Shown: in pieces, positions 1 through 64,000 of the stretch
Layout: the number at the start of each line of letters is the position of its first letter
Numbering within the stretch: the first letter of the stretch is position 1
Source of the DNA: Candidatus Multivorans sp.
GTDB lineage: Bacteria; Acidobacteriota; Thermoanaerobaculia; Multivoradales; Multivoraceae
NCBI GenBank assembly: GCA_965224025.1
Contig: OZ245033.1
Coordinates: 576,001 to 640,000, forward strand
Length of the DNA stretch: 64,000 nucleotides
Direction of reading: 5' to 3'
Translations under genes and position numbers: made by a program
The notes under the pieces: model-generated
The model's database searches: none
Seen by the model: the letters and a program-made list of their open reading frames with translations, nothing else
Told to the model about the DNA's origin: nothing

Positions 1-34
1 CCGCGGACAGCGTCCTGGCGGCCACCGGCTTCAC
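1..34 (-). CDS. N-terminus of the next atp operon gene (probably the second F0 b subunit), runs off window
   Basis: GTG start overlaps the TGA of the b' gene (GTGA 34-31); identity inferred from operon order only. Confidence 0.35.
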   Translation of the reverse strand, partial: MKPVAARTLSA

Positions 35-453
35 GACGGCGCTCCCATCAGCTTCGCAGTCATCTCCGCGGCGAGGCGCTCGGCACGGACCTCGAGGGTC
101 CGGCGCTGTTCGGCCGTCTCCGCGTCCAGCGAGGCGATCGCCTGCTGGAGCTCCGCGTCCGCCTCCTGCCGCGCCTCGGCGACCATCCGTTCGCGCGCCT
201 GCTGCGCCTCGCGCCGCATCTCGTCGCGGCGGGTGGCCGCCTCGACCCGCGCTTCCTTCAGCGTCTCCCGCTGCTTCTCGATCCTCGCCTCGACTTCCGC
301 CTGGGCCCGGTCGAACGTCTCCTGCGCGGTCACGATCTCGCTGTCCCGCTCCCGAAGCATCTTCATGACCGGCCCGATGAGGAAGATCCGCACCACCACA
401 TAGGTGGCCCAGAAGATCGCCATGATGACCAGGAGGCTGGCGTCGAAGTCCAC
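31..453 (-). CDS. atpF: ATP synthase F0 subunit b/b'
   Basis: N-terminal TM helix, PV..ML.ER motif, long Ala/Glu/Arg coiled coil. Confidence 0.85.
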   Translation of the reverse strand: MDFDASLLVIMAIFWATYVVVRIFLIGPVMKMLRERDSEIVTAQETFDRAQAEVEARIEKQRETLKEARVEAATRRDEMRREAQQARERMVAEARQEADAELQQAIASLDAETAEQRRTLEVRAERLAAEMTAKLMGAPS

Positions 454-638
454 AGCTACTCGTCCCGCAGTCGTCCGGGTCTGTTTCTCTCGGGCTTAGT
501 GTTCCGGCGTTGATCCGGCTCGTCGTTCCGGGTCTTCGGGTTCCTGCGGAGCCGGTTCCTTCGGGCGGCTCGATACGCGAGCGCAGACCCCTACCAAGGG
601 CTGCCAACCTCTCTCGCCCAGAGCCCGAAAGCGGCGGT

Positions 639-667
639 AACGTAACACGGCTGCCAGGGGTGGTCAA
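639..667 (-). promoter_or_regulatory. sigma70-type promoter of the atp genes
   Basis: TTGACC-N17-TACGTT with extended -10 TG, about 180 nt upstream of the b' start. Confidence 0.6.
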
Positions 668-748
668 CGGCCGCGGCAAGCGACGGAAGCCGGGCGCCCA
701 AGTGCCGGGAGCGGCGGCGGATGTGGCCCTGAATGGCACCGCGGATTT

Positions 749-1270
749 CTACTCCAGTCGAAGACGTCCGCGGAGATTCTCGACTGCAGTGGAAACTCTG
801 GTAACCGGCCAAGCGGCCTGTACTCGCGATTCGACGGCCGAGCCTTCTTCCGGCAGCGACGCGAAACCCAAGGCGGCGGCGTTCTCTCGAACACGGCGGT
901 CGAAGGAGAGGATCCGCGCATCGGGTCTCAGACTTCGAACGACCAGGGCCGTCGCCAGGTGAATCGCGTCGAGCGCTCGCACCGGTTCGCACGGAAACGA
1001 GCGACGGGAGCGGTGAACGACTTCGGCGTCGATAGCGTGAAGCGTCCAGTGGGCGCAAGCCGTATCGACGAGCGCCTGCAGGAGTAACGACTGGCTAGCG
1101 GTGATGCGTCCCGCTTCGACCGCGCGCCGAAAGGTCCGATCACACTCGATGAGGGTCAGGTCGGAAGTATGAACCGCATCGGCCTCCGCGAGGCGAGATC
1201 GGGCCGTATGGCCGCGCTCCTCCTCAAGCAGCCAGGCCGTAACGGCGCTCGTCTCCACATACAGGTTCAC
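749..1270 (-). CDS. vapC: VapC-family PIN-domain toxin
   Basis: LYVETSA N-terminus and RALDAIHLATA motif; overlaps the upstream antitoxin by 4 bp. Confidence 0.88.
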   Translation of the reverse strand: MNLYVETSAVTAWLLEEERGHTARSRLAEADAVHTSDLTLIECDRTFRRAVEAGRITASQSLLLQALVDTACAHWTLHAIDAEVVHRSRRSFPCEPVRALDAIHLATALVVRSLRPDARILSFDRRVRENAAALGFASLPEEGSAVESRVQAAWPVTRVSTAVENLRGRLRLE

Positions 1271-1557
1271 CGCTCACCCCGCACCTCGTCCAACAGTTCC
1301 TGTACCACCTCGGAGGGCAGCCGGCACGGCGACTCGGGGTAGATATCCGGCCGATTCGGAGCACCCAGGCGAACGGCGCCCGAACGTGCCCGCTCTCGAA
1401 GTCCGGCCAAGGCCTGGTCTTCCGCCACATGCGTGGGCGGCCCGAGCTCGGCCACGATGCGGCCCCGGTGTGTAACTCCCACGCGCTCCCCTCGTTCCAC
1501 CATGCGGAGGTAAGCGCTCAGGTGATTCTTGATCTCCCGAACACCCGATGTCTTCAT
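1267..1557 (-). CDS. Phd/YefM-family antitoxin
   Basis: MKTSGVREIKNHLSAYLRMVERGERVGVTHRGRIVAEL; ATG at 1557 preferred over the ORF-track start at 1587. Confidence 0.88.
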   Translation of the reverse strand: MKTSGVREIKNHLSAYLRMVERGERVGVTHRGRIVAELGPPTHVAEDQALAGLRERARSGAVRLGAPNRPDIYPESPCRLPSEVVQELLDEVRGER

Positions 1558-1566
1558 CGCATGTCG

Positions 1567-1595
1567 AATGTAGACACATGCAGCCACAATGTCAA
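1567..1595 (-). promoter_or_regulatory. sigma70 promoter of the TA operon
   Basis: TTGACA-N17-TACATT, 9 nt before the antitoxin ATG. Confidence 0.7.
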
Positions 1596-1647
1596 CATGG
1601 TCAACCTGGTCGAAACCGGAATCTGGCGCAGCGAACGCCTTGCTCCC

Positions 1648-2448
1648 TCAGTACGCGGGCGAGACGGGGCACACGACGACAACCGTCGCGTTGTCCTGCC
1701 AGGGAGTCGCCCGCTGCTCGATCCGCCCGAGGATCGCCTCGGCGATCCGCGACGCCCCCGCTGCTCGGTACTGGCCGCAGGTCGCTGCGACCTCCTCATC
1801 GGACAGCGTCTCGATGCCGTCGCTTGCGAGAACGACGGTGTCGCCCGCAGCCAGGTCCCGTTCGCCCTCGGCCGCCTCGCCGAGCGGCAGGCCCATCACG
1901 GCGCTGGTGATCGCGGCCCGATCAGGATGAAGAGCGGCGCGCAGCGCGCTGATCTCGCGGCGTGCGGCCCGGGCGTCGAGTTCGCGGCCGTAGGTGTGGA
2001 GCGGATTGACGCGCTCCAGCTCGCCGCCGCGCCAGTGGAGGATGTGCGAATCGCCGATGCTGAGCCAGCGGACGCGGTCCTCGAAGAACAGGGCGGCCAC
2101 CAGGGTGGACCCCATGCCCTGAAGCGACGGGTCGGCCTCCATGGCTGTCCTCACTGCCTGGTTCGCGTGGGCTAGCGCGGGGCGCAAGCACTCGGCCAGA
2201 GGCTTCGTGATCAGCGGGTAGCTGCCGACGAAGTTCCGGATCGTGATCCGGCTCGCCTGGTCGCCTGCCGGCAGGCCCCCCATGCCGTCGGCGACCGCCG
2301 CGAGCAGCGGCGCCTCGCCGGTTGCGTCGTCCGACACGACATGGACGCTCCAGGAGTCTTCCTGGCGCTTGCGCGCGCCGATCATGCTGGCCGCCGCGAA
2401 GTGGCGGCCTTCGATCATGCGTTCCGGAGGTTGAACGCTGGAAGGCAT
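1648..2448 (-). CDS. PP2C-family protein phosphatase
   Basis: RKRQED, AVADGMGG, GMGSTL, SIGDS, LASDG, QDNAT motifs; start 2448 or 2418 (the upstream part of the 539-aa ORF is an antisense shadow of ftcD). Confidence 0.88.
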   Translation of the reverse strand: MPSSVQPPERMIEGRHFAAASMIGARKRQEDSWSVHVVSDDATGEAPLLAAVADGMGGLPAGDQASRITIRNFVGSYPLITKPLAECLRPALAHANQAVRTAMEADPSLQGMGSTLVAALFFEDRVRWLSIGDSHILHWRGGELERVNPLHTYGRELDARAARREISALRAALHPDRAAITSAVMGLPLGEAAEGERDLAAGDTVVLASDGIETLSDEEVAATCGQYRAAGASRIAEAILGRIEQRATPWQDNATVVVVCPVSPAY

Positions 2449-2538
2449 GTAGCTTCCGGAAGCTAGCGCAGACGCGGTCGCCGCTTCTCGGCAGGCCGAT
2501 GGGGCGCCGGCGCACCGACACTCGGCTAGCCTGACTTC

Positions 2539-3420
2539 ATGGTCCGCCTGGAATGCGTCCCCAACATCAGCGAGGGGCGGCGCGGAGACGTAGTCGACGC
2601 CTGCGTGCGGGCCGCGTCGATGCCCGGCGTGCGAGTTCTCGACGTGTCCTCGGACCCGGACCACAACCGGACCGTGCTGACCCTGCTGGGCGAGGCCGAC
2701 GAGCTCGTGGCGGCCGTCGAGGGCCTTGCGGTCACGGCGACCGAGTGCATCGACGTTGCCGGTCACCAAGGCGTTCATCCCTTTCTCGGAGCCCTGGATG
2801 TCGTGCCGTTCGTGCCGCTGGAAAACGACGCGATGCCGGCGGCGATCGAGGCCGCGCATCGCGCGGGGGACGCGATCGCAGGGCTTGGTCTGCCCGTGTT
2901 CCTCTACGGCGAGGCCGCCTCGGCGCCGGCGCGAGCCGCCCTTGCCGACCATCGGCGCGGCGGCTTGGCGTGCCTTGCGGAGCGGATGGCGAGCGGCGAG
3001 TGGCAGCCGGATTGCGGTCCGAACCGGCTTCACCCAGCCGGCGGCGCGGTGTGCGTCGGCGCGCGGGCGCCCCTGGTGGCCTTCAACCTGCTGCTCGACA
3101 CGGACCAGGTCGCCGCGGCGAAGCGGATTGCGTCGGCGCTGCGCGAGTCCGGCGACGGTCCGCCGGGCGTGCGCGCCCTCGGCTTCTTTCTCGAAGGCCG
3201 TGGACGGGCCCAGGTCAGCGTCAACCTGACGGACTGCGACCGGACGTCGTTGCTCGACGTGGTCCACCGGGCGGACGAACTGGCGGCTGCTGCCGGCGTC
3301 CGGGTCGTCGAGACGGAGTTGATCGGGCTGGCGCCGCGCCGTGTGGTGCCGCAGAGCGGCGCAGCGGCGCTGCGGCTACCCGGGCTCTCTGCGCGGCAGA
3401 TCATCGAGACTCACTTCTAG
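2539..3420 (+). CDS. ftcD: glutamate formimidoyltransferase
   Basis: ECVPNISEGR, SDPDHNRTV, HQGVHP.LGALDVVPFVPL, AQVSVNL. Confidence 0.92.
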   Translation: MVRLECVPNISEGRRGDVVDACVRAASMPGVRVLDVSSDPDHNRTVLTLLGEADELVAAVEGLAVTATECIDVAGHQGVHPFLGALDVVPFVPLENDAMPAAIEAAHRAGDAIAGLGLPVFLYGEAASAPARAALADHRRGGLACLAERMASGEWQPDCGPNRLHPAGGAVCVGARAPLVAFNLLLDTDQVAAAKRIASALRESGDGPPGVRALGFFLEGRGRAQVSVNLTDCDRTSLLDVVHRADELAAAAGVRVVETELIGLAPRRVVPQSGAAALRLPGLSARQIIETHF

Positions 3421-4797
3421 CCGCCCCGGCATGCCGTCGAACGATCCGGACGACATCGTGACCAGGACGTCGCCGGGCCGGGCTTCCGCCAGGGCCTTCT
3501 CAAGAAGCACATCGTTCGATTCGCAGGCCGTCGCCTCGGCCCCGAGTGACCCGATGTCCGCCGCCAACTTCTCCGGGTCGAAGCCATCCTCGCCCAGGCG
3601 CACGCGGTGGAACACTGGGGCCAGAAACACGCGGTCGGCCGACGCCAGCGCGGCCGCGAGATCGGCGGCGAACTGACGGCGGCCCGCGCTCAGGCTCCGC
3701 GGCTCGAACAGGGCGACCAGCCGGCGGCCGGGGAACCGCTGGCGGAGTGCCGAGAGCGACGCCGCGATCTCCGACGCATGGTGAGCGAAGTCGTCGATGA
3801 CGACCACGCCCTCGGTCTCCCCAACGACTTCGAGCCGGCGCTTCACGCCGCGGAACGTGGCCAGGGCCTCCAGCACGGCCTTGGGATCCAGACCGTCGGC
3901 CCGTGCCGCGATCCAGACCGCGGTCGCGTTCGCGGCGTTGTGTTCGCCCCAGACGCCGAGTTCGATCCGCTGGCGGTCGCCCGCCTCTTCCAGCTCGAAC
4001 GAGATGCCGTTCTCGCCGCTCTGGACCGGACCGGCGAGCCGCACGTCGGCCGCCCCATCGCCGGAAGTCCCGGCGCCGTAGGTCACGACGCGGCACTGGC
4101 TCGCGCCAGCCACTCGCTCGACAGTCGGGTAGTCGGCGCAGGCGATGAGAAGCCCGGCGGGCGGCAACCGCTCGACCAGTCCGAGAAAGGCCCGTTCCAA
4201 CCCTTCGAAGTCGGGATAGAGGTCGACATGGTCGTGCTCCAGGCTGGTCAGGATCACGGCCTCCGGCCGGTAGTGCCAGAACTTCGGGCCGCGATCGAAG
4301 TAGGAGGCGTTGTACTCGTCGCCCTCGATCGCGAAGCGCGGTCCGCCGCCGAGCGCGAATCCGGCCGGCAGGCCGATCGGCGCGCCGCCGACGAGATAGC
4401 CGGGATCGGCGCCGGCGCGGGAGTAGACCCAGGCCGCCATCGCGGTGGTCGTCGTCTTGCCGTGGCTGCCGGCGATGACCAGCGGCCGCCGGTCCCGGAG
4501 CACGAACCGGTCGAGCGCTTCGGGCATCGACAGCCGCGGCAGGCCGAGTTCTTCGGTCGCCACCGCCTCTGGGTTGGTGCGCGGGACCGCGTTGCCGACG
4601 ATCACCAGGTCCGGCCGCGGCGAAAGATGGGCCGGGTCGTAGCCGACCAGGGGTTCGATGCCGGCATCGGCCAGCAGTTCGCTGGTCGGCGGATAGAGCG
4701 GCCCGTCCGAGCCGCGCACCTGGTGGCCAAGTTCCCGCAGCAGGCAGGCGAGCGGCGCCATGCCGGTGCCCCCGATCGCGATCAGGTGGATGTCCAA
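3376..4797 (-). CDS. mpl: murein peptide ligase (Mpl/MurC family)
   Basis: IAIGGTGM, AGSHGKTTTT, IEGDEY, DRGPKF, GVKRR, DDFAHH, FEPRS, MSSGSF. Confidence 0.85.
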   Translation of the reverse strand: MDIHLIAIGGTGMAPLACLLRELGHQVRGSDGPLYPPTSELLADAGIEPLVGYDPAHLSPRPDLVIVGNAVPRTNPEAVATEELGLPRLSMPEALDRFVLRDRRPLVIAGSHGKTTTTAMAAWVYSRAGADPGYLVGGAPIGLPAGFALGGGPRFAIEGDEYNASYFDRGPKFWHYRPEAVILTSLEHDHVDLYPDFEGLERAFLGLVERLPPAGLLIACADYPTVERVAGASQCRVVTYGAGTSGDGAADVRLAGPVQSGENGISFELEEAGDRQRIELGVWGEHNAANATAVWIAARADGLDPKAVLEALATFRGVKRRLEVVGETEGVVVIDDFAHHASEIAASLSALRQRFPGRRLVALFEPRSLSAGRRQFAADLAAALASADRVFLAPVFHRVRLGEDGFDPEKLAADIGSLGAEATACESNDVLLEKALAEARPGDVLVTMSSGSFDGMPGRLEVSLDDLPRREPG

Positions 4798-4799
4798 GG

Positions 4800-5642
4800 C
4801 TACGAGCGAGGAGGTCGACCCCAGAGACTGGCCTCGTCCCGGGTCGCGGCCGGCCCTCGCCGGCGGCGTTTCAGGGCGTCGTCCACCTCAACCAGCCGTT
4901 CCGAGAGGGTGCTCCGCTGCAGTTCCGTCAGATCGGCGATCCCCGCGAGGGCGAGATCGAGCAGGCCGTCGAACTCCGGCCGCGTGAACACCCGGCCCTC
5001 CGCGGTGCCCTGCACCTCGATCAGGCTGCCGTCGCCGGTCGCCACCACGTTCAGGTCGACCTGGGCGTCCCGATCCTCGACGTACTCGAGATCGAGCAGC
5101 AGTTCGTCCTCACAGATGCCGACCGACACCGCGGCCACGGAGTGAACCAGCGGCCACTTCTTCAGATCGCCCTCGAGCAGCATCTTCGCGAGCGCCGCGA
5201 CGACGGCGACGTAGGCGCCGGTGATCGACGCCGTCCGGGTGCCGCCGTCGGCCTGGATCACGTCGCAGTCGACGGCGATCGTGACTTCCGGGAGCTTGCG
5301 CAGGTTGACCGCGGACCTGAGCGAACGGCCGATCAGGCGCTGGATCTCCGATGTGCGGCCCGAAGGCCGGCCGCGCGACACTTCCCGCCTCGAGCGGGTC
5401 AGCGTCGCGCGCGGCAACATCGCGTACTCAGCGGTCAGCCACCCCTGGCCCTTGCCGACCAGGAAGGGCGGTACCCGGCGCTCGACGCTGGCGGAACAAA
5501 GCACCCTGGTGTCGCCGCACTCCACCAGCGCGGACCCCTCGGCGAACTTCATCGCGTCCAGCTCGATCGACACCGGGCGCAGGGCCGAGGCCGACCGCCC
5601 GCCGCTGCGTACGAAGCCGCCTGATCGTTCTGCTCCAGTCAC
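4800..5642 (-). CDS. rph: ribonuclease PH
   Basis: [45 protein letters not shown]; GTG start overlaps the murI stop. Confidence 0.95.
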
Positions 5643-6469
5643 CGTACTACCTCCTGAGGTTGCATCTCGGCCTGGTTCACGTCGATCCACTCCAGGGCGA
5701 CGGGTTCGCCGAGAATCCGCTCCGCGAGTCTCGCAAAGCGGGAACCCGCGTCGGTGGCGAAGAGTCTCACACTTGGCTTGTGCGGCGCACACCCACGGCG
5801 CCAGCCAGCCCGCCGAAGCCGCTGCTCCACCGCCAGGCTCGTCGATTCAGCCGAGTCCACGAGGGTCACGCCCGGCCCGCAGGCCCGCGCCAGCACGCCG
5901 CGCAGCAACGGGTAGTGGGTGCAGCCGAGGAGCAGGATGTCGATCTCCGCTTCGAGCAGCGGTTCGAGGTAGCGGGCGACGATCCGTTCCGTGATCTCGT
6001 CGTCCTCCCAGCCCTCCTCGACCAGGGGCACGAGCAGCGGGCAGGCCTGCTGACTCACCCGCAGCTCCGGGTTCAGCCGCCGGATCGCGTGCTCGTACGC
6101 GCCCGACCGGACGGTCGACTCGGTGGCGATCACGCCGACGTGCCGGCCCGCAACCGCCACCGCGGCCGACGCTCCCGGCTCCAGCACGCCCCAGTGCGGG
6201 GTCCGCACGTCCAGGTCCTCGAGCGCCATCGCCGAGGCCGTGTTGCAGGCGACGACGAGAGCGTCGACTCCGTTCCGCTCCAGGAAGTCCACGTTGGCCT
6301 GCGAGTAGCGAAGCACCGTACGCCGCGACTTCGTGCCGTAGGGCAGGCGCGCTGTATCGCCGAGGTAGAGGATCGAAGCGGCGGGCAGGCGCCTTCGCAG
6401 CGCGGCGACCACGGTGAGGCCGCCGACGCCCGAGTCGAAGACGCCGATCAGGGGCTCGGAACCGGACAC
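5639..6469 (-). CDS. murI: glutamate racemase
   Basis: [36 protein letters not shown]. Confidence 0.95.
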
Positions 6470-6471
6470 GG

Positions 6472-7146
6472 TCAGATGCCGCCCGCCGGCGCCGCGTTCC
6501 GGGACAGGTCGGCCATCAGGGGACGGGCCGTGTCGACGTGACCGGCGAAGGTCGGCCGCTGCTCGCCGTTCCACATCAGCACCACCCGATCCACCCCCAG
6601 GTTGTTCGCGGTCAGACTGTTCACGAGACTGTAGACGGCGAGGAGTTCCTCGGTCAGTCCCATCGCCGGCCGTTCCAGACCCACCGCCGACCGGCCCGTT
6701 GTGCCGGCGGCCCCAGTTCTGGAAGCGACCTCGACGGTCGTCAGGTCGACATAGGCCACGCCGTCGAGCAGTTCCACCGCCAGGAGCCGGACCCCGGCCG
6801 GTAGAGCCGGCAACAACTCTTCGTTGGGCTCAGGCGGCTCGCCGGCGTCATCCGCATCGCCGGAGACCGTGACCACGGCCCCGGCCTCGCCTGGACCCGC
6901 GATCAGTGCTTCGACGATGACGGCAGCCGTTTCCTCCACGCTGTCCGCGGCCCGGATCGGCCGCTGGTCGCAGCGAAGCAACCCAAGGGCACTCGGGAAG
7001 CACAGCGTGGCCAGGAAGGCCTCGCCCGGAGCCACGAGTTCCACTTCGCCGTCGCCATCGCCGTCCCCGTTCCGGCCCGAGCCGCCGCAACCGGCCAGCA
7101 GCATCAGGACAACAACCGAACAGAGGCCCGCTCGCGCGGGAATCAT
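6472..7146 (-). CDS. GerMN-domain lipoprotein
   Basis: LAGC lipobox, EALIAGP, AYVDL, VYSLVNSLT, FAGHVD; sits between amidase and murI. Confidence 0.85.
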   Translation of the reverse strand: MIPARAGLCSVVVLMLLAGCGGSGRNGDGDGDGEVELVAPGEAFLATLCFPSALGLLRCDQRPIRAADSVEETAAVIVEALIAGPGEAGAVVTVSGDADDAGEPPEPNEELLPALPAGVRLLAVELLDGVAYVDLTTVEVASRTGAAGTTGRSAVGLERPAMGLTEELLAVYSLVNSLTANNLGVDRVVLMWNGEQRPTFAGHVDTARPLMADLSRNAAPAGGI

Positions 7147-9017
7147 GATCCCGCCCCGTCGGCGGCAGCCTCGGCGGTGCCCGCGGCGACGCCACGGTAG
7201 AGGCGGATCGCCCGCCCGATCGCCTCGATCAACTCCCGGCGGTACGACTCGTCGAGCAGCGGCGTTGCTTCCTCGTCACGGCCCAGAGAACCGAGTTCGA
7301 TCAGGACCGCAGGCATCGAAGCGCCGGTCAGCACGCGCAGCGGGGCGCGACCGACACGGCGGTTCGGCTGCTCGAGTGCGTCGCTGACATGGCTCTGAAT
7401 CAGCCGTGCCAGGAGTCCGCTTCGTTCGAGCTGACCGTCCTGCACCCGCTCCCACAGTTCAAGCACCGGGACGGCGACCGGGATCTCCTGCTCGTCGTCT
7501 GCCATCCGAGCGCCCGCGGACGGGCGCTCGGACTGGTTCGCGTCTTGCTCGTTCCCTCGCAAGCCGGGTTCCATCTCGTCGCCCGGATCGTCGAACGCGT
7601 CCTCCTCGAAAGCGTCCGGGTCGAGATTCTCTTCTCCAACCGGCTTGCCCCACTCGCCATCCTCGATCGGCTCTTCGGCCGTCTCGAAGAGTGCCGGCGG
7701 CGGATCGAGGACGTAGGTCTGAAACCCGTCGTCCGAAGCCCACGCGGAGCCCGGACTCACGTGCAGCGACAGAAACAGATCGGCCCTGCGCTGGTTCGCC
7801 ACCGCGGTCCGGTTCTCGAGCGTCACGTCGCTGTCATCGGTTCGGGTCAGCACGACCCGCGCTCCCAGGCTGTTCGTCAGGTGCGATCTCAGTTCCCGCG
7901 CGATCGTAAGAACCAGGTCCTTCTCGGTGACGCCGGAGGCGGCCGACACGCCCGTGTCCGCGCCGCCGTGGCCCGGGTCGAGGACGATGCGGAACTCTCC
8001 CGTTTCTTCGTCGCGCCGGGACAGCGCGCGCGGCGTGCGTCCCATCCGGTCCCGAGTGATGTCCATGACGAGTTGAACCCGAGGCGGACGTCCGAGGATG
8101 TACGGCTCCGATGCCTCCGCCCGCGGCGCCAGACCGATGTCGATCGAGCGTTCGCGCACTTCCAGCCAGCGCACCAGAGGATCGTTCAGCCGGACGCGCG
8201 GCCGCGGCGCCATGACGCTGCTCAGAAGTCGGAGCCGCACGCCTCCACGGTACTCATCGACGCGGTAGCGGGGCCGGCCCGAGAACGTCACGACCAGCGT
8301 CGTCGCGCCAAGATCGTGGACGCGGTCCACTTCGACCGCGAGCCGGCGTTCGCCGGTCTTCGAAACCTCCAGAATCCCGCGTCTGCGATCGAAGTCGAAC
8401 CGGAATCCCTGCTCTGCCGGATAGGCCCGGGCCAGCGCGTCGACCGGCACGTACAGGTGCCGCGGCGGCAGCTCGATGGGCGGCAGTTCGGGCGCCGGCT
8501 CATCGGCGTCTGCCCCTTCGGAACCGGCGTCCACGTCGTCGTCGGAATCGTCCTTCGGGCGCAGGTGCTCGGGAAGCTCCGGCTCGGGCTCGAGCCACGG
8601 CTTGATCGACAGGGTGTGCATCTCGCCGTCCACCAGGACGACCCTGCCCAACGGCCCAAGCACCACCTCGCGACCGGCGACGCGCAGCGTGTGCGCCTCG
8701 CCCAGGGGACCGATCTCCAGCTCGCCTCCCAGCACCTCCACCACCGGCGCAAGGGCGACCAGGGGGCCGAACGAGGATTCCGCCCAGGGCAGCGGCGCGC
8801 GCTGCCGGCCTACTGCAATGGTCCCCTCGTCCCGCGAGAGAATCTGCGTCTCGGGCTCGTCGTCGGCCTGCGCCCAGGCCGCTTCAAGCGGCACGAGCGC
8901 CAAGGCGCCTACGAGCAGTCCACGTTGAAGCGCCGAAACGCTTCGCCGCTTCGCGGCGTCGCGCCTGATGCGGACCAGAAGATCCGCGCACGCAGAGACA
9001 CGCCGTTGCCGAGCCAC
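7143..9017 (-). CDS. N-acetylmuramoyl-L-alanine amidase (Amidase_3) with N-terminal accessory domains
   Basis: IVLDPGHGG.D.G, EKDLVL, LTRTDD, RTAVAN, DLFLSLH, MPAVLIELG; start uncertain because the first codons overlap a repeat copy. Confidence 0.88.
   Translation of the reverse strand: MARQRRVSACADLLVRIRRDAAKRRSVSALQRGLLVGALALVPLEAAWAQADDEPETQILSRDEGTIAVGRQRAPLPWAESSFGPLVALAPVVEVLGGELEIGPLGEAHTLRVAGREVVLGPLGRVVLVDGEMHTLSIKPWLEPEPELPEHLRPKDDSDDDVDAGSEGADADEPAPELPPIELPPRHLYVPVDALARAYPAEQGFRFDFDRRRGILEVSKTGERRLAVEVDRVHDLGATTLVVTFSGRPRYRVDEYRGGVRLRLLSSVMAPRPRVRLNDPLVRWLEVRERSIDIGLAPRAEASEPYILGRPPRVQLVMDITRDRMGRTPRALSRRDEETGEFRIVLDPGHGGADTGVSAASGVTEKDLVLTIARELRSHLTNSLGARVVLTRTDDSDVTLENRTAVANQRRADLFLSLHVSPGSAWASDDGFQTYVLDPPPALFETAEEPIEDGEWGKPVGEENLDPDAFEEDAFDDPGDEMEPGLRGNEQDANQSERPSAGARMADDEQEIPVAVPVLELWERVQDGQLERSGLLARLIQSHVSDALEQPNRRVGRAPLRVLTGASMPAVLIELGSLGRDEEATPLLDESYRRELIEAIGRAIRLYRGVAAGTAEAAADGAGS
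8944..9002 (+). repeat. degenerate REP/MITE-like repeat copy
   Basis: CGCCGCTTCGCGGC...GATGCGGACCAGAAGATCCGCGCACGCAGAGACACG aligns with 28651-28711. Confidence 0.7.
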
Positions 9018-9118
9018 TACGGCAACCTAACACCACGGCCCGAAGGTCTGATTCCGGGCCCGTTGAACCGAACCACCTACGCGGCGCTGTGTTATCTTTC
9101 GCGGCCCTGCGCACGCGT

Positions 9119-9194
9119 GGCCCGTTCGTCTAGGGGTCTAGGACGCTGGCCTCTCACGCCAGTAACACGGGTTCGAATCCCGTACGGGCTACCA
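9119..9194 (+). tRNA. tRNA-Glu(CTC)
   Basis: 76-nt cloverleaf: acceptor GGCCCGT/ACGGGCT, anticodon arm CTGGC-CTCTCAC-GCCAG, GGTTCGAATCC T-arm, encoded CCA. Confidence 0.96.
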
Positions 9195-9231
9195 ACGCGC
9201 CGTCAGGCGCGTTTGCAGCCCGTACGGGATT
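9176..9231. repeat. 26-bp inverted repeat overlapping the tRNA 3' end
   Basis: Arms 9176-9201 and 9206-9231 match 24/26 around a GTCA loop. Confidence 0.85.
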
Positions 9232-9247
9232 GCGGCGGCCTCGGCGG

Positions 9248-10150
9248 TCAGGGCACCTCAGGAGAAGCACTCTCGACGGCAACGTGGGTGTCGGGATTCG
9301 GGTCTTGATTGGGGTCGACCAGATGACCGGCCGGGAAGCTGACCGAGACCGCCGGGGCGGACGTATCGAGGCACAGAAGGTGGTTGTTGTCTCCGTCCCC
9401 CAGGTCCGCGAGCGCTGCCGGAACGATCTCGTCGCTGGAGCCGTCCGGACGCTCCACGGTCACGCGATAGAGAGCGCGCTCCGCGTCGCCGAGTTCGCCG
9501 CCATTCGGCAGTCGTACGCCACCGGCCCAGGTCGCCCGGACCACCTGCAGGACGCCATCCGGACAGCGGGATCCCCGGCCCTCGGTTGACCATCCGTCCT
9601 CCGGTACCACCTCTGCCAGCACGAGAGAGGGTCCGGCATCGAGCGGCGTGACCTGCGTCTGTGTTCCGCGGAAGTTCACCTGTTCACCCGTGACTCCATC
9701 CGAGAACAGATCGCCGACAACGAGTACCTTCATCGGCGGGTCGTTGGCCGCGTCGCCGAACTCACCGATGAGGAGCACGGTCCTGAGTTCACCTGGATCC
9801 CTGGCCGGCCCGAGGGTGGAGCAGATCGGGCTGCGTTCAGCCCCGGACCGCGTGACAATCCGGAAGTCCTCGGGCTGCAGGGTTTCCGCGTCAACGGTAT
9901 GAGACAGCACGACCGGCATACCGTCCTGCCCGGCCGCACCCTGGCAGATGCGATTTGCCCCGACCCGCAGACCGTTGTCCAACCCAAAGAACGCCGACAG
10001 CGGGCGCGCCGTCTGGCCGTTCGCGGCCTGCGCGACAGGCATCACCGCTGGCCCGGGCCGTGACTCATGCGAACCAGCCGAACTGAACGAAGCCGGAGCC
10101 AGGCACAACGCTGCCAAGCCCACTGCGACAACGTAGAAAAGCCCCTTCAT
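9248..10150 (-). CDS. secreted hypothetical protein
   Basis: Signal peptide MKGLFYVVAVGLAALC; coding-like GC3; no family recognised. Confidence 0.7.
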   Translation of the reverse strand: MKGLFYVVAVGLAALCLAPASFSSAGSHESRPGPAVMPVAQAANGQTARPLSAFFGLDNGLRVGANRICQGAAGQDGMPVVLSHTVDAETLQPEDFRIVTRSGAERSPICSTLGPARDPGELRTVLLIGEFGDAANDPPMKVLVVGDLFSDGVTGEQVNFRGTQTQVTPLDAGPSLVLAEVVPEDGWSTEGRGSRCPDGVLQVVRATWAGGVRLPNGGELGDAERALYRVTVERPDGSSDEIVPAALADLGDGDNNHLLCLDTSAPAVSVSFPAGHLVDPNQDPNPDTHVAVESASPEVP

Positions 10151-10158
10151 ACGCAGTC

Positions 10159-11079
10159 TCAGGGCTTTCTCGACGCGGCACCTACGCTCGACTCGGGCAG
10201 AGTCGGCACGGTCATCGGGCCGCAGTGCCGGGCTGCCGCCGCCTCCTTGTGCTTGTGCAACATCCACCAGCTTTCGGGATGATCGCTCGGCTGGAGGAGC
10301 TTTGCGATTTCGCGCAAGCTGGGATAGCGCACGATGTTGAGGCGCGTCCAGTGAGCGTCGGCAGAGTTGAGGGCGGCGGGCACTTCGGCGGTGATGATGA
10401 GCTCACGGGGCAAGTCCGCCAGCGGGCCACCGCCCTGGTAGCGCCGGTAGGCCTCGATGCCGGTCGATCCGGGGTACGAGCCGTCGCCGTATTGTGCCTG
10501 CTCGCGAAGCTCGAGGTGGTTCATGATGTAGATCATCGTGTCGTTGGGGTCGTCCGGGCGTGACTGCCGCGTCGCTCTGATTGCCAGGGGCACGGCCACG
10601 ACAGCGTGATCCCTCGCCACTGCCGCCTCTCGATGGACGTACGCCGCCTCCAGCAACCCGCTGCCCTCGACTTTCTCCCACGCCCGCCAGCTCGGATAGT
10701 GCTTCACCACGACGATGTCCCAGTCGCAGGGGGGCCAGTGAACGTCGGGGCGTTTTCTGTTGCCACCTCTCAAGACGCTGTTGACGAGCAGGGTCTTGAC
10801 ACCGGCCTCCTCTTCGACCGGGGCGAGGGTGGAGAGATAGGCCTGGTAGGCGCCTGCCGGAGTCTTCAGAGCGCCTAACGCTGCCCCCTCCGGGTAGGCG
10901 ACGCTCTCTCGCAGCTTCACGTCCTCCAGGCGGAGGAAGGCCTCGTCGCCGTGATGCTCGACCAGACGCGCGCCCAGCTCGGTCCGGGGTGCGTCTTGCG
11001 CCGCGGCACCGCCAACGGCGGCTGCAGAAGCGAGCACTCCTGCAACCATCGCAGCCATCAACAAAGATCGGCGGTCCAT
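10159..11079 (-). CDS. exported protein with two DUF1330-like repeats
   Basis: MDRRSLL Tat-like signal; two repeats containing AY..Y, WD.VVV.HYPS / LNIVRYPS and HREAA / HKEAA. Confidence 0.65.
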   Translation of the reverse strand: MDRRSLLMAAMVAGVLASAAAVGGAAAQDAPRTELGARLVEHHGDEAFLRLEDVKLRESVAYPEGAALGALKTPAGAYQAYLSTLAPVEEEAGVKTLLVNSVLRGGNRKRPDVHWPPCDWDIVVVKHYPSWRAWEKVEGSGLLEAAYVHREAAVARDHAVVAVPLAIRATRQSRPDDPNDTMIYIMNHLELREQAQYGDGSYPGSTGIEAYRRYQGGGPLADLPRELIITAEVPAALNSADAHWTRLNIVRYPSLREIAKLLQPSDHPESWWMLHKHKEAAAARHCGPMTVPTLPESSVGAASRKP

Positions 11080-11129
11080 TTTCGACTCCTGAGTCAAATG
11101 GTCTTAGGCCAAACGGGATCGTATCCGGA

Positions 11130-11278
11130 ACAACGGCCATCAGCGTCGGCATCACGTCGAAATAGTTGAGCAGCGCCGAGATCGAGCCACCGCCACTCAC
11201 CCCGCCAGCGGGCCAACGAGCCGCCGCCGCGACCCGGATGCCGCCTTCGAAGACACTGCCGCGCACTGGGACCTTCAC
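11130..11278 (-). pseudogene. arylsulfatase-family gene remnant
   Basis: Translates as GSVFEGGIRVAAAARWPAG...ALLNYFDVMPTL, the sulfatase (Y/F)EGG.RVP...RWP...D..PT segment; the rest of the gene is absent. Confidence 0.6.
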
Positions 11279-12106
11279 CTCCGTGAAATCAAAGGCGTCG
11301 GTCGAGCGTTGTACCTGCAGCGCAGAGCGAGAGGAGCCCCATCGGTGATCTGGAAGTGGAACGCCTTGCTACTCGTGGCCTCAGTCGCAGTTCCGGGAGC
11401 GACCGCCCAGGAGGACGGCGGATCCCAGCCGGCCCCAGTGGATCGCTTCGAGGAAGAGATCCTGGTCATGGGGAAGCCCCCTGGGCCGCCCCTTTGGAAG
11501 GTCACCAAGGGTGACCACGTCCTGTGGATCCTGGGCTATCCAGAATGGGTGCCGGACGATCTTCTCTGGCAGTCGGACCTCGTCGAATCCGTGCTGGCCC
11601 GCTCCAGCGAGTACCTTACGTCCCCAGACGTGCGCGTAACGACGTCGAACCCGGTGAAGATCAGGCGGGCACTCAAGCAGTACAGGCGCACACGACGAAT
11701 CCCGGACCGCGGAACCCTGGAGTACCTGCTGCCAGAGGACCCGTACCAGCTCTTCTTGGAGACCAGACGAGAATACGCGCCGAAGCGAGACGATCTCGAG
11801 AGCTTGCGGCCTAGCGTCGCGGCCAAGGAACTCTTCGACTCCGCGGCCGAATCCGCAGGCCTGGAGCCGGGCCGCTCGATTCATCGAGCAATCGAGAAGA
11901 GAGCCAGGAAGCACAACGTCAAGGAGGTGCCAACGGTACTGTCCGAGCGCTACAAGGATTCGAATCTCCTCGATTCGATGCAGGAAATGTCGGCCGGTGC
12001 GGAGCAGAGCTGTCTGCAGGCACGTCTTCAAGGGCTCGATGCCCAACTCAAGGTGCACACGCGTCTTGCAACTGCCTGGGCAGAAGGCGGTCTAGCCTCG
12101 CTTAGA

Positions 12107-14073
12107 CCGAAGTTCTGAGCTTCAAGTCGTGAAATCGCCTGTAGTGGTGGGCGTTTTCAGTTGTTCGGCGGTGTCTTGTACTGGGTACGTCGGCTTCAGG
12201 GGCGGATGCCGAGTAGTTTGAAGGCTTCGTTCTGGAGTGGAGTGGGCCGTGCGAGGACGTCGGCTGTGGAGTCGGCGTCGCCGTGCATCCGCACCCGGTT
12301 TCGGGTCAGCGTGGCCAGGTCGGCGAGCAAGGTCTGGAAGCTGTGGACGGGGAGTCCGTCGGGGGTCCTCCGGGAGTTGGCCTTGGCCATTGCCTCGGGC
12401 GACCTGCGCGCGGGATCGACTGGCGACTCGCGTTGGTCGTCGCGGCGTTGGTCGTCGAAGAGGATGGGCGCCAGGGTCCGGCGCATGTGCCACTCGACGT
12501 AGTAGGCGAGCATGCAGAGGAAGACGTGGGCGCGCACCCTCGAGGCCGGGCGATGGTGGACGGGGCGCACTTTGAGGTCGACGCTCTTGAAGGAGCGGAA
12601 GGCGCGTTCGACGCGGCTGAGGCTCTTGTAGGCGCGGACCGCATCGGCTGCCGGCAGTTCGTTTTCGGGGACGTTGGTGCGGATGACGTAGAAGCCGTCG
12701 AGAGCGGCTTCCTCGGCGATGCGCGCCTCGTTGCGGCGGTATTGGAAGCCGTCCTCTTCGATCTCGACCTCGAAGTGCTTGCCGACCTTGTAGGCGCCCC
12801 GGGCGCGGTCCGCGCGCACGGCGATGGCGTCCTTGCCGCGCAGGGGGTTCTTCTTGCGCCGCGTCGCCGCAACGACGGCGTCGAGCTTGCGCTCGGTGGC
12901 TTCGAGAAGCTCCTGGCGCTTGCGGCCGCGTTCCTCCGCCAGAAGCGGGTTCCGGCACACCACGAGGCGCTCCTTCGGGTACAGCTCCGGGACCCTGATC
13001 TCGGCCATCTTCCGCTGGTCGAAGAGCGACAGTTGCAGGTGGCCTTCCTGGGCCAGCGTCCTGATCGCCGGCGCGCGCAGGGCGCTGATCCAGGACAGGC
13101 CCGCGGGGTCGAGGTCCTCGCGGATGCGCGCGTCGGTGATCAGGCCCCGGTCTGAGATCATCACGATCCTCTCCAGCGAGAAGCGGTCGCGGAGCTTCTG
13201 CACCTGGGCGTTCAGGGTCGTCGGATCGGCCGTGTTGCCCTCGAATACCTCGACCGCGACCGGGCATCCGTCCCGGCTGCAGAGCAAGCCGAAGACGATC
13301 TGGACCTTGCCTCTCTTCTTGTCCCTGGAGTAGCCGTGCCTGGCCAGCGTGCACTTCCTGCCCTCAAAGTAGACCGAGGTCACGTCGCAGAGCACCAGCG
13401 AGCCGTCTTCCAGATGCCGCCGGGCAAGAGTCCGCTCGATGCGCGGCTGTCTTTCGAGCAGCCAGTCCATGGCGCCGTAGAGTTCGTCGGCCGAGGCCTC
13501 CTGCACGCCGAGTTCCTCGCCGAGGGTGTGGCTCATGGTCTCGCTTGCGAGTCCGCGGGCGGTGGCGAGCTTGGATCGCGGCTCGAGGATGCGGGCCGCG
13601 ATCATGGCCAGCGCCAGCGCCCGCTCGCGCGAGGGCCGTCGATCGAGGAGCCGTTCGAGGCCGAGGCTTCGGGCCGCGCCGAGGACGGCGGCGACGTGGC
13701 CGTGCGGTCTGGCGCGCAGGATCTCGAAGGCTGCCTCGAGCGAAGGCAGGGCGACTCCTCCCTTGAGCAGGGTTCTGAGTCCTTCGACGAGTTGGTCGGG
13801 CCACTTGGAGAGGTTGGCGAGAGTGCGTTTCTTGACCTTTCCGTCCTGTCGGTAGGACTCTCTCAGCAGGACGGCTGGTGGTGAGTTTCGGTTGGGTACC
13901 CGTTCGATGTACATGGCTTCTCATTGTAGACGAAACCATTCAGAATGTCTACATGCCACGAGATCATTACATGGCTACGAATGGCGGAAAACAGGGGCGG
14001 CCCAACACCCGAAAACCCAAGCACTGCAACGCCTCTCGACGACGAGGAGGCCCCAGGAGCCTCAGAACTTCGG
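12107..14073 (-). mobile_element. IS1634-family insertion sequence (1967 bp)
   Basis: 13-bp terminal IRs CCGAAGTTCTGAG (12107-12119) / CTCAGAACTTCGG (14061-14073); 6-bp TSD CTTAGA at 12101-12106 and 14074-14079. Confidence 0.93.
12196..13914 (-). CDS. IS1634-family DDE transposase
   Basis: LLRESYR.DGKVKKRTLANLS, DVTSVYFEG, GYSRD, ISDRG, VERAFRSFK, RVRAHVFLCMLAY. Confidence 0.93.
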   Translation of the reverse strand: MYIERVPNRNSPPAVLLRESYRQDGKVKKRTLANLSKWPDQLVEGLRTLLKGGVALPSLEAAFEILRARPHGHVAAVLGAARSLGLERLLDRRPSRERALALAMIAARILEPRSKLATARGLASETMSHTLGEELGVQEASADELYGAMDWLLERQPRIERTLARRHLEDGSLVLCDVTSVYFEGRKCTLARHGYSRDKKRGKVQIVFGLLCSRDGCPVAVEVFEGNTADPTTLNAQVQKLRDRFSLERIVMISDRGLITDARIREDLDPAGLSWISALRAPAIRTLAQEGHLQLSLFDQRKMAEIRVPELYPKERLVVCRNPLLAEERGRKRQELLEATERKLDAVVAATRRKKNPLRGKDAIAVRADRARGAYKVGKHFEVEIEEDGFQYRRNEARIAEEAALDGFYVIRTNVPENELPAADAVRAYKSLSRVERAFRSFKSVDLKVRPVHHRPASRVRAHVFLCMLAYYVEWHMRRTLAPILFDDQRRDDQRESPVDPARRSPEAMAKANSRRTPDGLPVHSFQTLLADLATLTRNRVRMHGDADSTADVLARPTPLQNEAFKLLGIRP

Positions 14074-14339
14074 CTTAGAGCCCATCCAGGCGATTCGGCC
14101 ACAGAGGCCTGCGATCCGAGGCGACTCGCCCTCCACCCGGAGGAGCTGAGCCAGATGGAGTCGCGGAGCTGGGCGCTCTGGCTCGAGAACGCCGATCGGG
14201 CGTTGAGCAACAACGACTCCACTTTCGCCATCCTGCCTCTCAGGGACCTGCTCCGGCCCGACGGACTCCTGTCGCGGCTCCGAGAGAGAGGCTATGACGT
14301 CCTGGAGCCGGACGAAATCCCTCCAGAGCGGCAGGAAGG

Positions 14340-15026
14340 CTAAGCCCTCAGATCGATGGGCTCCTGCTTCACGATCTTCCGGCAGATCGTGAGGCAAGGC
14401 TGAAAGCTGTCCCGCCCCGTCAAGCGCTCGACGAGCCCGGCCACTCCGGGCCACCGCGACGCGTCGAGCGGCCCGGCGACGAGCTCGAGCTGAGCGAGCT
14501 GACACGCGAGCGAGATATCCGCGATCGTGAGCGCGTCTCCAACCAGGAACGGCCCGTCGCCGATTTCGCCCTCGAGATAGTCGAGGCGCCGTGGAAGCCG
14601 CTCCGCATACGTCTTCCTGGCCGTGTCTACATCGGGCTCCTTGCCCATGAAGCGGTTGAACTGGATCGGGCGGAAGATCCCGAGGCCGAGCACAACCGCC
14701 AGCTCCGTGTCGCAATACTCCTCCAGCCAGACCGCGCGGCCGCGTTCGTAGGGGTCCGCCGGATAGAACGCGGGCTCCGGGAACTTCTGCTCGATGTAGG
14801 CGCAGATCGCGGACGAATCGGGGATCGTGCCGGGCGGGCCTTCCTCGCCGACATCCGTATCGCGCAACACCGGAATGCGACGCGCCGGACTGATCTCCTT
14901 GAACCACTCCGGCATCGGCATGATGTTGACGCTCTCGAGTTCGAAGGGCGCCCCCTTCTCACGCAGCAGGGCATCCGCCTTTCGAACGAAGGGAGAGAGG
15001 GGGGCTCCGTAGAGGATGAGGCTCAT
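14340..15026 (-). CDS. glutathione S-transferase family protein
   Basis: LYGAPLSPFVRK, ISPARRIPVL, DSSAICAY, FLVGDALTIADI. Confidence 0.92.
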   Translation of the reverse strand: MSLILYGAPLSPFVRKADALLREKGAPFELESVNIMPMPEWFKEISPARRIPVLRDTDVGEEGPPGTIPDSSAICAYIEQKFPEPAFYPADPYERGRAVWLEEYCDTELAVVLGLGIFRPIQFNRFMGKEPDVDTARKTYAERLPRRLDYLEGEIGDGPFLVGDALTIADISLACQLAQLELVAGPLDASRWPGVAGLVERLTGRDSFQPCLTICRKIVKQEPIDLRA

Positions 15027-15045
15027 CTTGACTCTGATTTAGCGG

Positions 15046-16239
15046 CTACCGACCCGGCATCACCAGCGGTTCGATCGGCGCCTTGAGCACGACCGTCTCT
15101 TCCTTCGGCACGTAGCAGACCGTCTCGCTGCAGGCCTGGTAGACCACGTTGACCGGAATCTCGATCGAGGTCGGCTTGTCCCTGATCGGCCAGTCGAGAA
15201 TCTCGGAGCCGAGGGCGATTGGAATGGCAACGTCGGTCGTGCCGGCGTCGTACACGTTGAGAGCCACGCCGAGTTCCGGGAACTCGCGCTCAGCGGTCGG
15301 CGGGTAGACCGGCTCGCCTGTCCTCACCCCCTTTGTCGGCGCGACGGTCGCCGTCGATGCGATGAAGCCGTCGGGCAGGGGGTCGGCGTAGATGTGGTAG
15401 CCGTCGGCGACCTCGAACCGCACGTGGAGGGTGCTCGAGTACTCGAACTTGAGCGCCTCGTCGGCGAGGAAGACGGACACCTCGACGTGCTCGTCGCCCA
15501 GTTCGGCGGCCGGCACCTCGTGCTTGGCGAGGATGCGTCCGATCGCGCTGTCGCGAATCGTCCCGGCCGAAGTGCGCGTCGCGTAGTGGCGGTGGAAGAA
15601 CTTCTCGGACACCCGGCCGTCACGGTCGACGACGTAGACGCCGGGGAAGGGAATGCCGTAGAACCCCCGCTCCGTGGCGCGGTTGAACACGTCCGCGTCG
15701 GGGTCGATCGTCGTGTTCAGGATGCCGAAGCGCTTGATTACCGCGGAGTCGTAGTCGGAAAGCAGGTCATAGGTGATGGCCTGCTGCTCGGCGAAGGCCT
15801 TCAGGTGCTCCTGTGAGTCGTAGCTGACGCCGTATACCTTGATGCCCTCGGCGTCGAAGAGCGAGATGTTCTCTTGCAGCTCGACCAGCTGCGTGCGGCA
15901 GTACGGTCACCAGACGGCGGAGCGATAGAAGACGACGATCGCCTTCGAGTCGCCCCGATGCGCATGGAAGTCGACGGCTTCGCCGTTCTGGTTCGGCAGC
16001 TCGAACTCGGGCAGGCGCTCGCCGATGGCGGGACCGGTCGGGAACTCATGTTCCGCCGGATAGCGCCGGCCCGGGTGGCTCGCCGGCACCGGCACCGTGA
16101 TGCCGAGATCGTCCTTCCGCGCTTCGGGCGCCAGGTTCTCGTGCGCTGCTTTCACCTTCTTCTCTCCCTCCTCGGCGAACGCCGGGACGGCCAGGAACAT
16201 CGGGACAAGGGCGAGCAAGGCAAGTCGGACTCTCTTCAT
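15046..16239 (-). CDS. exported selenoprotein candidate: AhpC/TSA (redoxin) domain with UxxC plus DsbD N-terminal-like domain, 397 aa
   Basis: ORFs 15907-16239 and 15046-15690 share a frame and are separated only by TGA at 15909-15907 in VFYRSAVW-U-PYC; continues GVSYDS, LLSD, PGVYVVDRDG, GYHIY, YQACSETVCY. Confidence 0.85.
15876..15892 (-). promoter_or_regulatory. putative bacterial SECIS hairpin
   Basis: GCAGCU-GGUCG-AGCUGC begins 14 nt after the in-frame UGA. Confidence 0.6.
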
Positions 16240-16342
16240 GAGTCGAACGCTCCCTCTGACTGTGGTTTCGCGTATGGGGATTCGCGGTCAGCGACGGTAA
16301 CAGTTGATGCCCCTGAGCATCAACGGGCACTCGAGCTCGAGC

Positions 16343-16822
16343 TCAGGCGCCGCCGGTCTGGACCACGGCGTAGTTGACCTGCCCTTCCAGGCCGGCGGCC
16401 CGATGGTGGTGGATCGCCTGATACTCCTCTGACTGAGACATCTGGATCAGCGCCATGGGGTTGGGATACTCGACAAGCGCGACACGGTCCCAGTCGCCCC
16501 CGCCGATGAGACACACCCTGGCTTCGCCGGAGAAGATCAGCCGGGCGCCGATCTTCCGGAGGATCAGCCCTACCTCTCGGCCGTACTCGTTGTAGTGCTC
16601 GCGCCCCCCGTCGGGCTTGAACTTCAGCAGGTTCACCATCACGATCGGCTCGTCGGGCAAAGCCAGGAAGGCCTGGGCCTGCTCCGGGGTCGGCCCCATC
16701 GCGTTGATCTCGTGGGCTCGGGCTGCCCCGGTGCTTCCGAGTAACGAAGTCGCGACCGCGGCGCCGGTGGCCAGGCCGGTCGTCTTGAGTACGTCGCGGC
16801 GTGAGGTGCTGGAATCGGTCAT
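16343..16822 (-). CDS. DUF1330-family protein with Tat signal
   Basis: SRRDVLK signal, PIVMVNLLKFK, WDRVALVEYP, HHHRAAGL; GGAGGAGG RBS. Confidence 0.85.
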   Translation of the reverse strand: MTDSSTSRRDVLKTTGLATGAAVATSLLGSTGAARAHEINAMGPTPEQAQAFLALPDEPIVMVNLLKFKPDGGREHYNEYGREVGLILRKIGARLIFSGEARVCLIGGGDWDRVALVEYPNPMALIQMSQSEEYQAIHHHRAAGLEGQVNYAVVQTGGA

Positions 16823-17232
16823 CTGCGTTCCTCCTCCTTGGGGTGTTTCTGCCTAGTATCGCGAGCGCTAGGCTACCCCTTCGGTACCACCGTGAAGGAA
16901 GAGATCATGGGGCAACGCGCCGACATGACCCGACGCGGCCTGGTCACTCTCGGGCTCGCGATTGCCCGCGGATAGCGTCCCAGATCTCGTGCTGCTTCGC
17001 TCCTGAGAACGCTTCCTGCACGGCTTGGGCGAGCCCGGGGTGTCACGAGTGATCCCTGCCCGCTTCTCCCTGCTCGATCGGCTGGCTTCAATCTCGGACT
17101 CGGCCCGCCTGCTACGGTTCGAGAAAATGGAGAACGTCGAAGCCGCGAACCAGCGCGCCGCAAAGTCGAAGCAGCGCCGCGATCAGCTGACCTATCGGGC
17201 GCTCTTCGACCTGCCTTCCAAATCGTCCGAAC

Positions 17233-17589
17233 ATGAAACTGCCGAACGTTGACCAGGCGACCGTCGATGAATCGAAGGTGGTCGAATACCTGCTCTCTAC
17301 AAGCCACCCTGAGGGTCAAAGCAAGGCGGCGTTCTTCTCGATGTTCGGGTTCCGCGCGCATCGCTGGAAGACACTCGCACGGGCGCTGCGCGACCACGGG
17401 GCCGCCGGCGAGGTCACCGATGTGTCCGGGTCGCACTACGGCACGAGGTACAACGTGGACGGCCTTATCGAGACCCCAAACGGCCGTAAACCCCGAGTGC
17501 GAACCGTCTGGATCGTTGACAGCGAACGAGGTGCTCCGCGCCTCGTGACCGCCTATCCGTTGAGGAGACGAAATGCTCGCAGAACATGA
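17233..17589 (+). CDS. DUF6883-like protein (putative toxin)
   Basis: KVVEYLLS.SHPEGQSKAAFF, YGTRY.V.G, VRTVWI, PRLVTAYP. Confidence 0.75.
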   Translation: MKLPNVDQATVDESKVVEYLLSTSHPEGQSKAAFFSMFGFRAHRWKTLARALRDHGAAGEVTDVSGSHYGTRYNVDGLIETPNGRKPRVRTVWIVDSERGAPRLVTAYPLRRRNARRT

Positions 17590-17806
17590 CCGGATCGTGC
17601 TCACGGAGGACCTTCGGAATGGCCGCCTGAAGGACGGAGATGTCGGCACGATCGTGCACGTTCACCGTGACGGCGAAGCCTTTGAGGTGGAGTTCCTGGC
17701 CCTGGACGGCAACACCGCCGGGGTGGCGACCGTGCCGGCATCGAGGCTCCGTCCCGTGACGGCTACCGACCTCACCCATGCGCGAGTGTTGAAGAAGGTC
17801 GGCTGA
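17573..17806 (+). CDS. DUF4926-like protein (putative immunity/antitoxin)
   Basis: EHDRIVLTEDL...LKDGDVGTIVHV...FEVEF; overlaps the upstream gene. Confidence 0.8.
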   Translation: MLAEHDRIVLTEDLRNGRLKDGDVGTIVHVHRDGEAFEVEFLALDGNTAGVATVPASRLRPVTATDLTHARVLKKVG

Positions 17807-17821
17807 CTGCGGCGCAGACCC

Positions 17822-18979
17822 CTACCGTGACAAATGCCGGTCGAAGAAGCGCACGATCACCTCGTGCACTTCGTCCGACTCGGGCAGGCGCGGGTTGAAC
17901 GCGAAGGTCGCGTGCCCGAGGCCTTCCCACACGTGCAGGTCGGCCTCGACGCCCAAGCTGACCAGCTTGTTGTGGCTGGCCAGAACCCCACCGAGGGCGA
18001 AGTCGCGGGTGCCGCTGATCAAGAGCGCTGGCGGGAAGCGGGCGAGCAGGTCGTCGTGGTCGCCGGGCGCGACGACGGGGTCGCCGGCCTCCACGCCCCG
18101 GAAGTAGCCGCTCGGCTGGGGCGGCTCCGCCGGCTCGACAGGCCGCGGGAAGCCGCCTAACGCGGACACCAGGAAGGCGCTTTCGCTGCGGCCCATCTTG
18201 AAGACGCCGGGGGTGCCGCCGTCGGTCGTCGGTATCCCGGCGCAGAACAGGCCAATCGCGCCCGGCAGCGGCAGGTCGTGCTCAAGAATGTACGCGACCG
18301 TTTGCGCCGTGAGCATCGCGCCTGCCGAGCAGCCGTAGATGCCGATGCTGGAGGCCTCGTAGTCTTCGAGCATCGCCCGGTAGACCGCGATGACGTCTTC
18401 GACGCCGGCCGGATGGGTGGCCTCCGGCGCCATCCGGTAGTCGGGGCTGATCACCTTGAAGCCGCCGATGTCGGCGACCTGCATCGCCTCGGTATGGCTG
18501 AAGTAGCGGGCGCCGACCCGGAAGCCGCCGCCGTGAATGCTGATCAGCAGCCGGCCCTCGTTCTCTTCGGCGACGCCCCGCTCGGGGACGAACACCTCGG
18601 TGTAGACATCCGCGATCGTCTCCGCGGTGATCGCCACCGGGTGCTTGGCGAGGGTGTCCCTGTAGATCGCCGTCTCGTAGTACTCCTCCGCAACGCACTG
18701 GCGCGCGGCGCGAATCGCCTCTGGATCGTCGGCCACGTCGTTCAGGTTCGCGCAGCCCTCGGAGAAGGTGCCGAACGCCGGTCCGTAGACATCGCGAAAG
18801 TGCTTCATCGCCGCCCGCGACTCCTCGCTGAAGTAGGAGGTCTCCGGCAGGTCGAACGCCGGGACGTGGACCGTGCCGTCGGCTTCCACGCGCGGTCGCT
18901 CGTCCTGGGCGGCCGATTCCGAGCAGGACAGGGCGCCCACGGCAAGGGCGGCGGCGATCAGGCCGAGTTGAGTGCGCAT
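17822..18979 (-). CDS. alpha/beta hydrolase (HSL-like esterase) lipoprotein
   Basis: HGGGF, DYRMAPE, GCSAG nucleophile elbow, GTRD, GLGH; LSC lipobox. Confidence 0.88.
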   Translation of the reverse strand: MRTQLGLIAAALAVGALSCSESAAQDERPRVEADGTVHVPAFDLPETSYFSEESRAAMKHFRDVYGPAFGTFSEGCANLNDVADDPEAIRAARQCVAEEYYETAIYRDTLAKHPVAITAETIADVYTEVFVPERGVAEENEGRLLISIHGGGFRVGARYFSHTEAMQVADIGGFKVISPDYRMAPEATHPAGVEDVIAVYRAMLEDYEASSIGIYGCSAGAMLTAQTVAYILEHDLPLPGAIGLFCAGIPTTDGGTPGVFKMGRSESAFLVSALGGFPRPVEPAEPPQPSGYFRGVEAGDPVVAPGDHDDLLARFPPALLISGTRDFALGGVLASHNKLVSLGVEADLHVWEGLGHATFAFNPRLPESDEVHEVIVRFFDRHLSR

Positions 18980-19001
18980 GACGGAGAGTCTAGGGGCTTG
19001 C

Positions 19002-20228
19002 TCAAGGTTCCTGGGTCAGAAACCACGGCAGGACCCTGAAGCCCTTCAGGTCGAAGCTGCCGGCTCCGCCGTGAACCAGAACGCCGCCCCGGTTGGGATT
19101 CGTTGGAATCGAGGTCCACCATTCGAGGGCTGCAACGGCGTCCGCGGCCACGGTGCGGCCCGACTTGACTTCGATCGGAATCAGGCGATCGCCGGCATCG
19201 AGAAGAACATCGATCTCGTGCCCGGCGGCATCTCGCCAGAAGAACAGCGGCGAATCGCGGCGCGTCGCCGAGAACGCCTTGACGAGCTCCGCTACGACGA
19301 AGGACTCGAAGATCGGACCGCGCAGCGGATGGCTCTCGAGCGTCACGCCGTCCCGAATCCCAAGCAGGTAGCAGATAAGGCCCGTATCGAGGAAGTGCAG
19401 CCGTGGACGCTTGCGGAGGCGTTTTCGATAGTTGGCGTGATGGGGAGGAAGCGCGGTAGCCAGGTAGCCGATTTCAAGCGCGTTGAACCAGCGGCGAACG
19501 GTCTGCTGCGTCACGCCGACGTCGCCAGCCAGGCCGCTCAGGTTGAGTTCGGACGCCGTACGAGCAGCCGCCAGCCGCATGAACGTCTCGAACTGCCGCA
19601 GATCGAGCACCTGCGTCACTTCGCGCAGGTCGCGCTCGACGTAGGTACGGAAGTAGTCGGCCAACCACTCGCCGGCCGGGACGCCGCGGTCGTGGATCGG
19701 CGGAAAGAAGCCCGTGACCAGGGTGTCCCAGAGCGCATCCTCGGCCAGCGGCCTGGCCGCGGATGCGTTCGTCCCGCTGTCGCCGTCGGCCGGACGATCC
19801 AGGCTCAGCGGTTCGAGCGCCGGCAGGCCGCGCAACTCCGCCAGCGAGAACGGGTGCAGGACGAGCAACGCCGTCCTGCCCGCCAGCGTCTGCGAAACCG
19901 ACCTGAGAAGGAGGATGTTCTGCGATCCGGTCACGATGAACCGGCCCGCGCGAAGGTCGTCATCGACGAGGCCCTGTACGTAGGAAAGCAGCTCGGGCGC
20001 TCGCTGGATCTCATCGAGGATCATGCGGTCCGCCTGAGCCAGGAAGGCGCGCGGATCCGCGAGGGCCCGCGCGCGCACGTCCGGTGATTCAAGCGACATG
20101 TAGGCGTGTTCGGGGAAGACGGCTCGCACCAAGGTCGTCTTCCCCGACTGCCGCGGCCCGGTCAGCGTCACGACGGGATAGTCCTCCGCGGCGCGTTTCA
20201 ACGCGGGCGTAATGTGTCGGGAGATCAT
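19002..20228 (-). CDS. AAA_14 ATPase with DUF4143 domain
   Basis: GPRQSGKTT, LDEIQR, VTGSQ, LAGR, TYVERD, FLDTGL, FESFV, EID, PIEVK. Confidence 0.9.
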   Translation of the reverse strand: MISRHITPALKRAAEDYPVVTLTGPRQSGKTTLVRAVFPEHAYMSLESPDVRARALADPRAFLAQADRMILDEIQRAPELLSYVQGLVDDDLRAGRFIVTGSQNILLLRSVSQTLAGRTALLVLHPFSLAELRGLPALEPLSLDRPADGDSGTNASAARPLAEDALWDTLVTGFFPPIHDRGVPAGEWLADYFRTYVERDLREVTQVLDLRQFETFMRLAAARTASELNLSGLAGDVGVTQQTVRRWFNALEIGYLATALPPHHANYRKRLRKRPRLHFLDTGLICYLLGIRDGVTLESHPLRGPIFESFVVAELVKAFSATRRDSPLFFWRDAAGHEIDVLLDAGDRLIPIEVKSGRTVAADAVAALEWWTSIPTNPNRGGVLVHGGAGSFDLKGFRVLPWFLTQEP

Positions 20229-20239
20229 GGGGCAGGAGA

Positions 20240-20268
20240 AGTCTGCTTCGCTGTGCTGTTCATGTCAA
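20240..20268 (-). promoter_or_regulatory. sigma70-like promoter
   Basis: TTGACA-N17-CAGACT, 11 nt before the ATG at 20228. Confidence 0.5.
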
Positions 20269-20329
20269 GTCGGTGATCGCATCATCGAAATGACACGGCC
20301 GCGCGGCGCCCCCGAAACGACCACGGAGG

Positions 20330-20364
20330 CGTCCTGCCCTCTTGCCGTCCTGCCCTCTTGCCGT
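20330..20364. repeat. 16-bp tandem duplication
   Basis: CGTCCTGCCCTCTTGC twice, then CGT. Confidence 0.8.
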
Positions 20365-20369
20365 AGCTG

Positions 20370-22244
20370 CTATAGCTTCAGCCGCTCCTCCACCGCGCGC
20401 CAGGCGGCATCGATCGCGCCCTGAACGTAGGCCAGGGCCTCCGCGTCCGAGTTCGCGATGCTGACGCGGCCGAACGGCTTCCGCCCCAGCTCGTGGGGCG
20501 CTTCCCCCGCCGGCCAGGCCGGGTCGTAGAGGTCCATGTAGCCGTAGGCGTAGCCGTGGGGCCAGCGGTTGACGGTGATCGCTTCGACGTCCCGGTCGGC
20601 GTTGAAGCCGAAGTCGCCGAACATCGATGTGAGCTGGCCTTCGACCTGCGTCTCGAACGTCGAGAAGGGCGTATCGAACAGCCTGCGGCGGCCCATGCGA
20701 TAGAGATCCCTCCCGGTCCGGCGCCCATCGTTCTCCGGCGCCGGCGCGTTCCCCAGGAAGACGACGAGCGGCCCGTCGGGATCGTCCGTGGCGCCGTAGT
20801 CACCCAGCGTCACCGGGGGCGCCACCGACACCAGACCGAAGTCGCTGCCGGGACACAGGAACACCGAAGCGCCGGACCCACGCACGGACCGACCGTTGCG
20901 AAGAAGCACGTTCACCCAGGCGAACGGCACCTTCGAGCCGTACTCCAGTTGCTCTCTCTGCGCCTCCGGCAACTCGGGGCAGAGGTGCGGGATCATGCTG
21001 TTGTAGCAGGCGAGGATGCAGTGACGGGAACGCACGCGAAAGGCACGCCCACCAGTCACGTAGGACACCTCGACCGCGTCGCTTCCGGAGTGTTCGACCT
21101 TCACCGCCGTGCTGTTCAGGCGAATCCGAACGGCTGAGTCCTCGCGGTCGAGGGCGGAGTAGTCGAAGCGCGCGGTGACGATGTCCTGCATCGAGCTGCC
21201 AGGTGCTATGGCCGGGACCAGCTTGCGCACGAACAGCCTCGCCACGGACGCGTTGCCATCGGGGAACATGGGGTACCGCGGGGCCGGGTACTGGCTCGGC
21301 TCGTAGGGGCCGGCGGGTTGGCCGGTCAGGGGGTTCGGTCCGGCGACTCCGGTCAGAACCGCCTCCCTCACGGAGACGCTCTCGATGCCAACGCCGAAGA
21401 GCGCCCTGAGCATCGGCGCGAACACCCTTGCCGCGGCCCGCGAGAGGCCGACCCGGTTCGACAGGAAGGTCGCGTAGCTCGTGCTCCGCACGTACTCCAA
21501 CCTCTCCTCGGACGAGAGGCCTTCCAGGAAGTCCCTCTCGCCGCCGGCGAGCTCCCTGAGCTTCCGCGTGTCCCGCTCGGACAGGCCCAGGTCGTCGATG
21601 AGACCCGCCGAGTCTTCCGCGCCGCTCCAGGCCTTGGACCAGTGGCCCACGACGAGCCGACGACGGCCGTACTCCTCCGCGCTGAGGTGGATGCCAGACG
21701 GCGCGCCGGAGTTGGAGAGTAGATAGTCGGGATGCACGGCCTTCTCGAGCTTCTCGAAGTCGACGCCGATCTCTTCGAGCAGTCCATGAGCCCGCGGACT
21801 CATGTAGTCCTGTTCGAGGTTGATGCTTCCACCGAAGCCAAGCAGCATCCGGCCGCCGGCGTGGAACTCGTTGCGCTTGGCGTGCCCGCCGAAGTCGTCG
21901 TGATTGTCGAGAACCAGGATCCTCGCGTCGTCGCCGGCGTGTTTCCGGTAGAGATACGCGGCAGCGAGACCGCTGATTCCTCCGCCCACGACCACGAGGT
22001 CGTACTCCTCGTCCAGGGCGTCGTACCGGTCGGGCCGCTCGCCGCGCCAGGCCAGGGCATGGGCCGCCTCGTAGGAACCCTCGTGACTGCCGCGCATGCC
22101 CGTCAGGGTCGGCGGATAGTAGTCGGGCGCGGCGTCCGAGAGCTGAGCCGCCGCCAGCAGCTCTCGAGGAGAAAGCGTCCCTCCCGCGACGACGGAGAGG
22201 GCGACGCCGTTCAGGAAGTCCCGCCGGGAGATGGTCGGCCGCAT
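20370..22244 (-). CDS. Tat-exported FAD-dependent oxidoreductase (spermidine dehydrogenase-like)
   Basis: ISRRDFLNG, YYPPTLTGMRGSH, VVGGGISGL, DNHDDFGGHAKRNEF, FPDGNAS, ITVNRWPHGY. Confidence 0.85.
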   Translation of the reverse strand: MRPTISRRDFLNGVALSVVAGGTLSPRELLAAAQLSDAAPDYYPPTLTGMRGSHEGSYEAAHALAWRGERPDRYDALDEEYDLVVVGGGISGLAAAYLYRKHAGDDARILVLDNHDDFGGHAKRNEFHAGGRMLLGFGGSINLEQDYMSPRAHGLLEEIGVDFEKLEKAVHPDYLLSNSGAPSGIHLSAEEYGRRRLVVGHWSKAWSGAEDSAGLIDDLGLSERDTRKLRELAGGERDFLEGLSSEERLEYVRSTSYATFLSNRVGLSRAAARVFAPMLRALFGVGIESVSVREAVLTGVAGPNPLTGQPAGPYEPSQYPAPRYPMFPDGNASVARLFVRKLVPAIAPGSSMQDIVTARFDYSALDREDSAVRIRLNSTAVKVEHSGSDAVEVSYVTGGRAFRVRSRHCILACYNSMIPHLCPELPEAQREQLEYGSKVPFAWVNVLLRNGRSVRGSGASVFLCPGSDFGLVSVAPPVTLGDYGATDDPDGPLVVFLGNAPAPENDGRRTGRDLYRMGRRRLFDTPFSTFETQVEGQLTSMFGDFGFNADRDVEAITVNRWPHGYAYGYMDLYDPAWPAGEAPHELGRKPFGRVSIANSDAEALAYVQGAIDAAWRAVEERLKL

Positions 22245-22249
22245 GCCGC

Positions 22250-22696
22250 TCAGTTGCCCTCAGACGCAAGCCACGCCTCGGTCTCGACGACGATCAGCTC
22301 GCGATAGTCGCCCCGCATCTCCCAGGTACCCATGAAGCCCTTGGGCACGAGAAAGGTGTCGCCCGCCTTGTAGGTCGCCTTGTCCCCGTCGACGTGAGTC
22401 AGCGTGACTTCCCCGTCCAGCACCAACACGAACTCGTCATACGGGAACGGAAACGGGATATCCAGGAGAGCCGGCGCCGCGGCGTAGATGGCCACGACCA
22501 CTTCCCCTTGATGGAGGATGCTCTGCCAATGCTCGCTCTTGCCCTCCAGGACCAACTCGGCCGGGAACGGCTCCGCGCTCTCGAGCTGGGCCCGAAGCAA
22601 CTTCCCCGCGTCGAGCGGAAGGATCTCGGGAGCGGCAAACGCCTGCGAGGGCGACAGGATGCACAGCAGGACGGCGAATCGACAGAACACCTTCAT
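22250..22696 (-). CDS. secreted cupin (DUF861/EutQ-like)
   Basis: DEFVLVLDGEVTL...YKAGDTFLVPKGFMGTW; signal peptide. Confidence 0.8.
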   Translation of the reverse strand: MKVFCRFAVLLCILSPSQAFAAPEILPLDAGKLLRAQLESAEPFPAELVLEGKSEHWQSILHQGEVVVAIYAAAPALLDIPFPFPYDEFVLVLDGEVTLTHVDGDKATYKAGDTFLVPKGFMGTWEMRGDYRELIVVETEAWLASEGN

Positions 22697-22779
22697 CAGG
22701 GAGCCTCCAGGTGTGCGCCTGAGCGCAGCGGGAGAATTGTCTGGCGTCAACAAAGGACGACGCACGATATCCAAACCGC

Positions 22780-22850
22780 GGAGCCGGCCTTGCGGCCGGC
22801 GCGTCTACCTGGCCGCCCACGGCGGCAGTCGGCGAGGACGCCGGCGCACC
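22780..22850 (+). repeat. REP/MITE-like copy interrupted by IS110 (continues at 24481-24489)
   Basis: GGAGCCGGCCTTGCGGCCGGCGCGT..CCTGGCCGCC..GGCGGCAG..GCGCACC|CAGTACGGC aligns with 52740-52820. Confidence 0.8.
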
Positions 22851-22864
22851 TGTACCTTTCCGGG

Positions 22865-23140
22865 ATGCATTCTGGCGTGTCGTTGAGAGAGGTGGAATGG
22901 ACCAGTAGCCGGACCGGCAGCTTCCGCAGCCGAGACCGCCGGTCGGTTGCGTCTCCGGCCTGCCGGAGTCACTGAAGGAAAGTCGGCAAGCAGCCAGGAG
23001 CGACCACCGGCGTACTGTGCTTCGAGCACCTGGCTGGGACCCGTGCCCTGGCTGCTTTGCCGCGTTGGACGCCCAGTGGAGAGTCAGTGCCTTAGAGCAC
23101 CAGTACAGGTACGGGCAGGCAACGCGGCATGCCGACCAGG
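22865..23140 (+). ncRNA. putative IS110 bridge RNA
   Basis: 5' stem-loop 22914-22966; target loop closed by CAGCCAGG/CCTGGCTG with guides 23007-23015 and 23034-23038; donor loop closed by CGCGTTG/CAACGCG with guides 23076-23085 and 23103-23109; boundaries approximate. Confidence 0.8.
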
Positions 23141-23171
23141 CAACACTACCGCAAGGGAGAAGGAGGACGAG

Positions 23172-24424
23172 ATGATCAGGACGTGGTTCGCCGGCGTGGA
23201 CTGGGGGTCCGAAACCCACCATGTGTGTTTGCTGGATCGGGACGGCAAGGTGAGGGGGGAGCGGGCGTTCGACCACAGCGGCAAGGGACTTGCCGCCATG
23301 GCCGACTGGCTCCTTGGACATACCCGACCGACGTCTCCGGACGAGATCGGCGTCGCCATCGAGGTGCCGCACGGACCGGTGGTCGAGACTCTCCTGGAGC
23401 GGGGCTTCGCCGTGCATTCGATCAACCCCAAGCAGCTCGACCGCTTCAGGGACCGCTTCTCCGTCGCCGGCGCCAAGGATGACCGCCGCGATGCACGGGC
23501 GCTCGCCGCCGCGCTTCGCACCGACCCCGAGTGCCTGAACCGCGTGCAACCATCCGATGCAGCCATCGTGATGCTGCGCGAGGTGTCCCGCGGCCGCAAG
23601 CAGTTGGTCGGCCAGAAGAACCGCCTGGAGAACCAGGTCCGCGACCAGCTCTGGCGCTACTACCCGCAGTTTCTCGCCGTGGTCAAGAACGAGGTGTCGG
23701 CGCCCTTCGCGCTGGCCTTGTGGCGACTGGCGCCGACCCCCGGCAAGGCTCGACGGCTGCGCGAAGCCACGCTCGCCAAACTGCTCAAGGAACACCGCAT
23801 CCGGCGCCTGACCTCCGCCCAACTGCGCGATCAACTGCGGGCCGAGCCGATCGCCGTTTCCCCGGACACCGTTAAGGCCGCCGTCGAACACATAGGACTC
23901 CTCCGGCCGGTGCTCGACACCGTCTGCCGCCAACTCGCCGACGCCGACAAGCGGCTGGAGCGGATGACCCGCGCACTCGAGGCCCCGGCCCAACGGGAAA
24001 ACGACGACGACTCCCCTAAGCCGAGCGACGCCGCCATCCTCAGGTCGCTGCCCGGACTCGGCAAGGTCGGCCTCGCCACCCTGCTCTCCGAGGCCGATCA
24101 AAGCCTGGGCCGCAGAGACCACGAGGCACTGCGTTGCCTCTGCGGAGTGGCGCCGGTGACCGTCAAGTCCGGCAAGAAGCTCATCGTCATGCGACGACTC
24201 GCCGCCAACGAACACCTCAGCGACGCCGTCTATCACTGGGGACGAGTCGCCATCCAGCATGACCCGATCAGCCGCGCCAAGTACGACGCCATGAAAGCCC
24301 AGGGAAAAACGCACGGACGCGCCATCAGACAACTCGTCGACCGACTCCTCGGCGTCGCCTGCGCCATGCTCCGAGGCCGACTCTCTTCGACCCCAACAAG
24401 CGATGCCATGCCCAGGTCGCATGA
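23172..24424 (+). CDS. IS110-family DEDD recombinase/transposase (1-nt frameshift near the C-terminus)
   Basis: AGVDWG, AIEVP, AKDDRRDA, SLPGLG, CGVAPVTVKSGK; RBS AAGGAGG; a typical tail TLFDP...* lies in the shifted frame at 24380-24424. Confidence 0.9.
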
Positions 24425-24459
24425 CCTCCCTGACCCGCAGCAGCCTCCCCAAAACACAC

Positions 24460-24465
24460 TTGCTA
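24460..24465 (+). promoter_or_regulatory. -35 half of the IS110 circle-junction promoter
   Basis: TTGCTA in the right end lies exactly 17 nt from TACCTT (22853-22858) when the ends are joined through one CC core. Confidence 0.75.
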
Positions 24466-24566
24466 AAGGGTGGAGAGTCCCAGTACGGCCCGTCGACGTT
24501 TGTCTGACGCACAACAGCCGCTCGATAGAGATAGCCTCGTTCATTCAAAACCGAAGGAGAACTCCC

Positions 24567-25481
24567 ATGAGCCATCGAGTCGTTCGTCTCTCCGGATCCC
24601 TGGGCGCCGAGGTCCACGATCTGCCGCTGGCCGAGGTCGGCCCCGACGAGGCCGCGACGATCCGGGCGTTGCTGCTGGACCACCAGGTCCTGTTCTTTCC
24701 CGACCAGCACCTGACCGTGGAGCAGCACGTGAAGTTCGGGCAGCACTTCGGCGAGCTCGAAGGGCACCCGCACCTGAACAACCCGTTCCTCGACCACCCC
24801 GAGGTGTTCGAGCTGGTGGCGACCCGCGGTGGCGTCGCCGACGAGTGGCACAGCGACATCAGCTTCCAGGAGAGCCCGTCGGTGATGGCGATCCTGAACA
24901 TGGTCAAATGCCCCGAGGTCGGCGGCGACACGATGTGGGCGAACATGTACAAGGCGTACGAGGAGCTGTCGCCGCCACTGCAGGAACTCTGCGAGGGCCT
25001 GACCGCGCTCCACGACGCGACCCCGCACGGCAAGCCGGAGAGGATGACGATCCACCCGGTAGTCCGGGTGCACCCGGAGACCGGCCGCAAGTCGCTGTTC
25101 GTCAACGAGCACTTCACCCGCCGCATCGTCGAGCTCAGCCACGAGGAGAGCGACCACCTGCTCGGCTACCTGACCCGCTGGGCGACGAAGACGCGCTTCA
25201 CCGTCCGCTACCGCTGGCAGCAGGGCACCCTCGCCATGTGGGACAACCGCTGCACCCAACACTTCGTGCTGAACGACTTCGACGAGGAGCGGATCATCCA
25301 GCGGGTCACCGTGATGGGCGACGAGGTCGAGGGAGCGAGCGAGCCCCGCTGGGCGCCCTACGTGCGCGCCCGGCACGCCGGCGCCACCAGCCGCTACGAC
25401 CGGCAGCTCAACAAGTACCTCAAGCGCACCGTCCAGTCGCTTGAGTCGAACGCAAAGAAGGAAGTCGCGCTGGAGATGTAG
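24567..25481 (+). CDS. TauD/TfdA-family alpha-ketoglutarate dioxygenase
   Basis: LGAEV, WHSD, GGDTMWAN, HPVVRVHPETGRKSLFVN, WDNRCTQH; own RBS AAGGAG. Confidence 0.92.
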   Translation: MSHRVVRLSGSLGAEVHDLPLAEVGPDEAATIRALLLDHQVLFFPDQHLTVEQHVKFGQHFGELEGHPHLNNPFLDHPEVFELVATRGGVADEWHSDISFQESPSVMAILNMVKCPEVGGDTMWANMYKAYEELSPPLQELCEGLTALHDATPHGKPERMTIHPVVRVHPETGRKSLFVNEHFTRRIVELSHEESDHLLGYLTRWATKTRFTVRYRWQQGTLAMWDNRCTQHFVLNDFDEERIIQRVTVMGDEVEGASEPRWAPYVRARHAGATSRYDRQLNKYLKRTVQSLESNAKKEVALEM

Positions 25482-25484
25482 GGC

Positions 25485-26546
25485 GTGCGAGCACTCACCG
25501 CCCTGCTTCTCACCGTTGCCTTCGGCCCGGGCCTGGCGCAGGGCCAGCCCGCCGAACAGTGCACCCCCGAAGGCGCAAGCACCCAAATGCCGCGCAGCGC
25601 CAGCGCTTACGCGGCGATGTGCGAGCCCCACCTGGGCGTGGCGCCGACCGTCGACTGCAGCCAGGGCGCGCGCATCCGCATCCGGCAGGATGGCCAGGAA
25701 ATCTTCGAGGACCCGGGGCTCCACGCCTGCGACGACGGCAGCCTCCAGATCGGCGACTGCATGCCGGGCTCGAGCCTTCAGCGCCACGAGGGCAGGAACG
25801 CCGACGGCACCCCGCGTCCCGAGGTCGTCTGGGTGAGCTTCTGCCGCCACGACGGGCGGGACGATGTCTTCAACGTCGACATCGGCGACTCGGTCCAGAT
25901 GATCGGCTACAACGTCGAAACCGGCGCCACCTGCTTCTTCGAGTCAGGCGACAACAGCCCCTGGACCCACATCGGCGAGAACAACCGGCTGCTCGGCGTA
26001 TTGCCGAGTCCCGACGACCCGGAGTTCGACGACGCGTACGTCCCTGCTGGAGCCATCCAGTGCGTCCGCTGCCACCAGGCGGACCCGTTCATCCACAACC
26101 CCTGGATCAAGTCGGCGCGACTTCCCGAGAATCCGCGCCAGCCCGTCGTCCCGGTCCTTCCCGGTCCGAACCCGCCCTACTACGTCGTCGGCGCTCCGAC
26201 CTGGGACATGCGGACGATCCACATCGAGGGCAACGGTTGTCTCGGCTGCCACCGGGCCGGCATGGAGACGCTGGAGGAGTTCACCGGTGACTTCTGGGAC
26301 CCCAACGAGCACATGCCGCCCCACGATCCGGGCTCACTGACCGCGGACCTCGAGGCGCTCCAGCAGTGCTGGACCGACGGCCCGGAGAACACTCCCGGCT
26401 GCGAGTGGGTCGTTCCACCGGCCGGCGAGTGCAGCGGCGGCGGCGTGGGGCCGGACTATCCCCACGCGGCCAAGGGCTTCAATCGCGGTCCCAAGAGTAG
26501 GGGGCACGGCTCGGGCAAGCGCTGGATGAAGCAGGAAGAGAAGTAG
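25485..26546 (+). CDS. secreted Cys-rich protein with two CxxCH motifs (putative diheme cytochrome c)
   Basis: Signal peptide; CVRCH and CLGCH; 3 bp downstream of the TauD-family gene. Confidence 0.7.
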   Translation: MRALTALLLTVAFGPGLAQGQPAEQCTPEGASTQMPRSASAYAAMCEPHLGVAPTVDCSQGARIRIRQDGQEIFEDPGLHACDDGSLQIGDCMPGSSLQRHEGRNADGTPRPEVVWVSFCRHDGRDDVFNVDIGDSVQMIGYNVETGATCFFESGDNSPWTHIGENNRLLGVLPSPDDPEFDDAYVPAGAIQCVRCHQADPFIHNPWIKSARLPENPRQPVVPVLPGPNPPYYVVGAPTWDMRTIHIEGNGCLGCHRAGMETLEEFTGDFWDPNEHMPPHDPGSLTADLEALQQCWTDGPENTPGCEWVVPPAGECSGGGVGPDYPHAAKGFNRGPKSRGHGSGKRWMKQEEK

Positions 26547-26569
26547 CGGCCGGTCTGGCGGGAGCCGGT

Positions 26570-27430
26570 CAGGACGAGGAGCCAGCGAAGTCGCCGACGC
26601 CAGCGCGCAGGCGAGCGCCCGCCCCGGCTGTCCGGGCGCCTCCGCCCACCGGGCCGCGACGTGCCCGTCCGGCCGCACGAGCAGAGCGCCCGACTCGGTG
26701 ACACCCAGCAAGACTCGGATCTGATCCGGGTCCCTGGGGCTGATCGGCGCGTGGGCCAGCAGGGACGATCCGAGTTCGTCGACGTGCGCCCGCCAGGCGC
26801 CCGGGTCGACGGTCACCAGGACGAACCCGGTGCCGACGAGGTCGAGACTGCTGCGTCCGTCGGTCAACCACAGGTGCGGGAAGCGATGGCCCGGCCGGCC
26901 AGTGGGCACGTAGTCGATCACGGGATCGGGCGGCCGCGGCGCTGGCGCGCCGTCGGGGACCATCGCGGGACCGCCGTAGGCGTAGCCGAGTTCAAGGCCG
27001 GCGAAGTTGCCGTAGCGCACCGCGGCGCGCACGGCGTCCGCCGGCGAGAGTCCGCCCGCGTGGTTGCCGGTGGCGGCGGCCGACACGCCGCCCACGAGTC
27101 GCGAGTTGTCGAGCGAGCGAGCGGTGTTCTCGACCGCCACCGGTCGCCGCTCGACCTCGTAGGTGTCGTGAAGCGACGGCGAGGCAACGCCGCGGAGCAC
27201 CAACGCGAGCTTCCAGGCCAGGTTGTCGATGTCCTGCAGCCCGGTGTTCATCCCGAAGCCGCCGGTGGAGGCATCTGATGCGCGGCGTCCCCGGCCAGGA
27301 ACACGCGGCCTCGCCGAAAGTGCTTCGACACGGTGGCGTACATGGTCCAGTAGTTGAACGACAGGATGTCGAGCTCGGGGACGCTGCCGGCCACCGCCTC
27401 GCGGATCCAGTTCGCGCACCACGCCGGGTC
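26570..27430 (-). pseudogene. FAD-dependent monooxygenase (FAD_binding_3) C-terminal remnant
   Basis: GRVFLAGDAAH, frameshift near 27265, GGFGMNTGLQDIDNLAWKL, DTYEVERRPV, RPGHRFPH, LLVRPDGHVA; no N-terminal GxGxxG region. Confidence 0.75.
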
Positions 27431-27543
27431 GACCTTCGCTCGCTCCCGATCCGTGCCGCCGAAGGGAATCTGGCTGAGCCACCGTCGCCGGCCGTCGGGG
27501 ACAACGGCCGACCTGATCGCTCGGCGCGACCAACTGCTGGGCG

Positions 27544-27557
27544 CCGGCGCACCCAGT
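27544..27557 (+). repeat. short REP-like copy identical to the reconstituted IS110 target
   Basis: CCGGCGCACCCAGT, 14/14 match to 22841-22850 + 24481-24484. Confidence 0.65.
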
Positions 27558-27663
27558 GTGCGTAGATGTCGTTACTCGTCCTCGCCGTCGTCACCAGGGA
27601 CGTACCAGATCGGCGACGACCACGCCCGCTCCTGGATCGTGGCCGGCAGGCCGGGCTTCGGCG

Positions 27664-28383
27664 CTACTCCCGCCCGGATCGCGTCCCACGTCGACCAGCG
27701 ACAGGTCGGGTTCCGCAGGACGCGCACGTAGTAGAAGGCGCGCTGGTGATCAGGGTCGGCATCAGGACCCCGGCGGTGGCGTGGAGCACGACGGCCCGCT
27801 CGGTGACCACCGCGAGGTAGTCGAGCATGCCGATGCCTGCTTCGGCCAGATCAGCCGAGAACGTCTCGCCGCCGAGACCGCCCTGGACGCCGACCAGCAC
27901 CGGCGTCCCGGCGGCGCCGAAAGTGACGGACGTGGACTGGACCATCATGCCGAGCATCACCGCGGCGGCAGCCGGGAAGCCGAGCGCGACCAGAAACGGC
28001 ACCGTGACCGCCGCCGACGTCCCGAACCCGGCGGCCCCCTCGATGCAGGAGCCGAAGAGCCAGCAGACGATGACCACCTGGACCCGCCGGTCGTCGCTCA
28101 GCCCGTGAAACGAGCGCCTGATCGCGTCGACGCCGCCGGAGCGCTCCAGCGTGTGCAGGAGCAGGATCGCGCCGAAGATGATGAACAGCAGGTCGAAGGT
28201 CAGGAACAGGCCCTGGATCGACGCCCCGGCGATGCGGGCGATCGGCATCTCCCAGATCAGGAGCGCGACCAGAACGGCCGCGGCGTATGCCGCCGGCATG
28301 GCCCGCCGGGCCGGCACCCGGAAGCCGATCAGCAGGATCGCGCCCAGCGCGATCGGGAACAGGGTGAGCAGGGCTGTGGTCAA
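27664..28383 (-). pseudogene. L-lactate permease, C-terminally truncated
   Basis: IIFGAILLL, DRRVQVVIVCWLFGSCIEGAAGFGT, VTFGAAGTP; similarity ends near 27750, about 40% of the usual length. Confidence 0.8.
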
Positions 28384-28529
28384 AGGCCGAACCTCATCCG
28401 CATCGGCTCTCCTTCTCGAGTTGGGAAGTGTTCATGTTGGCCGCGCACTTGGGAGTGCGGACGTGTTGCCCACATCCGCCCGCAGCGAGGTCTTTTGGAG
28501 GTTGCGTAGAGAGTGGTAGCGACGGCACA

Positions 28530-28711
28530 CCGTATCTCTGGGTGCGCGGACCTTCTGGTCCGCTGCCGCCGAAGGCGGCCAGGAGAACGCGTCGGCCGGA
28601 GGCCGGCTCCACTATGGCGGGAGCGCCCGTTGGCAAGAACAGCTCGTGCGCGCCGCTTCGCGGCAGCGCACTTGATGCGGGCCAGAAGGCCCGCGCACCC
28701 AGAGATACGGC
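28530..28711. repeat. inverted doublet of REP/MITE-like repeats (REPIN-like)
   Basis: 28530-28610 (-) and 28651-28711 (+); core GCGG(A/G)CC-AGAA-GG(T/C)CCGC hairpin + GCACCCAGAGATACGG. Confidence 0.85.
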
Positions 28712-28802
28712 GTCGGTGCACCGTGTCGCTCTACGCAGTTGCTGGGTAGCGGCGAGCCCAAGGTCGACTCACGTATACCGTCGTCTAGTGTAGAGATCCA
28801 AC

Positions 28803-29813
28803 ATGCGAACGAACGCCCGATTGCTCTGTCGCACCGATGGTCTCGCTTGCTTCCTGACCGCCGCCCTCGCCCTCTCCGCTTCCACCCTCGTCGCCCAACA
28901 CCTCACCTGGCAGGAACTCCCGGACATGCCCGCCGGAAAGTGGGAAGCCGCGACCACCGTGATCGACGGCAAGTTCTACCTGTTCGCCGGCTACGAGGGC
29001 CCGGTCCGGTCGAGCAAGCGCGTCGACGTCTTCGATCCGGCGGACGGTAGCTGGACGCGGATCCAGGACATGCCGAGCGCCGTCACCCACCTGAACGCGG
29101 TCTTGGACGGCCGCACCGTGTGGTTCGCCGGCGGCTTCAAGGACGGCTACAAGGGCCACGCGATCGCAGAGGTCTGGAGCTACGACCTGGACCTGGACCG
29201 CTACGCGGCGGCGCCGTTGCTGCCCGAGCCGCGGGCCGGAGGCGGTCTGGCGCTCGTCGGCCGCAAGCTGCACTACTTCGGCGGTCTGAAGGCGGACCGG
29301 GAAACCGACGCCGGGGACCACTGGGTCCTCGACCTGGACGAGTGGGCTTCAGGCGCGGCGACCTGGCGGAGCGCGGCGCCGATGCCCGACCCGCGCAACC
29401 AGTTCTCGGCCGTCGCCGTCGGCAGCCGCATCTACGCGATCGGCGGCCAGTACAACCACGACAGCCAGCAGCTCGACCAGGCCCGGGTGGACATCTACGA
29501 CGCCGCCGCCGACTCCTGGAGCCGCGGCCCCGATCTGCCCAGGGGCCACTCCCACGGCGAGGCCGGCACCTTCGTCCACGAGGGCCGGATCGTCATGGTG
29601 GGCGGCCACACGACACCCGCCGGCGGCACGAAGTCGATCGACCCGGACATCCTGGTGCTGGAGCCCGGCGGCGACTGGGAACTCCTCGGCAAGCTGCCGA
29701 TGCCGCTGTCGTCTCCCGCAGCCACGATCATCGACGGCCGGCTCTACGCCGCCGGCGGCTCGGCCACGGGCCGCGGCGCGCAGGCAAAAATGTGGGTGGC
29801 TGATCTTCCTTGA
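28803..29813 (+). CDS. secreted Kelch-repeat protein
   Basis: Repeated K(F/I)Y..(A/G)G...YD....W...P.(M/L)P units; signal peptide. Confidence 0.88.
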   Translation: MRTNARLLCRTDGLACFLTAALALSASTLVAQHLTWQELPDMPAGKWEAATTVIDGKFYLFAGYEGPVRSSKRVDVFDPADGSWTRIQDMPSAVTHLNAVLDGRTVWFAGGFKDGYKGHAIAEVWSYDLDLDRYAAAPLLPEPRAGGGLALVGRKLHYFGGLKADRETDAGDHWVLDLDEWASGAATWRSAAPMPDPRNQFSAVAVGSRIYAIGGQYNHDSQQLDQARVDIYDAAADSWSRGPDLPRGHSHGEAGTFVHEGRIVMVGGHTTPAGGTKSIDPDILVLEPGGDWELLGKLPMPLSSPAATIIDGRLYAAGGSATGRGAQAKMWVADLP

Positions 29814-29823
29814 AGGGTGGTGC

Positions 29824-30225
29824 TTAGTGTGTTTCGAGCACCATCGACCCAACGCGCCCGATTTCTCGATAGTGGGCGTCGAAGGTCAGCACTGTCGCTC
29901 CGAACCGGACCGCGGTGGCGGCGATCCAGATGTCGTTCGTGGGTAGGGGACGACCCGCCGCTCGCAGTTCCGAGACGATCTCACCGTAGATGCGGGCGAC
30001 TTCCTCGTCGACGGCCAGGACTTGCACGACGGGCTGACGTAGAAACTCGGTGAGATCGCCGAGGTTCTGATCGAACCGGGTTCCGGCGCGAAACCCCGCG
30101 TGCAACTCGCCAACGACGATGCTCGGAACGCCTATCCAGCGCGCCCGGTCGATCTGCTCGATGACCCGCGTTTCGCCGCGGCGGAAGTTGCTGTAGGCCG
30201 AGGTGTCGACACAGAGCCCCGTCAC
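29824..30225 (-). CDS. vapC: VapC-family PIN toxin
   Basis: LCVDTSAYS, IVVGEL.AGF, GRPLPTNDIWIAA, LTFDAHY; GTG overlaps the antitoxin stop. Confidence 0.9.
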   Translation of the reverse strand: MTGLCVDTSAYSNFRRGETRVIEQIDRARWIGVPSIVVGELHAGFRAGTRFDQNLGDLTEFLRQPVVQVLAVDEEVARIYGEIVSELRAAGRPLPTNDIWIAATAVRFGATVLTFDAHYREIGRVGSMVLETH

Positions 30226-30473
30226 CTCCAGAGTTCCTCGTCGATCTCCCGGAAGGGCCGAACGGCTTCTTCGAACTCGCTGAACTCGTCCTCCGTCCAT
30301 GTACCGGCCAGGCGGCGGAGTCCGTTGCTCCGTTCCGCCTTCTCCGAGACTCCGAGCGCCTCCTGCATCAGGGCAAGTACGGTCCGGTTGAGAGAGAGGC
30401 CGCGCCTGCTCTTTTCCTCCTGAAGGGCCTCTGCGAGGTCCGGCGACACGTTGCGTATGGTCATCGTCTTCAT
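30222..30473 (-). CDS. FitA/VapB-like ribbon-helix-helix antitoxin
   Basis: MKTMTIRNV...A.RRGLSLNRTV...LAGTW. Confidence 0.82.
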   Translation of the reverse strand: MKTMTIRNVSPDLAEALQEEKSRRGLSLNRTVLALMQEALGVSEKAERSNGLRRLAGTWTEDEFSEFEEAVRPFREIDEELWR

Positions 30474-30490
30474 CGGGCTTGCTCCGGGTG

Positions 30491-30533
30491 CTTGCACTAG
30501 CAAGGAGTCTATGCAGTCGCCCTAGTGACTGCA
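30491..30533. promoter_or_regulatory. two palindromes upstream of the antitoxin (putative autoregulatory operators)
   Basis: CTTGC-ACTA-GCAAG (30491-30504) and TGCAGTCGC-CCTA-GTGACTGCA (30512-30533). Confidence 0.5.
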
Positions 30534-30683
30534 AGATGCCTCGTTGCAGTAGAGAGGCTTCGAAGCACTGCTGCGTCTCCCAGGGTGCGCGGGTGTCATC
30601 CATGCACCCGAGGACGCGCGCACGGACTGGTTCACGGGTGGCGCGGATCGCGCCACCCGGGCTCTGGCCTGCATCCGACGCGG

Positions 30684-33399
30684 CTACTCCGCTTCCAGTG
30701 CCCGACGGGGGTCGGCGCGGCCGGCCCGGCGGGCGGGAAGGAACGAGGCCATCACCGCGATCACCAGGAGCACGAGCGCCGCCACTGCGAACGCCAGCGG
30801 ATCGCGGGGAGTCCGGTCGTCAAAGAGCAGCGGCTCGATGAACTTGCCCGCCCAGAGCGCGGCGAGTGCACCGGCGACGACACCAGCCGCCGCCAGCGAG
30901 AAACCGCGCGTCAGCACCATGCGCAGAAGGTCGGACGCCTTGGCACCGAGCGCACGCCGGATGCCGAACTCCAACTCGCGTTGACGGACCCCGAACGCGA
31001 TGACGGCATAGAGCCCGATGGCGGAGAGCAGTACTGCCAGCACGGCGGAGGCGCCGAACAGACGCATTCCGATCCTCCACCTGTGGACCCGCGACGCGAA
31101 CTCGGCGGAGAGGCTTCGAACGCTGTCGCGCGGCAGATCCGGGAACAGCTCCGCGAGGACTCGGAGCGCCGGCTGAACCAGCGGCGTTGGGTCGCCCCGG
31201 GTCCGGACGAGCAGCGTTCTGAGTTCGCTCGTGAACCTCGCTGCCTGGGTATCCAACAGCACCTTCGATAGCGGCAGGTAGTAGACGGGATCCCGATCGC
31301 TGTCGAGCAGACCGAACTCGAGCGCGGCTTCCACGACGCCGACGACCGTGGTGCAGACGCTTTCTTCGCTGTCCAGGTAGAGGCATCGACCGAGGGCGCT
31401 CTCGGCGGGCCATACCCTGCCGGCGAATGTCGTGTTGACCACCGCAACCCGTTCGGTTCCCTCCCGGTCCCACTCGGTGAAGCCGCGGCCCTCTCGAATC
31501 TGCAGGCTCGCCACGCTGAAGAAGTTCGGCGAGACACCGTTCTCGTAGGGACTGAAGGCGAGCGGCAAGCTGTCGCGCCCCTCGACACGCAACCCGCCCG
31601 TTCCCGCCGCCATGAACAGCGGCGAATTCGTCCCCTGGGCTACATCGAGGACGCCAGGCAGCGTGCGGAGCCGCGCCTCCATCATGTCGACCGCGGGCTC
31701 GTTGAGCGGATCGTTGGACTCCGCCTCGTGCAGCATCACCGTGAGGAGATTCTCTCTTTCGTAGCCGATGTCCACTACGCGGGCGGCTTGAAAGGAGCGG
31801 TAGAAGATGGCCGCGCCGACAAGCAGGGCCAGGCAGAGCGCGGTCTGGGCGACGATCAAGCCGCTACGGACCGGCGAACCGAGCGCGGAAGCGCCGCGGC
31901 CGCCATCGAGCCGCTCGATCGCTCGACCCCGCGCCGCGTAGAGCGCCGGGACCAGCGCCGCGCCCAGTCCGATCACGAGCGCCGTGGCGGCGGTGAAGCC
32001 GATCGCCGCACCCTTGAGCGGATCGTCCGCCCACTGGTACTCGGGAAGGAGCGTCACCCGCAGGATCCGGCCCGCGACGGCGGCTATACCCAGCGCCGCG
32101 ACGCCCGAGGTCGCGACCAGCACGGTGCTCTCGGCAGTGAGCAGGCGTACGACTCCCCATCGGCCCGCGCCGAGCGCGAGCCGGACGGCGAGCTCGCGGC
32201 GACGAGCCGCGACCCGCAGCATCAGGAGATTCGACATGTTCACGATCGCCAGGAGGAGCACGACCAGCGTGACGCCTCCCCACGGCGAGGGGCAGTTGCA
32301 TCGATTCCTCCAAAGGGGAGGGGCCGCGGCTCTGCATCAGGGGGCCCAGTACCGCGGTCACGTCCGGGTCGTACCAGTCCGAAGGCCACGTTTCGGCGCG
32401 CTGCGCCCGAACTAGTGCGGTCGCCGCGTCTGCAGCGGCTTCCGGCGTGACGCCCGCTGCCGTCCGGACGAGCGGCGTAACTGGATAGCCGCTCCCTGGG
32501 TCGTCCCAACCGTCGCCTCGGTCGGCCCTGGCCGCGAGATGAAAAGGCAGCCAGACGTCCGGTGCGTTTGGATCGGGCCCTGAGAAGCCGCGCGGCAGGA
32601 CGCCGACGATCACGTAGGTGACCTCGTCGAGTTCGAGCGTGGTTCCGAGAGCGTCGGGGGAGCGACCGAACCGCCGGTGCCAGTAGCGGTCGCTGATCAC
32701 CGCGACCGGCGCCGCCCCGGGGACGTCGTCGCCGGGACCAAGCAGCGTTCCATGAGCGGGCTGAACACCGAGAAACCGGAAGAACTCACCGGTCGCCGAA
32801 GCAGCCTGGAGGCGCTCGGCGGTTTGGCCGGCGCCGTTGTGCAGGGGCCAGGGAGAGCTGCCGTAGCCGGCGACGGCCTCGAATTGGTCGGTAGCCGCGC
32901 GTAGCTCGGTGAACTCGTCCCAGTTCAACGTGTCGTCCGCAAAGACTGGCCCAGTGAACTGGCCCAGGTCATCCGGATACCGTTCGCGAATCCAGACTCG
33001 GTGAATCTCTTCGGGACGTTCGATGTGCGGCGGCTGGAGAAAGAGCCGCGACAACATCTCGTACATCGCCGCGTTGAGCCCGATTCCCAGCGCCAGCGTG
33101 AGGACCACCGTGCAGGTGTAGCCGGTGTTGCGCCGCATCATCTGGAATGCGGTACGGAAGTCCCGGAGCAAACGCTCTGCCGGTGCCCAGCCCCAGGTCT
33201 CCCGGGTCAGTTCGCGAATCAGCATGACGTTGCCGAAACGGCGCCTTGCCTGGGCGTGTGCCTGTTCAGGAGGAAACCCGACCTCGATCCGTTCTTCCGC
33301 CTCCTCGGCGAGGTGGAAGCGGATCTCCTCTTCGAGTTCGGCGTCTCGCTGCTGGCGGTCCCAGCTCGAACGCAGGCGAAATAGGAACTGCTTCAGCAT
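30684..33399 (-). CDS. ADOP/MacB-type duplicated ABC permease, copy 3 (frameshift at about 32280)
   Basis: ORFs 31864-33399 and 30684-32261 join if one base is removed from the C4 run at 32278-32281; ELEEEIRFHL, LTLALGIGLN, RELAVRLALGAG, EFGIRRALGA. Confidence 0.85.
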
Positions 33400-33413
33400 C
33401 GGGTTTGGCGGTG

Positions 33414-36146
33414 TTACTCCGCTTCCAGAGCCCGCCGGGGATCAGCGCGCGCGGCCCGGCGGGCCGGAAGGAAGGAGGCCATCACGGCGACGGCAAGGAG
33501 TACCAGCGCCGCGGCGCCGAACGCCAGCGGGTCGCGGGGAGTACGGCCGTCGAAGAGCAGCGGTTCGACGAAGCGACCCGCCCACAACGCGGCGAGCGTG
33601 CCGGCCGCGACACCGGTCGCCGCGAGGGAGACACCGCGCGTCAGTACGACGCGCAGGAGATTGGACGCCCTGGCGCCCAGGGCGCGACGGATGCCGAACT
33701 CGTGTTCGCGCTGTCGTACGCCGAAGGCGATGACGGCATAGAGCCCGATGGCTGCGAGCAACACGGCGAGCGTCGCGGAGGCGGCGAACAGGCGCGTGCC
33801 GGTTCTCCAGGCGCGAATGCGCGATGCGAACTGTGTGGAGAGGTTCCGGACGTGGTGTCCCGGCAGTTCAGGAAACAGTTCGGCCAGGGCGCCAAGCACC
33901 GGCGCCTCGACGCGCCCGGGGCTTGACGCGGTGCGGACGATCAGCGCACGCTGGATGCTCGTCCATCCCGACAGGGCCGGGTCGGATGACGCCTGGGCGA
34001 TGGGCAGGTAGTAGACCGGGTCAGTCTCAGGCAGAGCCCAATTCACTACGGGTTCCACCACGCCGACCACCGTCGTACAGTCGGCGTCGCTGCCGACGAA
34101 CAGACAACGGCCGACGGCGCTCCGACGAGGCCAGACCTGCTGGGCGAACGAGGTATTGACGACCGCGACCTTCTGCGTCCCTTCGCGGTCCCACTCCGTG
34201 AAGCCACGCCCTTCCCGAATGTCCAGACCGGCGACGTCAAAGAAGTTGGCCGTCGTGAGATTCACATGGGGGCCGGAGCGGAACGGCAGGCGGTCGAGCC
34301 CCTCGATGCGCAGGTCGCCGTACGCCGCACCACTTCCCGACATCGGTGAACTCGTACCCTGTGCAACATCAAGCACCTCCGGCACATCCCGTAGGCGGGC
34401 CTCCATGGCATGGACTGCGCTCTCGTCGAGCGGTGCGCCGTCCAGGCCATCCAGACGGGTGTCACCGTGAAAGCTCCCCAGTGTCACCGTGAGCAGGTGC
34501 TCCTTCGCGTAGCCGACGTCCACCTGGCGCGCCGCCTCGAATGAACGGAAGAACACGGCCGTTCCGCTGAGCAGGACGACCGACAGCGCGGCCTGGACCA
34601 CGATCAGGCCGGTGCGGACGGGCGTTCCGAGCGCGCGGGCGCCCCGCGAGCTGTCGAGCTTCTCGATTCCCCGGCTGCGCGCCGCGTACACGGCGGGAGC
34701 GAGGGCCGCCGTCAGGCCGATCCCAAGCACGGCGATTCCGGTGAAACCGATTGCCGTGACGCCCAGCGGATCTTCGGCCCACTGGTAGCTCGGCAGGAGC
34801 GTGCGCCGAAGGGCGTCGCCGGTGACCGCGGCAACTGCCAGCGCAACGACGCCGGAGAGGGCGGCGAGCACCAGGCTCTCCGTCACCAGGAGACGTCCGA
34901 TTCCCCATCGTCCCAGGCCTAGCGCGTAGCGCACCGCCAACTCGCGTCGCCTGGCAGCGACCCGCAGCATCAGCAGGTTCGACATGTTGACGGCCGCGAT
35001 GAGGAGCACCACGAAGGTGATGCCGCCTGCGATCAGCGGCAGGCGCATGTGGCGCCGCAGCGTGGTGGGGCCGCGGGTTCTAAGGATCGGGCCGAGAGCC
35101 ACGGTCGCCTCTTGGTCCAGGGAGTCCGAGAGCCGCGAGCCGGCACGCGCCGCCCGGACGGCGGCCGTCACCGCGGCGCTGGCGGCCTCCTCCGTCGCGC
35201 CGGGCGCCAGCCGGACGAATGGAGTGAGGTAGAAGGTGGTTCCGTACCGTCTCCAACTGTTCCCTCGGCTGGCCGTTGCCGCGTGTTCAAGAGGCAGCCA
35301 TACGTCGACTGCGTTGGAGCGGGGCCCGGAGAAGCCGGGCGGCAGCACGCCGACGACGAAGTAGGTGACGTCGTCGAAGCTGAGGGTGGTGCCGAGCGCT
35401 TCCTCCGCGCTGCCGAACCGCTGCCGCCGGTAGCCGTCGCTGATCACGGCGACGGGCTGCGCCGCCGGATCGTCGTCCTCGGCAGCGATCAACCTTCCGA
35501 CCGTCGGAGCCACGCCAAGGAAGTCGAGGAACTCGCCCGTGACCCAGGAGACCGTGAGGTTCTCGGCGCGTTGACCGCGTCCGTTCGTCCTGAACGAGAC
35601 TCTGTGGCCCGCGACGCCGTCGATCAGTGCGTTGTCGGCGCTCAGGGCGTTGAAGTCGAGCCACTGCATCGCATCGACTACCCAGGTGCGTCCGGTGGAG
35701 GCGCCCCGATCGTCTGGACCGATGCGCTCGCTGACCCAGAGGCGATGAACGCCGTCCGGGTCCTCGATGTGGGGTGGCGCTCGAACAAAGAGGCGGGACA
35801 GCATCTCGTACATCGGGGCGTTGAGCCCGATGCCGAGCGCCAGGGTGAGGACGACGGCGCAGGTGTAGCCGCTGTTGTGTCGCATCATCCGGAAGGCGGC
35901 GCGGATGTCCCGGAGGATTCGCTCCGCGGGCGCCCAGCCCCAGGTCTCGCGGGTCTGCTCGCGAATCAGCGTGACGTTGCCGAAGTTGCGTCGTGCTTCA
36001 ACATGGGCCCGTTCGGGAGGCACGCCGGTCTCGATCTGTTCCTCCGTTTCCTCGGCGAGATGGAAGCGGATCTCTTCTTCAAGCTCGGTGTCCCGCTGCT
36101 GGCGGTTCCAGCTCGAACGCAGGCGAAACAGGAACTGCTTCAGCAT
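33414..36146 (-). CDS. ADOP/MacB-type duplicated ABC permease, copy 2
   Basis: Permease prefix domain plus two MacB_PCD/FtsX units; ATG at 36146. Confidence 0.9.
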   Translation of the reverse strand: MLKQFLFRLRSSWNRQQRDTELEEEIRFHLAEETEEQIETGVPPERAHVEARRNFGNVTLIREQTRETWGWAPAERILRDIRAAFRMMRHNSGYTCAVVLTLALGIGLNAPMYEMLSRLFVRAPPHIEDPDGVHRLWVSERIGPDDRGASTGRTWVVDAMQWLDFNALSADNALIDGVAGHRVSFRTNGRGQRAENLTVSWVTGEFLDFLGVAPTVGRLIAAEDDDPAAQPVAVISDGYRRQRFGSAEEALGTTLSFDDVTYFVVGVLPPGFSGPRSNAVDVWLPLEHAATASRGNSWRRYGTTFYLTPFVRLAPGATEEAASAAVTAAVRAARAGSRLSDSLDQEATVALGPILRTRGPTTLRRHMRLPLIAGGITFVVLLIAAVNMSNLLMLRVAARRRELAVRYALGLGRWGIGRLLVTESLVLAALSGVVALAVAAVTGDALRRTLLPSYQWAEDPLGVTAIGFTGIAVLGIGLTAALAPAVYAARSRGIEKLDSSRGARALGTPVRTGLIVVQAALSVVLLSGTAVFFRSFEAARQVDVGYAKEHLLTVTLGSFHGDTRLDGLDGAPLDESAVHAMEARLRDVPEVLDVAQGTSSPMSGSGAAYGDLRIEGLDRLPFRSGPHVNLTTANFFDVAGLDIREGRGFTEWDREGTQKVAVVNTSFAQQVWPRRSAVGRCLFVGSDADCTTVVGVVEPVVNWALPETDPVYYLPIAQASSDPALSGWTSIQRALIVRTASSPGRVEAPVLGALAELFPELPGHHVRNLSTQFASRIRAWRTGTRLFAASATLAVLLAAIGLYAVIAFGVRQREHEFGIRRALGARASNLLRVVLTRGVSLAATGVAAGTLAALWAGRFVEPLLFDGRTPRDPLAFGAAALVLLAVAVMASFLPARRAARADPRRALEAE

Positions 36147-36160
36147 CCCGTGTGGCGGTG

Positions 36161-38878
36161 TTACTCGGCCTCCAGCGCTCGACGAGGGTCGGCGCGAGAG
36201 GCCCGGCGGGCGGGTAGCAACGAGGCCATCGCCGCGATGGTCAGGAGCACCAGCGCCGCGACGGCGAATGCGAGCGGGTCGCGGGGAGTCCTGCCGTCGA
36301 AGAGCAGCGGTTCGACGAACCTGCCGGCCCACAACGCGGCGAGCGTGCCGGCCACGACACCGGCCGCCGCCAGCCCGAAGCCTCGCGCGAGCACCATGCG
36401 CAGGAGGCGCGACGCCCTGGCGCCCAGGGCCCGACGGATGCCGAACTCGAGTTCACGCTGGCGTACGCCGAACGCGATGACCGCGTAGAGCCCGATGGCG
36501 GCGAGGAGCACCGCCAGCGCGGCGGAGGCGCCGAACAGACGCGTTCCGATGGTCCACGTACGGATGCGCGGCGCGAACACGGTCTGGAGGCTTCGGACGC
36601 TGTGGCGCGGCAGGTCGGGGAACAGATCCGCCAGGGCGAGGAGCGTTGGCTGCACTACTCGCCCGGGGTTCCCGCGAGTCCGCACGATCAACGTACGCAT
36701 GTTGTTGACGAAGCTGGCCTGAATGGTGTTCGACGAAGCCTGGGAGATAGGCAGGTAGTAGACCGCGGCGCGGTCGGCGTCCAACAGGCCTTTGTCGAGG
36801 GCGGATTCAACGACGCCGACTACCGTCGTGCAGTCGGTGGAGGCGTCGCCGAAAAAGAGGCACTGGCCCACGGCGCCTGTGCCAGGCCAGACGCCGCGAG
36901 CAAACGTCGTGTCTACGACCGCGACCCGCTGGGTCTCCGCGCGATCCCACTCCGTAAGACCACGACCTTCCAAGACCGCCAGGCCTGCTACGCGAAAGAA
37001 GTTGGGCGTCGTGAGGCTCACATAGGGGCCTTCGGTGAACGGCAGGCGATCCAGCCCTTCGACCCGCGGTGCCGGCATCGCTGCCATCGACCACATCGGT
37101 GAGTTCGTTCCCTGGGCGACCTCGAGGACTTCCGGCAGTGACTGGAGTCGAGTCTCCAATGCGTTGATGTTGGTCTCGTGAAGCGATCTCGGGGCGCGAA
37201 AGCCCGCCAGGTCCACCGTGATCAGATTCTCCTTCGCGTAGCCGACGTCCACATGGCGCGCTGCCTCGAATGAGCGGTAGAAGATGGCCGCGCCGCTGAG
37301 CAGGATCAGCGACAGTGCGGCTTGCACGACGATCAGACCGGTACGGATCGGCATGCCGAGTACCGGGGCGCCTCGCGAACTGTCGAGCTTCTCGATGCCG
37401 CGGCTCCGCACTGCATACACGGCGGGGGCCAGGGCCGCCCCGAGGCCGATGACGAGTACGGCGGCTGCGGTGAAGCCGATCGCTGTGCCGTCCAGCGGCT
37501 CTTGGGCCCACCCAAGGCCTGGCAAGAGCGTGACCCGCAGAGGGCGGCCGGCAAGCGCGGCCACGACCAGCGCAGCTACGCCGGAGAGCGCGGAGAGCAC
37601 GACGCTCTCGATAACCAGCAGGCGTCCCACGCCCCATCTTCCCGCGCCGAGTGCATTGCGAACGGCAAGCTCCCGTCGACGGGCCGCGACCCGCACCATC
37701 AGCAGGTTCGACATGTTGGCGGTCGCGATCAGGAGCACGACCAGGGCCGCGCCGCCCACGACCAGGGGCAGGTGCATCTGACCCGGCAACGCGCCGGGTC
37801 CGCGGTTCCGCAGTAGTGGACCCAGCATCACGGTTGGCTCGGGGTCCCGTGCCTCCGGCATCCGCGAAGTGGCTCGCGCCGCGCGTACAGCGGCGGTTGC
37901 CGCGGCGGCCGCCGGTTCAGCCCTCACTCCGGGCGCCAGGCGCGCCAATGCCGTCAGGGAGAATCCAGTGAGCGACTGCCTCCATGAGTCGCCGCGGATG
38001 GCGGTGGCCGCGACCTGGAGAGGCAACCAGATCTCGGCTGCGTTGGGGTCGGGGCCGGAGAAGCCGGGCGGCAGGACGCCGACGATGACGTACGTAACGT
38101 CGTTGAAGCTGAGTCTCGAGCCGAGGGCATCGGGTGAACGCTCGAAGCCTTGCCGCCAGTAGGCATCGCTGATCACCGCGGCCGGTGTCGCCGCCGAATC
38201 GTCGTCTTCGGGTTGCAGCAGCCTGCCCAGGGCAGGTTGAATCCCCAGGAGCGCGAAGAGCTCTCCGGTTACCGAGGAAACCTGCAAGTCCTCGGCGGTC
38301 TGGCCGCGGCCGTTTTGCATCCGTACGGGAGCCGTGTAGCCGGCGACAGCGCTGAACCGGTCGGGGTCATCGCGGAGCGAGCTGAACTCCGCCCAGTCCA
38401 TTCGGTCTCTGGTGGCAGAAGGGCCCGTGAAGACCCCCCGGTCAACCGCATCGTCCCTTTCCCGCACCCAGATGCGGTGAATCCCCTCCGGATCCTCGAT
38501 GTGTGGGGGCGCCTGGAGGAACAGCCGGGAAAGCAGATCGTACGTCGCGGCGTTCAGTCCGATGCCCAGTGCCAGGGTCAGGACCACGGCGCAGGTGTAG
38601 CCGGTGTTGCGTCGCATCGTCCGGAACGAGGAGCCGATGTCCTTGAGGAGGCGCTCCACGGGCGCCCAGCCCCAGGTCTCGCGGGTCCGCTCGCGAATCA
38701 GCGTGACGTTGCCGAAGTTGCGCCGTGCCTCGGCGTGGGCCCGTTCGGGAGGCACGCCAGTCTCGATCTGTTCTTCCGTTTCCTCGGCGAGATGGAAACG
38801 GATCTCCTCGTCTAGCTCGACATCCTTGCGTCGCCGGGACCAGATGGAGCGCAGTCGGTTGTAGAGCGGCCGCAGCAT
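36161..38878 (-). CDS. ADOP/MacB-type duplicated ABC permease, copy 1
   Basis: Same architecture; ATG at 38878 after GAGG. Confidence 0.9.
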   Translation of the reverse strand: MLRPLYNRLRSIWSRRRKDVELDEEIRFHLAEETEEQIETGVPPERAHAEARRNFGNVTLIRERTRETWGWAPVERLLKDIGSSFRTMRRNTGYTCAVVLTLALGIGLNAATYDLLSRLFLQAPPHIEDPEGIHRIWVRERDDAVDRGVFTGPSATRDRMDWAEFSSLRDDPDRFSAVAGYTAPVRMQNGRGQTAEDLQVSSVTGELFALLGIQPALGRLLQPEDDDSAATPAAVISDAYWRQGFERSPDALGSRLSFNDVTYVIVGVLPPGFSGPDPNAAEIWLPLQVAATAIRGDSWRQSLTGFSLTALARLAPGVRAEPAAAAATAAVRAARATSRMPEARDPEPTVMLGPLLRNRGPGALPGQMHLPLVVGGAALVVLLIATANMSNLLMVRVAARRRELAVRNALGAGRWGVGRLLVIESVVLSALSGVAALVVAALAGRPLRVTLLPGLGWAQEPLDGTAIGFTAAAVLVIGLGAALAPAVYAVRSRGIEKLDSSRGAPVLGMPIRTGLIVVQAALSLILLSGAAIFYRSFEAARHVDVGYAKENLITVDLAGFRAPRSLHETNINALETRLQSLPEVLEVAQGTNSPMWSMAAMPAPRVEGLDRLPFTEGPYVSLTTPNFFRVAGLAVLEGRGLTEWDRAETQRVAVVDTTFARGVWPGTGAVGQCLFFGDASTDCTTVVGVVESALDKGLLDADRAAVYYLPISQASSNTIQASFVNNMRTLIVRTRGNPGRVVQPTLLALADLFPDLPRHSVRSLQTVFAPRIRTWTIGTRLFGASAALAVLLAAIGLYAVIAFGVRQRELEFGIRRALGARASRLLRMVLARGFGLAAAGVVAGTLAALWAGRFVEPLLFDGRTPRDPLAFAVAALVLLTIAAMASLLPARRASRADPRRALEAE

Positions 38879-38895
38879 CGCCTCGGACTCCCGGC

Positions 38896-39237
38896 TCAGT
38901 CCGCCGGGCGAAGAACCCTGGTGACGGCGACCGAGAGCTGCTGCCACCGCGACTGCTCGACCACGAGTTGCCGGCGCCCGGTCCTGGTGAGGCGGTAGTA
39001 CCTGGCCCGCTTGCCCTTGTCGGAGGTCTTCCACTCCGCCACGATCCAGCCGCGCGCCTCCAGCCGGTGAAGCGCCGGATACAGCGATCCGGTCTCGATG
39101 CGGAGCGCGTCTTCCGACACCCGCTGGATGTGTCCGGCGATCGCGTGGCCGTGTGCCGGGCCGTAGACCAGTGTGCGCAGGATGAGCAGGTCCAGGGTTC
39201 CATAGAGAAGCTGATTGCGGGGACTTGCTGGCGTCAT
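38896..39237 (-). CDS. PadR-family transcriptional regulator (acidobacterial type)
   Basis: LLYGTLDLLIL, HGHAI, GSLYPALHRLE, RARYYRLT.TGRRQL. Confidence 0.93.
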   Translation of the reverse strand: MTPASPRNQLLYGTLDLLILRTLVYGPAHGHAIAGHIQRVSEDALRIETGSLYPALHRLEARGWIVAEWKTSDKGKRARYYRLTRTGRRQLVVEQSRWQQLSVAVTRVLRPAD

Positions 39238-39283
39238 GGTATAGACAAACTACTCCATATGACGTAGATTGTCTACACCATGA
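39234..39283. promoter_or_regulatory. near-palindromic bidirectional promoter/operator
   Basis: 50 bp, 42/50 self-complementary, includes both ATGs; TAGACA-N17-TAGATT on + and TAGACA-N17-TAGTTT on -. Confidence 0.75.
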
Positions 39284-39951
39284 ATACGCTGATTCATCTG
39301 GAGAACGTCTCCAAGGTCTTCTACACGGACGAGGTCGAAACCCACGCGCTCGATGGAGTCACCCTGGACATCTGCTCCGGCGAGTACGTGGCGGTTTCCG
39401 GGCCTTCGGGCTGCGGCAAGTCGACCCTGCTGTCGATCCTCGGCCTGCTCGATACGCCGACGGCCGGCGACTACACGCTGAACGGCTATCCGGTGGCGCA
39501 GTTCCGGCAGTCGGAGCGAGCGCGAATCCGCAACCGCGAGATCGGCTTCATCTTCCAGAACTTCAACCTGATCGGCGACCTGACCGTGTACGAGAACGTC
39601 GAGCTCCCGCTCACCTACCGGGGAATCCGGCCGAGGGAGCGGCGCGAGCTGGTGGGCGAGGCACTGGAGAAGGTGGAGATGGCGCCGCGCGCGAAGCACC
39701 TGCCGAGCCAGCTCTCCGGGGGGCAGCAGCAGCGGGTCGCCGTCGCCCGCGCCGTGGCCGGCCAGCCGTCGATCCTGCTTGCCGACGAGCCGACCGGCAA
39801 CCTCGACTCGAGGAACGGCGGCGCGGTGATGGACCTGCTGCGGACGCTGCACGCGGAAGGATCGACGATCTGCATGGTGACTCACGATCCCCGGTACGCC
39901 GACTATGCCGAGCGGGAGATACACCTCTTCGACGGGCGGGCGACGACCTGA
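39280..39951 (+). CDS. ABC transporter ATP-binding protein (MacB/LolD type)
   Basis: [39 protein letters not shown]. Confidence 0.95.
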
Positions 39952-39976
39952 CGGGCAGGCCATCCTGGCGACCGGA

Positions 39977-41230
39977 ATGGACATCGCGAGACCGGACCTG
40001 GCGCGGAAGAAGAAGTTCCGCCGGGTGACGTATTTCTCCGTCGGCGGCGTCCTGCTCGTGCTGGTCACGCTCGCTTTGCAGCAGGTACAGCCGTCGGTGC
40101 CGCGCGTCGACCGCGACGCCTTGTACATCGACACCGTGCGGCGAGGCCCGATGGTCCGGGAGGTGCGGGGCCGGGGAACGCTGGTGCCGGAGAAGATCCG
40201 CTGGATTCCGGCGACGACGGAGGGGAACGTAGAGAGGATCGTGATCGATCCGGGCGCCGAGGTGACGCCGGATTCGGTCATCGTGGAACTCAGCAACCCC
40301 GAACTCGAGCACCAAGCCAGGGAAGCTGAGCTCAATCTGCGCGCCGCCGAGGCCCGGTACGAGAACCGGAAGGTGGAACTCGACAGCGAGCTTCTGATGC
40401 AGCGCGCGGGGCTCGCCAGCGTCGAAGCCGCGCTGGTCGTCGCCCGGCTCGAGGCGGACGCCGACGCCGAGCTGGCGAAGGACGGTCTGGCTTCGGCCAT
40501 CGAGCTCCAGCGGGCGCAGGCGTCGAAGCGGGAACACGAAACGCGCTTTGCACTGGAGGAGGAGCGCCTCGGCATCGCGGAAACGACGAAGGCCGCCAAG
40601 CTCGCCGTCGAGCGGGCGGAAGTGGATCGTCTACGCGCGATCTGGCAACTTCGGCTCGATCAGGTCGCGGCCCTGCAGGTCCGGGCCGGCATGCACGGCG
40701 TCCTCCAGCAGGTGCCAGTCGAGGAGGGGCAGCGCGTTACCGCGGGTACGAGCCTGGCCCGCGTCGGCGACCCGACGGCGCTGAAGGCCGAACTGCGGAT
40801 TGCCGAGACCCAGGCGAAGGACGTCCAGATCGGACAGGTCGCGACGGTCGACACGCGAAACGGGATCGTCCCCGGAAGGGTGGTCCGGATCGATCCGGCG
40901 GTGGAAGAGGGGACGGTGACGGTCGACGTTGCTCTGGAAGGCGACCTGCCGCGCGGGGCGCGGCCGGACTTGACCGTAGCCGGCACGATCGAGCTCGAGC
41001 GGCTCGAGGACGTGCTCTTCGTCGGTCGGCCCGTCGTCGGTCAGGAACAGAGCGAAGTCAGTCTCTTCCGACTCGACGGCGAGGGGAACGGCGCTGCTCG
41101 CACGCGCGTGCTCCTGGGCCGAAGCTCGGCCAACACGATCGAGGTGGTCGACGGGCTGCTACCGGGCGACATTGTGGTGCTGTCGGACATGTCCGCATGG
41201 GACGAGTTCGACCGAGTCCGCATCGACTAG
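39977..41230 (+). CDS. HlyD/MacA-type periplasmic adaptor subunit
   Basis: N-terminal TM, VRGRGTLVP, coiled coil, barrel-sandwich segments, EVVDGLLPGD. Confidence 0.9.
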   Translation: MDIARPDLARKKKFRRVTYFSVGGVLLVLVTLALQQVQPSVPRVDRDALYIDTVRRGPMVREVRGRGTLVPEKIRWIPATTEGNVERIVIDPGAEVTPDSVIVELSNPELEHQAREAELNLRAAEARYENRKVELDSELLMQRAGLASVEAALVVARLEADADAELAKDGLASAIELQRAQASKREHETRFALEEERLGIAETTKAAKLAVERAEVDRLRAIWQLRLDQVAALQVRAGMHGVLQQVPVEEGQRVTAGTSLARVGDPTALKAELRIAETQAKDVQIGQVATVDTRNGIVPGRVVRIDPAVEEGTVTVDVALEGDLPRGARPDLTVAGTIELERLEDVLFVGRPVVGQEQSEVSLFRLDGEGNGAARTRVLLGRSSANTIEVVDGLLPGDIVVLSDMSAWDEFDRVRID

Positions 41231-41403
41231 CCCATCCAGAAGCCCTTGCGGTGCGAGACGCCGAGCACCTTCTTGCACAGGGCGCAGAAGTAGACGTACC
41301 GCTTGCCGAGGAGTCCCGAGATGGCCCGGAACTGAAGGCGCACGGGCTGCTCGCAGTGCGGGCATAGGGGCGTGATGTCGTTGCGTTCTTCAGCCTGCAT
41401 CAT
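41227..41403 (-). CDS. 58-aa small protein with CPHC and CALC (putative zinc ribbon), absent from the ORF track
   Basis: AAGGAG RBS then MMQAEERNDITPLCPHCEQPVRLQFRAISGLLGKRYVYFCALCKKVLGVSHRKGFWMG*; fills the gap between DUF1501 and the convergent adaptor gene. Confidence 0.8.
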   Translation of the reverse strand: MMQAEERNDITPLCPHCEQPVRLQFRAISGLLGKRYVYFCALCKKVLGVSHRKGFWMG

Positions 41404-41418
41404 GGGTTGTCTCCTTGT

Positions 41419-42885
41419 TCAGGCGAGGACTTCGCGGATCACCCGCGCCTTCTCGACGCCGGTCAGCCGGGCGTCCAGGCCGCGGTGCCGGTGGGTGAAC
41501 CGCTCGTGGTCGATGCCGAACAGGTGCAGGATCGTCGCCTGGAAATCGTGGACGTGGACCGGGTCCTTGACGATGTTGTAAGAGAAGTCGTCGGTCTCGC
41601 CGTGGACGACGCCGCCCGCAACGCCGCCGCCGGCCATCCAGATGCTGTAGCAGCGGGGATGGTGGTCGCGGCCGTAGTCCTCGGCGGTCAGGGCCCCCTG
41701 GGAGTAGATGGTGCGCCCGAACTCGCCGCCCCAGATGACCAGGGTCTCGTCGAACAGGCCGCGTTCCTTGAGGTCCTGGATCAGGGCCCAGGCCGCGCGG
41801 TCGACATCGCGCGCCTGCGCGGGTAGCACCATCGGCAGCTTGGAATGGACATCCCATCCGCGGTGGTAGATCTGGACGAACCGCACGCCGCGCTCGACGA
41901 GGCGCCTCGCCATCAGTGCCGCGTTCTGGAACTTGCCGGGTTGCTTTGCTTCCTCGCCCCAGCGTTCGAACGTGCTGTCGGGTTCGCTTGACAGGTCGGC
42001 CATCTCGGGCACCGAAGACTGCATGCGGAACGCCATCTCGTACTGCTCGATGCGGGCCAGGGTCTCCGGATCGCCGACCTGGGCGTGGCGCAGCCGGTTC
42101 AGCTCGCTCATTCCGTCGAGCACGCGGCGGCGCACCGCGGGCGAGACCCCTTGCGGGTCCTTGAGGTAGAGGACCGGCTCGTCCCCGGTCTGCAACCCGA
42201 CCCCGGCGTACTCGGGCGACAGGAAACCGGAACTCCACAGCTTCGCCGAGATCGCCTGCAGGCCGGCCGCGGGATGGCTGCGTTCCGCGTTCATCACCAC
42301 GAAGGTGGGCAGGTTCTCGTTCATGCTGCCGAGGCCGTACGCGAACCAGGAGCCGATGCAGGGGCGGCCAGGGATCTGCTGGCCGGTCTGGATGAAGGTG
42401 ATGCCCGGCTCGTGGTTGATCGCGTCGGTGTGCATCGAGCGGATGATCGCGATGTCGTCCGCCATGCTCGCCGTGTGGGGCAGGAGCTCGGAGAACCAGG
42501 CGCCGCTCTCGCCGTGCTGCGAGAACTCGAAGACGGACGGCGCGATGGGGAAGCGCGACTGTCCGGACGTCATCGTCGTCAGGCGCTGCCCCTGCCGGAT
42601 CGAGTCGGGCAGGTCCTGGTCGAAGTACTCCTTCATCTTCGGCTTGTAGTCGAGCAGGTCCATCTGCGGCGGCGCGCCCATCATGTGAAGGTAGATGCAC
42701 TGCTTCGCCTTCGGCGCGAAGTGCGGCAGACCGGGCAGGCCGCCGACTTGGTCACGGGCGGTGGTCAGCGCGAAAGCGTCCTCTGCGAACAGGTTGGCCA
42801 GCGCCAGGCCGCCGATCCCGCGGGCGGCGGTGCCGAAGAACTGACGCCTCGTCTCGGCTCGAACGGTTTCCTTGAGTGGGTCCAT
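41419..42885 (-). CDS. DUF1501-family protein
   Basis: TRRQFF, PHFAPKAK, DYKP, AINHEP, GWDVH, WGGEFGRT, GRDHHP, RLTGV. Confidence 0.92.
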   Translation of the reverse strand: MDPLKETVRAETRRQFFGTAARGIGGLALANLFAEDAFALTTARDQVGGLPGLPHFAPKAKQCIYLHMMGAPPQMDLLDYKPKMKEYFDQDLPDSIRQGQRLTTMTSGQSRFPIAPSVFEFSQHGESGAWFSELLPHTASMADDIAIIRSMHTDAINHEPGITFIQTGQQIPGRPCIGSWFAYGLGSMNENLPTFVVMNAERSHPAAGLQAISAKLWSSGFLSPEYAGVGLQTGDEPVLYLKDPQGVSPAVRRRVLDGMSELNRLRHAQVGDPETLARIEQYEMAFRMQSSVPEMADLSSEPDSTFERWGEEAKQPGKFQNAALMARRLVERGVRFVQIYHRGWDVHSKLPMVLPAQARDVDRAAWALIQDLKERGLFDETLVIWGGEFGRTIYSQGALTAEDYGRDHHPRCYSIWMAGGGVAGGVVHGETDDFSYNIVKDPVHVHDFQATILHLFGIDHERFTHRHRGLDARLTGVEKARVIREVLA

Positions 42886-42903
42886 CTTCGGCGCCTCCAG
42901 CAG

Positions 42904-45900
42904 CTACTTGTTCAGGGCCTCGTCCAGGTTCATCAGTTGGCTTGCCAGCATCGTCCATGCCGCCGACTCAGGGGCTGCCAGCGCGGCATCGTGGGCCGAC
43001 TCGCCTGTAGCGACGAGCTTCTTCGCACCGGCCTCGTCGGAGCGGTAGAGGTCGATCAGGCCGTCGTACGTCTGCCGCGCGACCGCCCGTTCGGCGTCGT
43101 CGAAGGGCCGGGACAGGAGCCGGGTAGTGACGTAGTCGAGCCGGCGGTCGAAGTCGTCGCCGGCTTCCCGCATCGCCCGCTGGGCGAGGAACCGCGACGC
43201 CTCGACGAACTGCGTGTCGTTCATCACCACGAGCGCCTGGAGCGGCGTGTTCGTGCGCTCGCGGCGGACCACCGAGTGCTCGCGGTTGCCGGCGTCGAAG
43301 ATCGTCATCGAGGGCGGCGGCGCGGCGCGCTTCCAGAAGGTGTAGAGGCTGCGCCGGTGGAGCTTGTCCCCTGAGTCTCTTCGGTAACGGCACGTGTTGC
43401 TCGAGTTCATCGCCACGCGTTCCCAGTGGCCTTCCGGCTGGTACGGCTTGACGCTCGGTCCGCCGATCGTGCGCACCAGGAGACCGCTGGCGGCGAGCGC
43501 CGTGTCGCGCACCATCTCGGCGTCCATCCGGAAACGGGGGCCGCGCGAGAGCAGCCGGTTCTGGGGATCGCGCTCCAGCTTGTCCGGTGTGAGAGTGGCC
43601 GCCTGCCGGTAGGTCGACGAGGTCACCAGCCGCCGGAAGAAGCCCTTGACGTCCCAGCCCGACTCCCGGAACTCCGTCGCCAGGTAGTCGAGAAGCTCGG
43701 GGTGCGACGGCACCTCCCCCTGGGCGCCGAAGTCCTCGCTGGTCGCTACGAGCCCGGTGCCGAAGACCTGCTGCCAGAAGCGGTTCACGGTGACTCGCGC
43801 CGTCAGCGGGTTCGCCTCGTCCACCAGCCAGTGCGCCAGCCCGAGCCGGTTGCGGGGGAGGCCTTCCGGCATCGGTGGCAGCGCTGCCGGCGTTCCCGCG
43901 AGCACCCGCTCGCGCGGCTGGTCGTACATGCCGCGGTGGAGGACGTGGGCGGCCGCCTCGCTCCCTGGAATCTCCTGCATGACGTGGGTGACCGTGCCGC
44001 GGCGCCGCAGTTCGCGCCACTCCTTGTCGATCTCCAGTCTGCGGGTGACCAGCCGGCGGTACTCCTCGTCCTCTGAGTTCACGTAGCTCAACAGGAGACG
44101 ATGCCGGTCGTCGTAGGTCAGTTCCGCCGGTGTCTTGCTCGCGGCCGTTCGGATCGCGCCCCACTCCGAGATGACCCTGGCTTCCTCGACGGACAGGGCG
44201 CGGTCGAAGACGCGCACGTCGGCGACGCCGCCGCCGGCGAAGGACTGGGCCTTGCCCTCGCTCCTCAGGTCGTGGCGTCCGAGGTAGAACGGTCGGTCGG
44301 TGAGGATGCTGCCCTCGACCCTGGTGAAGAACTCGCTGCCCTGTTCGGCAACCCGCTCGCCGTCGCGGTAGATGTGCAGGCCTCCGCGCTCGCCGGAACC
44401 GTCATGGGTGACGACGATGTGGCTCCATTCGCCCGGGGTGAGCCGCTGCGTGTTGTTGGGGTTGATCGAAATGCTCGTCGCTCCGCGGCCCGGGCCGGCG
44501 CGATCGCCCCTGAGGCGAAAACTCAGTTCGCGCGCGCCGAGGGTGATCTGCCAGCCGCGGTTGGCGTCGTGGGGGTCGCTCTGGCTGGCGACGGTGTAGC
44601 TGCCCTCGGCCTCGGTCATGTAGATCCACATCGCCAGGGAGAACGGCGTGTCGGTGTCGATCTCGAGCGGCGGCAGTTCGGCCGACCCCTTGTCGCCGAA
44701 GAAGAGGGCAGGCAGGCCGTTCGGTCCGGGTTCAATGCGCACGGCCTCGTGGAGAGCGATCGGCTGGCGTTCTTCATTGGTGACTGCTGCCGGTTGCTCA
44801 CCGTCGAGATCGAGCCTCAGGAGCTCGGAAGTAACTCCGAGAGGTGCTTCGATCTCGCGATGGCCGTCGCTCGCAATCCACTCGGCAAACGTCGGTTCGA
44901 CCGCGTCGAGGCGCTCCGTCATCGCGTCCTCGAGCTCGCCGACCTCTGCGCGCAGCCGGTACCAGGTGTCGCGGTCGTCGTCCCGCGGCACCACCAAGGT
45001 CGGCGGCGGGTCGGAGATGTTGCCGTCCATCACGTACTGCGTGGTGTTGCGGAAGAACGCGGTCAGCGCGTAGAACTCACGTTGGCTGACGGGATCGAAC
45101 TTGTGGTCGTGGCAGGTCGCGCAGCCGACGGTCAGCCCCAGGAAGACGCTGCCGATCGTCTCGGCGCGGTCCTTGGCGTAGATCGCCTCGTACTCCTCGA
45201 CCAGCACGCCGCCTTCGTTGGTCGTGATGTTGTTGCGCTGCAGGCCGGTGGCGATCAACTGGTCGAGGGTGGGGTCTTCCAGCAGGTCGCCGGCGATCTG
45301 GTCGACGGTGAACTCGTTGAACGGCTGGTTCTCGTTGAACGCCTTGATGACCCAGTCCCGGTAGGCGTACATTTCCCGGTAGTTGTCGTTGTGGATGCCG
45401 TGGGTGTCCCCGTAGCGGGCGGCGTCGAGCCAGTAGCGGGCGCGGTGCTCGCCCCAGTGGGCCGAGGCGAGCAGACGGTCGACGAGCCGTTCGTAGGCGC
45501 CTTCCTCCGTGTCGTCGAGGAAGGTCGCGAGCGTGCCCGGGTCGGGAGGCAGGCCGGTCAGGTCGAGGGCAATGCGACGGGCGAGCGTGCGCCGGTCGGC
45601 TTCTGCGGTCGGGGTGAGTTCCTCCGCTTCGAGACGCGCCAGGACGAAGCGGTCGAGGGGATCGTGAATCCAGGCTTCGTCGTCGACCGTGGGCGCGGCC
45701 GGCCGGTCGGTCGGCTTGAACGACCAGTGCTGGTCCCAGGCGGCCCCCTGCTCGACCCAGCGCTTGAGGAGATCGATCTGTTCAGAGGAGAGCGACTTGT
45801 TCGAGGTCTCGGGCGGCATCCGCCGGATCGCGTCCGCGTGGGTGATGCGCTCGACCAGGAGGCTTGCAGAGGCGTCGCCGGGAACGACCGCCGGGTCGCG

Positions 45901-46206
45901 CGGCCGGTTGCTGCGCCCGGCGGGAGGCCGGGGGCTGAACGCGCCGTCGCGAGTGTCCAGCCTCAGGTCAGCCTCACGCGTCGCCTCGTCGGGACCGTGG
46001 CAGGCGAAGCAGTTGTCCGAGAGGATCGGCCGGACGTCGCGCTGGAAGTCGACGGTGGGCGCGGGCTCGGCGGCCGCGACGGCCTCGGTTGACGGCGGAG
46101 CGGAAACCGTCAGGAGCGCGCTCGCCAGCGCAACTAGCGGCAGGCGAACGGCCTCACGGGAAACCACTCGTGGAGCGGCGACTCCGAGTGACGCGAACGG
46201 GTTCAT
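42904..46206 (-). CDS. PSD1/planctomycete cytochrome c protein (PSCyt1, DUF1549, LamG, DUF1553)
   Basis: VRPILSDNCFACHGPD, HWSF, WLDAARYGDT, GCATCHDHKFDP, ARVTVNRFWQ, PSHPELLD, RTNTPLQAL; start uncertain. Confidence 0.92.
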   Translation of the reverse strand: MNPFASLGVAAPRVVSREAVRLPLVALASALLTVSAPPSTEAVAAAEPAPTVDFQRDVRPILSDNCFACHGPDEATREADLRLDTRDGAFSPRPPAGRSNRPRDPAVVPGDASASLLVERITHADAIRRMPPETSNKSLSSEQIDLLKRWVEQGAAWDQHWSFKPTDRPAAPTVDDEAWIHDPLDRFVLARLEAEELTPTAEADRRTLARRIALDLTGLPPDPGTLATFLDDTEEGAYERLVDRLLASAHWGEHRARYWLDAARYGDTHGIHNDNYREMYAYRDWVIKAFNENQPFNEFTVDQIAGDLLEDPTLDQLIATGLQRNNITTNEGGVLVEEYEAIYAKDRAETIGSVFLGLTVGCATCHDHKFDPVSQREFYALTAFFRNTTQYVMDGNISDPPPTLVVPRDDDRDTWYRLRAEVGELEDAMTERLDAVEPTFAEWIASDGHREIEAPLGVTSELLRLDLDGEQPAAVTNEERQPIALHEAVRIEPGPNGLPALFFGDKGSAELPPLEIDTDTPFSLAMWIYMTEAEGSYTVASQSDPHDANRGWQITLGARELSFRLRGDRAGPGRGATSISINPNNTQRLTPGEWSHIVVTHDGSGERGGLHIYRDGERVAEQGSEFFTRVEGSILTDRPFYLGRHDLRSEGKAQSFAGGGVADVRVFDRALSVEEARVISEWGAIRTAASKTPAELTYDDRHRLLLSYVNSEDEEYRRLVTRRLEIDKEWRELRRRGTVTHVMQEIPGSEAAAHVLHRGMYDQPRERVLAGTPAALPPMPEGLPRNRLGLAHWLVDEANPLTARVTVNRFWQQVFGTGLVATSEDFGAQGEVPSHPELLDYLATEFRESGWDVKGFFRRLVTSSTYRQAATLTPDKLERDPQNRLLSRGPRFRMDAEMVRDTALAASGLLVRTIGGPSVKPYQPEGHWERVAMNSSNTCRYRRDSGDKLHRRSLYTFWKRAAPPPSMTIFDAGNREHSVVRRERTNTPLQALVVMNDTQFVEASRFLAQRAMREAGDDFDRRLDYVTTRLLSRPFDDAERAVARQTYDGLIDLYRSDEAGAKKLVATGESAHDAALAAPESAAWTMLASQLMNLDEALNK

Positions 46207-46262
46207 GGAGAAGGTAGAGATTAACCGATGGCTGCTGGCCCGTTCCTGGGCTTCAGGAGAGA

Positions 46263-46826
46263 ATGAACGCGCCCCGGAGGAGCCGAGCCGTGATCGAAGA
46301 AGTCCTGTCCTTTTGGTTTGAACAGAACGGCCCCGAGCAGTGGTGGACCAGGGATCCGCGGTTCGACGCGGCGATCCGCTCACGGTTCGGGGCCCTGCAC
46401 GGGCGGGCGGTCCTGGGAGAGCTCGACGGCTGGCGCGACACGCCCGACGGTCGCCTGGCCGAGATCGTCGTGCTCGACCAGTTCTCACGCAACCTCTACC
46501 GCGGCGACCCGCGCGCCTTCGGGGCCGACGGGATGGCGCTGGCACTGGCGCAGGAGGCGGTGCGGATCGGCGCCGATCAAGCCGTGCCGCCTGTGAAGCG
46601 GCCGTTCTTCTACATGCCCTACCAGCACAGCGAATCGCCGCGAATCCACGAGGTCGCGGTCGCGCTGTTCGAGGGTCTGGCGGACCCGGAGACCTTGGAC
46701 TTCGAACGGCGGCACAAGGCGATCATTGATCGGTTCGGCCGCTACCCTCATCGCAACCAGTCGCTGGGCCGCGCCTCGACCGCGGAGGAGATTGCCTTCC
46801 TCAAGGAGCCAGGTTCCTCGTTCTGA
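46263..46826 (+). CDS. DUF924-family protein
   Basis: VLSFWF, IVVLDQFSRN, FFYMPYQHSE, FGRYPHRN..LGR. Confidence 0.9.
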   Translation: MNAPRRSRAVIEEVLSFWFEQNGPEQWWTRDPRFDAAIRSRFGALHGRAVLGELDGWRDTPDGRLAEIVVLDQFSRNLYRGDPRAFGADGMALALAQEAVRIGADQAVPPVKRPFFYMPYQHSESPRIHEVAVALFEGLADPETLDFERRHKAIIDRFGRYPHRNQSLGRASTAEEIAFLKEPGSSF

Positions 46827-46827
46827 G

Positions 46828-47349
46828 ATGAGGGAGCGTTTACCATTGGCCGTCGTTCCTGCGATTGCGGTGATGGCGTTGGCGTGCGCGACCATGGCGT
46901 CCACCACGCCGGGCTTGGTGCCGCCGGCCGCGCCCGCCGAGCAGCTACCGGCCGTGGAACCGGAGCCCGCGCCGGCCGCCGCTCCGACTTCGGTCCTCGA
47001 CGGCATCTTCACCGAAGCCCAGGCCCAACGCGGCCGGGCTTCGTACGGCGAGCACTGCGCCGAATGCCACGGCGAGGGCCTCGGCGGCGGCGAGATGGCG
47101 CCGGGATTGACCGGCGTCGCGTTCAGGTTTCGGTGGCGCGGGCTCAAGGTCGCCGACATCTACGCCAGCATCCAGTCGACCATGCCGCCGGAAGAACCCG
47201 GGACGCTCGGCGCCCAGGAGTACATCGACATCGTCGCCTTCCTGCTGAGCGCGACCGGCTACCCGACCGGCTACCCGACCGGCGATCGGGATTTTGCCGC
47301 GGACTCCGCGCTGTTGGAGGGTATTGCGGTCGAGCGGATACCTCCATAG
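46828..47349 (+). CDS. c-type cytochrome lipoprotein
   Basis: LAC lipobox, GIFTEAQAQRG...CAECH, TMP axial Met; 12-bp tandem duplication at 47253-47283 (TGYP twice). Confidence 0.85.
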   Translation: MRERLPLAVVPAIAVMALACATMASTTPGLVPPAAPAEQLPAVEPEPAPAAAPTSVLDGIFTEAQAQRGRASYGEHCAECHGEGLGGGEMAPGLTGVAFRFRWRGLKVADIYASIQSTMPPEEPGTLGAQEYIDIVAFLLSATGYPTGYPTGDRDFAADSALLEGIAVERIPP

Positions 47350-47443
47350 GGTAAGCGGCCGTTTGACGCGCGGTTTGCCGGGGGTCGAGTCATACGAGTC
47401 GTGCGGCAGCTCCCAACGATCCAGGGTTGAAGGTGTGAGCACG

Positions 47444-49885
47444 ATGGGTGGTCTTGAACCATTTGGCCTTTTCTGCGCGCCCAAGGGGCGCTTGGTCGCC
47501 GGGTTGTTCTTCTCTCTGTACCTCGGATTGCCCGTCCAGGCGAGTGCCCAACAGACCGGCACGATTAACGGGACAGTGGTCGCTGGCGAGGACGGGCGGC
47601 CCGTTGCCGAGGCCCTCGTGACGATCGAAGGGGAGAGTCCCTCGGCGGTCACGAACGCGGTCGGCCGCTTCGAGATCTCCGGCGTGCCCGCGGGCGCCGC
47701 GGCGCTGACCGTCCAGGCACCCGGCTACCTGGAGCTTCAGGTCCCGGATGTGCAGGTGACTTCGGGCTCCGCGACGACCGTGACCATCGAGCTGGCCGCG
47801 ACGCCCAACTTCCTGGAACGCGTCCAGGTGACGGCGAGCAAGGCGCCGCTCAGCGTCGGCGAGATCGCGGCCCAGGCGGACATCGTCGAGCGGTCGGCGA
47901 TCGACGAGCGTGGCGACCAGCGGCTGACGCAGGCGATTTCCCACGTTCCCGGCGTGATCGTGAGCACCCAGGCGGGTTCGTTCGAGTCCGTCATGTTGCG
48001 CGGGCTTCCGCGCGGCGGCAACGAGTTCACGAACACGCTGCTGCTGGTCGACGGCGTACCGCAGACGGACTCGCGGAACAGCTCGCGCGTCGTCAACCTG
48101 CCGATTCACGACGCCGACAGCATCGAGGTCGTGCGCGGACCGAATTCGGCGCTCTACGGGCGGACCGCCATCGGCGGCGCGGTGAATGTCCGCACGGGCG
48201 AGCCGACGGCCGACGGCCGCTATGGGCTCGATCTGACCGGCGGCGACTTCGACTACTTCAAGGGGGCGGCCCGGGCGTCGGGTCCGGTCGGCGACTGGGG
48301 CGGCTACTTCGTGTCCGCGTCGAGCGAGCGGAACACGGGCTTCTACACCGGGACGTCGGACTTCGAAGTCGACCAGACGTCGATCTTCGGCAAGCTGACC
48401 TTCGTGGCCGACGCGAAGTCGTTCGGCAAGGTGAGCGTGAACCGGGTGAGGTCCGCTCAGAGCCTGCCGACGAACGTACCGATCATCGGCGGCCGGTTCC
48501 TGAGCGACATCGATCCGCGCTTCGACCGGTTGACCGACCTGAACGTGCCCGGCACGAACTACCGGCAGAAGGAAGATCGCTTCACCGCGCACTACACGCG
48601 GCAGTTCACGGACCAGGTCGGGTGGGTGAACGTGCTGGGGTTCCGCGAGATCCAGTACAGGTTCATCGACTCGGGCGACATCACGGGCGCGCCCTTCGAC
48701 CTGGCCGCCAACACGCTCACCCAGTATCCGTTCGAGCTGCAGACCGACGAGGACATCTTCTACGGGGAATCGCGGATCGAGAGCGACTTCTTGGCCGGTG
48801 TCGACATGTACCTGATGCTGGGCGGTTCGTACGAGCGAACCACCGGATTCGGCGCCGGGAACCTGATGTACACGGACGCCGACACCTTCGGCCGGCCGCT
48901 CGACTACCTGAATCCCGTCCATCCGCCCCGGTCCGAGTGGGAGTTCTTCCGGTTCGGCGGCAACGACTACAACCTCGGCGTCACGGGCTTCTTCGGGCAG
49001 TGGGGCGTCGAGCCGACGGATCGGCTGATGTTGACGGCCGGCGGCCGCTACGACCGGCTGGATCTGGAGAACACGCTGACGTTCCGGGACGGCGACCCCG
49101 TGGTGGAAGACAGTTTCGACGCCTTCAGCCCGAAGTTCGGCGCGATCGTGAAGCTGCTGCCCGATGGCGCCGCCGCCAGCGTGAATCTCTACGCGCAGTA
49201 CTCCGAGGCGTTCCTGCCGCCGCGCCGTCCGAGCGGTCTTCGACCCGGCGACGACGAGATCGAGCTCAACCCGGAGGACATCGACAACTTCGAGGTCGGG
49301 ATCAAGAGCAGCCTTCTCGACGGGCGGCTCTCGCTCGAGGGCACCTGGTTCGACATGACGCGGGACGGCATCGTGCACAGCGTCCGGCAGGGACCCTTCT
49401 TCGTCCCGACGAACGCGGGCGAGCACGAGTACACGGGGTTCGAGCTTGGGGCGCGCTATGCGGCGTCGTCGCGGGTTGCGCTATACGCGAACGCGGCTCT
49501 TTACGACAACCGCTTCGGCGACTTCAGGATCGAGAGTTCCGGCGGCGTCACCGACCTGTCCGGAAACCGCCTGCCGATCGCGCCGGATCAGGTCCTCAAC
49601 GGCGGCATCGAGTTCTCGCCGGCAGACGTCTGGAAGGTCCGTGTCGACGTCAAGCACGTCGGCGACGTGGCGGTCGATCAGGGCAACACGTTCGAGCTCG
49701 ACCCATACACCCTGCTGGACGCCTCGGTGTCGTGGTGGGTCTCGGACGCGATTCGCCTCACCCTGTCGGCGCACAACCTGCTCGACGAGGAGTACTACTG
49801 GAACGGAGACACCTCGCGGGCCGAGTCGGCTGATCCGGGGGCGCCGCGGCAGGTACTGCTGGGCGCCTCGTTCTCGTTCCGTTGA
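47444..49885 (+). CDS. TonB-dependent receptor
   Basis: Carboxypeptidase-regulatory-like N-domain, VQVTASK, LLVDGVP, IEVVRGPNSALYG, NLLDEEY, aromatic C-terminus. Confidence 0.93.
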   Translation: MGGLEPFGLFCAPKGRLVAGLFFSLYLGLPVQASAQQTGTINGTVVAGEDGRPVAEALVTIEGESPSAVTNAVGRFEISGVPAGAAALTVQAPGYLELQVPDVQVTSGSATTVTIELAATPNFLERVQVTASKAPLSVGEIAAQADIVERSAIDERGDQRLTQAISHVPGVIVSTQAGSFESVMLRGLPRGGNEFTNTLLLVDGVPQTDSRNSSRVVNLPIHDADSIEVVRGPNSALYGRTAIGGAVNVRTGEPTADGRYGLDLTGGDFDYFKGAARASGPVGDWGGYFVSASSERNTGFYTGTSDFEVDQTSIFGKLTFVADAKSFGKVSVNRVRSAQSLPTNVPIIGGRFLSDIDPRFDRLTDLNVPGTNYRQKEDRFTAHYTRQFTDQVGWVNVLGFREIQYRFIDSGDITGAPFDLAANTLTQYPFELQTDEDIFYGESRIESDFLAGVDMYLMLGGSYERTTGFGAGNLMYTDADTFGRPLDYLNPVHPPRSEWEFFRFGGNDYNLGVTGFFGQWGVEPTDRLMLTAGGRYDRLDLENTLTFRDGDPVVEDSFDAFSPKFGAIVKLLPDGAAASVNLYAQYSEAFLPPRRPSGLRPGDDEIELNPEDIDNFEVGIKSSLLDGRLSLEGTWFDMTRDGIVHSVRQGPFFVPTNAGEHEYTGFELGARYAASSRVALYANAALYDNRFGDFRIESSGGVTDLSGNRLPIAPDQVLNGGIEFSPADVWKVRVDVKHVGDVAVDQGNTFELDPYTLLDASVSWWVSDAIRLTLSAHNLLDEEYYWNGDTSRAESADPGAPRQVLLGASFSFR

Positions 49886-50054
49886 GCGGCGGCGGCGAGC
49901 CCGACGCCGAGAGCACGTCTGGCGAGTTCCGGCCGCCGCCCCCGAACCAACCGCCGCGCTGGGCCGAGGTGGAGCAGTTCAGCATTACTATGTGAATGTT
50001 GAAGCTCTGATCCGAGGCGGCGAATCCGGCTGGGCCCGGGGCAGGGAGTTCTGC

Positions 50055-50414
50055 ATGAATGAAGTCAGATCGATCCAGAACCTGCCGAATCAGACCGGTG
50101 CGCTCGACCCGCGCGTCCTCGACGACATCGTCAGGCGTGTAGTGGAGGTTGCGGCGCCCGAGCAAATCATCCTGTTCGGCTCTGCCGCACGCGGCGAGAT
50201 GGGGCCGCACAGCGATGTCGATCTGCTGGTCGTGGTTGAGACCGGCGACACGCATCGGCTCACGGGAGACATCTATGGAAACCTCTTCGGTGTGGGTGCG
50301 CCTGTCGACGTCATAGTGGCCTCGCCGGAGCATGTCGAGCGATATCGCGACACTCATGCGCTCGTGATCAAGCCGGCCCTTCGGGAAGGAAGGGTGATCT
50401 ACGGTGCCTACTGA
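50055..50414 (+). CDS. minimal nucleotidyltransferase (MNT) antitoxin
   Basis: IILFGSAARG...SDVDLLVV, VDVIV; GGGAG RBS. Confidence 0.88.
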   Translation: MNEVRSIQNLPNQTGALDPRVLDDIVRRVVEVAAPEQIILFGSAARGEMGPHSDVDLLVVVETGDTHRLTGDIYGNLFGVGAPVDVIVASPEHVERYRDTHALVIKPALREGRVIYGAY

Positions 50415-50892
50415 GGTCTTTCCCCCGGAGGACCCACGCGAGTGGATGAACCGCGCCCGTAGCGATCTAACCTTGGCGAAGAACCGGCTTGCGGGCGTCT
50501 ACCTCGCTGATCTCTGCTTCCATGCTCAGCAGGCGGCCGAGAAGGCGGTCAAGGCGCTGATGATCGAGCGCGACATCGAGTTTCCGTATGTTCACGATCT
50601 GACCCACCTCCTCGGCTTGCTGAGCGAGGCGGGATTCGTTGTGCCTGAAGAGATCCTGGCGGCAAAGGAACTGACTCGGTATGCGACGTTCACCCGCTAT
50701 CCCGGCCTGGGCGACCGAGTCTCCGATCGCCAGTACGCCGACGGGCTCAGGATCGCCGATACTGTTGTGCGTTGGGCCGAGGCTGCCTTTGAGGATTCGC
50801 GTCTGGCTCTGGACCGACCAAACGATCCCGCCGACCCGGATCTCGACTGGGAAGACGTCAAGGACGAACTGCTCGATCAGGATCAGGAGTAG
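50404..50892 (+). CDS. HEPN-domain protein
   Basis: W..RARSDL, CFHAQQAAEKAVKA, HDL..L, LT.YA..TRYPG. Confidence 0.88.
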   Translation: MPTEVFPPEDPREWMNRARSDLTLAKNRLAGVYLADLCFHAQQAAEKAVKALMIERDIEFPYVHDLTHLLGLLSEAGFVVPEEILAAKELTRYATFTRYPGLGDRVSDRQYADGLRIADTVVRWAEAAFEDSRLALDRPNDPADPDLDWEDVKDELLDQDQE

Positions 50893-50904
50893 CGCCGTCG
50901 CTGC

Positions 50905-52680
50905 CTAAGGACCGGCGTACTCCAGCGCGAAGACGAACAGATTGTTCGCGAAACCCGGCTTCAACTCCGGCGTGAGCCGCAGGAAGCTCGACGTGGTCGC
51001 CGAGATACCGGTGCTCACCGCCACGTACTGCGTGCCGTCGACGGCATAGGTGATCGGGTAGCCGGTCACGGGCGCGCCGAGGTTGACCTCCCACAGCACC
51101 TCGCCGGTCTCCTGGCTGTAGGCCTTGAAACGGCCGTTCACATCACCGCCGAAGAGCAGTCCGCCGCCGGTGGCGACGAGTGATGTCGTCGACGCGCGCT
51201 GCTCGTGGAGCCACACCGTCTTGCCGGTCTCGGCCGAGATCGCGTAGACGGTGCCGAGGTTCTCCGTCCCCGGCGCCAGTTCGTGGCGGACGCTCAGGGC
51301 GTAGATCGTGTGGGAGGCGCTCGGGTCCGTCGTCGTCAGCGTCGGCATGCACATGTTCCGCAGCGGGTAGTACAGCGTGTTCGTCTCCGGGCTATAGGCG
51401 CCGGCCTCCCAGTCCTTGCCGCCGTGCATGTTGGGGCAGATGAGCCGCTCTTCTTCCAGGGCGTTGAAGATGACCTCGGGGTTCTCGGTCGCCTTGCCGG
51501 TCTCGCCGTCGATGCTCTGGATCACGTTCTGGTAGACGGTCGGCCGCGCCCAGAGGAACTCTCCGGTCTCGCGGTCGATGGAGTAGACGAGAGCCGTCTT
51601 GCCGGGGATGCCGGTGATCACCTTGCGGACCTCGCGGTGTTCGATGTTCGGGTTGATCCAGGCCACCTCGTCGGGGTCGGGGGCCACCGCGGTATCAACG
51701 ATCACGCGCTCGAACGGATGGTCCAGATCCCAGTGGTCGTTCATGTGCTGGTAGTGCCAGACGATCTCGCCGGTGTCGCCGTCGAGAGCGAGCGTGGAGT
51801 TGTGGTAGAGGTGCGTCTTGTCCGTACCGCCGAGCATGAACTTGGGCGCCGGGGCGGTGACCGACGTGCCGGCGAAGAGCAGGTTGAGTTCCGGGTCGTA
51901 GCTCGGCGGCATCCAGGAGCCGACGTGGGCCCGTTCTTTGAACGGCACGTCGCCCCAGGTCTCGTTGCCCGGTTCGCCGGGCGCCGGAATCGTGCGGCGC
52001 CGCCACACCTCCTCGCCGGTCAGCGCGTCGTGGGCTGTGATCACGCAGGCGTCGGGCCCGCCGCGCGGCGAGCAACTGCGGCCGGAGAACGCCTTCCCAT
52101 TGCCGATGATCGGGCCGGCGCCCTGCAGTGCGGGGTGGGTCCGGTAGTCCAGGACCATCGTCTCCCAGACCATCTTTCCGCTCTCCGCGTCGAGCGCGAA
52201 GAGGTGATCGTCGACGCTGGTGTCGATGATCAGGTTCGCGTAGATCGCGATGTTCCGGTTGTTCTCGGACAGGAAGCCCCCGACGTGCTCCTTCGCGTCG
52301 TCGGGGATCTTGCGGCGGTGCTCCCAGATCAGGTCGCCTGTCGCCGCGTCGAGCGCCTGGATCACATCGTCCGGGTTCGGCATGTACATGACGCCCCGGT
52401 ACGCGAGGGGCGTGCCCGTCTGGCTGCCGTCGTTGAGCGAGCGGGTCCACACCATGCGCAGGTCGCCGACGTTCTCCGGCGTGATCTGATCGAGCGGGCT
52501 GTAGCCCCAGCCGTTCGCGGTGCGCCGCCACATGAGCCAGTCCTCGGGCGCCGGGTTCTCGAGCATCTCGTCGGTGACCGGGACGAAGGCGTCGCCGGAC
52601 TGGGCGTGGACGACGGCGAGGCTCAGTAGCTGAGCGAAGACCGCGGCGGCGACGATCGGGTATCCGTACCGGTTCTGCAT
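50905..52680 (-). CDS. PQQ-dependent dehydrogenase-like beta-propeller protein
   Basis: WLMWRRT..GWGYSPLDQI, repeated ALDA.TG..W units, DHWDLD, CP..HGGKDW, QYVAV. Confidence 0.9.
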   Translation of the reverse strand: MQNRYGYPIVAAAVFAQLLSLAVVHAQSGDAFVPVTDEMLENPAPEDWLMWRRTANGWGYSPLDQITPENVGDLRMVWTRSLNDGSQTGTPLAYRGVMYMPNPDDVIQALDAATGDLIWEHRRKIPDDAKEHVGGFLSENNRNIAIYANLIIDTSVDDHLFALDAESGKMVWETMVLDYRTHPALQGAGPIIGNGKAFSGRSCSPRGGPDACVITAHDALTGEEVWRRRTIPAPGEPGNETWGDVPFKERAHVGSWMPPSYDPELNLLFAGTSVTAPAPKFMLGGTDKTHLYHNSTLALDGDTGEIVWHYQHMNDHWDLDHPFERVIVDTAVAPDPDEVAWINPNIEHREVRKVITGIPGKTALVYSIDRETGEFLWARPTVYQNVIQSIDGETGKATENPEVIFNALEEERLICPNMHGGKDWEAGAYSPETNTLYYPLRNMCMPTLTTTDPSASHTIYALSVRHELAPGTENLGTVYAISAETGKTVWLHEQRASTTSLVATGGGLLFGGDVNGRFKAYSQETGEVLWEVNLGAPVTGYPITYAVDGTQYVAVSTGISATTSSFLRLTPELKPGFANNLFVFALEYAGP

Positions 52681-52739
52681 CGGGAACCTCTCTTCTGTGT
52701 GGCCGGAGCCGTAGAGTATTGCCCGGTAACCTGCGGGGC

Positions 52740-53083
52740 GGAGCCGGCCTCCGGCCGGCGCGTTTCCTGGCCGCCTTCGCCGGCAGCGGACCAGAAGGTC
52801 CGCGCACCCAGAGATACGGCGCGGGTCTGGCGAGGCTCTCTACACAAACGACACGGTCTTACCGCCGCCACGAGGAGAAGGTGCCGGCCTGCGGCCGGCC
52901 GGTGGTCTGGCCGCCTTCGGCGGCAGCGGACCGGAAGGTCCGCGCACCCAGAGCGCCACCTTTCCCGGATGGAGAGTCTCTACTGCAGATCCGCCACTTG
53001 AAGTGACGCCATGACGGTTGCAGAACAGAAGCGCGCTCTCGTTGCAGCGTATCTCTGGGTGCGCGGACCTTCTGGTCCGCATC
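52740..53083. repeat. cluster of three REP/MITE-like copies
   Basis: 52740-52820 (+), 52880-52953 (+), 53048-53083 (-); core GCGGACC(A/G)GAAGGTCCGCGCACCCAGAG. Confidence 0.88.
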
Positions 53084-53187
53084 GCCCGGAGTGATGCTCG
53101 CGCAATCTCGGCAGGCAGGCGATGTCGCCGACAACTCGCGCTCGCTGCTTCGCAGCGGCTCGCCAGTACAGGTGCCAGCTAGGCTAG

Positions 53188-56019
53188 CTGGCAACGCCGC
53201 ACAAGAAGCTCGCTTTCGCCTCGGCTGCCGTAGCGGCAGCCGCTCTGTTCGCCCTATGTCCGTCCGTTCCGGCGCAGGAAGCCGGTGCGCTCGCCGGCGA
53301 CGGCGTCACCTCGCTCCTCGTCCGCCTTGGCGTGAACGACAGTGCGGCCCGCGACTGGGACGGCTCGCTCGAGATCTCGGGCGGCGAGTTGCTCGGCCTC
53401 CGCGACTGGCGGCCGCGGCCCGCCAACGAGGTCGAGGGCAGCATCTGGAAGCTTGCCAGCTACAAGGGCCAGAACTTCACCCCCCGCGCCATCCACGACA
53501 CCCAGACCGTCGGTCCGGTCGAGTACTACCGGTCGCCCGGACTGGTCGTCGACGTGCGGGGCAACGGCGGCTCGCGCCTGATGTTCGCCACCGCCAACGG
53601 CGAGTTCGAGGTCCGGCTTGCCGATGTTGCGTTCGGTCGTCGGCTGCGGTTCCTGGGCGGCGACGTGACGGTCGAGCGCGTGCCGGGTGTGGAGCGGATG
53701 ACCTCCGACGAGTACCAGAACGACTTCGCCACGATCCTCGGCAGTGACGGCGACGAGGTCTGGGCCGCCTGGCTCGGCTACCGCGACAACGCGAACGAGG
53801 TGCTCGCGCGGCGCTTCGACGGACAGGGCTGGGGAGAGGTCGAGACCCTGACGGAGCAGCCCGGCGATCACTATCTCGTGAAGATGGGCCGCGACGGGGA
53901 CGGCCGCCCCTGGGTCTTCTACTCGGCTCAGGTCGACGGTAACTGGGACCTCTACGCCCGCGTCCTCGACGCCGACGCCTGGTCGCCGGCGGAACGACTG
54001 ACCGAGGCGCCGCAGCCGGACGTCTTCCACAACCTGGCGACGGACGCCGAAGGCAATCTCTGGGTAGTCTGGCAGGGCTTCCGCGACGGCGCCGCCGACA
54101 TCTTTGCCCGCCGCCACGACGGCAAGCGCCGGTCCGAGGCGGAACAGGTCTCGTCGTCGCCGGCGAACGACTGGGAGCCGGTGATTGTCGCCGACTCGAA
54201 GGGCGGCGTCTACGTCGGCTGGGACAGCTACGGCGCCGGCAACTACGACGTGCTGGTCCGCCGCCATGCCGGCGGCGAGTGGGGAGAGGAGATGCCGGTC
54301 GCCGCGACGGCCAAGTACGAGGCGCACCTGAGCCTCGCCGTCGACGGACAGGACCGGGTCTGGGCGGCGTGGAACGAGAGCGGGGTGAACTGGGGGAAGG
54401 ACACCGGCTGGGTGCTCAACCGGGAGGGCACGCGGCTCTACGAGTGGCGCACGATGAATGTCGCGGTCCACGACGGCTGGGAATGGCGGTCGCCGGCCCC
54501 GGACTTGGGCGAGGCGCTACCCGAGGAACTCCACGGGTACAACGACTTCCCCGTGCTGTTCCCGGACGCCGACGGACGCATCTGGCTCCATTTCCGGCAC
54601 CGGACCACTCGACAGGCCGACATCCTCAGCGAGTCCCCGGCCCACCGGGCCGCCTGGGAAGTCTGGAGCACGACGCTCCAGGGCGACCGCTGGCTCCGGC
54701 CGCAGCACATCCCGATGACTCGCTTTCGGCAGGATGCCCGCTGGGGCCTGGCATCGGACGGCAGCGGCGATGTCTGGGCGGTCTGGCCGACGGACAACCG
54801 GGACTACGACGGCTTCCTGTTCGAACACGCCGACATCTACGCCGCGAAACTGCCTCGGCTCGAGACGAAGGTCGTGTCTCCGAAGCTGGTGGCCCGCATC
54901 GTCGACGAGGTGCCGGCCTACGTGATCCACGAGAACGAGGAGGAAGACCTGGAGAGGATCCGCGGCTACGAGATCGAGTCCGAAGGGAAGACGTACCGCA
55001 TCTACCGGGGCGACACCCACCGGCACACCGAGATCTCGATGGACGGCAACAACGACGGTTCCCTGATCCAGACCTACCGCTACGCGATGGACGCCGGCGG
55101 GCTCGACTTCCTCCTGGCCAGCGAACACAACTTCCTGGGCGGCCCGGACATCGACTACATCAACTGGCTCCTGCACCAGACGGTCGACGTGTTCTCGGTC
55201 TCCGGCCGCTTCCAGCCCTTCTACGGCTACGAACGGAGCATCTCCTTCCCCGATGGGCACCGGAACATCCTGTTCGCGGAGCGCGGCAAGCCGACGCTGC
55301 CGGTCACCGACGCGGAGCGGGCCCACGAGGAGGGCGCGGCGAGGCTCTACGAGTACCTGAAGGAGCAGAAGGGCATCGCCATCTCCCACACCTCTGCCTC
55401 GAACATGGGCACCGACTGGCGCGACAACGACCCGGAGGTGGAGCCCCTGGTCGAGCTCTACCAGGGCGACCGGGTCTCCAACGAGTACGAGGGCGCGCCG
55501 CGCGCCGCCCGCACCGGCAACCTGCGCTCGGCGCCGGGCGGCTTCCAGCCCGCGGGCTACGTCTGGAACGCCTGGGCCAAGGGCTACAAGCTCGGTGTCC
55601 AGGCGGCGTCGGACCACCTGTCGACGCATATCTCCTACGCCGCCACGATCGCCGAAGAGTTCACGCGCGAGGGCATGCTCGACGCGATGAGGAAGCGGCA
55701 CAGCTACGGCGCGACGGACAACATCGTCCTCGACTACCGTCTGCGGACCGGCGGCAGAGAGTACCTCCAGGGCGACATCCTGACCGCGGACGGGGACTTC
55801 CGGCTCAGCGTCCGCGTCATCGGCACGACGCCCATCCGCCAGATCGACATCATCCGCGACCAGACCTTCCTGTACAACCGCCAGAATCTCGAAGCCGACG
55901 TCAGCCTCGAGTTCGCCGACGCCGACGTCGAACCGGGCGAGCACCTCTACTACGTGCGGGTGATCCAGGTCGACGGCAACATGGCCTGGTCGTCGCCGAT
56001 CTGGGTGACGGTGGAGTAA
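53188..56019 (+). CDS. large secreted protein: beta-propeller-like repeats plus PHP-type metallohydrolase (DUF3604/CehA-McbA-like)
   Basis: GDTHRHTEIS.DG, DFL..SEH, GYE, GHRN, ISHT, AASDH, YYVRVIQ.DG.MAWSSPIW; the frame extends 48 codons above 53332 through a signal peptide. Confidence 0.8.
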   Translation: MATPHKKLAFASAAVAAAALFALCPSVPAQEAGALAGDGVTSLLVRLGVNDSAARDWDGSLEISGGELLGLRDWRPRPANEVEGSIWKLASYKGQNFTPRAIHDTQTVGPVEYYRSPGLVVDVRGNGGSRLMFATANGEFEVRLADVAFGRRLRFLGGDVTVERVPGVERMTSDEYQNDFATILGSDGDEVWAAWLGYRDNANEVLARRFDGQGWGEVETLTEQPGDHYLVKMGRDGDGRPWVFYSAQVDGNWDLYARVLDADAWSPAERLTEAPQPDVFHNLATDAEGNLWVVWQGFRDGAADIFARRHDGKRRSEAEQVSSSPANDWEPVIVADSKGGVYVGWDSYGAGNYDVLVRRHAGGEWGEEMPVAATAKYEAHLSLAVDGQDRVWAAWNESGVNWGKDTGWVLNREGTRLYEWRTMNVAVHDGWEWRSPAPDLGEALPEELHGYNDFPVLFPDADGRIWLHFRHRTTRQADILSESPAHRAAWEVWSTTLQGDRWLRPQHIPMTRFRQDARWGLASDGSGDVWAVWPTDNRDYDGFLFEHADIYAAKLPRLETKVVSPKLVARIVDEVPAYVIHENEEEDLERIRGYEIESEGKTYRIYRGDTHRHTEISMDGNNDGSLIQTYRYAMDAGGLDFLLASEHNFLGGPDIDYINWLLHQTVDVFSVSGRFQPFYGYERSISFPDGHRNILFAERGKPTLPVTDAERAHEEGAARLYEYLKEQKGIAISHTSASNMGTDWRDNDPEVEPLVELYQGDRVSNEYEGAPRAARTGNLRSAPGGFQPAGYVWNAWAKGYKLGVQAASDHLSTHISYAATIAEEFTREGMLDAMRKRHSYGATDNIVLDYRLRTGGREYLQGDILTADGDFRLSVRVIGTTPIRQIDIIRDQTFLYNRQNLEADVSLEFADADVEPGEHLYYVRVIQVDGNMAWSSPIWVTVE

Positions 56020-56051
56020 CCCTGGGAACGCGGGTGGCGCGCCCGAGTGGC

Positions 56052-57248
56052 TCAGTGGTCCCGCGCGTAGTGCTGCCGGAGCAGGTCCTTGCCGTAGTCG
56101 TTGCCGTTCGGAGTCCGCACCACGGCATGGATGTGCTGGCGGATGGGCCCGCGGCCTTCGACGAGATGGCGGATGCCGACGGGCCGCTGGTGGTCGAACT
56201 CGATCAGGATGACCGGGCTGTGGATGCGGTAGTAGAAGACCGAATCGTCGCCGGTGCCGCCGATCCAGGCGAAGTGGGACTCGTCGAGGTGGGCCTCGAC
56301 TTCGTCCATCCGCACCCGGGCGTGCTCGTCTCGCATGTTGTGGACGTAGATGCCGATCAGGTCGAGCAGTTGCTCCCTGGCCTCGGCTGACAGTTCGGCG
56401 GCGGGGATACCCGCATAGTCGAGGACGATGTTGTCGCTGAACGCCTCGCCGAGGTTGTTGTTGCCGTCCTTGGAGGTCTCGACGATCGCCTTCGCGCGCT
56501 GCTCTTCGGTCAGGGAACGGATCAGCGCCAGACCGTGGTCCTGCTCCCGTTGCATGATCACGGTTCCCTTGAACTTCCCGGACTCGGCGATCACCGGTTC
56601 GGAGCCGACGAACAGCGGCGTCATGACGACCTGGTCACCGAGCACGAAGTAGTTGATGATCAGGTGGTGGCCGTCGACCTGCCAGCCCCAGGGCTGGTCG
56701 GCCGATGGTTCGCCCATCACGGTGATCCAGTACAGCCACTCGTTGTACTCGGCGAAGTTGTCGTTGTTCAGTTCGCCGAGGGTGCGGTTGAGGTTCATGA
56801 TGTCGCGGCTCAGCTTCAGGCCGTCCGCGCTCAGCGAGGCGCGCATCAGGCCGAAGGCGGCTTCGCGCTGGCTGGCGTCCATCTCGTCGAAGCCGACTCC
56901 CTGGCGCACGTAGAAGTGCTGGTTCATCCACTTGCGCCATTCGTCGTCGGCTATCGGGAACGTCGTCTTGGCGCGCTGCTCGGTGGAGAGGGCTGCCAGG
57001 AACGTCTCGGCGGCGAGGCGGACCGGCTCCGTCGACACGCCGGTCGACTCGATCTTGAACAGGCCGCGCTGGATGCCGGAGCTGGCGTGGATGCCGACGT
57101 ACGGGTCGTCGGCGAGGCGGGCGTCGATTTGCCGGCTGCGCTCCCGCATCCGGTCGGCACGGTCGCCGGGTCGTTGGGCGAACGCGGCATCGACCGCGAG
57201 CGCACCGAGAGCGGTCAGGAACACCACGCGAAGGGCTGTGACTCTCAT
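56052..57248 (-). CDS. DUF3500-family protein
   Basis: WGWQVDGHH, TPLFVGSEP, FAWIG, FYYRIHSP.ILIEFDH, HIHAVVRTPNGNDYG. Confidence 0.9.
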   Translation of the reverse strand: MRVTALRVVFLTALGALAVDAAFAQRPGDRADRMRERSRQIDARLADDPYVGIHASSGIQRGLFKIESTGVSTEPVRLAAETFLAALSTEQRAKTTFPIADDEWRKWMNQHFYVRQGVGFDEMDASQREAAFGLMRASLSADGLKLSRDIMNLNRTLGELNNDNFAEYNEWLYWITVMGEPSADQPWGWQVDGHHLIINYFVLGDQVVMTPLFVGSEPVIAESGKFKGTVIMQREQDHGLALIRSLTEEQRAKAIVETSKDGNNNLGEAFSDNIVLDYAGIPAAELSAEAREQLLDLIGIYVHNMRDEHARVRMDEVEAHLDESHFAWIGGTGDDSVFYYRIHSPVILIEFDHQRPVGIRHLVEGRGPIRQHIHAVVRTPNGNDYGKDLLRQHYARDH

Positions 57249-57291
57249 GGAATCACTCTACTGCGCGGTGCGCCGCGACTATTCTCCGCGG

Positions 57292-58685
57292 CTACTCGAA
57301 GAAGCGAGCCAGCACGACGTAGCGGATGACCAGCAGCGCCATCGCGGCCTCGAACGCGAAGACGACCCAGAGTCCGATGTGGGTCAGCCGCCGGGGCCGG
57401 ATCCGCGGGTCCATCTTCGTTCGCTGGAGCCACAGGGTGGCGCCGCACTGGACCGGCAGAAGGATCGCCGAGGTCAGAGCGCCGACCATGATCAGGACGA
57501 CGAAGTCGGTGACGAAGTAATAGATCCCGAAGGCGGCGAGCGGCAGGAAGACCAGGTAGCCGCGGATGATCTTCTTGCGCAGCGCCAGGTTCGAGCGCTC
57601 GATCAGGCCCATCTCCATCAGGTAGTCGGGGATCGTCCGGCCGCCGCCGCCGGCGCCCGAGAGCACGGTCGAGAACAGGATGAAGAAGGCGCCGATGGCG
57701 AAGATCCACACCGCCCACAGGCCGAGGGTCTGGGTGAAGATGTTGGAGAGCGCGCCGATCGTCTCGTCGTTGCCCTCGGGCGTCAGCCCCATCTTGTTCA
57801 GCACCCCGGCGCCGAGGACGTAGTAGGGGATCGTGGCGCAGGTGACGACGATGAGCGCCAGCCAGACGTCGGTGTGGAGCACCCGCATCCAGCCCCGCGC
57901 GTGGGACTCCCAGTTGGGGTCGCTGCGGTCCGCGCCGAGCAGGCTCGGGTAGCCCTTCTCGACGCACCAGTAGGTGTAGGAGGAGATGTCGCCCGAGGTC
58001 GTGCCCGTGTAGCCGTAGGCGGAGAGGGCCAGGGCCGCGAACACGACGAAGAGCGTCATGTCCGGCTTCATGCCGCCCAGAATCTCGCCGGGCGTCGTGC
58101 GGACTCCGTGAACTGCATCGCGACGAGGCAGACCAGGGTGCAGAAGGTGAACGCGATGACCAGGGGCACCATGACCCGCTCCAGCCACTTGTAGGAGCCG
58201 GTGCCGAGGATGATCGAGCCGGCGACGGCGATGAGGAACGTGCAGAGGACCCCGCCGATCTCGACGTTCGCCAGCGAGGCGAGGAAGGACATCGACTGGC
58301 CGGCGCCGCCGATGATGCCGCCGAGGCCCATCGTCCCCGGGACGTAGGCGAGCAAGCCGAGCCAGATCGGCCACGAGATCCGCCAGATACGCCCCGGCAG
58401 CCGGTTGATCGCACGCAGGTAGGTGTCGCCCGACTCGATCGTGTAGCGCGCCAACTCCGCCTGCACCAGGGACTTGCACCAGCACGACAGGAGCATCCAC
58501 CACAGCAGTGTGAAGCCGGCGGCGGCGCCCAGGCTGGTCGTGAGCACCAGTTCCCCCGTGCCGATCGCGGCGCCGGTGACGATCAGACTCGGTCCCAGGT
58601 ACTTCAGCCGGTCCCGGAACCTCACCGGCGGGGCCACGGCCTCGCCGTGGCGGACGGTGTACGGATCGAGTACTTGATTGGCCAG
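57292..58685 (-). CDS. Nramp-like divalent metal transporter (frameshift at about 58104)
   Basis: LGPSLIVTG..IGTGEL, GSYKWLER, YTYWCVEKGY, FF.LFST; the two ORFs join with one added base; start uncertain (58637 or upstream). Confidence 0.82.
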
Positions 58686-58871
58686 AAGGGGCTTCCGGAG
58701 CGTCTGGGGGCGCTGTGGAAGCGCCGGTCTGGGGTGGGTGCGGAGGGAGGGTATCAGCCGCGCCGCCGCCTCTTCCGCTCCGACGAAGGACGACGCCTGA
58801 GCCTCTCAACGCCGGTGGCCAGTGACGGATAGTGTCGGGGCGATGAAACCCACAGACATCCGGATCAGGCA

Positions 58872-59939
58872 ATGAGAGCGGTGTTCTCCCTCGTGGCCCT
58901 CTCCCTCACCGCCTCCCTGACCGCCCTGTCCTGCGCGGCCCCCGACGCCGAGCCCGCATCCGCCACCGACGCCGCCGCACCAGTCCGCGTCGAACGCCTC
59001 CTCGGCGCCCCCATCGTCGGCCCGGGCCTCGACCCGAGCCTCGGCGAGAACATCCAGGGGCCGTCACTCATCCTCGTGCCCGACTGGGTTGCCGACCCGC
59101 TCGGCCGCTACTACCTCTACTTCGCCGACCACAAGGGCCACTACATCCGCCTCGCGTACGCCGACGACCTGCTCGGGCCGTGGTCGATCCATGTGCCGGG
59201 CAGCCTGCAGATCGAGCACTCGCACTTTCTGGTCGAGCCGCCGGAGGTGACGCCCGAGATCGTCGCCGAGTGGGAGGCGCGCCGGGGCGTCAAGATCTCC
59301 CACGACATCCAGAAGGAGATCACGGCGACCCACATCGCGTCGCCGGACGTGCACGTGGACGTTGGAGACAAGCGGATCGTCATGTACTTCCACGGCCTGG
59401 AAGGCGTCGGCACCCAGGTCTCCCGGGTCGCCACGTCGACCGACGGCGTCCACTTCGAGGCGCAGCCACAAACGCTGGGCCGCACCTACATGCGCATCTT
59501 CCGCCACGGCGGGTGGACCTACTCCCTGGCCATGCCCGGCCAGTTCTACCGGTCCGCGGACGGCTTCACGAACTTCGAACAGGGGCCGCTGCTGTTCAAC
59601 CCGGACATGCGCCACTCGGCGCTGCTGCTGCGCGGCCAAACGCTGTGGGTGTTCTGGACCCAGGTCGGCGAAGTGCCCGAGCGCATCCTGCTGAGCAGCA
59701 TCGACCTCTCCGACGACTGGATGAGCTGGAGCGAGACCGACCCCGTCGAGGTTCTGCGACCCGAGCGCGACTGGGAGGGCGCCGACGCTCCCCTTGAACC
59801 GTCGGTTCGCAGCACCGCCTACGGTCAGGTCAACCAGTTGCGCGACCCGGCGATCTACGAGGAGGACGACCGCGTCTTCCTGCTCTACGCCGTCGCCGGC
59901 GAGAGCGGCATCGCGATTGCCGAGGTCTTCTTCGAGTGA
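58872..59939 (+). CDS. lipoprotein with glycoside-hydrolase-like beta-propeller features
   Basis: LSC lipobox, GPSL, YYLYFA.H, SPDV, VATSTDG, LRDPAIY. Confidence 0.7.
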   Translation: MRAVFSLVALSLTASLTALSCAAPDAEPASATDAAAPVRVERLLGAPIVGPGLDPSLGENIQGPSLILVPDWVADPLGRYYLYFADHKGHYIRLAYADDLLGPWSIHVPGSLQIEHSHFLVEPPEVTPEIVAEWEARRGVKISHDIQKEITATHIASPDVHVDVGDKRIVMYFHGLEGVGTQVSRVATSTDGVHFEAQPQTLGRTYMRIFRHGGWTYSLAMPGQFYRSADGFTNFEQGPLLFNPDMRHSALLLRGQTLWVFWTQVGEVPERILLSSIDLSDDWMSWSETDPVEVLRPERDWEGADAPLEPSVRSTAYGQVNQLRDPAIYEEDDRVFLLYAVAGESGIAIAEVFFE

Positions 59940-59955
59940 CCCTGGAGCCGCGCCA

Positions 59956-60074
59956 GTGGGTGCGCCGGCGCCGTCGGCGGCATCCGCTCGCAGCGACGCT
60001 ATGTTGGTTGCAGCAGCGAGTATCGCCGGCACCGGCGCCGTACCTGTCGGTGCGCGGGCCTTCTGGCCCGCATC
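59956..60074 (-). repeat. two degenerate REP-like copies
   Basis: GTGGGTGCGCCGG (59956-59968) and GGTGCGCGGGCCTTCTGGCCCGCATC (60049-60074). Confidence 0.65.
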
Positions 60075-61401
60075 CGGTTCCGCTCCGGCTCCTCGCAATC
60101 GCCTTCGCAGTCGCCGCCACCCTTGCCGCCTGCACCCCCGACCAACCCGCCATCGACGGTGCCGGCACAATCACCATCGCCGGCGCCACCCTGATCGACG
60201 GCACCGGCGCGCCGCCGATCGAAGACGCCGTCGTCATCGTCCGCGGCGACCGGATCGAGCGCGCCGGCGCAGCGGCCGATGTCGCGGTTCCCGAGGGCGG
60301 CGAAGTGATCGACGCTACCGGCAAGTTCCTGATCCCCGGTTTGGTCGACCTCCACAACCACTACCGCGACGGCTTGGAGGAATGGGCGTGGGCATTGCAG
60401 CGCCACTCCGGCGTCCTGACCGCCCGCAGTCTCGGCTCCGACCACGGCGGCACCCCGGCGATGATCGCCCAGGCGCGGGCCGGCAACGTCCCGGCGCCGC
60501 GCATCTTCACCGCCGGGGTCGGTTTCTCGCACCCCGAAGGCTTCCCGCCGGGCAAGCGGGGCCCGGCCACCGAAGACGAGGCCCGCGAGATGGTGCGCGA
60601 GCTCGCCGCCGGGGAAGTCGACCTGATCAAGATGTGGGTCGACACCTTCCTCGACACGCGCCCGAAGATCGAGCCCGGGATCCGCGCGGCGATCGCCGAC
60701 GAGGCGGCGCAGCACGGCATCCCGGTTTCGGCGCACGTGTTCTTTGAAGACGACGTCTGGCAACTGGTCGACGCCGGGGTCCGGTCCTTCGTCCACGGCG
60801 TGCGCGACCAGGAGATCGACGACGAGTTCGTGCGGATGGCGCAGGAGAACGAACTCTCCTTCGCACCCGCGCTGGGCCAGGCGAAGACCACCTGGTACGT
60901 CGCCGAGCACCCGGAACTGCTGGACGATCCGGAACTCGTGGCCGGTCTCCAGCCGCCGCTGCTGGAACGCCTCCGCGACCCGGAGTACCGGGCCGGCATG
61001 CTCGCCAGCGACAACACCGGCAAGCGCCGCGTCGCCTTCGACTACGTGACGAAGTTCGTCCGTCGGCTGATCGAAGCCGGAGTCACCATCACGGTCGGCT
61101 CCGACAGCGGCGCCGGCAACATCGCCTACGGCTGGGGCACCCACCACGAGCTGGAAGCCCTGGTCGAGGACGGCGGTCTGACACCGCTCCAGGCCCTCGC
61201 CGCCGCGGGTGCCAACGCCGCTGGCGTCCTTACCGACGACCCCGACTTCGGGTCGATTGCCGAGAGCAAGGCCGCGGACCTGATTCTATTTCAGCCGATC
61301 CCGTGGCCGACATCCGCAACACGACGCAGATCGAGCGCGTGATGCAGGCGGGCGTGTGGCTTGAACGCGGGTTGCCCTCGTTCTCGGAACCGGCGGAATA
61401 G
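60050..61401 (+). CDS. amidohydrolase-family lipoprotein (frameshift at about 61290)
   Basis: LAAC, LIDGTG, IPGLVDLHNH, AH, HG, GSDSG, KAADL; the C-terminus ADPVADIRNTTQIERVMQAGVW is in a shifted frame after a T run. Confidence 0.85.
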
Positions 61402-61476
61402 CAGCGGCTCAGCCCTGGCGACGACGTCCGTCCCTCGGAACCCGAGTGGCGCGATACCGCGCTACCCGCGAACCAG

Positions 61477-61504
61477 TTCGTGTGCCCGTCATCGGGCGCA
61501 CGAA
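61477..61504. terminator. hairpin between convergent genes
   Basis: TTCGTGTGCCCG-TCAT-CGGGCGCACGAA; no U tract. Confidence 0.5.
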
Positions 61505-61562
61505 TGGAACCCGGGAATCCTGCCCGCATCCGGCGCCGAACGCCGGTCTGGTTGGAGACGGT

Positions 61563-62735
61563 CTAGACATGGTCGTTCCCCAGCCGCACCTCGAACACCC
61601 GCAACGTGGGAACCCGCCAATCCGGCGTATGGCTCACGACGTAGACCTGCCGCCGGTCGTCCATGGCGAGGACGGCGTGGTCGAGTCCGTCCTCGAGCAT
61701 CTCCCGGGTCAGAAGGTCGCTCTGCAGGCGGTGGAGCAGTTCGCCGTCGGGCGAGAACGTCTGCATGAGGATCGCGTCGTGCCCTTGATCGAGCCGAACC
61801 CGCAGGAACTGGACCAAGGAACCGCCGCGGGTCGAGAACAGGCCCAGGCTCCTGTGGACGGCCTCGTAGCGAGTGAAGCCGGATCTCGAATAGACGGTGA
61901 CCGCGGCTTTCGATGAAGAATGGCGCGGCGGCGTTGTGGCGCCTCCTTCTATTGCCGGCCGCGGTACGGACAGCGTTTTCGGCGCACTTTTCGTAGTCCC
62001 CAAGTGCTGCAGAGCGGGTCCGGGGGGCTGGTACCCGGTCACGACTCCGCGGAAACGCCACGGGCTGTTCCGGCTCTCCTGGCCGAACAGGTAGATGCTG
62101 CCTTCGTAGTAGGCGGGCGAGTACGCGATCTGGACACTGCCGACTGGAGTGAACGATCCCTTGTTCGAGGAGGCCCGGAAGTGGAGCCCGGGCGTCGGCT
62201 GCTGGTTCAGGGAGAGTTCGGCCGATCCGAACTCGGCTTCGAGTTCCAGCGCCGCCCGGCTTGCCTGGTGGAACAGGAGCCCGCGGGCGTTCAGGTCCGG
62301 TTGGGGCGCATGGGTCCTTGGGGTGCTGTTGTAGAGCAGTAGCAGGGAGTCGGGGCCCCATGGCTTGAGTCGGCTGACGTGCTGGGCGTCCTCGGGAAGA
62401 GTCAGCTCACCGAGGAAGTCTCCAGCGGTTGACCACGAGGACAGTGCGCCCCTCGCGTTGTCGACGATCGCCAGTTCGTCAGGGCCGACGAGCGACATCG
62501 GGCCGATGGCTAGGAACTGGCCCGGATCCCGGCCGCGGGCTCCGAACCGCCGCAACGGCCGGCCGCCACCATCGAACGCCTTGACCGTCATGCTCGCCAT
62601 ATCGGCGACGTAGACGTGGCCGCGACGGTCCACTGTGATCGCGGACGGGTTGCCGAGAACGAAGCCGGGCTCGGAGTCGCTTCCGATCCGTGCCTTCTCC
62701 TCGAGGAAGTCGCCGCGGCCGTCCGGTTCGGTCAT
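61563..62735 (-). CDS. 6-bladed (NHL-like) beta-propeller protein
   Basis: PSAITVDRRGHVYVAD...VKAFD..GR.LRRFG.RG.DPGQF. Confidence 0.75.
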   Translation of the reverse strand: MTEPDGRGDFLEEKARIGSDSEPGFVLGNPSAITVDRRGHVYVADMASMTVKAFDGGGRPLRRFGARGRDPGQFLAIGPMSLVGPDELAIVDNARGALSSWSTAGDFLGELTLPEDAQHVSRLKPWGPDSLLLLYNSTPRTHAPQPDLNARGLLFHQASRAALELEAEFGSAELSLNQQPTPGLHFRASSNKGSFTPVGSVQIAYSPAYYEGSIYLFGQESRNSPWRFRGVVTGYQPPGPALQHLGTTKSAPKTLSVPRPAIEGGATTPPRHSSSKAAVTVYSRSGFTRYEAVHRSLGLFSTRGGSLVQFLRVRLDQGHDAILMQTFSPDGELLHRLQSDLLTREMLEDGLDHAVLAMDDRRQVYVVSHTPDWRVPTLRVFEVRLGNDHV

Positions 62736-63367
62736 TGCTTGAGGATCTTCTCGATCAGAGCTTTCTTCGACGCAACGGGAACAGGGCCCAGCCCCCGGTT
62801 TGCCACCAGCACCCGCACGACGGCCCGGCCACTGGCGGTGTTCGCCACGACCATCTGCCCGAAGTTGCGGTTGCCCTGGAAGTCCGTGAGCAGGCTCTCG
62901 AGCTCGGAAGACGCACGGATCAGGGTGGGCAGATCGATCTCGTGGGCCAGAAGAAACCGCTCTACCTGGTCTTTGTCGTCTTCCAACATCAGGAGCACGG
63001 AGGCGATCCGGCCGCCCGTGATGTCGCGAAACATCCGGTCGAACTCGACCGGGTCGTTGAAGTCCGCCGAATGCGACTGCCGGTTTGCGGTGAAGACCGC
63101 GAGGAACGGCGGGACCTTCGCGAGGGGCGGGTGCTTTCCTACCGGTTTCAGCCCGAGGATTTCACTGGCACGGAGCGGCTCGTCGATCCACTCGTAGTCG
63201 ACTGCGATGAGGTCTTGGCGGTCATCCCCATCGTCGGGATCGGAGTCCGGGCCGGAGGAGATGCCCTGCCTGGTTGAGACCCACCGGGAGCGAGCGATGG
63301 CGGCGATCAGTGCGCAGACGGAGAGGAGGCCGAGAAGAACCGGTAGGAGTTGGTCAAGGCTCGACAC
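62732..63367 (-). CDS. membrane-anchored hypothetical protein
   Basis: N-terminal TM helix; ATGA overlap with the downstream gene. Confidence 0.6.
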   Translation of the reverse strand: MSSLDQLLPVLLGLLSVCALIAAIARSRWVSTRQGISSGPDSDPDDGDDRQDLIAVDYEWIDEPLRASEILGLKPVGKHPPLAKVPPFLAVFTANRQSHSADFNDPVEFDRMFRDITGGRIASVLLMLEDDKDQVERFLLAHEIDLPTLIRASSELESLLTDFQGNRNFGQMVVANTASGRAVVRVLVANRGLGPVPVASKKALIEKILKQ

Positions 63368-63385
63368 TCTGTTCGGCGCGGCTTC

Positions 63386-64000
63386 CTACCGGCACTCCGC
63401 CGACATCACCTCCGACTCGATGATCACGCCGCAGATGTGGCTCGTGTACTCGAAGGGATCGCCGTCGAAGAGGGCGAGGTCGGCGTCCTTGCCGACTTCG
63501 ATCGAGCCGACCCGGTCGTCGATGCCGAGGATGCGGGCCGGGCTCAGAGTGATCGCTTCGAGCGCGCGCTCCTGGCCGAGGCCGTTGGCGGCGGCGATGG
63601 CGGCTTCCCAGAGCAGGACGCGGGTCTTCGGGACGTAGCCCTCGAAACCGGTCTGGAGCGCGAACGGGATGCCGGCGTCGGCGAACTGGGCGGCGGTTTC
63701 GTAGGAACCGTTGCGCACCCGGCTCATCGTCGCGTGGAGGACGACGGGCACGCCGGCCTCGCGGATCTCGTCGAGCAGCAGGTAGGACTCGGCGGCGCCG
63801 TCGAGCACGAGGTCGAAGCCGAACTCGCGCTGCAAGCGCATGGCGGCGGCGATCTCAGGCACGGTGTTGGCGGTGATCAGCAGCGACAGCTCGCCTTCCA
63901 GGACTTGGCCCAGGGCCTCCTTGGCGAGGTCGCGTGCCGGCGGCTGCGGGGCGGGCTTCTCGTCGCCGTCATGGTGACCCTCGGAGTCCTCGTCGTCGCC
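63386..64000 (-). CDS. amidohydrolase-family protein, C-terminal part (5' end outside window)
   Basis: ALEAITLSPARILGIDDRVGSIEVGKDADLALFDGDPF; frame open to the window edge. Confidence 0.88.
   Translation of the reverse strand, partial: GDDEDSEGHHDGDEKPAPQPPARDLAKEALGQVLEGELSLLITANTVPEIAAAMRLQREFGFDLVLDGAAESYLLLDEIREAGVPVVLHATMSRVRNGSYETAAQFADAGIPFALQTGFEGYVPKTRVLLWEAAIAAANGLGQERALEAITLSPARILGIDDRVGSIEVGKDADLALFDGDPFEYTSHICGVIIESEVMSAECR

What the first reader, a model, noticed from the sequence alone, without database searches (positions are those of the whole stretch)
22841..24484. IS110 element whose bridge RNA guides can be read directly from the sequence
Seen: two parallel internal loops, each split by a GTGC-loop-GCAC-C hairpin. 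Target loop: CCGGCGTAC (23007-23015) matches the left flank CCGGCGCAC (22841-22849) 8/9, the mismatch being a U-G wobble; CTGGG (23034-23038) is the reverse complement of core plus right flank CCCAG (24479-24483). Donor loop: GTGGAGAGTC (23076-23085) is identical to the right end 24470-24479; GTACAGG (23103-23109) is the reverse complement of core plus left end CCTGTAC (22849-22855). Known: IS110 recombinases such as IS621 use a bispecific bridge RNA from the left non-coding end, with a CT core in IS621. Inference: a programmable RNA-guided recombinase with a CC core and an approximately 417-aa protein from a little-studied lineage; whether this ortholog is already catalogued cannot be checked here.
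Basis: partly seen in the sequence, partly recalled or inferred. Interest (0 to 1): 0.9.

Follow-up and report, generated by a model that had tools for sequence, protein, structure and literature searches.

The report
IS110 element with readable bridge RNA
This is one slightly damaged copy of a multi-copy IS110-type jumping gene whose guide RNA visibly spells out both its own ends and its insertion site, a correct reading of a system known since 2024.

Summary
All eight strings sit at the stated coordinates. Window 22851-24478 is an IS110-group insertion sequence bounded by CC cores. Its genome holds 14 full-length copies plus fragments, each at ..CCGGCG(C/T)A-CC-[IS]-CC-C(A/G)G(T/C). Another 44 empty sites match CCGGCGYACCCAG, mostly at the foot of REP-like hairpins. 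The protein has both IS110 domains and meets NCBIfam "IS110 family RNA-guided transposase". D10, E64, D104, D107 and S333 are invariant. The left end folds into two stem-loops with internal loops: 99% of cells pair and 11 pairs show compensatory change. In 80 related loci from Acidobacteriota and others, the target guides change with the flanks (0 of 20000 permutations reach the observed match). Handshake guides are readable too, and the core is always CC. The window copy is defective: it lacks one base near the 3' end of the gene, a frameshift, and 79 nt of the left end. No RNA data were available. Verdict: a new member of a known kind (bridge-RNA IS110), with moderate-to-low interest. The CC core and the ~417-aa acidobacterial clade are the only mildly new points.

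The parts
22841..22848 (+). Left target (LT) CCGGCGCA, the 3' foot of a REP-like hairpin
   Evidence: Same 8-mer (C/T at position 7) left of all 16 copies that keep a left end. Matches the LTG 7 of 8, the mismatch being U-G.
22849..22850 (+). Left copy of the CC core dinucleotide
   Evidence: CC flanks both ends of every copy and of every ortholog parsed.
22851..23171 (+). Non-coding left end (LE), 321 nt here and 400 nt in most sister copies
   Evidence: Alignment of 16 left ends.
22853..22858 (+). TACCTT, a -10-like hexamer that would pair with the right-end -35 only in the excised circle (inferred junction promoter)
   Evidence: TTGCTA, 17 nt, TACCTT across RE-CC-LE. The cTTGCaAA / TTGACA box sits at the same spacing in all 28 distinct RE/LE pairs.
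22910..22911 (+). Junction of a 79-nt deletion relative to 12 of 14 full-length copies
   Evidence: alignment. table 5 shows 81 letters between 22911 and 22914 in a contig of run X4.
22982..23136 (+). Bridge RNA structured region: closing stem, target-binding stem-loop, donor-binding stem-loop
   Evidence: Fold, consensus fold of 23 orthologs, pair counts 99% paired with 11 compensatory pairs and 0 of 500 shuffles.
23007..23015 (+). Left target guide (LTG) CCGGCGUAC, reading LT plus the first core C
23017..23029 (+). Hairpin capping the target-binding loop
   Evidence: Conserved at about -155 from the ATG in orthologs.
23032..23038 (+). Right target guide (RTG) GGCUGGG; the last GG reads the core, and CUG/GCUG reads the right target CAG(T/C)
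23039..23040 (+). Handshake guide AC of the target-binding loop, complementary to the last two right-end bases GT
   Evidence: Position 1 fits in 19 of 19 guide sets. Concept from PMC11208158.
23076..23085 (+). Left donor guide (LDG) GUGGAGAGUC, identical to the right end plus the first core C
   Evidence: It changes with the right end in orthologs (GTGGAGAGT / GTGGGAAGT / GTGGGGAGT).
23087..23100 (+). Hairpin capping the donor-binding loop
   Evidence: GTGC..GCAC changes to GCGC..GCGC, a compensatory pair in 7 of 23 sequences.
23103..23109 (+). Right donor guide (RDG) GUACAGG, the reverse complement of core plus LE start CCTGTAC
23110..23111 (+). Handshake guide UA of the donor-binding loop; the first base complements the last LT base
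   Evidence: Fits in 21 of 22 guide sets, with T/G/C tracking A/C/G.
23172..24424 (+). DEDD/Ser recombinase gene, 417 aa in intact copies; here frameshifted by one missing base after 24379, so the frame runs out of the element
   Evidence: (table 4).
24460..24465 (+). TTGCTA, a -35-like hexamer in the right end (inferred junction promoter half)
24470..24478 (+). Right-end terminus / left donor (LD) GTGGAGAGT
24479..24480 (+). Right copy of the CC core
24481..24484 (+). Right target (RT) CAGT
   Evidence: C(A/G)G(T/C) lies right of all 15 copies that keep a right end.

Best explanation
Window 22851-24478 is one copy of an IS110-group insertion sequence: 1628 bp here, about 1708 bp in most sister copies. 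It sits in a genome whose nearest relatives of this element are MAGs labelled Candidatus Multivorans (Thermoanaerobaculia, Acidobacteria).

Shown here. It is flanked by a CC core on each side. It has no terminal inverted repeats. It always sits in the site CCGGCG(C/T)A-CC-C(A/G)G(T/C). It encodes a DEDD/Ser recombinase. Its left end carries a conserved two-stem-loop RNA-like structure, and the internal loops of that structure repeat the element's ends and its target.

Inferred by homology with IS621. The left end is transcribed into a bridge RNA of roughly 155 nt or more. [quoted passage not shown] In the second loop, the LDG (23076-23085) and RDG (23103-23109) do the same with the RE-CC-LE junction of the excised circle. 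A recombinase tetramer cuts and exchanges strands at CC through a phosphoserine intermediate (S333, with D10, E64, D104 and D107). Two-base handshake guides (23039-40 and 23110-11) pair with the incoming strand after the first exchange. The circle junction assembles a sigma-70-like promoter (TTGCTA, 17 nt, TACCTT) that drives the RNA and the gene.

The window copy cannot supply full-length recombinase, because of the frameshift after 24379. It also lacks 79 nt of left-end leader. It could move only with protein from one of the 10 full-length copies that have an intact 417-aa ORF. Its bridge RNA region itself is intact.
For: Coordinates and strings verified.

Copies and target: 14 full-length copies and several fragments in the genome. 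Homology ends exactly at the CC cores and every copy has the same target motif. There are 44 empty CCGGCGYACCCAG sites, against my rough hand estimate of about 3 expected from base composition, which came from no call. 32 of 44 empty and 15 of 17 occupied sites lie at the foot of an inverted repeat of 5 bp or more.

Protein: PF01548 at 1.5e-32 and PF02371 at 1.1e-12. NF033542 'IS110 family RNA-guided transposase' scores 174 bits against a cutoff of 140. IS621 (8wt6) matches at 2e-11 and ISCro4 at 1.5e-9, with the catalytic residues aligned. D10, E64, D104, D107 and S333 are invariant in 11 orthologs down to 56% identity.

RNA: the fold gives two stem-loops with internal loops, z = -2.1. In the consensus of 23 distinct orthologs, 99.0% of cells pair, 11 of 31 pairs have compensatory changes, 0 of 500 shuffles reach the observed values on 4 of 5 measures (8 of 500 on the fifth, further pair types), and slid controls give 27-43% paired.

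Guides: 92 loci were parsed, giving 22 distinct guide sets. LTG and RTG match their own flanks at a mean of 11.0 of 13 positions, against 5.9 for guides paired with flanks of unlike sets. 0 of 20000 permutations reach the observed sum. Examples: L068 GCGATC-CC-ATTTG, L072 GTGGACG-CC-TCCCC, L107 AAGCGGAT-CC 10 of 10, and L056-60 RTG CGGT with flanks CGGT in 5 of 5.

Handshake guides fit in 21 of 22 and 19 of 19 guide sets, and pair with their own cognate DNA in 0 of 19 and 1 of 22. The -35 and -10 halves are conserved across the junction.
Against: No RNA evidence: no listed holder run is on record as RNA. Rfam 15 has no matching family.

The promoter scan found no sigma-70-like promoter and no terminator inside the integrated left end of a full copy. 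The junction promoter is only a 4 of 6 plus 3 of 6 hexamer match and rests on conservation.

Within the genome, the C/U polymorphism of the LTG does not track the C/T polymorphism of the left flank: T-flank in 2 of 5 U-copies against 2 of 10 C-copies, and two copies have a C-A mismatch.

Right-target positions 4-5 often mismatch in this genome. Three loci (L052, L089, L093) have right flanks unlike their RTG.

The right end was located by searching for the LDG, so the LDG-RE match is partly circular, although the CC and the RTG-predicted flank that follow it are independent. Guide sets are phylogenetically related, so the permutation figure overstates independence. The window copy is a pseudogene.
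Confidence: 0.93

Rival explanations
1. The internal repeats are DNA-level sites rather than RNA guides. On this view they are subterminal recombinase-binding repeats, or a folded single-stranded left end, that happen to resemble the ends and the target. Target choice is then made by the protein or by DNA-DNA pairing.
For: No RNA was observed. Sequence comparison alone cannot tell RNA from single-stranded DNA pairing. The donor guides barely vary.
Against: G-U pairs are tolerated in the stems (for example 9 GU at columns 19/86) and at guide-target positions (U-G and G-T in this copy). That fits an RNA. The protein is homologous to IS621 and ISCro4, whose RNA-bound structures are solved (PMC11208158 passages). 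The architecture matches the published one loop for loop, handshake positions included.
Confidence: 0.03
2. The element is a fossil family. The guides are readable but the family is no longer mobile in this genome, and the copies spread long ago or by gene conversion only.
For: 4 of 14 full-length copies are frameshifted. The same late frameshift occurs in three copies that differ elsewhere, and the pattern is mosaic. There are also fragments, an orphan RNA copy and a split copy.
Against: 10 of 14 full-length copies keep an intact 417-aa ORF and copies are 97-99% identical. Closely related genomes carry 4 to 17 copies at different sites. This rival concerns present activity, not what the element is.
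Confidence: 0.15
3. The four matches in the window are coincidence in GC-rich sequence.
For: The individual matches are short (5-10 nt) and the genome is 67.6% G+C.
Against: The matches predict the exact boundaries found independently from 14 copies. They recur with other sequences in orthologs, with 0 of 20000 permutations reaching the observed match.
Confidence: 0.005

Closest known systems
IS621 (E. coli) bridge recombinase and bridge RNA (Durrant et al. 2024, PMC11208160; Hiraizumi et al. 2024, PMC11208158; PDB 8wt6)
   Same: DEDD RuvC-like domain plus Tnp domain with a catalytic Ser. The RNA is encoded in the left end, upstream of the gene. Two stem-loops have internal loops split by a hairpin. 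[quoted passage not shown] There is a 2-nt core and handshake dinucleotides 3' of the RTG and RDG. A -35 in the right end and a -10 in the left end would join in the circle. The target is REP-like.
   Different: The proteins match only at E 2e-11 in two stretches. This protein is 417 aa against 328 residues for the 8wt6 chain, the extra length lying between the two domains. The core is CC, not CT. For IS621 and its relatives the second core base T is described as almost invariant and read by the G63 backbone (passage). Here the corresponding stretch is E-V/T-P-x-G-P and the second base is C in all 22 guide sets. The 5' leader before the RNA is longer, about 130-210 nt in the Multivorans-type copies. 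The host is a GC-rich acidobacterium.
ISCro4 / IS622 (Citrobacter rodentium; Perry et al. preprint 10.1101/2025.05.14.653916; PDB 9t56)
   Same: Same family and same RNA logic. Matches at E 1.5e-9.
   Different: As for IS621: a CT core and a 341-residue chain (9t56). It has been tested in human cells, whereas this element is untested.
REP-targeting IS110 elements of Pseudomonas putida (ISPpu9, PMC12288879; ISPpu10, bioRxiv 10.64898/2026.03.19.712850). I saw only search-listing abstracts.
   Same: Multi-copy IS110 members inserted into repetitive extragenic palindromes. Extra stand-alone copies of an element-associated small RNA are reported for ISPpu9. Here there is one orphan bridge-RNA copy.
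   Different: Different hosts and sequences. In ISPpu9 the extra small RNA lies downstream of the transposase gene. No sequence comparison was made here.
IS1111 group / seekRNA (Siddiquee et al. 2024, PMC11187229; search listing only)
   Same: DEDD transposase with RNA-guided target choice.
   Different: IS1111 members carry the RNA in a long right end and have 7-17 bp subterminal inverted repeats. Here the RNA is in the long left end (321-400 nt) and the right end is 54 nt, which is the IS110-group layout.

Membership tests
IS110 family (IS110 group) insertion sequence | N-terminal DEDD RuvC-like transposase domain (PF01548) | tested here: met
   E 1.5e-32, residues 7-165, full profile. D10, E64, D104 and D107 invariant in 11 orthologs and aligned to the IS621 catalytic positions.
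IS110 family (IS110 group) insertion sequence | C-terminal Tnp domain (PF02371) with a catalytic serine | tested here: met
   E 1.1e-12. S333-G334 is invariant and aligned to the SG of IS621.
IS110 family (IS110 group) insertion sequence | Curated family model above its trusted cutoff | tested here: met
   NF033542 'IS110 family RNA-guided transposase', 174.3 bits against a cutoff of 140.
IS110 family (IS110 group) insertion sequence | Long left end, short right end, no long terminal or subterminal inverted repeats, and a 2-bp core at both junctions | tested here: met
   LE 321-400 nt, RE 54 nt, CC on both sides of all copies. The termini TGTACC... and ...GGAGAGT are not inverted repeats (read directly; no repeat tool was run).
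Bridge-RNA-guided recombination system | Conserved non-coding RNA structure with two internal loops in the non-coding end | tested here: met
   31 pairs, 99% paired, 11 with compensatory change, slid controls 27-43% paired.
Bridge-RNA-guided recombination system | [quoted passage not shown] | tested here: met
   22 guide sets, own flanks 11.0 of 13 against cross 5.9, 0 of 20000 permutations.
Bridge-RNA-guided recombination system | Second loop complementary to both strands of the RE-core-LE donor junction | tested here: met
   The LDG is identical to the right end (10 of 10) and the RDG to core plus LE (7 of 7). The LDG varies with the right end in three forms, though the right end was located using the LDG.
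Bridge-RNA-guided recombination system | Handshake guides that pair with the non-cognate DNA and not with the cognate DNA | tested here: met
   Donor-loop handshake guide fits in 21 of 22 sets and the target-loop one in 19 of 19. Cognate pairing occurs in 0 of 19 and 1 of 22.
Bridge-RNA-guided recombination system | The RNA is transcribed (from a junction promoter in the circle) | not testable with these tools
   No RNA run was listed. Only a conserved -35/-10-like pair across the junction is seen, and no promoter is found in the integrated left end.
Bridge-RNA-guided recombination system | RNA-dependent, reprogrammable recombination | not testable with these tools
   This needs a bench assay.
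IS621-like subgroup (CT core) | CT core with a near-invariant second T | tested here: not met
   The core is CC in all copies and all 22 guide sets. The element is therefore filed under the wider IS110 group, not as an IS621-like element.

The most novel reading that the evidence does not exclude
The ~417-aa clade that this element represents uses an obligate CC core. The clade is common in Acidobacteria MAGs, and 7724 of the 8000 scored protein clusters are related at E<=1e-30. The second core base would then be read differently from the T-specific backbone contact described for IS621. That would make the clade a naturally orthogonal bridge recombinase family that opens CC-core sites. Its defective copies and an orphan bridge-RNA locus would be served in trans by the intact copies. 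I could not see whether CC-core orthologs are already tabulated in the supplements of the 2024-2025 papers.
Probability: 0.4. Interest if true: 0.5.

Novelty: new member of a known kind. Interest (0 to 1): 0.3.

Why it matters
It shows that guides, core, handshake bases, donor and target of a bridge recombinase can be read from raw sequence. It also gives a natural covariation series: 22 guide sets sharing one scaffold and one core. For tool builders it offers a distant ortholog with a CC core and a GC-rich target. The two solved bridge recombinases match it only at E 2e-11 and 1.5e-9. For genome biology it documents a REP-targeting IS family that reaches at least 14-17 full-length copies in two of these acidobacterial genomes, the window's own and G001. 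It does not change what is known about how these elements work.

Tried and rejected
Rfam 15 scan of 22700-24600 at E<=1 gave only a chance miRNA match (E 0.4), so no bridge RNA family was found there.

The promoter/terminator scan of a full-length left end (L003 1300-1800) found nothing. My idea that the 79-nt module missing from the window copy holds two terminator-like hairpins (stems followed by TTTT) did not meet the tool's criteria, so I dropped it as a claim.

RNA evidence: no RNA holder was listed. I laid Logan contigs of four runs. They confirmed the majority forms at the two lesions of the window copy (a C behind 24379, and 81 letters between 22911 and 22914). They showed no circle junction and no empty site. 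Contigs cannot show absence.

Within-genome guide-flank association (LTG C/U against flank C/T) showed no clear link: 2 of 5 against 2 of 10.

The literature search for 'CC core' plus 'bridge RNA' returned 0 papers. This does not show that the core is unreported, because cores of other orthologs may sit in figures or supplements. Supplementary Table 5 and the IS110 database of PMC11208160 could list this ortholog.

I did not run structure prediction, fold search, complex prediction, the atlas search or the representative search. Family membership was already clear and they would not have changed the verdict.

My first regex parse of the target loop missed the window's own group and some others. 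I widened it. L076 and L106 never parsed: their target loop is replaced by other sequence, and they were left out of all counts. Seven events without a located right end were left out, leaving 61 of 68 events and 19 of 22 guide sets. For L105 the script took the inner of two right ends. The outer one is followed by the predicted flank, but the counts were not recomputed.
Full report
**Observation.** I read 22600-24700 and located every string by script. The region folds into two stem-loops, each with a large internal loop interrupted by a short GTGC...GCAC hairpin (-98.7 kcal/mol, z = -2.1, 6 of 200 shuffles fold at least as well). On its own that fold is weak evidence.

**Boundaries and copies.** The window is G000:C1:576001-640000, in a 5.14-Mb genome of 67.6% G+C. 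BLAST of the element against the genome gives 14 full-length copies, two large complementary fragments and three small fragments.
- Aligning the ends shows that similarity stops exactly at a CC on each side.
- Every copy with a left end is preceded by CCGGCG(C/T)A-CC (16 of 16).
- Every copy with a right end is followed by CC-C(A/G)G(T/C) (15 of 15; two have CGG).
- These are precisely the boundaries that the guide matches predict.
- The genome holds 44 further unoccupied CCGGCGYACCCAG sites. My rough hand estimate from base composition is about 3.
- 32 of 44 empty and 15 of 17 occupied sites lie at the 3' foot of an inverted repeat of 5 bp or more, typically GCCGGCG-N4-CGCCGGC. The target is therefore a REP-like repeat. 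REP targeting by IS110-family elements is already reported (ISPpu9 abstract; reference title).

**State of the window copy.** 10 of 14 full-length copies encode a 417-aa protein that ends 54 nt before the right terminus.
- The window copy, c535k and c3855k share one missing base (after window 24379). Contigs of three public runs carry the extra C (table 4). The frame then runs out of the element.
- c2020k and the 13k fragment share an early frameshift.
- The window copy also lacks 79 nt of the left end, between 22910 and 22911, that 12 of 14 full-length copies have. c3855k lacks an overlapping 91 nt.
- The three copies with the late frameshift differ in left-end variant, in the 79-nt module and in the LTG base. 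The family is therefore mosaic, through gene conversion or mobilisation in trans.
- The bridge-RNA region of the window copy is intact.

**Protein.** Both IS110 Pfam domains are present (PF01548 at 1.5e-32, PF02371 at 1.1e-12). NCBIfam NF033542, 'IS110 family RNA-guided transposase', is met at 174 bits against a cutoff of 140. The only solved relatives by sequence are IS621 (2e-11) and ISCro4 (1.5e-9). The DEDD and SG positions are aligned. D10, E64, D104, D107 and S333 are invariant in 11 orthologs down to 56% identity. A word-indexed search found 7724 clusters at E<=1e-30 among 8000 scored. Nearly all come from metagenome assemblies and none carries a name beyond 'transposase'.

**Orthologs and RNA structure.** A scan of one genome per species returned 80 loci:
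- Candidatus Multivorans MAGs (71-93% identity)
- other Thermoanaerobaculia (65%)
- many Vicinamibacterales MAGs (56-59%)
- one Azospirillum canadense
- one gammaproteobacterial MAG
- one further acidobacterial MAG

The two hairpins sit at about -155 and -85 from the start codon in nearly all of them. An alignment of 23 distinct sequences gives a consensus of a closing stem, a target-binding stem-loop and a donor-binding stem-loop.

Counting pairs on that structure:
- 99.0% of 710 cells pair, against 93.1% in shuffles (0 of 500 reach the observed value).
- 11 of 31 pairs have compensatory changes, against 5.7 (0 of 500).
- Slid controls give 27-43% paired.
- The structure was predicted on the same alignment, which favours it. 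The compensatory changes, for example GC to AU in 8-10 sequences at three stem positions and CG to UA in 7 in the donor hairpin, are not explained by that.

**Guide-target covariation.** I parsed the four guide segments and located the ends in 92 of 94 loci (L076 and L106 lack the target loop).
- The 68 distinct insertion events fall into 22 guide sets.
- The left guide follows the left flank. Examples: GGGGTC-CC, GCGATC-CC, GTGGACG-CC, AGGAGC-CC, GTGATAGC-CC, TTCGTC-CC, GCGGAT-CC, CCGCGCA-CC and CCGGCGYA-CC.
- The right guide follows the right flank. Examples: CC-TTTTC, CC-ATTTG, CC-TCCCC, CC-TTGTC, CC-CTCCC, CC-CGGT and CC-CAG.
- Own-flank matches average 11.0 of 13. Guides set against flanks of unlike sets average 5.9. 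No permutation of 20000 reaches the observed sum (61 events and 19 sets with both flanks).
- The sets are related by descent, so this is not a true probability, but the pattern is plain by eye.
- The core is CC in every case.
- Exceptions: L052, L089 and L093 have right flanks unlike their guide. In L089 and L093 the flank begins TGTAC, like the element's own left end. That recalls the half-match events described in two 2026 preprints, of which I saw only the abstracts.

**Handshake guides.** Hiraizumi et al. (passages) describe two bases 3' of the RTG and RDG. These must pair with the other DNA after strand exchange and must not pair with their own.
- Here the base after the RDG's GG is T, G or C where the last left-target base is A, C or G (21 of 22 sets). 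It never fits its own donor (0 of 19).
- The bases after the RTG's GG are AC, or AT in two guide sets; AC is complementary to the right end's final GT, and the first base fits in 19 of 19 sets, but this position does not vary.

**Junction promoter.** The right end carries cTTGCtAA, which is TTGACA in two orthologs. Exactly 17 nt later, across the CC, the left end has TACCTT (TACCCT or TACCGT in others). This arrangement is kept in all 28 distinct RE/LE pairs. It mirrors the sigma-70-like junction promoter reported for IS621 (passage). It is an inference from conservation. The generic scan finds no promoter in the integrated left end.

**Fine detail in this genome.** The window RNA would match CCGGCGTA-CC-CAGC perfectly, and that site is the flank of copies c535k and c743k. 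Its own flank, CCGGCGCA-CC-CAGT, needs a U-G and a G-T wobble. The LTG is U in 5 copies and C in 10, but this does not track the flank base. That is what one expects if RNAs act in trans among copies, as shown for IS621 (passage).

**Comparison and verdict.** Every defining feature that sequence analysis can test is met for the IS110 group and for the bridge-RNA system. Transcription and activity cannot be tested here.
- The element is not IS621-like in one respect, its CC core. For IS621 and its relatives the second core base T is called almost invariant and is read by a backbone contact.
- The protein is about 90 residues longer than the IS621 chain.
- Bridge RNAs were predicted in 85.7% of ISfinder IS110 elements in 2024 (section 12), and 72 orthologs have been screened since (passage).

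This is therefore a new member of a known kind. It is cleanly documented but not surprising. I could not check ISfinder or the papers' supplements for this ortholog.

Noticed in passing
G000:C1:4322373-4322573 (minus strand; L112:974-1174): An orphan 201-nt copy of the bridge-RNA region, 98% identical to window 22929-23129. It has no left terminus, no recombinase gene and no right end. Its RDG reads GTGCAGG instead of GTACAGG and its RTG region reads CTAGCTGGG. It is either a remnant or a stand-alone RNA locus.
   Followed up: partly
G000:C1:13083-13646 and G000:C1:5044239-5045405 (both minus strand): The left part (up to element position ~473) and the right part (from ~470) of one copy lie near the two ends of contig C1. 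If C1 is circular, this copy is split by about 15.35 kb of other DNA, with a 4-nt overlap at the break.
   Followed up: no
window 24379; same position in copies at C1:~536.3 kb and C1:~3853.5 kb: The identical one-base loss (late frameshift) is shared by three copies that differ in left-end variant, in the 79-nt module and in the LTG base. An early frameshift is shared by two others. The family is mosaic, by gene conversion or mobilisation of defective copies in trans.
   Followed up: partly
window 22910/22911; L003:~1425-1503: 12 of 14 full-length copies carry a 79-nt module holding two short hairpins, each followed by TTTT(CC). It lies between the left terminus and the bridge RNA. The window copy lacks it and one other copy lacks an overlapping 91 nt. 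Vicinamibacterales orthologs have no such leader. Its function is unknown, and it did not meet the terminator scan.
   Followed up: partly
L089:3097 and L093:2920: The right flank after RE-CC begins TGTAC(C/T), like the element's own left end, instead of the RTG-predicted sequence. It then continues as unrelated DNA. This is a donor-like half-site insertion.
   Followed up: partly
L105:3097 and 3293: Two right-end termini lie 196 nt apart. Only the outer one is followed by the RTG-predicted flank CC-TCCTC.
   Followed up: partly
L111 (G001:C1:1373800-1377200), about 1027-1547: A decayed copy: the bridge-RNA region (90% identical) is followed by short, partly inverted scraps of the recombinase gene.
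   Followed up: partly
G002 and G003: A second, diverged bridge-RNA family (78-81% identical over 155 nt) is present in 3 and 12 copies beside the main one.
   Followed up: no
window 22947-25481: Because of the frameshift, the recombinase frame runs on through the right end into the downstream gene. That gene starts at 24568 (MSHRVVRLSG...) and I only guessed it to be TauD-like by eye; it was not scanned. This creates an artefactual 844-aa ORF. A 623-aa fused product was called by a public gene caller (P0003).
   Followed up: no

Follow-up and report, generated by a model that had tools for sequence, protein, structure and literature searches.

We found that an IS110-family element interrupts a REP-like hairpin repeat in the genome of Candidatus Multivorans sp. 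and, with a probability that we put at about 0.9, carries in its left end a guide RNA that directs insertion into one stem subtype of this repeat, by way of a circle with a promoter at its junction. Within the window, the whole stretch of 64,000 nucleotides that was analysed (features lie on the + strand unless stated otherwise), the body of the element spans 22851-24478 (1628 bp) and is flanked on each side by a copy of the core dinucleotide CC. Junction alignments place the left core copy at 22849-22850, as the end of the flank CCGGCGCA+CC (22841-22850), and the right copy at 24479-24480, followed by the right target CAGT (24481-24484). The genome holds 14 full copies with 97.4-99.2% identity, all 14 with CC at both junctions; one copy is split over ~15 kb, and solo fragments also occur. 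A left-end-like match at C1:550060 was rejected as a second element, as it is a 14-nt remnant, and a tblastn search (E≤1e-3) detected no second IS110 lineage in the same genome aimed at other repeat subtypes.

The recombinase gene (23172-24424) matches PF01548 over the entire profile (positions 1-155 of 155, E=1.5e-32) as well as the C-terminal Tnp domain PF02371 (E=1.1e-12). Its alignment to the IS621 recombinase (chain 8wt6_A) reveals that the first Asp, the DxxD motif and the Ser-Gly of the catalytic loop are conserved, with KSG aligned to the ESG of IS621 (S241-G242; residue roles as described in PMC11208158). Judged by its sequence, the element belongs to the IS110 family and to its IS110 subgroup, in which the guide RNA lies in the left end. 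Intact copies encode a protein of 417 aa, matched at full length in 10 of the 14 full copies. In the window copy the loss of 1 nt between 24379 and 24380 abolishes the normal stop (24422-24424 in intact copies), and the frame continues to 25481. The left non-coding end of this copy is also shorter: ~78 nt that are present in 12 of the 14 copies are missing near 22911/22912, and it measures 321 nt versus ~400 nt in full copies. The window copy is decayed by this left-end deletion and the recombinase frameshift, and would probably need to be served in trans by other copies. Among the contigs of the sequencing run, a loose end at 22911 carries the longer left-end form, and other contigs end 19 nt inside the element, at 22869. 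Joints that skip the element in the small-share run X1 (22793 to 24519 and 22249 to 24555) were rejected: their sides of 25-37 nt have 90% likeness and come from a relative.

Folding of the single sequence and a consensus fold of 24 sequences predict a bridge RNA with two loops (22985-23125), encoded in the 5' non-coding end and made of two modules, each consisting of a stem, an internal loop and a hairpin. In the target-binding module (22985-23061), predicted by both folds, an outer stem (22985-23001 with 23045-23061) marked by compensatory changes in the consensus fold encloses the left target guide CCGGCGTACT (23007-23016, placed by the fold and its flank match), an inner hairpin (23017-23029, from the fold) and the right target guide (23030-23039), which is complementary to CC plus CAG. 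The donor-binding loop (23062-23125, single-sequence fold) harbours a left donor guide (23076-23086) with the same sequence as the right end (24470-24479), an inner hairpin (23087-23100) with a compensatory CG to UA change in 7 of the 24 sequences, and a right donor guide (23101-23112) complementary to CC and the first 5 bases of the left end. Over the 24 sequences, 9 of 24 predicted pairs retain pairing through two-sided changes and the loop columns are variable, while the outer stem of the donor loop is absent from the consensus fold. A scan of 22600-24700 against Rfam 15 returned no bridge RNA match, only a chance miRNA match (E=0.44).

The left target guide matches its flank CCGGCGCAC directly at 8 of 9 bases, with a possible G-U wobble at the seventh position, and this bears out the proposal of an earlier, sequence-only reading that the element's target guide points at the host repeat. 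At the second core position the guides are imperfect, as the left target guide places a U opposite G (wobble) and the left donor guide an A opposite G (mismatch); the match of the right target guide is limited to CC plus CAG at most sites. In the mechanism that we propose, the element would leave as a circle in which its right end is joined to its left end across the CC core. The joined ends would bring together a -35-like hexamer TTGCTA in the right end (24460-24465) and, 17 nt downstream, a -10-like TACCTT (22853-22858), both recognized by sequence only; a TTGNNN hexamer is found at a constant distance from the right end in 20 of 20 elements (the window copy and 19 relatives). The junction promoter would drive transcription of the bridge RNA (~140 nt or more) and of the recombinase. 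RNA and protein would then bind one another, the target being the 3' arm and tail of one stem subtype of the hairpin repeat, and the DEDD/serine recombinase would swap strands at the CC core, a process that may still be active at present.

The interrupted repeat unit is preserved on the left side of the element as three hairpins (22780-22848), the third of which (CGGCG-AGGA-CGCCG) overlaps with its 3' arm the left target CCGGCGCA (22841-22848). Alignment of the left flank (22780-22850) to the unit at 52741-52810 showed 57 of 74 columns to be identical and the three hairpins to lie in the same order, as expected from the earlier proposal that excision restores a unit collinear with 52740-52820. 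This intact reference unit (52741-52811) is of the TCCGCGCA subtype, which does not match the guide of the window element. The repeat family consists of short imperfect palindromes in many copies whose stems are preserved by compensatory changes, with the stem variants GCCGGC(C)/(G)GCCGGC, CGGACC/GGTCCG and GCGGGCC/GGCCCGC and a common tail GCACCCAG; across the genome, 131 of the 175 sites in the four main classes possess a perfect stem of at least 5 bp. The subtypes that can be distinguished include CCGGCGCA, CCGGCGTA, CCCGCGCA and TCCGCGCA. We call the repeat "REP-like" because no RAYT (Y1 transposase, PF01797) was found in the genome: the search yielded 0 matches in this 100% complete genome and, as a control, matched 6 of 14 reference genomes. 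The occupied unit is located between a cupin-like gene on the - strand (start ~22697, by eye) and tauD (start 24567), intergenic placement of the repeat having been checked in the window only.

The 14-mer reconstituted by excision has a single other exact occurrence in the window, on the + strand at 27544-27557, and allowing up to 2 mismatches there are 7 window matches compared to 1.46 expected, a number reached in 0 of 100 shuffles. The sequence-only reading had described an empty perfect site 3 kb away: the match at 27544-27557 is indeed exact, and an assembled run contig with zero differences that covers 25391-27656, a level at which rare variants do not show, has the insertion point 27552/27553 empty, but the match belongs to a 5'-truncated remnant in a decayed region and not to an intact unit. 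By comparison with intact units, this guide-matching remnant (27539-27560), which sits among decayed gene fragments, has lost the 5' stem arm; its tail, its 3' arm and one half of the loop are all that remains. Two near matches had also been listed. The one at 59955-59968 (- strand) holds with 1 mismatch in the right-target part (CAC for CAG), while that at ~2507-2516 holds for the left half and core only (CCGGCGCACC), its right part reading GAC. Likewise, the two-mismatch subtype TCCGCGCACCCAG is the commonest in the window, as claimed, where it makes up 4 of the 6 intact GCGCACCCAG units, but not genome-wide.

Genome-wide, the guide-matching subtype CCGGCG[C/T]A-CC hosts every one of the 17 left junctions, and the 15 right junctions all continue as CCCAG (13) or CCCGG (2). 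Insertions outside the repeat family, which would have spoken against guided use of the repeat, thus number 0 of 17 left junctions when scored against CCGGCG[C/T]ACC. The genome contains 74 CCGGCG[C/T]A sites including the occupied ones, 59 CCCGCGCA sites and 42 TCCGCGCA sites. Among guide-matching sites 17 of 74 are occupied (57 empty), versus 0 of 101 for the other two subtypes combined (Fisher p=1.3e-7), and the difference persists against the one-mismatch subtype alone (0/59, p=2.5e-5). Occupancy supports the earlier suggestion that repeat subtypes vary in susceptibility. In our proposal the guide reads the sequence of the stem, which confines insertion in this genome to the CCGGCG subtype.

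Shared flanks could also arise by copying of the element together with its flanks, through segmental duplication or inter-repeat recombination, instead of site-specific insertion. Four copies do have ~25 nt of identical left flank, of the GGAG-loop subtype carrying T, and rearrangement does occur, as the split copy and the solo fragments attest. Against such copying, the flanks outside the repeat unit are unrelated on both sides at 14 of 14 loci, the shared stretch is not longer than the repeat, and the same pattern recurs at other loci in other genomes, making this explanation extremely unlikely. On the left the flanks diverge beyond ~25-35 nt and on the right beyond 4-6 nt, and the copies therefore represent separate insertions.

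A role of the hairpin itself was assessed by scoring perfect stems of at least 5 bp beside the target, which are present at 14 of the 17 occupied and 33 of the 57 empty matching sites, a trend only that gives no significant enrichment (p=0.087). This trend, together with the target stem-loop described to raise the efficiency of ISPpu10 (10.64898/2026.03.19.712850), is what could be put forward for recognition of the repeat by the recombinase protein, through sequence or hairpin shape, with the similarity of loop and flank being incidental or only regulatory. We regard such protein recognition as very unlikely, since a perfect stem is missing from 3 of the 17 occupied sites, 0 of 84 units that bear a stem but belong to other subtypes are used, and the loops covary with the flanks over at least 23 guide types on a conserved protein scaffold with conserved RNA stems.

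This covariation was observed in related Acidobacteriota genomes, where guide loops and flanks change together. A left flank could be called at 77 loci; it agrees with the guide of the same element at 9 of 9 positions in 30 of them, 8 of 9 in 21 and 7 of 9 in 22, tallies that slightly understate the matches, whereas guide-flank pairs taken across lineages mostly match at 3-5 of 9 and reach 8 or 9 in only 34 of 455. Sublineages of the genus with a ACGGCGCA guide have CCGGCGCACC flanks (32/32), those with a CUCCGCGCA guide CCCGCGCACC flanks (3/3), that with a GUCCGCGCA guide and the right guide CAGAGAG a GTCCGCGCACC flank (1/1), and that with a AUCGGCGCA guide a GTCGGCGCACC flank (1/1). Judged by these guide and flank sequences, other subtypes of this repeat are the targets of several sister lineages in the genus. 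From the complementarity between loop and flank and the covariation across relatives we infer that insertion is guided by RNA, and both lines of evidence support the RNA-guided use of the repeat that had been proposed from the window.

Exceptions to the guide-flank match were also detected. The guide is discordant with its own flank in 5 of the 14 copies, three of which combine a U guide with a C site and are wobble-compatible; the other two pair a C guide with a mismatched T site and need either action in trans or a later change. Two mismatches between an insertion and its own left guide were seen at 3 of 5 insertions in one relative genome, and the same two recur at one locus in another relative genome. 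T-type sites account for 4 of 9 U-guide copies versus 2 of 26 C-guide copies (p=0.027) in this genome and two close relatives, copies that are not independent. Occupancy of T-type versus C-type sites gives p=0.026 or p=0.11 depending on the site definition, and a difference between them is unproven.

Could the repeat family owe its origin or spread to the element, its units being footprints or miniature derivatives, and not be an independent host repeat? The genome has 0 RAYT-type (Y1) transposase matches and precise excision would restore a target, both of which would fit such an origin. Yet element end sequence is absent from the units, the units outnumber the junctions (>170 versus 17), two abundant subtypes are unmatched by the genome's only guide, with no second IS110 lineage, and another genome (G006) has exact 24-nt repeat-tail matches, including one at 100% identity to the 27539-27560 remnant, while nothing in it matches the bridge RNA at E≤1e-20. 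We therefore consider an origin of the repeat from the element to be exceedingly improbable.

The element is an ordinary, clean case of probable guide-RNA-directed insertion into one repeat subtype, as known for IS621 and ISPpu10, and it leaves the current understanding of the mechanism unchanged. With it, the targeting of hairpin repeats by bridge RNA would reach the Acidobacteriota (Thermoanaerobaculia); the supplementary target lists for PMC11208160 and ISPpu10 may already include relatives of the element. It also shows that an RNA-guided target can be correctly inferred from an insertion sequence alone and that the inference survives a whole-genome test. The genus further provides a compact natural series, with several guide variants facing the stem subtypes of one repeat and with empty, occupied and hairpin-less sites all on offer, that could serve to probe mismatch rules and the "dual-match" hairpin idea. 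More tentatively, and at somewhat less than even odds, co-diversification may be under way within this acidobacterial genus between one IS110 lineage and a hairpin repeat family without a RAYT. In such a reading, the stem subtypes CCGGCG, TCGGCG, CCCGCG/TCCGCG and GTCCGCG (tail AGAGA) would each have a cognate guide in some genome, and a U in the guide would widen the range by wobble, as with the U/C polymorphism at guide position 7 or the distal U in the CUCCGCGCA guide. If true, co-diversification would be a natural record of guide reprogramming and could yield rules on how mismatches are tolerated and on what the target hairpin does beyond the Proteobacteria.

The closest parallel is IS621 of Escherichia coli, whose bridge RNA mechanism and targeting of REP elements, its natural targets, are described in PMC11208160; the sequence-only reading had also named REP elements as targets of IS621. 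Both elements feature a DEDD RuvC-like domain with a serine Tnp domain and a 2-nt core at both junctions. As described in the same source for IS621, both also have a left-end guide RNA comprising a loop for the target and one for the donor, in each of which the 5' guide equals the top-strand left half and the 3' guide is complementary to the right half, and a promoter rebuilt over the joined ends, which for the window element is predicted. The two differ in protein, with weak similarity over two stretches (E=3.6e-9) and 417 aa here versus 326 aa in IS621, in the core (CC here, CT in IS621), in the much longer left end of the window element and in the host, here an acidobacterium. The window element also resembles ISPpu10 and ISPpu9 of Pseudomonas putida, for which all insertions are described to lie in copies of one intergenic repeat (10.64898/2026.03.19.712850; PMC12288879). 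For ISPpu10/ISPpu9 the left target is reported as the 3' arm of a GC-rich stem-loop, which for ISPpu10 overlaps the left target and raises efficiency (10.64898/2026.03.19.712850), whereas here such a stem accompanies 14 of 17 occupied sites and its enrichment is not significant. Further differences from ISPpu10/ISPpu9 are the CC core, the 0 RAYT found here and the presence in one genus of several guide sublineages directed to differing stem subtypes of a shared repeat. Elements of the IS1111 subgroup have their guide RNA on the 3' side of the recombinase gene, in contrast to its position 5' of the gene in the window element. IS1111-subgroup elements with seekRNA share with the window element the protein family and the RNA-guided principle, in part as described in PMC13604230.

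The window covers C1:576001-640000 of a 5.14-Mb source genome in three contigs. Acidobacteriota MAGs bearing the labels Candidatus Multivorans, Thermoanaerobaculia and Vicinamibacterales are the nearest named relatives of this genome. The IS110-family insertion sequence is flanked by a cupin-like gene on the minus strand (start at ~22697, read by eye from the sequence) and a tauD-family gene starting at 24567. The left flank ends in CCGGCGCA followed by the core CC (22841-22850), the element body runs from 22851 (beginning TGTACC) to 24478 (ending GGAGAGT), and the right junction consists of a second CC (24479-24480) and then CAGT. The sequence-only reading, according to which excision of the element restores a unit of the host's REP-like repeat, proved correct, because the 71-nt stretch immediately before the element matches the intact unit at 52741-52810 (57/74 alignment columns identical), with three hairpins in the same order.

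The source genome carries 14 full-length copies of the element (97.4-99.2% identity to the window copy), along with one split copy and three fragments, and we found no second IS110 lineage in it. Outside the repeat the 14 copies have unrelated flanks, so they are separate insertions. The expectation that other insertions stay within the repeat motif held genome-wide with none outside: all 17 left junctions (14 full copies, the split copy and two remnants) follow GCCGGCG[C/T]ACC, with C in 12 and T in 5, and all 15 right junctions continue with CCCAG (13) or CCCGG (2). We then measured occupancy per repeat subtype, counting as a site, genome-wide, the eight left-target bases plus CC plus C[A/G]G. 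The guide-matching subtypes CCGGCGCA (12 occupied, 51 empty) and CCGGCGTA (5 occupied, 6 empty) are occupied at 17/74 sites versus 0/101 for CCCGCGCA (59 empty) and TCCGCGCA (42 empty; Fisher p=1.3e-7), and the difference persists when only the one-mismatch subtype is compared (p=2.5e-5). What distinguishes the subtypes is the stem of the last hairpin, where a change in one arm is compensated in the other, and therefore the guide reads the subtype-variable part of the repeat. At the level of sequence, these data support the proposed interpretation of an RNA-guided, subtype-dependent use of the host repeat.

The candidate guide RNA (bridge RNA) at 22985-23125 folds, as a single sequence, into two modules, in each of which an internal loop separates an outer stem from an inner hairpin. 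The left target guide on the 5' side of the first loop (23007-23016, CCGGCGTACT) equals the top strand of the left flank, except that position 7 is U versus C in the flank, where a G-U wobble is possible on the bottom strand, and that the second core position is also U; the right target guide on the 3' side (23030-23039) is complementary to CC+CAG. In the second loop, the left donor guide on the 5' side (23076-23086) equals the right end at 24470-24479 and the right donor guide on the 3' side (23101-23112) is complementary to CC and the left-end TGTAC, a four-guide arrangement matching that given for IS621 in PMC11208160. In a consensus fold of 24 sequences (the window copy and 23 relatives) both inner hairpins were retained, whereas of the two outer stems that of the first module was kept and that of the second was not recovered; 9 of the 24 predicted pairs are kept through changes on both sides, and the variable columns are the loops. 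Rfam holds no family matching this RNA.

Searching for recombinase relatives gave 80 loci, whose bridge RNAs have a conserved scaffold and differing loops, amounting to 23 guide types. Left guides match their own flanks at 9/9 positions in 30, 8/9 in 21 and 7/9 in 22 of 77 loci; for cross-lineage pairs the match is mostly 3-5 of 9, reaching 8 or 9 in only 34/455. Right guides behave similarly (7/7 in 34 and 6/7 in 18 of 66 loci). The bridge RNA core was detected at E<=1e-20 in 13 of the 41 genus genomes searched, the window's own counted, and 40 more loci taken from the bridge-RNA-bearing genomes reveal further sublineages: left guide ACGGCGCA has flanks CCGGCGCACC in 32/32 cases, CUCCGCGCA has CCCGCGCACC in 3/3, GUCCGCGCA (with right guide CAGAGAG) has GTCCGCGCACC in 1/1 and AUCGGCGCA has GTCGGCGCACC in 1/1. 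Thus, subtypes that are empty here are used elsewhere by elements with a fitting guide. Disagreements do occur, as two C-guide copies in the source genome occupy T-type sites, 3/5 insertions in one relative genome have two distal mismatches to their own guide, and the same two mismatches recur at one further locus in another relative genome; they may reflect action of other copies in trans or a change at a later time.

The sequence-only reading had also pointed to a perfect but empty site at 3 kb distance. This 14-mer (27544-27557) is indeed exact, and unoccupied both in the assembly and in a public-run contig showing zero differences, but it is not part of an intact unit: likeness to the repeat is limited to 27539-27560, comprising half the loop, the 3' arm and the tail, with the 5' arm replaced by unrelated sequence. 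For ISPpu10, loss of the target stem lowers insertion without abolishing it, as stated in section 8 of the preprint 10.64898/2026.03.19.712850; in the source genome, a perfect stem adjoins 14/17 occupied versus 33/57 empty matching sites, a trend only (p=0.087). The empty site lies in a 75-nt gap between gene fragments, within a minus-strand patchwork of hydroxylase, DUF3604 and lactate permease pieces (26550-28440). On one side is an FAD-hydroxylase fragment that lacks ~216 N-terminal profile positions (homology from position 217 of 349, near 27499) and has a frameshift near 27270; on the other, a DUF3604 fragment retaining only the last 54 positions (stop codon 27572-27574) is followed by an N-terminal fragment of a lactate permease (first 167 positions). 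The DUF3604 and lactate permease pieces are ~2.7 kb apart in another genome compared (G012). In contigs from three public sequencing runs (X9, X10 and X11), 25481 is followed directly by 27500, with 2018 nt left out, at a depth (50-91) exceeding that of this strain's contigs, and a related, more abundant strain may lack ORF 25485-26546 and the hydroxylase fragment.

The ORF from 23172 encodes the recombinase (DEDD_Tnp_IS110, E=1.5e-32; Transposase_20, E=1.1e-12), which aligns weakly with the solved IS621 recombinase while retaining the first Asp, the DxxD motif and the catalytic-loop Ser-Gly, residues whose roles we take from PMC11208158. The window copy lacks ~78 nt of the left end (at 22911/22912) present in 12/14 copies, and copy C1:3853422-3855079 has an independent ~90-nt deletion in the same segment, which holds two similar hairpins in the other 12 copies and seems dispensable or unstable. 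A 1-nt deletion in the recombinase tail (24379/24380) is common to three copies at different loci (the window copy, C1:534874 and C1:3854984), which means that this allele has spread, whether transposed, mobilised in trans or copied by gene conversion. The deletion removes the normal stop, so that the frame continues to 25481, in frame with tauD; the resulting 844-aa ORF (22947-25481, plus strand) runs through the right end and an 86-nt spacer into tauD. This fusion is probably due to chance, though it could couple translation or transcription of tauD to the element. A circular form would place TTGCTA (24460-24465) 17 nt upstream of TACCTT (22853-22858); a TTGNNN hexamer lies at a constant distance from the right end in the window copy and in all 19 relatives inspected (20/20 elements), with differing sequence upstream of it. 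We infer that the element would be expressed, form circles and be active at present. The halves of the split copy (C1:13083-13635 and C1:5044239-5045399) lie ~15 kb apart across contig ends, broken at about position 623/626 of the query element; either this copy was itself interrupted by an insertion or a rearrangement took place. An isolated fragment (C1:4322367-4322573) contains both bridge RNA loops without element ends or recombinase gene.

The repeat units behave like a REP family, being short GC-rich hairpins with a common tail, many copies and stem covariation; we call them REP-like because a search of this complete genome revealed no Y1/RAYT transposase. Exact 24-nt matches to the repeat tail occur in another genome (G006), which has no bridge RNA match at E<=1e-20; this argues that the repeat is independent of the element. 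The CCGGCGCACCCAG tail also closes a second, longer family of repeats, in which a hairpin GTGCGCCCG-loop-CGGGCGCAC precedes GGATGGCACG (for example at C1 229498, 283514, 1605776, 1738960, 2662229 and 2681650); the element occupies one of its units. An unrelated ~73-nt repeat is present at C1:551959-552031 and over 50 other places (80-93% identity).

The proposed mechanism and the target choice of this element are those already known for IS621 and ISPpu9/ISPpu10. IS621 has weak protein similarity to this recombinase, and relative to IS621 and ISPpu9/ISPpu10 the element differs in its CC core, its longer left end, its host phylum and a genome in which no RAYT was found, and in displaying a visible series of guide variants inside one genus.
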